From NCBI GenBank assembly GCA_019057375.1, contig DXJF01000013.1, positions 1 through 11,877 of the forward strand: a DNA stretch of 11,877 nt, in the 5' to 3' direction. The notes under the pieces are model-generated. The model ran no database searches and had not been told where the DNA came from. It saw only the letters and a program-made list of their open reading frames with translations. Source of the stretch: Candidatus Heimdallarchaeota archaeon. Its GTDB lineage: Archaea > Asgardarchaeota > Heimdallarchaeia > Heimdallarchaeales > Heimdallarchaeaceae. Position numbers and translations under genes: made by a program. Of this stretch, positions 1 through 11,877 are shown piece after piece (the stretch's first letter is position 1; every line of letters begins with the position of its first letter).

Positions 1-518
1 ATATTGTCTTCTCTCATATCTTCTTGGAATGCCAGTAAGAAATTCAAATGTGCACACATATAATCAACTTCTTTATCTAGCGAAAAAAGATCATTTTCTA
101 AGAATTTGTTAATGTTTGAGGAATAACAAGAAAGCAAATATTGATGTTTTTCTTCATCCTGATTGAAAAGTTGACTTAAGATATTCCACGTATACATTTT
201 TTGATTTAGCATAATTCCCTTATCAGTTCCATGAAAGATATATATCTGATATTTTGAATTAGTTGTAGCAGTTTCTAAATTTAAAAATTCTACACTTTTG
301 CATTGATAGGATACTGAAATTTTGTCAAAAGTATCGCTTAGTTGTTTCATCAATTTTTCAGTTGTTGGAGTAGAACTATCAAAGAAAATATCAATCTGTA
401 TTTGATTATTATCTTGATTTTTTAGTTCTTGGTTTCCAAAGGTTGTTACCATTATAATTGATGATGATACCACCAAAATAATGGCTATAATACTATATAC
501 TTTTTGTATTTTTACCAT
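1..518 (-). CDS. Secreted or membrane-anchored hypothetical protein, N-terminal 172 codons (runs off the left edge); possible caspase/CHAT-like His-Gly...Cys motif pair
   Basis: Not in the ORF track. Manual translation from ATG 518 is open to position 1: MVKIQKVYSIIAIILVVSSSIIMVTTFGNQ...YQIYIFHGTDKGIML...HQYLLSCYSSNI...EDMREDN. The N-terminus is basic then hydrophobic. Confidence 0.8.
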   Translation of the reverse strand, partial: MVKIQKVYSIIAIILVVSSSIIMVTTFGNQELKNQDNNQIQIDIFFDSSTPTTEKLMKQLSDTFDKISVSYQCKSVEFLNLETATTNSKYQIYIFHGTDKGIMLNQKMYTWNILSQLFNQDEEKHQYLLSCYSSNINKFLENDLFSLDKEVDYMCAHLNFLLAFQEDMREDN

Positions 519-540
519 ATTTAACAACTCAATAATTATA

Positions 541-592
541 CGTCAACATTTCCATTAAACTCTCACCTTCCAATTGTCACATTATGTTGACG
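541..592. repeat. 9-bp perfect inverted repeat CGTCAACAT-N34-ATGTTGACG in the divergent intergenic region
   Basis: 541-549 cgtcaacat is the reverse complement of 584-592 atgttgacg. Confidence 0.6.
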
Positions 593-721
593 CAAAGGAG
601 CTATTTTTTTTTAGATATTTAAATGTTATCTAGATAAAATCAGCAAGTTTGTTAATAATTGAGTATATAATTGTCCTTTATTGAAAATGTTTATTATTCA
701 GAAATTGAAAGGAATATAAAA

Positions 722-2359
722 ATGAGTAAGTTCTTCAAAAACGAAAAAATTAAGTTTTTAGTAATTTTTGAGAACAAAGTTACTAATACTATTTTTTTAT
801 GTATTAATATTATAATTTTCTCCTTCACTATAGTGCTTACCCAGATGAAAATTCTACATGTGACGACAAATTCATTATTATTAGATGCTTCACAAATTGC
901 AACAAATTCAAGCGAATTCCTCGTTAGAAGAGCTGACATGGTACTTTTAGCAAAAAATTATCCAGTAGCACTTTTTTTTGAATTATTTTTGATAATTTTT
1001 CTCCTCAATTTGGTTTTCAGCAGATTCTTTCCTAGAAAAACTGGCTTAACTTCGATATATTTGGCGGTTAGAACCATTATACATCTATTAATAACCGGTA
1101 CATCGTTGAAATTTAGCACAATAAGTCTTTGGAATGCACTTCCTGTTAGTGAAGCTATAGTTTCTATTGAAGTTATTTTTTCCAGAACTTATCTATTATT
1201 AATACTTATAGTAGCGCTGCTCTTGCTTTTTCAGGGTTTGTTCCTATTGTTTATTCCCACCAAATCATTTATGAATAGGGATAATAACCAAATCCCTTTT
1301 AGCAAAGAATCTGTTGATGTGATTAAATATTACATGATACTCATGCCTGTTACTTTGTTTATATCAGGTGATGGAAATATGGTTATTTTTTCTTATTTGT
1401 TTGCACTAAACAAGAAAACCAATAGTCAACCTGTTTTATCCGCGTATTATGTTTTTACTTCTTATGCATTTATTTTATTATTTTTCATAATGTTCACCCA
1501 TATAAAAGAACCATTTAACTTTTCTAGAAAAGAGGATTTCAAATATTCAAAGAAGAAATTTCTACTTTTTCTCTCTTTCGGCGTGATTCTTTGGTTATTT
1601 TATTTTTTCTACGGATCATTATTTCTTCTAGAGGGTAATCTTAATATTGAAATTCTTGTTAAATTATTTCAAGTAGAGTTTGAATCCTTTTTATTATTTT
1701 TTATCACAATTCTAGCTCTCAAATATATTCGAAAATTGAAGAAAAAAGATAAACGGCACACAAACTCTCATGATAGGTTAAATGAAGTTTCTACAAAAAG
1801 GAATTTTTCTAAAAAATTATCGATACAAATTGCTAATTATTTTCTTCTAACCTTGATTCTTTGTTCCTCGTTTTTTGCACTACCATTGTTTGTAGATTTA
1901 AGTGATTTCTACTCCTTAGAATCCAAAATTGGGTTAGATATGCAAATAGAAAGAGAATGTTTGATTACCGAAGCAAATTTCTTATCAAACGGAACATTTA
2001 ATTTTAAGGTTTCTATCGCCATAAATTTTTCTAATGTTCCTCTTGAAGCTCAAGGTTCTCTTATTTACATTAGATCGTTAGTGGTTGATACGGATAACAA
2101 TTCCTTTTATGATTCATATTATCCTATAAATAACATTTCAATATTCAATTCATCTGATACAATTACGACGCATATTGGTAGTCCTCACAATGGTCATTCA
2201 ATTATTATTATAGGGTACGGAAATTTTGAAATTATTGGGAGTATAAATCAGACATTTATTGTAGGAGATCAAATTACTTTTGTTTTCTCAGATAGATATG
2301 CAGAAATTTACTTCTCTGTTGTTTTTGTTCCTTATACAGCAATTATAGTGTCAAGTTAG
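722..2359 (+). CDS. Polytopic membrane protein (~10 hydrophobic segments) with a C-terminal soluble beta-rich region; function unknown
   Basis: ORF 671..2359 starts at TTG. The in-frame ATG at 722, preceded by gaaagga, is the likelier start. Many long Phe/Ile/Leu runs, then a hydrophilic C-terminus with N-x-S/T sequons. No family recognised. Confidence 0.75.
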   Translation: MSKFFKNEKIKFLVIFENKVTNTIFLCINIIIFSFTIVLTQMKILHVTTNSLLLDASQIATNSSEFLVRRADMVLLAKNYPVALFFELFLIIFLLNLVFSRFFPRKTGLTSIYLAVRTIIHLLITGTSLKFSTISLWNALPVSEAIVSIEVIFSRTYLLLILIVALLLLFQGLFLLFIPTKSFMNRDNNQIPFSKESVDVIKYYMILMPVTLFISGDGNMVIFSYLFALNKKTNSQPVLSAYYVFTSYAFILLFFIMFTHIKEPFNFSRKEDFKYSKKKFLLFLSFGVILWLFYFFYGSLFLLEGNLNIEILVKLFQVEFESFLLFFITILALKYIRKLKKKDKRHTNSHDRLNEVSTKRNFSKKLSIQIANYFLLTLILCSSFFALPLFVDLSDFYSLESKIGLDMQIERECLITEANFLSNGTFNFKVSIAINFSNVPLEAQGSLIYIRSLVVDTDNNSFYDSYYPINNISIFNSSDTITTHIGSPHNGHSIIIIGYGNFEIIGSINQTFIVGDQITFVFSDRYAEIYFSVVFVPYTAIIVSS

Positions 2360-2363
2360 TGAT

Positions 2364-2936
2364 TTCAATTATTTCAAAATCCATCATGTTGTTGCAATTA
2401 ACTGCTTCCCATTTGACAATGATGAAGAAATGGCTTGGATCAAACAGAAATGCGAATCTCTTGGCGTCACTGCTGCTGAAAGTGAGGTTTTCATGAAAGG
2501 TGGCGAGGGTGGTCTCAACCTCGCTGAAGCCGTTCTTGCTGCCATCGAAAAAGGTTCTGGTGATGTCAAATTCGCTTATGAGTTTTCCGATTCTATTAAA
2601 ACCAAGATTGAAAAAATCGCTACCAAGATCTATGGTGCTAAAGATGTTGAGTATTCTCCCCAAGCTGATCAAGACATCAAAGTTATTGAAACTCTAGGTT
2701 TTTCTGATTTTCCTCTCTGTATGGCTAAAACCCAACTTAGCCTTTCTGATGAAATTGGATTAATGGGTGCTCCAAAAGGTTGGACTTTGAATGTAGATGA
2801 AGTTCGTCTTTATACTGGTGCTCGTTTTATTGTCCCTGTCTGTGGTAGCATGTTCTTGCTGCCTGGTTTACCTCCTGTTCCAGCTGCTAATAGAATGGAC
2901 TATACAGAAGATGGAGAAATTATAGGGTTAAACTAA
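2364..2936 (+). pseudogene. fhs: 5'-truncated formate-tetrahydrofolate ligase (FTHFS), C-terminal third only
   Basis: The frame is open from 2349. It reads ..HHVVAINCFPFDNDEEM..SEVFMKGGEGGLNLAEAV..KIEKIATKIYGA..PLCMAKTQLSLSD..GARFIVPVCG..LPGLPPVPAANRMD..GEIIGL*, all diagnostic of the FTHFS C-terminus. The N-terminal ~370 aa are absent from the window. Confidence 0.9.
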
Positions 2937-2941
2937 CCCTA
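2839..2941 (+). repeat. Direct repeat copy 1: last 103 bp of fhs including the stop codon
   Basis: Ungapped alignment to 5324-5426 with 12 mismatches in 103 bp. Confidence 0.95.
2923..2941. other. Perfect 8-3-8 palindrome TAGGGTTA-AAC-TAACCCTA across the fhs stop codon (recombination site or terminator hairpin)
   Basis: 2923-2930 is the reverse complement of 2934-2941. The copy at 5408-5426 has one mismatch. A T-tract follows both copies. Confidence 0.6.
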
Positions 2942-2948
2942 AAACCTT

Positions 2949-5252
2949 TTATTTTTTCACTTTTTTAATTCCTTTTTTTACAGTATATTTTCCTGTAACG
3001 GATAATACTACAATTGCTGGAATTAATATCATGAAGCCATAATTTATCCTTTCCATGTTTTCATTCAATGGGTAAGGATCTGTAGAGTTTGCATTACCAT
3101 CGACAGGATAAGGTTTCTTACTATCCCAATCATACCAGAAATTGCCTTCTTTGGTTTCTTCTTCATACCAGGTATTATTAGTTCCCATATCATAAGCTTG
3201 AGAAGTACCTCCATAGGCATAAGAAGTACTTCCAAGATTGTTAGATATGAAAATATTATGGTGTATAATGTTACTTTCAGAACCAGATTCTAAAGCGATA
3301 CCATATTCTTCATTTTCCTTTAGAAGATTGTATGTTACTAGACAAGAATCGGAATTAATCAATCCGATTCCCCAGTTGTTGTATTTACATGTGTTATTAG
3401 TAATTAACGAACTTGAGGAACCTACTAAATATATACCTACATAGTTGTTTTCATTGCAAGTATTATTTGTCAGTGTAACAAATGATGAACCTTGAACTAA
3501 AATACCATCATCATTATTGTTACAAACGTTTTTTATTAGTGTCGCCCATGAAGAGTGATATAAGCGGATTCCTCCAAAATAGTTATTTTGGCATATATTG
3601 TCTATTAAAACTATATAAGAAGAATGCTCTACCCTAATCCCCCAATCATTGTCATAACAAACATTGTTTATTAGTGTAGCATTAGGTGAAAAACGTAAAT
3701 AGATTCCACCACATACGTTATTTTCCAATACAACTCCTGGACAAGCTAGCACATGAATATTCTCTTCTAGATTATCATTGCACATATTGTTCAATATCCA
3801 TGCATCATCAGAAATTAATAAATGAAAACCATCCCGCTCATTATTGAAGCAAGCGTTGTTTTGCAACATTACATCTGTAGTATATTCAACAGAAATTCCA
3901 TCATGGGAATTGTAGCTGCACGTATTGTTTTCCAGAATAATCTCGAAAGAAAAAGATACAAAGATGCCATCCATATTATTATTGCAAATATTATTAATCA
4001 ACATAACATTTGTGGAATTTTCTACATTAATGCTCTCATAATCATTATTATTACATGTATTGTTGATTATTGTTGCTTTTTCACACCATTTAAGATCTAT
4101 ACCAAAAGCAGTATTAGTTAATTCTTGGTTGCATATCACTACTTTTGAGCAATTAATCAGAATATATTGTGCATAGCCTTGTTCTGATAAAATCAAACCA
4201 TCTTGATTGATATAAAAACCTATTTTCTTTCCATTTACCAAGTTGTTCTCTAATGTATAATTAAGGTAAGATTCAATAGAATTTTCTGAGACATAAAAAC
4301 CATTATTCTGTATAGTATTGTTGATTAAAGTCGATCCTGCTGAACCTGATATAAAGATACCCTGATATTTATTGTTATTGCAAGTGTTGTTAATCAGTGT
4401 CGCTCTAGCTGAATAGTACATAGAAAGACCGTGTGATAAATAATTGTTATTACATACATTATTGATTATCACAGCTTCTGGTGAACTAGTTATTGCTAAA
4501 CCAGTATTCCCATTATTGCTGCAATCATTATTGGTCACAATAATCTTTGATGAATCCATTATCCTTATACCAACAGCATAGTTATTCGTACAAATACTAT
4601 TAATTATAGAAGCTCTAAAGGAGTATTCTAATAAAATACCTAAAGCATTAGCTTGACAAGTATTGTTTATTAAAACGGTTTCAGGTGAATACCGTACAAA
4701 AATACCGTACCAAACATTAATATTACATGTATTATTTATCACTGTAGATCCTAAACAATGGGATAACGAGATACCTTTACTTCTCCAATAATAATTATTG
4801 TTGCAAATGTTATTAGTCAGGGTTGCATTATTTGAATAGAATACTCTAATTCCATCCCCTCTATTATTACTGCAAGTAGTATTAGTAATAGAAACTGTTC
4901 CTTCAGCTGCATGTTCAATAACTATAGCATCCCAATATGCAAGAACATAACAGTTGCGAACAACAAAGTGTTTTGTTGTACCATTAATATAAATACCTGT
5001 GTCACTAGAAGTAATAATTTCATAATTTTCAATTATATATGGTTCTCCTGAAGTTCCAGATCCAAGAAAACCATAATCTGTGAAATTATCATCATTAACA
5101 ATTACTATAGGATCTCGTGGAACTAAGGACATAATTGTAGGATTAGTGAATTGGTATGTGTAATTAGAAGCAAAGATTGGTTGTATTCTGAAAGTACTTG
5201 TTGAAAGTATAGCCACAATAACTATGATACCAAATACTAGCTTCTTGTTCAT
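2949..5252 (-). CDS. Cell-surface right-handed parallel beta-helix protein (NosD/CASH, PbH1 repeats) with signal peptide and C-terminal membrane anchor
   Basis: 767 aa. Signal peptide MNKKLVFGIIVIVAIL, the motif GSGTSGEPYIIEN, about 20 repeats of GI-x-L-x2-S-x3-T-L-x-NNxCxxN, C-terminal GNFW...DPYPL, then a hydrophobic segment and a Lys tail. Confidence 0.9.
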   Translation of the reverse strand: MNKKLVFGIIVIVAILSTSTFRIQPIFASNYTYQFTNPTIMSLVPRDPIVIVNDDNFTDYGFLGSGTSGEPYIIENYEIITSSDTGIYINGTTKHFVVRNCYVLAYWDAIVIEHAAEGTVSITNTTCSNNRGDGIRVFYSNNATLTNNICNNNYYWRSKGISLSHCLGSTVINNTCNINVWYGIFVRYSPETVLINNTCQANALGILLEYSFRASIINSICTNNYAVGIRIMDSSKIIVTNNDCSNNGNTGLAITSSPEAVIINNVCNNNYLSHGLSMYYSARATLINNTCNNNKYQGIFISGSAGSTLINNTIQNNGFYVSENSIESYLNYTLENNLVNGKKIGFYINQDGLILSEQGYAQYILINCSKVVICNQELTNTAFGIDLKWCEKATIINNTCNNNDYESINVENSTNVMLINNICNNNMDGIFVSFSFEIILENNTCSYNSHDGISVEYTTDVMLQNNACFNNERDGFHLLISDDAWILNNMCNDNLEENIHVLACPGVVLENNVCGGIYLRFSPNATLINNVCYDNDWGIRVEHSSYIVLIDNICQNNYFGGIRLYHSSWATLIKNVCNNNDDGILVQGSSFVTLTNNTCNENNYVGIYLVGSSSSLITNNTCKYNNWGIGLINSDSCLVTYNLLKENEEYGIALESGSESNIIHHNIFISNNLGSTSYAYGGTSQAYDMGTNNTWYEEETKEGNFWYDWDSKKPYPVDGNANSTDPYPLNENMERINYGFMILIPAIVVLSVTGKYTVKKGIKKVKK

Positions 5253-5280
5253 TTTTTTTCACTTAAAACAAAGCTAGTTA

Positions 5281-5295
5281 TTATAAAATTATAAA
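5281..5295 (-). promoter_or_regulatory. Probable TATA box(es) for the beta-helix gene
   Basis: Two minus-strand TTTATAA elements (5281-5287 and 5289-5295) lie 29-43 nt upstream of ATG 5252. Confidence 0.45.
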
Positions 5296-5323
5296 TGTTT
5301 GTGCTTAAAGTAAAAATTTTCTA

Positions 5324-5426
5324 TCTGTAATAGAATGTTCTTAATGCCTGTATTACCTCCAGTTCCAGCTGCTAACAAAATGGATTATACAGAAGATGGA
5401 GAAATTATAGAGTTAAACTAACCCTA
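5324..5426 (+). repeat. Direct repeat copy 2: detached, decayed 3' end of fhs (CNRMFLMPVLPPVPAANKMDYTEDGEIIELN*)
   Basis: 88% identical (91/103) to 2839-2941 with the same frame and stop. Two family-conserved Gly residues (PGL, IxGL) are changed. Confidence 0.95.
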
Positions 5427-5457
5427 CTTTCATTATTTTTTAAAATCTAAAGAATTT

Positions 5458-5904
5458 TTATTGGTGTTTCATAAGATTTTCAAGCAATCTTTCTAAATAT
5501 CTTTCAAATACATCTATCTCTGAGCTTGTAAATCCTTCATAGAATAAATCTGTCATCTCTCTTGATACTCCTAGATATCTTTCCTGAAGTTTTTTCCCTT
5601 CATCAGTTAGATAGATGAGTATTTTACGTCTATCTGTTTTACATGGAACACGTTGCAAATATCCTGCTTCTTCAAGACGATCTAACATAGATGTTAGTGT
5701 TGATTTAGTTAGAGCTGTTTCTTTTGTAAGTTTCACTATTGATATTCCATCTTCTTTCCATAAAGGAAACATAATTCTTCCTTGTGCTGAATTAATCTTA
5801 TCTAGTTTACTTTGTTTAAGTATTCTTGTGAATATGCGTCTTGAAAGTTGATGAATCTTCGAAATAAGGTAACCACCCTTTCTTTGATTTTTCATTGTTT
5901 TCAA
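5458..5904 (-). CDS. MarR-family transcriptional regulator
   Basis: INSAQGRIMFPLWKEDGISIVKLTKETALTKSTLTSMLDRLEEAGYLQRVPCKTDRRKILIYLT is a winged HTH with the DRR wing motif. The start is TTG 5904 or ATG 5895. Confidence 0.93.
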   Translation of the reverse strand: MKTMKNQRKGGYLISKIHQLSRRIFTRILKQSKLDKINSAQGRIMFPLWKEDGISIVKLTKETALTKSTLTSMLDRLEEAGYLQRVPCKTDRRKILIYLTDEGKKLQERYLGVSREMTDLFYEGFTSSEIDVFERYLERLLENLMKHQ

Positions 5905-5920
5905 TAATCCTAGTTTTTTC

Positions 5921-6376
5921 TTATTCTAAATTTTCCGGTATTAGAAAGGAAACATTGCTTAGTTTATGATAGTAATTCCCTGCTTCGGCAACAAAATGAA
6001 ATACAGTATAATCAGGATCATCTACACCAAGAGGGTAATATTTTTCACAACCATCTTCCCACAACATTTCTCTTGATTCTTTATCACGTTTAATTTCTGT
6101 TCTTCCTAAAAGCATCAATCCTTCCCAAGTTTCAAAGTCAACAAAATAAACACAAGTTTTTTTGTTTAGTTTTATTTGTGTTACTCTTTTTGAGGAAGTA
6201 TTGGTTGAAAACCAAATTTCCTTCAAGCCATTATATTTAGCGTTTATCATTGCTTTAATGTTTGGATAACTATCCTCTCCTATTGTACCCACCATAGCAA
6301 TTTCACTCCTTTTAACTAACTCCATGCTTTTTTCTAATGCCAAATTGATTTTTTCTCCTTTTTTCATTCTAATCAC
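5921..6376 (-). CDS. Pyridoxamine 5'-phosphate oxidase-like FMN-binding split-barrel protein
   Basis: IAMVGTIGEDSYPNIKAM..IWFSTNTSSKRVTQIKLNKKTCVYF..GLMLLG..LWEDGCEKYYPLGVDDPDYTV. The start is GTG 6376 or ATG 6367. It lies 16 nt from the MarR gene on the same strand. Confidence 0.88.
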   Translation of the reverse strand: MIRMKKGEKINLALEKSMELVKRSEIAMVGTIGEDSYPNIKAMINAKYNGLKEIWFSTNTSSKRVTQIKLNKKTCVYFVDFETWEGLMLLGRTEIKRDKESREMLWEDGCEKYYPLGVDDPDYTVFHFVAEAGNYYHKLSNVSFLIPENLE

Positions 6377-6377
6377 A

Positions 6378-6424
6378 TATAGTTTGATATAGGACTATAC
6401 TATATAGAACTATATAATCTTTTC
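6378..6424 (-). promoter_or_regulatory. Promoter (BRE/TATA) with an adjacent palindromic operator, probably the MarR site
   Basis: The minus strand reads AGAAAAGA-TTATATA (TATA at 6411-6417). Imperfect palindrome TATAGT-N10-ACTATA at 6378-6399. A 13-bp direct repeat atatagRactata occurs at 6387-6399 and 6402-6414. Confidence 0.6.
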
Positions 6425-6653
6425 TAACCTTGTCTTTTTTATAATAATTAATTAAAAAGCATGAATTTACTCTCTTGGTCATTTTAAAAAGAAGAATATA
6501 GTTGCAGAATTAAGAGATAAAGGTCTTATTATGATTGGTCTTCGAAAAATATTCAATAAGGAATAAAATTTATTCTTTTTCTTCCTTCTTTTTGTGTAAA
6601 ACGATTGGTTGGTAGAAGTATTTTTAATCTGAAAGATGATTAAACTATTTGTC

Positions 6654-7655
6654 ATGTCAGTACTCATAACAGGTATAACTGGTTTCCTAGGTACTAATTT
6701 AGTGAAGGAGATAAGGAAAAGATACCCAAACAAAAGAATATCAGGGTTGGTTCTTCCTGGTGAAAAAGAGAAATGTGAGGAATTAAATAAGTATGATATA
6801 GATTTCTTCTTTGGGGATCTTGATTCGAAAGAAAGCTTGGTAGGATGTTTAGATGATGTTGAATCAGTTTACCATTTAGCAGCTGTTGTAGATGATCTTG
6901 CACCAATGTCTAGTTTTTACAGAATTAATCACATTGGAACTAAGAATTTGCTTGATGAATTTATTAGAGCTGGTTCAAGGAAATTCATCTATATGTCTAC
7001 ATTAGGTGTTTATGGCTTCAAATTCCCAGATTATCCAATCGATGAAACATACAGAGTTGATTTAATTCCAGGATATAGAGAAAGTAAGTATTTGGGGGAA
7101 CAAGAAGTATTCAAGTATGCGGAGGAATTTGGATTTAAAGCTTCAGCATTAAGGCCTCCTATCATCTTTGGTCCTGGAGATCACTGGGCTCCAACAGTAT
7201 TCAATTTAGTCGAAAATAATCTTAAAATACCCTTCATCACCAAAGGAAAAGTAATTTTTTCTTATAGCTATTTTGAAGATGTTGTTGATGCTTTGATAAA
7301 AATGGAAGAAGTAGATAAGGCCAGAGGGGAAATATTTAATCACACTAGTTTTATTCTTACTAGACACGAACTATTTGAAACAGCTGCTAAAATATGTAAA
7401 ACAAAGCTTAATTCTTTCAACCTAAATTATAATATTGCTATGCTTATTGGCTTCTTTGGAGAGCTACAATGGAAACTTTTCAAGAAAAAACCATTGTTAA
7501 ATAGATATAGAGTTAATCAGATGGGCAAGACTAGAATAGTGAATACAGAGAAAATCGAAAGCATTTTGGGTGTTACTAGTAAGAAAACATTCAAAGAAGC
7601 TTTAACAGAAACTTATAACTGGTATTTGAAAAATAAAAAAGAGCAGGGAATATAA
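6654..7655 (+). CDS. NAD-dependent epimerase/dehydratase, extended SDR (3-beta-HSD-like subgroup)
   Basis: LITGITGFLG (GxxGxxG), YHLAA, YMSTLGVYG, catalytic YRESK (YxxxK), LRPPIIFGPGD. The track start is 6636; ATG 6654 fits the fold better. Confidence 0.92.
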   Translation: MSVLITGITGFLGTNLVKEIRKRYPNKRISGLVLPGEKEKCEELNKYDIDFFFGDLDSKESLVGCLDDVESVYHLAAVVDDLAPMSSFYRINHIGTKNLLDEFIRAGSRKFIYMSTLGVYGFKFPDYPIDETYRVDLIPGYRESKYLGEQEVFKYAEEFGFKASALRPPIIFGPGDHWAPTVFNLVENNLKIPFITKGKVIFSYSYFEDVVDALIKMEEVDKARGEIFNHTSFILTRHELFETAAKICKTKLNSFNLNYNIAMLIGFFGELQWKLFKKKPLLNRYRVNQMGKTRIVNTEKIESILGVTSKKTFKEALTETYNWYLKNKKEQGI

Positions 7656-7681
7656 ATTTCTAGTTCTGCTCTTTGAGTTGT

Positions 7682-8458
7682 TTATATTTTGAATTTGGTT
7701 GATTCAAAATAATTTAGATGAACTATTTCACAACCACAGTTTTCTGCAGCTGTGCCATAATTATTTAGAAACATTAAATCCGCTCCTTCTGCATAATGAA
7801 TAGGTATGAAATATTCTGGATTTATTGTATCGATAGCATTGACAACATCTTGATCTACCATAGTTTGACATCCTGGTCCTAAAGGTAACAGGGCAACATT
7901 GATTAAGTCAGTTATCTGCGAATATTCTGGAATGTTTGATGAATCTCCAGCATGGAAGAATGTGAATCCATCAATATCTATTATGTAGCTAGTATAATTA
8001 CTCTCTTGAGGATGACTAGAGACATAACCTAAAGGAGCAAAAGTATACATGTAGAAGGCTGTTATTTTAATAGGTCCAATATTAAAAGTGTCTCCAGGTT
8101 TTACTCCTGTTCCATTATATCCGGTAATGAAGCTAGTCATGATTTCTGGGAAGAAGAATTGTGTATCATCTTTTTCTATTAGCTGTAACATCGTAGTTGA
8201 ACAGTGGTCTCCATGATCGTGAGTTATGAGCACTGCATCCGCAGGATAATCACTATAATTACTTGGCAAATTATAAGGATCAATGTAAATTCTCAAACCC
8301 TTTGCTTCTATCATTACACCAGCATTATATAGAAGTGTGAAATTAATTGTTGAGTTTTTATTAACAATAACTACAGCTGTTGGAACAACTACTGCAGTCA
8401 CAGCTACTGCTGAACTTACTATTATAATTAAGATTATTGCTTTCTTTGTAAGAGCCAT
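7682..8458 (-). CDS. Membrane-anchored or exported metallo-beta-lactamase-fold hydrolase (UPF0173-like)
   Basis: YIDPY, LITHDHGDH (HxHxDH), FFHAGDS, PIHY. N-terminal hydrophobic helix after MALTKK. Confidence 0.9.
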   Translation of the reverse strand: MALTKKAIILIIIVSSAVAVTAVVVPTAVVIVNKNSTINFTLLYNAGVMIEAKGLRIYIDPYNLPSNYSDYPADAVLITHDHGDHCSTTMLQLIEKDDTQFFFPEIMTSFITGYNGTGVKPGDTFNIGPIKITAFYMYTFAPLGYVSSHPQESNYTSYIIDIDGFTFFHAGDSSNIPEYSQITDLINVALLPLGPGCQTMVDQDVVNAIDTINPEYFIPIHYAEGADLMFLNNYGTAAENCGCEIVHLNYFESTKFKI

Positions 8459-8566
8459 AATATTTAGAACTTTGTTAAGACACTTATATCTATTTCATCT
8501 AGAACCGGCAACAAATTTCTTTGGTGTTTATATATTGAACTTCTAGACTCTTTATCGAAAGTAATC

Positions 8567-9007
8567 ATGCTTAATCTCAAAAAACAGGAAACAAAACAAA
8601 AACAATTTTTTTCACTATTTGATTTTGAATATCAAAAATTAGTTAGCGTCGGTTTAGATTTGATTCAAGACGGAGATATTGATTCAGCGATATTGTTTTT
8701 TCAGGAACTTTCACTCTCTTCACCTCACTCTTCCTTCTCCTATTTCTATTTAGGAAATTTACACACTGTAAAAGATGATTTAGATCTAGCTGTGGGCTAT
8801 TATTCACTTGCATGGGAGGTTAATGATAATCCTCTTTTGACTTCTAGACTCCCCTGTAAAGTTCTTTCAACACTTGTTTCTATGCAATCTGTAGACTTAG
8901 AGTTACTCTCCCTCTGGTTAGAACGGTCTAAAGAATTTCTTGATTCTTATGCCTGTGATGAGCTTCTAATTTATGATTATGCTCAGAGAATAATCTCCTC
9001 AAATTAA
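8567..9007 (+). CDS. Small tetratricopeptide-repeat protein
   Basis: GLDLIQDGDIDSAILFFQEL..P..SFSYFYLGNLHTVKDDLDLAVGYYSLAWEVN fits two TPR-like helical hairpins. Confidence 0.75.
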   Translation: MLNLKKQETKQKQFFSLFDFEYQKLVSVGLDLIQDGDIDSAILFFQELSLSSPHSSFSYFYLGNLHTVKDDLDLAVGYYSLAWEVNDNPLLTSRLPCKVLSTLVSMQSVDLELLSLWLERSKEFLDSYACDELLIYDYAQRIISSN

Positions 9008-9058
9008 CTCAATGTTAAGAAACTGTATTCAGAATCTTGATAATAGTTGAAAATAACA

Positions 9059-10300
9059 TCATTTACTTTCTTCTGTTTCATATGTTATTTCACATATTCT
9101 ATGTTTACTCTTAAGCAAGTTAATTGTAACTTTGCTTGAATCTTTAATCCACTTTTCACAGGAATTACAGATTATTTCATTTGGGTATCTCCAATAATTG
9201 CAAACAACAAGGAATTTAACCTGTTCTTCCGTTTCTTGAATAAAATGATCGGATATGAATGGTGCTTTGTTAAACAATTGAATTAGTCTTATCATTGGAT
9301 CAAATTCATAGTAGAACTGTTCTCCTATATCATCTCTGATGAGTTCTATTGTTTTTTCTCTATCTTCTATAGCCATTTCCCTGATTGTTTGATCTTCTCT
9401 ATATGAAGTGATTTCTCTATTTGATCCACCAGGAGCTATTTGAAAAATACAATCCTTTACATAACTGTATTCAGAAGCACATCTCATCTCATCACAGATG
9501 ATATGCTCATCTAGAATTTTACTGAAGACTGCTTCAAGCATACCTTCAACAAAAGCACAAGTCTTTGTAGCAATTACTCCTAAAGATTCTGTCCAAATAG
9601 AACTATCAAGTGAGACTGTTGCTACCTTCTCTCCTGGATCAAAATGAAGTATGTTGATATTTCCCCATCTAGAAATAATTGGAGATTGTACTATTGCATC
9701 TAAATAAGACCTTAAGTTTTCAAATTCCCCTTCATGAACTTGTTGTAAGACTTGTTTTCCTGCTTCATAACCTATTTTTCCGAGAATTTGAGAAGTTGCG
9801 TCCTTAGCGCCTTCAAATTGCCCATAGAATATTTCTTGAAAAATGTTTATTGCATTGTCTCTTAATGCGTTCAAGCAAGTTTCAATTTCAGGAAAATCAT
9901 CTAAAATTGGATTAGAATATGTTATGATAATAAACATTTCAGAAAGCATCATGAGTTTGCTTATTGTTTTTGACATTTCCTCTTCGAGCGATGATATTGT
10001 AAGATATTCCGTAATTGTAGGGTCAAAAATCACAAATGAAATCATGAATTGTTCAACTCCTCCCCTCGCCATTGGATTTGGTATTGAGAAAAACATGCTT
10101 GAATAAACAACATTTGCCATTGCATTGACAATTGCTTTCATTTCTTGAAGAAAATTAAAATCCATAAGTCTTGTTAAGGAAGCTGTAATTCTAGGGTCTT
10201 GTATTTCAGCTACATTGAACAGTAATCTAGGTCCTAATCTTTGATCAAAGTGAAATAACATCACGTTAATCCTATTTCTTAGATCTACTCTTTCAGTCAT
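9059..10300 (-). CDS. Multidomain protein: longin/uDENN(NPR2)-like N-terminus, V4R domain with Zn ligands, Cys-containing C-terminal domain
   Basis: N-terminal MLFHFDQRLGPRLLF and IPNPMARGGVEQFMISFV. V4R region: LGKIGYEAGK..RWGNINI..TCAFVEGMLEAVFS..CDEMRC..KDCIFQI, with C248-E271-C274-C284. Confidence 0.8.
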   Translation of the reverse strand: MTERVDLRNRINVMLFHFDQRLGPRLLFNVAEIQDPRITASLTRLMDFNFLQEMKAIVNAMANVVYSSMFFSIPNPMARGGVEQFMISFVIFDPTITEYLTISSLEEEMSKTISKLMMLSEMFIIITYSNPILDDFPEIETCLNALRDNAINIFQEIFYGQFEGAKDATSQILGKIGYEAGKQVLQQVHEGEFENLRSYLDAIVQSPIISRWGNINILHFDPGEKVATVSLDSSIWTESLGVIATKTCAFVEGMLEAVFSKILDEHIICDEMRCASEYSYVKDCIFQIAPGGSNREITSYREDQTIREMAIEDREKTIELIRDDIGEQFYYEFDPMIRLIQLFNKAPFISDHFIQETEEQVKFLVVCNYWRYPNEIICNSCEKWIKDSSKVTINLLKSKHRICEITYETEESK

Positions 10301-11357
10301 TTGTCATCATCTTTTTGGAAGCATAAATATAAGCTAAACTAAATGATGGATTTATTTCTGCTGTTTTAATAATATCTGCTGCTCTACTTATATCACTATA
10401 TTCATTCTTCTCCAATAGATATTGATAAAGAATATTCGCCCCAATTCCTGTTATAATAATTTTATTCAGTTGATATTCTTCCTTCTTCCTTTTTATTATC
10501 TGATTGATTCTTTCAAGCATTTTCACCTTTAATAAATGAGCAATCTTGATTAAGTCTAGTTCATCAAATTTTTCATCAACAATGCAAAACATGCTTTTTA
10601 CTCTATTCAAGGCATCTTCCTTGAATTTTGCTTTTTTATCTGGTGTATTTGTAATATAATCAGATGGTTGTATATCCTCTGTTATTGTAAAAATGTCCGC
10701 AGTTATTGCATGAGTTTCGAATGGGAGATTGAATGTTTTTCCATTATACTCGAAAGTAGGTTGGATAAAAGCTGCATTTGTTTCCATCAATCCTAAAAAA
10801 ACCAATTCATCATTCATCATTCGATCATGGTCTGATTTAGAATTAGAAAGTATTTTTCCTTCTCGAATGGGGATGAAACTTGTTGTTCGTGTTGAAAAGT
10901 CAACTATCAGACCATCCTGCTTTATCATTTGCCATAATCCTTTTCCAAGTGCCTTCCATCCAACCGAAACCACTTTAGAAGGATTTTCTAAAGCTTGTTT
11001 AATAGATACAAATTCTTCATCATGTGTGTAAAGAACAATATTCGCAGGTTGTATGAATTTAGTAACTGAATTAATAATGAATTCCACAGTTTCTTTTGCT
11101 GAAGCAAAAAGAGGACTAGTAGTAGTTAAAATAAACTTTCGGATATTATAATCAGCATAGGAGCGCAAGATAGTCTTTAGATCTCCTTCTACTTCCTCTT
11201 TTCTTATTTTTAAAGGAAAATAAATTCTTTGGGAATGGAAAGGTTCTTCTGGATGAGTGGGATCAACTATCACTATTTTAAGTGATGTCACTCCAAAATC
11301 CAATACGGCAATATTTCCTTTATCACTGGTAAAGCTTGTTGATTTGTTAGTTGCCAT
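10293..11357 (-). CDS. mfnF: Divergent MfnF-like protein (hydantoinase/oxoprolinase family, ASKHA actin-like fold; H4MPT/methanofuran-linked C1 family)
   Basis: Motifs are collinear with MfnF/Orf9 as recalled: AVLDFGVTSLK, YFPL, SVGW, DGLIVDFSTRTTSFIPI, SDHDRMMNDELVFLG, AITADI, DYITNTPD, ITGIGANIL. The gene overlaps the downstream gene by 8 bp (ATGACTGA). Confidence 0.8.
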   Translation of the reverse strand: MATNKSTSFTSDKGNIAVLDFGVTSLKIVIVDPTHPEEPFHSQRIYFPLKIRKEEVEGDLKTILRSYADYNIRKFILTTTSPLFASAKETVEFIINSVTKFIQPANIVLYTHDEEFVSIKQALENPSKVVSVGWKALGKGLWQMIKQDGLIVDFSTRTTSFIPIREGKILSNSKSDHDRMMNDELVFLGLMETNAAFIQPTFEYNGKTFNLPFETHAITADIFTITEDIQPSDYITNTPDKKAKFKEDALNRVKSMFCIVDEKFDELDLIKIAHLLKVKMLERINQIIKRKKEEYQLNKIIITGIGANILYQYLLEKNEYSDISRAADIIKTAEINPSFSLAYIYASKKMMTND

Positions 11358-11380
11358 CTATTTACAATCTATGAATTTCA

Positions 11381-11388
11381 TTAATAAA
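11381..11388 (-). promoter_or_regulatory. Probable TATA box of a leaderless promoter for the mfnF-like/longin-V4R operon
   Basis: Minus-strand TTTATTAA is centred ~27 nt upstream of ATG 11357. Confidence 0.45.
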
Positions 11389-11404
11389 AGCTAGGATATT
11401 CTTC

Positions 11405-11877
11405 TCAACGTTTTCTATATCCTGTACCCTCGGGTTCATCATCGATATCTTCTAACTTCTTAATCTTCTTGGATTTCGCTAATTCCTTTTCTTTCTTAGC
11501 TATTTCAGGAAGTTCTTCTCTTATGTTTGTAGAAAACTTTGCTTTTGGGTGCATATGTTTGATGTGAAGAATGATCTCTGATAGATCTTCATTAGAAATG
11601 AACTCACCAACAAAAAATTCTTTTCCACTTCGAAGTTGAATCACAAGCATAGCTTTATTTCTATATTTTCTCCACATATCCAATGATAGTTTTCTGGGAA
11701 TCCGTGACAAACCATATTTTCTTACTTCTTTAACTAGTATTTTTCCTTTCTTTGTCCTATATCCAGTCATCAAAAGTGGTGTTGAGCGATAATATATTTC
11801 TGCACCTACGATTTTGATGAAATCTTTGGTATAGAAAAATTCCTTAATTGTTCTATTTACAAAAATAAACAGAGGAA
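11405..11877 (-). CDS. C-terminal part of a hypothetical protein that begins beyond the right edge; possibly a PH-like beta domain after a membrane segment
   Basis: The frame stays open upstream of the track start 11773 to the window end: PLFIFVNRTIKEFFYTKDFIKIVGAEIYYRSTPLLMTGY...LVIQLRSGKEFFVG...LSEIILHIK, followed by a charged tail. Confidence 0.7.
   Translation of the reverse strand, partial: PLFIFVNRTIKEFFYTKDFIKIVGAEIYYRSTPLLMTGYRTKKGKILVKEVRKYGLSRIPRKLSLDMWRKYRNKAMLVIQLRSGKEFFVGEFISNEDLSEIILHIKHMHPKAKFSTNIREELPEIAKKEKELAKSKKIKKLEDIDDEPEGTGYRKR

Follow-up and report, generated by a model that had tools for sequence, protein, structure and literature searches.

Mobile endonuclease ORFs in the atp6 gene of Allomyces (fungal mitochondria) bring a duplicate of the C-terminal part of the host gene, a foreign end that replaces the resident one; the resident end persists downstream, and the units carry the endonuclease ORF. 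The cryptic prophage e14 of E. coli has an integrase of its own, which acts on a short core, and makes up one layer only. It resides in icd, into which it brought a substitute 3′ end of the gene, and the old end is found as the icdC pseudogene at the far side (PMC13626634). Recombination between icd and icdC makes chimeric genes, and excision of e14 is ascribed to the prophage site-specific recombination system (PMC13626634). In Torulaspora and Lachancea yeasts, WHO homing elements at FBA1 are associated with 99% versus 85% identity on either side of a fixed base, with 5′ and 3′ trees that conflict, and with stacked 3′ fragments (Coughlan et al. 2020, PMC7282813). In the model for these elements, the youngest unit adjoins the gene (PMC7282813). 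The mobile elements so far described in Heimdallarchaeum insert at tRNA genes (PMC8813620), and published accounts of fhs as an integration site, or of arrays such as those described below in Asgard archaea, were not found in the literature searched.

Here, we analyzed a window of 11,877 nucleotides, the whole stretch of contig DXJF01000013.1 under study, from a Candidatus Heimdallarchaeota genome (G000). Relatives are given as L-numbered contigs or genomes. All of the genomes are MAGs of approximately 72-95% completeness, and mobile elements are often missing from such bins. The window had drawn attention through a 103-bp repeat of the 3′ end of fhs. Pairwise comparison of the copies at 2839-2941 and 5324-5426 gives 91 of 103 identical positions without gaps at an offset of 2485, where chance identity at the base composition of the window is 29%, and the flanks are unrelated (8/30 matches over the 30 nt before, 13/30 over the 30 nt after). 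Identity stops 5 nt past the TAA stop codon, where a 19-nt palindrome lying across that codon also ends (2923-2941, no strand assigned); it holds the last bases common to the copies. Together with the T-rich run that follows, this palindrome is likely the end of the fhs transcript, and it is kept behind most intact fhs genes and relics of the genus. Ten codons differ in frame between the copies, four of them synonymously (TTG/TTA, CCT/CCA, AAT/AAC, GAC/GAT) and six non-synonymously. The repeat is therefore as the original prediction had described it, down to the four synonymous codons.

Neither copy, however, is part of a working fhs. The first had been taken as the end of the intact gene, but the full-length FTHFS profile (PF01268) is not matched in the window, which covers only positions 368-555 of 556; the intact fhs of G000 lies on contig C4 (C4:3285-4970) and matches positions 1-555 of 556 with 789 bits. 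Copy 1 ends a 190-codon relic, f1 (2364-2936, forward strand), which corresponds to aa 373-562 of 562 (Pfam FTHFS 368-555, E 2.8e-63). Its reading frame is open with no internal stop, it lacks the 5′ part of fhs, and it lies directly behind the stop of the preceding, unrelated ORF. Copy 2 ends a 32-codon relic, f2 (5323-5426, forward strand), consisting of aa 531-562, the stop codon and the palindrome. Genetic code 4 was considered as a cause of the split appearance of fhs and made no difference.

The relics belong to a series of layers. The ORF upstream of f1, orf562 (671-2359, forward strand), encodes a multi-pass membrane protein of 562 aa with no Pfam or PHROG match and in L014 lies directly behind the intact fhs; it is the cargo of what is presumably the youngest fhs layer. 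Its junction with f1 is also present in L014, where most of that relic has been deleted internally. C4 and the window contig are neighbors. The first 170 nt of the C4 tail correspond to L014 3201-3370 (97.6%), and window positions 650-2380 to L014 3370-5100 (95.7%). Between C4, with its intact fhs, and the window contig lies a later insertion at least 2.3 kb long, the right end of which is window positions 1-649 (no strand assigned). The break is clean relative to L014, and this end contains an ORF (3-527, reverse strand) for a 175-aa protein that has a membrane segment at its N terminus and matches no Pfam family. Convergent with f1 is a gene for a 767-aa right-handed beta-helix protein of NosD type (2949-5252, reverse strand; Pfam Beta_helix 1.3e-61, NosD 1.3e-60). 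A signal or membrane segment at the N terminus, numerous N-x-S/T sites and a membrane anchor at the C terminus make it a likely surface protein. On its promoter side, a spacer (5253-5322, no strand assigned), within which homology to L014 stops at 5294, leads to f2. Relic f2 is the most eroded and presumably the oldest layer within the window, with a dN/dS of 0.26-0.45 against other fhs copies.

Behind f2 lie genes for a MarR regulator (5458-5904, reverse strand), a PNPOx-like protein (5921-6376, reverse strand), an NAD epimerase (6636-7655, forward strand) and a metallo-beta-lactamase-fold protein (7682-8458, reverse strand), the presence of which differs among relatives. The remainder (8567-11877, no strand assigned) is the conserved downstream frame of the locus, including a 146-aa ORF, a V4R-domain protein (9059-10300, reverse strand), a hydantoinase-like protein (10293-11357, reverse strand) and an open ORF at the contig end; genes of this frame are also found behind the fhs region of L007, L008, L009, L011, L018, L019 and L098. 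Scans of the window for tRNA genes and Rfam families gave no match, and the promoter scan used a bacterial model that is not meaningful for an archaeon, its useful output being the palindrome flag alone. The layer order in G000 is intact fhs (C4), 170 nt, the later insertion, orf562, f1, the beta-helix gene, f2, MarR, PNPOx, epimerase and onward to the V4R/hydantoinase frame. The window is the distal part of a stack with at least three layers, and the stacked relics are directly observed.

Such arrays recur within the genus, with several fhs 3′ pieces present in 8 of 25 genomes versus none of six genomes from four sister genera. They comprise one to three same-strand relics of the fhs 3′ part behind fhs, with varied accessory genes between them; in L011, L013, L014, L016 and L017, same-orientation relics lie downstream of an intact fhs. 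Empty sites exist as well, for example in L098 (fhs, 54 nt, V4R) and L102 (fhs, 85 nt, epimerase), and the cargo at the equivalent fhs position differs among relatives. The use of fhs as an integration site, as originally proposed, is thus borne out in the form of recurrent insertion and replacement, and the evidence supports fhs as a repeatedly used insertion/replacement site in this genus. The repeats were also proposed to be the attL and attR of a 2.5-kb cassette. This part does not hold, as both copies are eroded relics within a stack and repeat lengths range from 42 to 864 nt across genomes. The natural unit is a relic plus the gene behind it, and not a gene bounded by a pair of att sites. 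As had been stated, the copies enclose no ORF other than the beta-helix gene. In L014, the closest relative, its homologue (92.6% nucleotide identity) is not flanked by fhs relics. Other homologues lie 9-16 nt behind the intact fhs in L011 and L017.

Cargo types include surface beta-helix proteins, proteases, transporters and methyltransferases, with their own promoters and in either orientation. In most arrays, the cargo behind the intact gene is unrelated to that behind the relics. The DNA behind the L013 relic is the DNA found behind the intact fhs of L010 (87%) and L007 (95%). One relic of L016 is immediately preceded by 151 nt copied from the 3′ end of the V4R gene, and that insert was therefore a copy of the same locus. 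In the particular case of L017, two successive units, each with an fhs half, a beta-helix gene and a caspase-like gene, are approximately 80% identical at both ends; units are paralogous in L017 only.

The position at which full-size relics begin is fixed. In five independent cases, a full-size relic begins no more than 4 nt from codon F276, with junctions to unrelated upstream DNA at fhs nt 823-826 (C61, L013, L017/L103, L091/L097 and L100). By our own arithmetic, the chance of four further breaks falling no more than 3 nt from the first is about (7/1686)^4 = 3e-10, assuming that breaks are uniform along the 1,686 nt. The recurrent break is mid-gene, at codon 275/276, rather than at the gene 3′ end as first thought. 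The starts of shorter relics, among them the two in the window, are scattered (aa 373, 460, 485, 494 and 530-549), which we read as erosion; erosion itself is observed for the L014 f1 relic only. One pair of metagenome contigs presents the locus before and after an event: from fhs nt 825 onward, L100 (Ga0315537_1000426) 10000-12794 and L101 1131-3925 show 100.000% identity across 2,795 nt, and L101 has a whole fhs, whereas the shared part in L100 is preceded by at least 10 kb of unrelated DNA. Because the two are fully identical, at least one event was very recent. An intact fhs is predicted upstream of the L100 cargo, and contig C75 of genome G029, examined as a link to such a gene, ends 54 nt into the relic. 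The junction positions suggest that codon 275/276 is also where the initiating break occurs. The codons of G274 and P275 always spell GGNCC (nt 820-824), a sequence that the gene contains just two or three times, and contig C61 encodes an endonuclease of the TdeIII family, which presumably cuts GGNCC. A restriction-enzyme origin of the break was rejected, with the family present in only 2 of 25 genus genomes, no junction regenerating GGNCC, and a restriction enzyme not expected to single out one of several sites; the match is treated as coincidence.

The intact gene is itself a mosaic broken at the same place. Between G000 and L014, fhs is 98% identical before nt 822 and 78% after, with 16 differences within nt 1-760 and 15 within nt 826-900. 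The 3′ tree contradicts the 5′ tree: the latter joins G000 and L014 as sisters (support 1.0), while in the former the intact G000 gene pairs with the L013 relic (0.99) and f1 pairs with the intact L013 gene (0.96). A relic usually resembles alleles of other genomes closely and the intact gene of its own genome much less. Indeed, f1 shares 81% identity with the intact fhs of G000 versus 92.5% with that of L013 (dN/dS 0.10), and the L013 relic shares 84% with its own gene versus 92% with G000. The two repeat copies are different fhs alleles and not a simple copy, as the original prediction had suspected. Relic-relic dN/dS is 0.05-0.17 at dS 0.8-1.8, and 0.05-0.20 between a relic and its nearest intact allele, with an intact-intact median of 0.06. 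Because these values are low, the relics diverged while they were parts of functional genes. The DNA that follows the intact gene is the same in G000 and L014, but their 3′ halves differ, so that one replacement or more must have been a simple conversion patch that brought no new cargo and for which a relic possibly served as template. Patches of this kind alone could yield the break in identity that intact genes show at nt 822-826.

We consider the most probable reading, at roughly 60%, to be serial replacement of the fhs 3′ half in a manner similar to WHO elements but without an endonuclease gene in the cassettes. Donor DNA of another lineage would bring its own fhs 3′ half together with the genes behind it and recombine into the resident fhs, with a left join within fhs homology and a right join that is non-homologous at codon 275/276. 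The gene would stay whole, now with a new 3′ half, and the old half with everything behind it would be displaced downstream and later lose its 5′ side by deletion. The break would be made by an agent encoded outside the cassettes and its repair copied from a foreign chromosome. In the window, the 103-bp repeat would then be the remaining overlap of two cast-off fhs ends, and the beta-helix gene would belong to the f1 layer as a former direct neighbor of the working fhs. The earlier idea that incoming DNA carries a replacement gene end and displaces the old one is supported in this form. As at FBA1, the 3′ part of a gene for a housekeeping enzyme is replaced beyond a fixed base, alleles are close to identical ahead of that base and strongly diverged past it, the trees of the two gene parts disagree, and a row of discarded 3′ fragments lies downstream. 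The differences are that fhs units lack a WHO-like or other recognizable endonuclease gene, that their cargo consists of ordinary accessory genes in an archaeon without meiosis, and that the right-hand junctions look non-homologous and not copied from a donor fragment. The Allomyces atp6 units share the replacement of a resident end by a foreign one, but there too the units differ in having an endonuclease ORF.

A rival explanation is homologous recombination alone. One ancestral partial duplication edged at F276 would have been followed by swapping of cassettes, their excision as circles and reinsertion by the host, with conversion from relics making the mosaic gene. The reciprocal allele pairings of G000 and L013, the replacement of a 3′ half with no difference in cargo between G000 and L014, and the tandem unit of L017 all fit this explanation. 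We nevertheless find it unlikely, since homologous exchange makes no new junctions, yet five exist at nt 823-826 with unrelated upstream DNA. A single old event additionally implies neutral decay, which the low relic-relic dN/dS contradicts, and the identity of L100 and L101 calls for at least one very recent event.

Integrase-type elements, in which a tyrosine or serine recombinase acts in trans on an attP with fhs 3′ sequence and an attB in fhs, would leave repeats as attL and attR and build arrays by tandem accretion. The geometry fits, with a replacement end on one side, the displaced end on the other and empty sites in relatives, and the breakpoint is precise. The layout of e14 in icd is the same (PMC13626634): an enzyme gene is kept whole by a carried 3′ end, and the original C-terminal fragment persists at the far side. 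Four small serine recombinases are encoded elsewhere in G000, one of which adjoins another gene-tail duplication on contig C118. The fhs arrays differ from e14 in their stacked layers, varied cargo and carried half of 861 nt, a length of homology far above an att core, and in having no recombinase. The original statement that no integrase is present was correct: among approximately 70 cargo ORFs from approximately 15 arrays, there was no integrase, transposase, Resolvase or homing-nuclease Pfam family. Ten further cargo ORFs had no PHROG match, no gene family was common to all units, and LAGLIDADG_3 matches, in five genomes with arrays, were never on fhs contigs. The suggested search for a linked tyrosine recombinase was likewise negative, with PF00589 undetected in G000 and in six of the eight array-bearing genomes, and the element-side flanks of the five F276 junctions share no sequence, arm or half-site motifs. 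The lack of conserved arms and, mostly, of a tyrosine recombinase is evidence against att sites of the integrase type. A search of IMG/VR for a virus or plasmid with an fhs half was negative, and on balance this explanation appears quite improbable. Integrons resemble the arrays in the promoter-proximal stacking of diverse accessory genes with a repeated boundary sequence between them. The fhs arrays, however, have no IntI or other tyrosine recombinase, no attI and no attC; their boundaries are coding parts of fhs, and their units have their own promoters and lie in either orientation.

Tandem duplication in situ, with an edge inside fhs followed by deletion and decay and with no foreign DNA, finds a precedent in the successive units of L017 and in the other same-strand gene-tail duplications that a genome scan revealed in G000. 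For the window it is largely refuted and very improbable, as relics are nearer to alleles of other genomes than to their own (f1 and the L013 relic alike), their dN/dS is low, and the cargo behind gene and relics is unrelated in most arrays. An assembly or binning artefact, with strain mixtures misjoined in a MAG, can practically be dismissed: G000 does consist of 159 contigs with 4.95% contamination, and contig C61 cannot be placed, but the same architecture occurs in independent assemblies of different projects on contigs of 20-220 kb, and the window is collinear with L014, L007 and L013 across junctions.

Recurrent swaps of the 3′ half that carry neighboring genes make the fhs site a gene-collecting hotspot. 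At this gene for a central one-carbon enzyme, accessory genes such as those for surface proteins and transporters have entered repeatedly, with a nucleotide-precise breakpoint and no recognizable recombinase, which bears on how Asgard archaea gain genes. More tentatively, the Heimdall group may capture genes with neither an integrase nor a homing-endonuclease gene in the captured DNA, through a host-encoded or trans-acting break at codon 275/276 that is repaired from a foreign chromosome, the new half and donor operon being joined non-homologously to the old half. The locus may then be one case of a general pile-up of accessory genes behind housekeeping genes in Asgard archaea. For annotation, ‘partial fhs’ ORFs in these MAGs should be labeled as relics and not as genes. 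If the proposed mechanism is true, it would represent an archaeal counterpart of yeast WHO/HO with a concrete, testable target site, and would account for the conflicting histories of fhs alleles in the genus, which matters wherever fhs is used as a marker gene.

The two copies of the repeat (2839-2941 and 5324-5426) match at 91/103 positions with zero gaps, against a chance expectation of 29%, and their flanks are unrelated (8/30 matches on the 5′ side, 13/30 on the 3′ side), so that the 103-bp duplication of the fhs 3′ end described in the original prediction stands. Each copy reads in the frame of the fhs (formate-tetrahydrofolate ligase) C-terminus and stops 5 nt past the TAA, where a 19-nt palindrome covering this codon also ends. 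They differ at 10 codons, 4 synonymous and 6 non-synonymous. No functional gene ends in copy 1, which instead closes a relic, f1 (2364-2936; aa 373-562; Pfam FTHFS positions 368-555 of 556); this relic starts 4 nt past the stop codon of orf562, an unrelated ORF for a 562-aa membrane protein. Copy 2 constitutes a second relic, f2 (5324-5426), a 32-codon remnant covering aa 531-562. tRNA and Rfam scans of the window returned no match.

The MAG comprises 3.47 Mb in 159 contigs, and the window is the entire contig C19. Its sole intact fhs is found on another contig, C4, at 3285-4970 (full-length profile match, 789 bits), and two more fhs fragments lie on contig C61. The nearest fhs relatives are Candidatus Heimdallarchaeota MAGs, which share a conserved frame of FMN-dehydrogenase, M50 peptidase (minus strand), fhs (plus strand), a variable stretch, a V4R-domain gene and a hydantoinase-like gene (both minus strand); the right half of the window is the part of this frame downstream of fhs. 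The first 170 nt after fhs on C4 match positions 3201-3370 of the related locus L014 (97.6%), and window 650-2380 matches L014 3370-5100 (95.7%), directly continuing the C4 match. Since these are consecutive stretches of L014, C4 and the window are neighbours, and all that separates them is a clean insertion, 2.3 kb or longer. The resulting order is intact fhs, 170 nt, insertion, orf562, relic f1, beta-helix gene (minus), relic f2, MarR (minus), PNPOx-like gene (minus), epimerase, metallo-beta-lactamase-fold gene, 146-aa ORF, V4R and hydantoinase-like gene. The insertion spans C4 5141-6766 and window 1-649 and codes for a very acidic 494-aa ORF and a membrane-anchored 175-aa ORF, neither with a Pfam match, the former also without a PHROG match. 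Its C4 part has no DNA match in the relatives' fhs loci, and its edges show neither an fhs relic nor an evident target duplication.

Arrays of this kind recur across the genus. In five related loci (L011, L013, L014, L016, L017), intact fhs is followed by one to three same-strand 3′ pieces, all of which reach residue 562 except one truncated by a contig end, and which start at aa 275/276, 460, 484/485, 535, 539, 541 or 549. With the last 142 residues as query, more than one 3′ piece is found in 8/25 genomes of the genus and a single fhs copy in 6/6 genomes from four sister genera (two of them single-contig assemblies), a contrast that is descriptive and not a test, as related genomes are not independent. 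Empty or near-empty sites also exist: fhs, 54 nt and V4R in L098; fhs, 85 nt and epimerase in L102; and fhs, a single 251-aa surface protein and V4R in L008, L009 and L015. The cargo between fhs pieces is varied and reshuffled from genome to genome, and includes beta-helix/NosD proteins, caspase- or C13-like proteases with CarboxypepD_reg domains, an ABC transporter, a P-type ATPase with TRASH regulator, beta-lactamase-fold proteins, O-methyltransferases, acyltransferases, ICMT-like proteins, amidohydrolases, DUF362 and HAD-aldolase fusions. The relics on C61 (locus L006; 2389-3225, 4131-4274 and 5521-6276) cover aa 276-562, interrupted by a single stop codon and a 24-nt deletion, and include an internal piece, aa 398-445; this contig belongs either within the C4-C19 gap or to a co-binned strain. 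They adjoin a TdeIII-family restriction endonuclease gene and an ICMT-like gene; the ICMT-like gene that follows relic f3 in L014 shares 93% nucleotide identity with the latter.

The case for a site-specific event draws mainly on independent junctions within fhs. Five relics with unrelated upstream DNA start at fhs nt 823-826 (C61, L013, L017/L103, where the relic is present in two tandem copies, L091/L097 and L100), at the P275/F276 codons of the conserved GPFANIAHG motif. By our own arithmetic, the chance of four further breaks falling within 3 nt of the first, uniformly over 1,686 nt, is about 3e-10. Equally central is a pair of metagenome contigs, L100 10000-12794 and L101 1131-3925, that are 100.000% identical over 2,795 nt from fhs nt 825 on; L101 holds a complete fhs, while upstream of the junction L100 carries at least 10 kb of unrelated genes. 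In the stretch of about 27 nt that precedes the breakpoint (nt 789-815, FEGVPGFIH), few synonymous sites vary across the genus; just past codon 276 they vary freely. TdeIII-type enzymes probably cut GGNCC. This motif occurs two or three times per fhs gene, once directly ahead of the recurrent breakpoint, at nt 820-824 (G274-P275; L005 4104-4108) in 12/12 intact genes examined. As the TdeIII family was found in only 2/25 genus genomes, this placement is probably a coincidence.

The intact gene is itself a mosaic. The intact fhs of this genome and that of L014 are 98% identical at nt 1-822 and 78% at nt 823-1686, with 16 mismatches in nt 1-760, 4 in nt 761-825 and 15 in nt 826-900, and for nearly every genome pair the drop falls in a window centred on aa 256-286. 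The trees of the two halves disagree: the 5′ tree places this genome and L014 as sisters (support 1.0), whereas the 3′ tree joins our intact gene to the L013 relic (0.99), window relic f1 to the intact L013 gene (0.96), and L014 to L013. Relic f1 shares 81% identity with the fhs of this genome versus 92.5% with the intact L013 gene, and for the L013 relic the figures are 84% with its own gene versus 92% with ours (about 99% over aa 406-562). The repeat copies were rightly taken as two fhs alleles. Additionally, this genome and L014 share the DNA behind intact fhs yet have different 3′ halves, and therefore conversion patches without new cargo also happen, possibly templated by relics; such patches alone could suffice for the identity break in intact genes.

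The DNA behind relics is the former neighbourhood of fhs. For example, downstream of the L013 relic are an O-methyltransferase gene that in L010 (87%) lies behind intact fhs and an acyltransferase gene that has this position in L007 (95%); in L011 and L017, beta-helix genes lie 9-16 nt from intact fhs. L016 has, immediately before its relic f2, a 151-nt copy of the V4R 3′ end (8135-8281; 74% identical), 3.5 kb from the full V4R gene; the insert in L016 therefore duplicates the same locus, with one end inside fhs and the other inside V4R. Shorter relics have scattered start positions. L014 retains the orf562/f1 junction with about 25 nt of f1, about 48 nt of filler and the last 20 codons; given this erosion history of one relic, f1 (from aa 373) is read as 5′-eroded, and we infer the same for f2 (from aa 531). 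A relic in L088 (G016 contig C116) has the same extent as f2 (aa 531-562) but an unrelated context. This fhs tail (block 6391-9366) lies away from that genome's fhs locus, beside two genes that in L009 and L015 immediately precede fhs, and inside a region syntenic with contig C150 of our genome; the block has the appearance of a foreign fhs locus copied to another site, with a deletion of most of fhs itself.

The proposed mechanism would begin with a break at fhs codon 275/276. Repair would then prime within the conserved 5′ portion of the fhs of a foreign chromosome, the donor 3′ half and a variable length of downstream DNA would be copied, and a non-homologous join onto the old 3′ half would complete the event. 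The original prediction correctly saw fhs as an entry site, the incoming DNA as bringing a replacement 3′ end, and an integrase as absent. Its view of the two repeat copies as att sites bounding a 2.5-kb cassette fails, as in L014 this same beta-helix gene has an fhs relic on neither side and the recurrent break is in mid-gene.

A trans-acting integrase could have been missed, since these genomes are MAGs, but lacks support: there is no recombinase, there are no conserved arms, and the carried homology is 861 nt. Among about 70 cargo ORFs in about 15 arrays, no integrase, resolvase, transposase or homing-nuclease family was found with Pfam, ten Pfam-less ORFs had no PHROG match either, and no gene family is common to all units; the L017 unit contains a beta-helix gene and a caspase-like gene, and nothing more. 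PF00589 has no match in our genome, nor in 6/8 genomes with arrays, and matches in 14/14 control genomes. Across the family, 16/31 genomes, including a single-contig one, are without a PF00589 (Phage_integrase, E<=0.001) match; XerA-type recombinases here are either very divergent or missing. LAGLIDADG_3 domains are common in these genomes, mostly within very long ORFs, with none on fhs contigs, and no fhs half was found on viral contigs.

In-situ tandem duplication fits only L017. Relics compared with the nearest intact allele have dN/dS of 0.05-0.20, and full-size relics compared with each other 0.05-0.17 at dS 0.8-1.8, against a median of 0.06 between intact genes; the relics were thus once parts of working genes, unlike neutrally decaying in-situ duplicates. 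The short relic f2 shows relaxed constraint (0.26-0.45), and some relics are clearly dead, namely C61_f1 (the stop and 24-nt deletion) and L017_f1 (a frameshift). An assembly artefact is unlikely, the same layout being present in independent assemblies, and host recombination alone cannot make new junctions.

Same-strand tail duplications, screened for plus-strand genes only, also occur elsewhere in the genome. They involve the last 100-260 nt of long ORFs, in copies 1.5-7.5 kb apart and 75-96% identical: C118 (5872-6065/7365-7558, with a serine recombinase gene at 8195-8638 just past the second copy), C77 (11927-12091/16907-17071), C131 (2232-2340/9751-9859) and C112 (5763-6026/11824-12087).

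The footprint at fhs is that of WHO elements at yeast FBA1, where the gene is replaced 3′ of a fixed base, identity is 99% before that base and 85% after it, the trees conflict and 3′ fragments are stacked (PMC7282813). It is likewise reminiscent of e14 in icd and the icdC fragment there (PMC13626634). Unlike both, the fhs units are without a nuclease or integrase gene and carry ordinary operons as cargo.

Follow-up and report, generated by a model that had tools for sequence, protein, structure and literature searches.

What function can be served by a relative of the methanofuran enzyme MfnF when its conserved motifs are altered and its gene overlaps that of a longin-V4R protein? MfnF (Orf9) is (4-{4-[2-(gamma-L-glutamylamino)ethyl]phenoxymethyl}furan-2-yl)methanamine synthase, which couples F1-PP with gamma-glutamyltyramine. 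The question is raised by two adjoining genes in the window, by which we mean the whole stretch of 11,877 nucleotides analyzed here; they encode the proteins designated P0001 (MfnF-like) and P0002 (longin-V4R).

The Locus and Its Gene Arrangement

The features of the locus are the following.

10293..11357, minus strand: gene for P0001, an MfnF-derived ASKHA (actin-fold) protein of 354 aa, from the open reading frame and its translation
9059..10300, minus strand: gene for P0002, a protein of 413 aa with longin, V4R/TRAPPC3-like, and Cys/His-rich C-terminal domains, from the AF2 model and the V4R score
10293..10300, minus strand: 8-bp stop/start overlap ATGACTGA of the P0001 and P0002 genes, read directly
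11381..11390, minus strand: TATA-like box cttttattaa, read directly, a putative promoter element
11405..11877, minus strand: 3' part of a gene for a 2TM membrane protein, from its translation, cut by the contig end

Both of the open reading frames described in the initial annotation are present, together with the 8-bp overlap. Within the genus, most orthologous loci join the MfnF-like and longin-V4R genes by an overlap of the form ATGnnTGA or TAATG; the deepest genera (L035-L037) have the two genes 35-147 bp apart with no overlap, which counts against tight coupling of P0001 with the longin-V4R protein. The TATA-like box lies within the 47-bp intergenic gap at 11358-11404, its center about 28 nt before the start codon (ATG) of the MfnF-like gene. 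Most orthologous loci of the genus have such a box at an equal distance while the flanking bases vary, the spacing being identical in L010-L018, L024-L031, and L006, with a variant in L019-L021 and L004. It is this conservation across loci that speaks for the dedicated promoter proposed initially. Annotation of the window with Pfam and NCBIfam found no further methanofuran gene, in agreement with the earlier reading.

Descent and Fold of P0001

P0001 scores 36.1 bits against the Pfam family Hydantoinase_A (PF01968), above the cut-off of 22.9. Its scores against TIGR03123 (H4MPT-linked C1 transfer pathway protein) and the MfnF equivalog NF040623 are 173.3 and 171.7 bits, respectively, which are below the curated cut-offs of 244.1 and 520, although the E values for both models are about 1e-50. 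Ten canonical representatives score 280-385 bits against TIGR03123, and a Methanothermococcus MfnF scores 595 bits against the MfnF model. The AF2 model of P0001 (pLDDT 93.2, pTM 0.90) has a two-domain actin-like fold, and its top structural matches are all ASKHA proteins. The best match in the PDB is 3cet/3c0b (TM 0.77, 26% identity), the structure of the Methanococcus maripaludis MfnF ortholog Q6M145, followed by ASKHA activators, PilM, EutJ, and ROK proteins with E values of ~1e-7 and TM scores of 0.4-0.47. P0001 is a descendant of the MfnF/TIGR03123 family, and its initial identification as an MfnF-like actin-fold protein is upheld by the fold and by matches that fall below both cut-offs. 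A search for a canonical mfnF elsewhere in the genome found none, P0001 being the sole MfnF-like gene.

Absence of the Methanofuran Pathway

In a survey of 31 Heimdallarchaeaceae genomes, two of them single-contig, Ftr and Mch were each found in 0 of 31, FwdA above its cut-off in 0 of 31, and MfnB in 1 of 31. Of 400 genomes from the whole phylum, 281 have Ftr, whose distribution follows that of canonical MfnF-like matches (12/12 genomes with Ftr versus 10/12 with an MfnF-like match in family f7, and 131/135 versus 117/135 in f20). In family f1, Ftr is found in 0/30 genomes versus 29/30 for the MfnF-like protein. Canonical MfnF genes occur in mfn clusters, one with MfnB, a kinase, and an ATP-grasp MfnD-like gene as neighbors and another with a PLP decarboxylase, an ATP-grasp gene, and a radical SAM gene. 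The Heimdallarchaeaceae lineage has lost the methanofuran/H4MPT pathway. The absence of Ftr, Mch, and any FwdA above its cut-off and the near absence of MfnB therefore indicate that P0001 is not a methanofuran enzyme, and we regard it as very probably a repurposed protein and not MfnF.

Substitutions in the Conserved Motifs

The consensus motifs obtained from 104 aligned family members, GLDIGGANxK, TMTAELxD, AAANW, DxGSTTTDIIP, GxLRT, and RLAR, agree with the MfnF consensus used in the initial annotation, and all six altered strings listed there can be read in the translation of P0001. The change from RxAR to RVKS is real but is the weakest of the six, because the second R is only 94% conserved and the M. 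maripaludis structure itself has RISK at this site. Substitutions were compared between 108 canonical family representatives and 31 clade members, and the alignment places three altered segments of P0001 as follows.

11277..11300, minus strand: phosphate-1 loop, residues 20-27, DFGVTSLK (DIGGANTK in the family)
10878..10901, minus strand: phosphate-2 loop, residues 153-160, DFSTRTTS (DxGSTTTD in the family)
10776..10793, minus strand: GLMETN, residues 189-194, containing R192E

The substitutions are outside the normal variation of MfnF: the phosphate-1 set D20/G22/G23/K27 is complete in 101/108 canonical proteins versus 0/31 clade members, and the phosphate-2 set D153/G155/D160 in 103/108 versus 0/31. 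Conservation in the canonical set reaches 95% or more at 26 positions, of which 11 are replaced in >90% of the 31 clade members. In phosphate-1, G23 is lost in all 31 members and the D20/G22/K27 triad is kept in 20; in phosphate-2, G155 is replaced by S in 29 of the 31, T157 by R in 26, and D160 by S in 27. R192, which is 99% conserved in the canonical set, is E in 31/31 clade members, and N133, which is 100% conserved, is G in 30/31. All 31 have E192, T193, and G189; N194 varies in the family yet is invariant among clade members. Throughout the clade the TAELxD loop has lost 2-3 residues, 3 of them in P0001. The adenosine GxG motif is clade-invariant, and most members keep D20, G22, K27, D153, D176, E214, D221, D240, and R252.

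Some of the ancestral residues vary within the clade. D153 (D, N, H, or E) is kept in 23/31 members and D176 (D or N) in 25/31, whereas both are 100% conserved in canonical proteins; D20, D153, and D176 vary in 16-26% of clade members. Phosphate-1 reads NFSSSILE in P0027, even though this protein is encoded in an intact block (L006), and EFGATIQN in another ortholog retained in the block. No experimental mapping of the catalytic residues in MfnF is known to us, so that the case for inactivity is one of conservation; because key acidic and lysine residues vary inside the clade, P0001 is likely to be catalytically inactive. The earlier description of an inactive enzyme is thus favored by the variation of phosphate-1, D153, and D176, which are invariant in canonical MfnF, but has to allow for a new activity.

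Distribution, Phylogeny, and Selection

Of the 30 other species genomes of the Heimdallarchaeaceae, 29 contain a member of the clade to which P0001 belongs, with identities of 42-90%. The clade is confined to this family; MfnF-like matches elsewhere in the phylum are only 23-30% identical. In a library of 1.8 billion proteins, five representatives score at least 286 bits and the next match at most 134 bits. A FastTree phylogeny recovers the clade as monophyletic with a support of 100, its stem being the longest internal branch (1.4 changes per site); because the sister group is unsettled and the root arbitrary in this tree, we make no claim of vertical descent from an Asgard MfnF.

The orthologs in the 29 other species genomes are intact open reading frames of 344-369 aa with dN/dS values of 0.03-0.26, indicating purifying selection. 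Among 46 family-conserved positions, 27 are kept in the clade, with an entropy of 0.48 versus 1.22 for the background (p = 4e-7), and a further 35 positions, with a cluster at residues 61-75, are invariant in the clade only. G23, R255, and D260 now vary, with entropies of 1.9-2.2. The changed positions taken together are not conserved above background (p = 0.14), and the simple reading in which all active-site changes are adaptive re-fixations was therefore dropped. To judge from the alignment, some active-site positions have been re-fixed (N133G, G155S, R192E, and L226T) and others relaxed.

The Longin-V4R Protein and the Four-Gene Block

An ortholog of the longin-V4R protein is present in 31/31 family genomes. 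The genes for the URO-D-like protein, the 2TM protein, the MfnF-like protein, and the longin-V4R protein form a block, in that order, in every locus with flanks, and the pairing of the last two, previously noted for one locus, is accordingly conserved in every family locus with flanks. An altered copy of MfnF always adjoins the longin-V4R gene in a family that has lost the methanofuran pathway, and therefore the enzyme fold appears to have a new job.

P0002 has a V4R score of 27.9 bits, below the cut-off of 31, and its AF2 model has a pLDDT of 75.7. A structure search with this model matched both domains, which bears out the earlier description of the partner as a longin-V4R protein. Residues 5-160 resemble the longin domains of the Loki Roadblock-Longin protein 8yqg (Z 11.5), FLCN (Z 10.6), Lst4 (Z 10.1), and a GATOR1 chain (Z 10.1), and residues ~100-295 resemble the V4R domain of the phenol sensors DmpR/PoxR/MopR (Z 13.5) and TRAPP Bet3/Trs33 (Z 11). 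The residues C248, C269, C274, C284, C367, C378, C381, H400, and C403 of P0002 are invariant. Co-folding of P0002 with P0001 gave a score of 0.00, which is no verdict and counts neither for nor against binding. No GTPase gene is present in the four annotated neighborhoods, which comprise the window and the flanks of L004, L006, and L008.

In every flanked locus but one, the 2TM gene is the immediate upstream neighbor of the MfnF-like gene; the exception is L004, in which a TnpB-like open reading frame lies between them. The whole 2TM protein is about 214-217 aa long; in the full-length ortholog P0179, two hydrophobic helices are found at the N terminus, and the tail is rich in Lys and Glu. The 2TM protein matched no Pfam or NCBIfam family, and a resemblance to bacterial PH domains (Atlas score 0.88) was rejected as too weak for use. 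The URO-D-like protein has an invariant H223-x-H225...C307 set similar to the zinc site of MtaA. This MtaA-like set lends the block a metabolic flavor, which counts against a non-catalytic role for P0001.

Function of P0001

The findings can be accommodated by a scheme in which the methanofuran/H4MPT pathway was lost and the mfnF-derived gene was retained, strongly altered on the stem of the clade, and fixed in a block with genes for a URO-D/MtaA-like metalloenzyme, a 2TM membrane protein, and the longin-V4R protein. The MfnF-like and longin-V4R genes are probably co-transcribed from their own TATA box, and their translation may be coupled in most species. The ancestral motifs would in part have been replaced by new clade-fixed residues and in part have become free to vary; this combination makes a non-catalytic subunit the most likely role of P0001. 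Such a subunit would bind a ligand or a partner and act with the longin-V4R protein, using what remains of the ASKHA cleft (G133-W134, R179, G189, E192-T193-N194, D221, and GxG) and also the patch formed by residues 61-75, which is new and invariant. That P0001 has lost catalysis, that it binds a ligand, and that it contacts the longin-V4R protein are inferences, and the statement as a whole, that P0001 is a repurposed MfnF descendant and a non-catalytic partner of the longin-V4R protein, has in our judgment an even chance of being correct.

It is unlikely, though well worth weighing, that P0001 has remained an enzyme and acts on a new substrate, either as an MfnF-type transferase or a kinase-like ASKHA protein with swapped specificity residues. 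It would then belong to a small lineage-specific pathway with the URO-D/MtaA-like metalloenzyme, in which the V4R domain binds or delivers a hydrophobic or phenolic substrate. Retained acidic and Lys/Arg residues, together with re-fixed sites, also fit a change of substrate. The strong constraint on the 27/46 kept positions, the acidic and Arg/Lys residues found in most members, the single-residue re-fixations N133G (30/31), G155S (29/31), and R192E (31/31), and the putative metal site kept in the URO-D-like neighbor all agree with an enzyme. Most of the lost residues have charged or aromatic side chains (D82, D160, D260, R192, R255, W50, and F216), as might be expected if recognition of the zwitterionic MfnF substrates, and not the whole site, had been lost; moreover, the V4R domains nearest in structure to that of P0002 are phenol binders, and the natural acceptor of MfnF is a phenol. 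A single-Gly phosphate-1 of the form DxGxT..K is normal elsewhere among the ASKHA ATPases, for example in Hsp70 and glycerol kinase. However, an active site common to all members should be invariant, and this argues against an enzyme, because D153 (D/N/H/E) and D176 (D/N) vary in spite of their complete conservation in 108 canonical members and phosphate-1 is gone in block-retained orthologs (EFGATIQN and NFSSSILE); the most conserved glycine has also been lost from both phosphate loops. The same loops bear on the idea that P0001 is a nucleotide-dependent ASKHA switch, chaperone, or scaffold comparable with EutJ, PilM, FtsA, or the HgdC-type activators, with the membrane-anchored 2TM protein or the URO-D-like enzyme as its target instead of the longin-V4R protein. 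The invariant adenosine GxG motif, the second-rank structural matches (ASKHA activators, PilM, EutJ, and ROK), and the 2TM gene immediately upstream are in keeping with this, but the phosphate-2 DxG glycine, which is near-universal among ASKHA ATPases, is S in 29/31 members, phosphate-1 varies across the clade, and it is the longin-V4R gene that the MfnF-like gene overlaps and is most tightly linked to, rather than the 2TM gene, which a TnpB-like open reading frame splits off in L004; a role of this kind is quite improbable.

That P0001 is an ordinary active MfnF, its substitutions being normal variation, is scarcely credible: it is the sole MfnF-like gene in the genome and shares the fold of the M. 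maripaludis ortholog, but its scores are below both curated cut-offs, 11/26 near-invariant positions are replaced, the pathway markers are missing from the family genomes (Ftr 0/31, Mch 0/31, FwdA over cut-off 0/31, MfnB 1/31), and, unlike canonical copies, it is not surrounded by an mfn cluster. The view that it is a functionless, decaying relic of the lost pathway could draw on the free variation of the formerly invariant G23, R255, and D260, but can practically be set aside in light of the intact open reading frames in 29 other species genomes, the low dN/dS values, the confident structure model, and the 35 clade-only invariant positions.

The non-catalytic role preferred here can be extended to a mechanism in which the P0001 pseudoenzyme binds a small metabolite, possibly phosphorylated or C1-related, and, by directly contacting the longin-V4R protein within a membrane-anchored complex, gates a longin-type regulator of an Asgard small GTPase; this extension is improbable. 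P0001 represents a clean case of the fate of a cofactor-biosynthesis enzyme after loss of its pathway, in which the fold has been retained, remodeled, and locked into a new operon. It also provides a concrete candidate partner for the Heimdallarchaeaceae longin-TRAPPC3/V4R fusion protein, which joins two fold types of eukaryotic membrane-traffic and nutrient-signaling complexes. If P0001 and P0002 form a complex and a metabolite is bound in the ASKHA cleft, the pair would be an archaeal metabolite-linked longin module; if P0001 proves to be an enzyme, it would carry out a new reaction in the MfnF family.

Comparison with Known Systems

MfnF and P0001 have in common the two-domain ASKHA fold, an alignment over the full length with the same order of motifs, and the residues W134, R179, G189, T193, D221, and GxG. 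P0001 differs from MfnF in its low sequence identity (26%) and sub-cut-off scores, in the replacement of both phosphate loops, N133, R192, F216, and D260, in a TAELxD loop that is 3 residues shorter, and in having no mfn neighbors, a lineage without the methanofuran/H4MPT pathway, and a different conserved operon. The ROK repressors (Mlc, NagC, and Lmo0178), in which ASKHA sugar-kinase folds act as ligand sensors, provide a precedent for sensing over catalysis; however, they represent another ASKHA family and carry a DNA-binding domain, which P0001 does not have, and ligand sensing by P0001 would be hypothetical.

P0002 shares its architecture with the Heimdall longin-TRAPPC3 fusion protein MBD3190748.1, which has been modeled with AF2 (Commun Biol 2024, PMC10933270); both are from the same lineage and begin with a longin domain, after which comes a TRAPPC3/V4R domain whose Zn site is Cys-based. 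The available part of that report mentions neither an adjacent MfnF-like gene nor the four-gene block.

In eukaryotes, the enzyme-derived sensors SAMTOR, CASTOR, and Sestrin act on longin complexes of the GATOR/FLCN type. P0001 is not homologous with these sensors and no Rag-type GTPase gene is present in the annotated neighborhoods, so that the comparison is one of analogy only; P0001 does have an enzyme-derived fold with altered motifs, and the longin domain of P0002 resembles those of FLCN, Lst4, and Nprl proteins (Z 10-10.6). By this analogy, the GTPase-gating mechanism, if true, would make the pair the archaeal equivalent of those nutrient sensors, derived from enzymes, by which GATOR1/FLCN is controlled in eukaryotes.

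The MfnF-like Gene and Its Neighbors

The window, an entire 11,877-bp contig, comes from a Heimdallarchaeaceae genome of 3.47 Mb that is 89% complete, and it contains the following features.

10293-11357, minus strand: P0001, the MfnF-like actin-fold (ASKHA) protein, 354 aa (ORF and translation)
9059-10300, minus strand: P0002, the longin-V4R protein, 413 aa (ORF and translation)
10293-10300, minus strand: overlap of the P0001 stop and P0002 start, ATGACTGA (read in the sequence)
11405-11877, minus strand: 3' portion of the gene upstream of P0001, cut by the contig end (translation)

The stop/start overlap described in the initial annotation is thus present, and all the motif strings listed there are found in the P0001 translation. 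The pairing of the two genes is conserved in all orthologous loci with enough flank (in three public contigs and some 25 species genomes, with P0001 identities as low as 42%), in every one of which the gene order is URO-D-like (~332 aa), 2TM (210-217 aa), MfnF-like, and longin-V4R. The last two genes overlap as ATGnnTGA or TAATG in most of the genus and are instead separated by a gap of 35-147 bp in the deepest genera. A conserved TATA-like box is located ~28 nt upstream of the MfnF-like ATG, in the gap preceding that gene. In a public contig of the family (L004:5582-5929), a TnpB-like ORF of 115 aa (Pfam Cas12f1-like_TNB) splits the block between the 2TM and MfnF-like genes and leaves the MfnF-like/longin-V4R pair undisturbed; therefore, the last two genes can form a unit of their own.

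Pfam and NCBIfam profile searches found no family for the 2TM protein. The URO-D-like protein is distantly related to the MtaA/CmuA methyltransferases (67-81 bits, below cut-off), and in P0181 (L008:6300-7295) and its orthologs H223-x-H225, C307, C83, and H246-D247 are invariant across 31 sequences. H223, H225, and C307 resemble the MtaA zinc site, and the sequences suggest a retained metal site in which His replaces the first Cys of the MtaA-type HxC...C motif. Four loci have a formate-THF ligase gene, or a fragment of one, no more than a few kb from the block, which may reflect synteny by descent, all loci being of one family. L004 and L006 have full-length genes (563 aa) close to the block; the window ORF at 2430-2936 (plus strand) covers just the C-terminal 166 residues (Pfam FTHFS positions 390-555 of 556), so that the fhs gene looks truncated or rearranged here. 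The 562-aa ORF just upstream of this fragment (671-2359, plus strand) matches no Pfam or NCBIfam family.

Divergence from the Canonical Family

P0001 passes the Pfam Hydantoinase_A cut-off (36.1 versus 22.9 bits) and matches the TIGR03123 and MfnF models end to end (E ~1e-50), with scores (173.3 and 171.7 bits, respectively) below the curated cut-offs of 244.1 and 520. On TIGR03123, ten canonical relatives reach 280-385 bits, among them proteins named from Odinarchaeum, Baldrarchaeia, Hermodarchaeota, Hydrothermarchaeota, MSBL1, and Methanocellales; on the MfnF model, a Methanothermococcus MfnF reaches 595 bits.

The clade (P0001 and its orthologs, 31 members) was aligned with 108 canonical representatives, drawn from 1.8 billion proteins by an exhaustive search. 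The substitutions exceed normal family variation, and the family consensus agrees with the motifs cited in the initial annotation. Among 26 near-invariant positions (at least 95% conserved in the canonical set), eleven are replaced in >90% of the clade (G23, D82, G90, N133, G155, S156, T157, D160, R192, F216, and D260), ten are retained by 90% or more of its members, and five are invariant (R179, G189, D221, G304, and G306). The full phosphate-1 and phosphate-2 motifs are present in 101 and 103 of the 108 canonical proteins, respectively, but in none of the 31 clade members, across which the TAELxD loop has a 2-3-residue deletion. Phosphate-1 reads EFGATIQN in three members and NFSSSILE in P0027, whose gene remains within an intact four-gene block.

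None of the 31 Heimdallarchaeaceae genomes, which include two single-contig ones, yielded Ftr, Mch, or FwdA over its cut-off, and a search of the window's genome found no second, canonical MfnF-like copy. Ftr is present in 281 of 400 genomes of the phylum and tracks canonical MfnF-like matches; in two other families (f7 and f20), Ftr and the MfnF-like gene occur in 12/12 versus 10/12 and 131/135 versus 117/135 genomes, whereas Heimdallarchaeaceae (f1) is the outlier (0/30 versus 29/30). The Wood-Ljungdahl pathway is also reported to have been completely lost in Heimdallarchaeia (PMC9982363). MfnB occurs in one of the 31 family genomes, which has 5% contamination; this strong 4HFCP_synth match (G018:C25:1452-2135, 254.6 bits), in a genome where Ftr and Mch were not found, is either on a contaminating contig or an isolated remnant. 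The canonical MfnF gene was found within a methanofuran cluster in each of two contigs. In a Baldrarchaeia contig (L043:3754-8341), the gene is flanked by ATP-grasp (MfnD-like) and amino-acid-kinase-family genes, the latter of which may take the place of the adenylate-kinase-like MfnE, with MfnB two genes away; in another, its neighbors are an ATP-grasp gene, a radical SAM gene, and a PLP decarboxylase.

Selection and Possible Function

The possibility that P0001 is a decaying relic is rejected by several observations. Its gene has a dN/dS of 0.03-0.26 between orthologs, roughly double the value for the longin-V4R gene (0.02-0.12), and stop-free ORFs of 344-369 aa are present in 29 of 30 other Heimdallarchaeaceae species genomes. 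The 27 retained family positions are much more conserved than background in the clade (entropy 0.48 versus 1.22, p = 4e-7), and thirty-five positions, some of them clustered at residues 61-75, are invariant in the clade only. A tree recovers the clade as monophyletic (support 100), set apart by the longest of the internal branches (1.4 changes per site), and gives it no clear sister group.

The initial annotation had suggested P0001 as a possible sensor derived from an inactive or repurposed enzyme, and one part of this proposal stands: profile scores, motif changes, and pathway loss make it well supported that P0001 is repurposed and no longer an MfnF. An enzyme with a changed substrate would also fit. 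Part of the 19 changed family positions are re-fixed in the clade (N133G, G155S, R192E, and L226T), as a substrate change could produce, and many acidic and basic residues are still kept by most members. However, other changed positions are relaxed (G23, R255, and D260), and residues fixed throughout the canonical set vary in some members, Asp being present at D153 in 23/31, D176 in 25/31, and D20 in 26/31. Because canonical-invariant residues are dispensable in some clade members, catalytic inactivity appears the more likely of the two; it should be noted that we know of no experimental definition of the MfnF catalytic residues.

P0001 may contact P0002, and a connection with a GTPase regulator of the longin type is suggested by analogy; the four neighborhoods annotated contain no GTPase gene (the window, L004, L006, and L008).

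Comparison with Known Structures

Orthologs of P0002 are present in 31 of 31 family genomes (58-97% identity, with the first 100 residues almost invariant). The single full-length homolog outside the family (L039:6086-7372 in G010, a sister-family genome; 428 aa, 27% identity) lies among ESCRT-like genes (UEV/E2-like, Vps28, and EAP30/Vps36-like), beside a Tsr3-like gene; its neighborhood contains no MfnF-like gene. In the AF2 model of P0002 (pLDDT 75.7), residues 5-160 align to the longin domains of Loki Roadblock-Longin (Z 11.5), FLCN (10.6), Lst4 (10.1), and a GATOR1 chain (10.1), and residues ~100-295 to the V4R domains of the DmpR/PoxR/MopR phenol sensors (Z 13.5) and TRAPP Bet3/Trs33 (~Z 11). 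Residues 292-413 (window 9059-9427), barely covered by structure matches, have a beta-rich predicted structure and invariant C367, C378, C381, H400, and C403. An earlier paper used an AF2 model to describe a longin-TRAPPC3 fusion from Heimdall; its available passages make no mention of the MfnF-like neighbor (PMC10933270).

The AF2 model of P0001 has a pLDDT of 93.2 and a pTM of 0.90. Its nearest solved structure by sequence is that of the Methanococcus maripaludis ortholog Q6M145 (3c0b/3cet; E 4e-36), to which the model aligns with a TM of 0.77 at 26% identity. This match and the profile scores together identify P0001 as a well-folded ASKHA protein that descends from MfnF and falls beyond the curated family limits.
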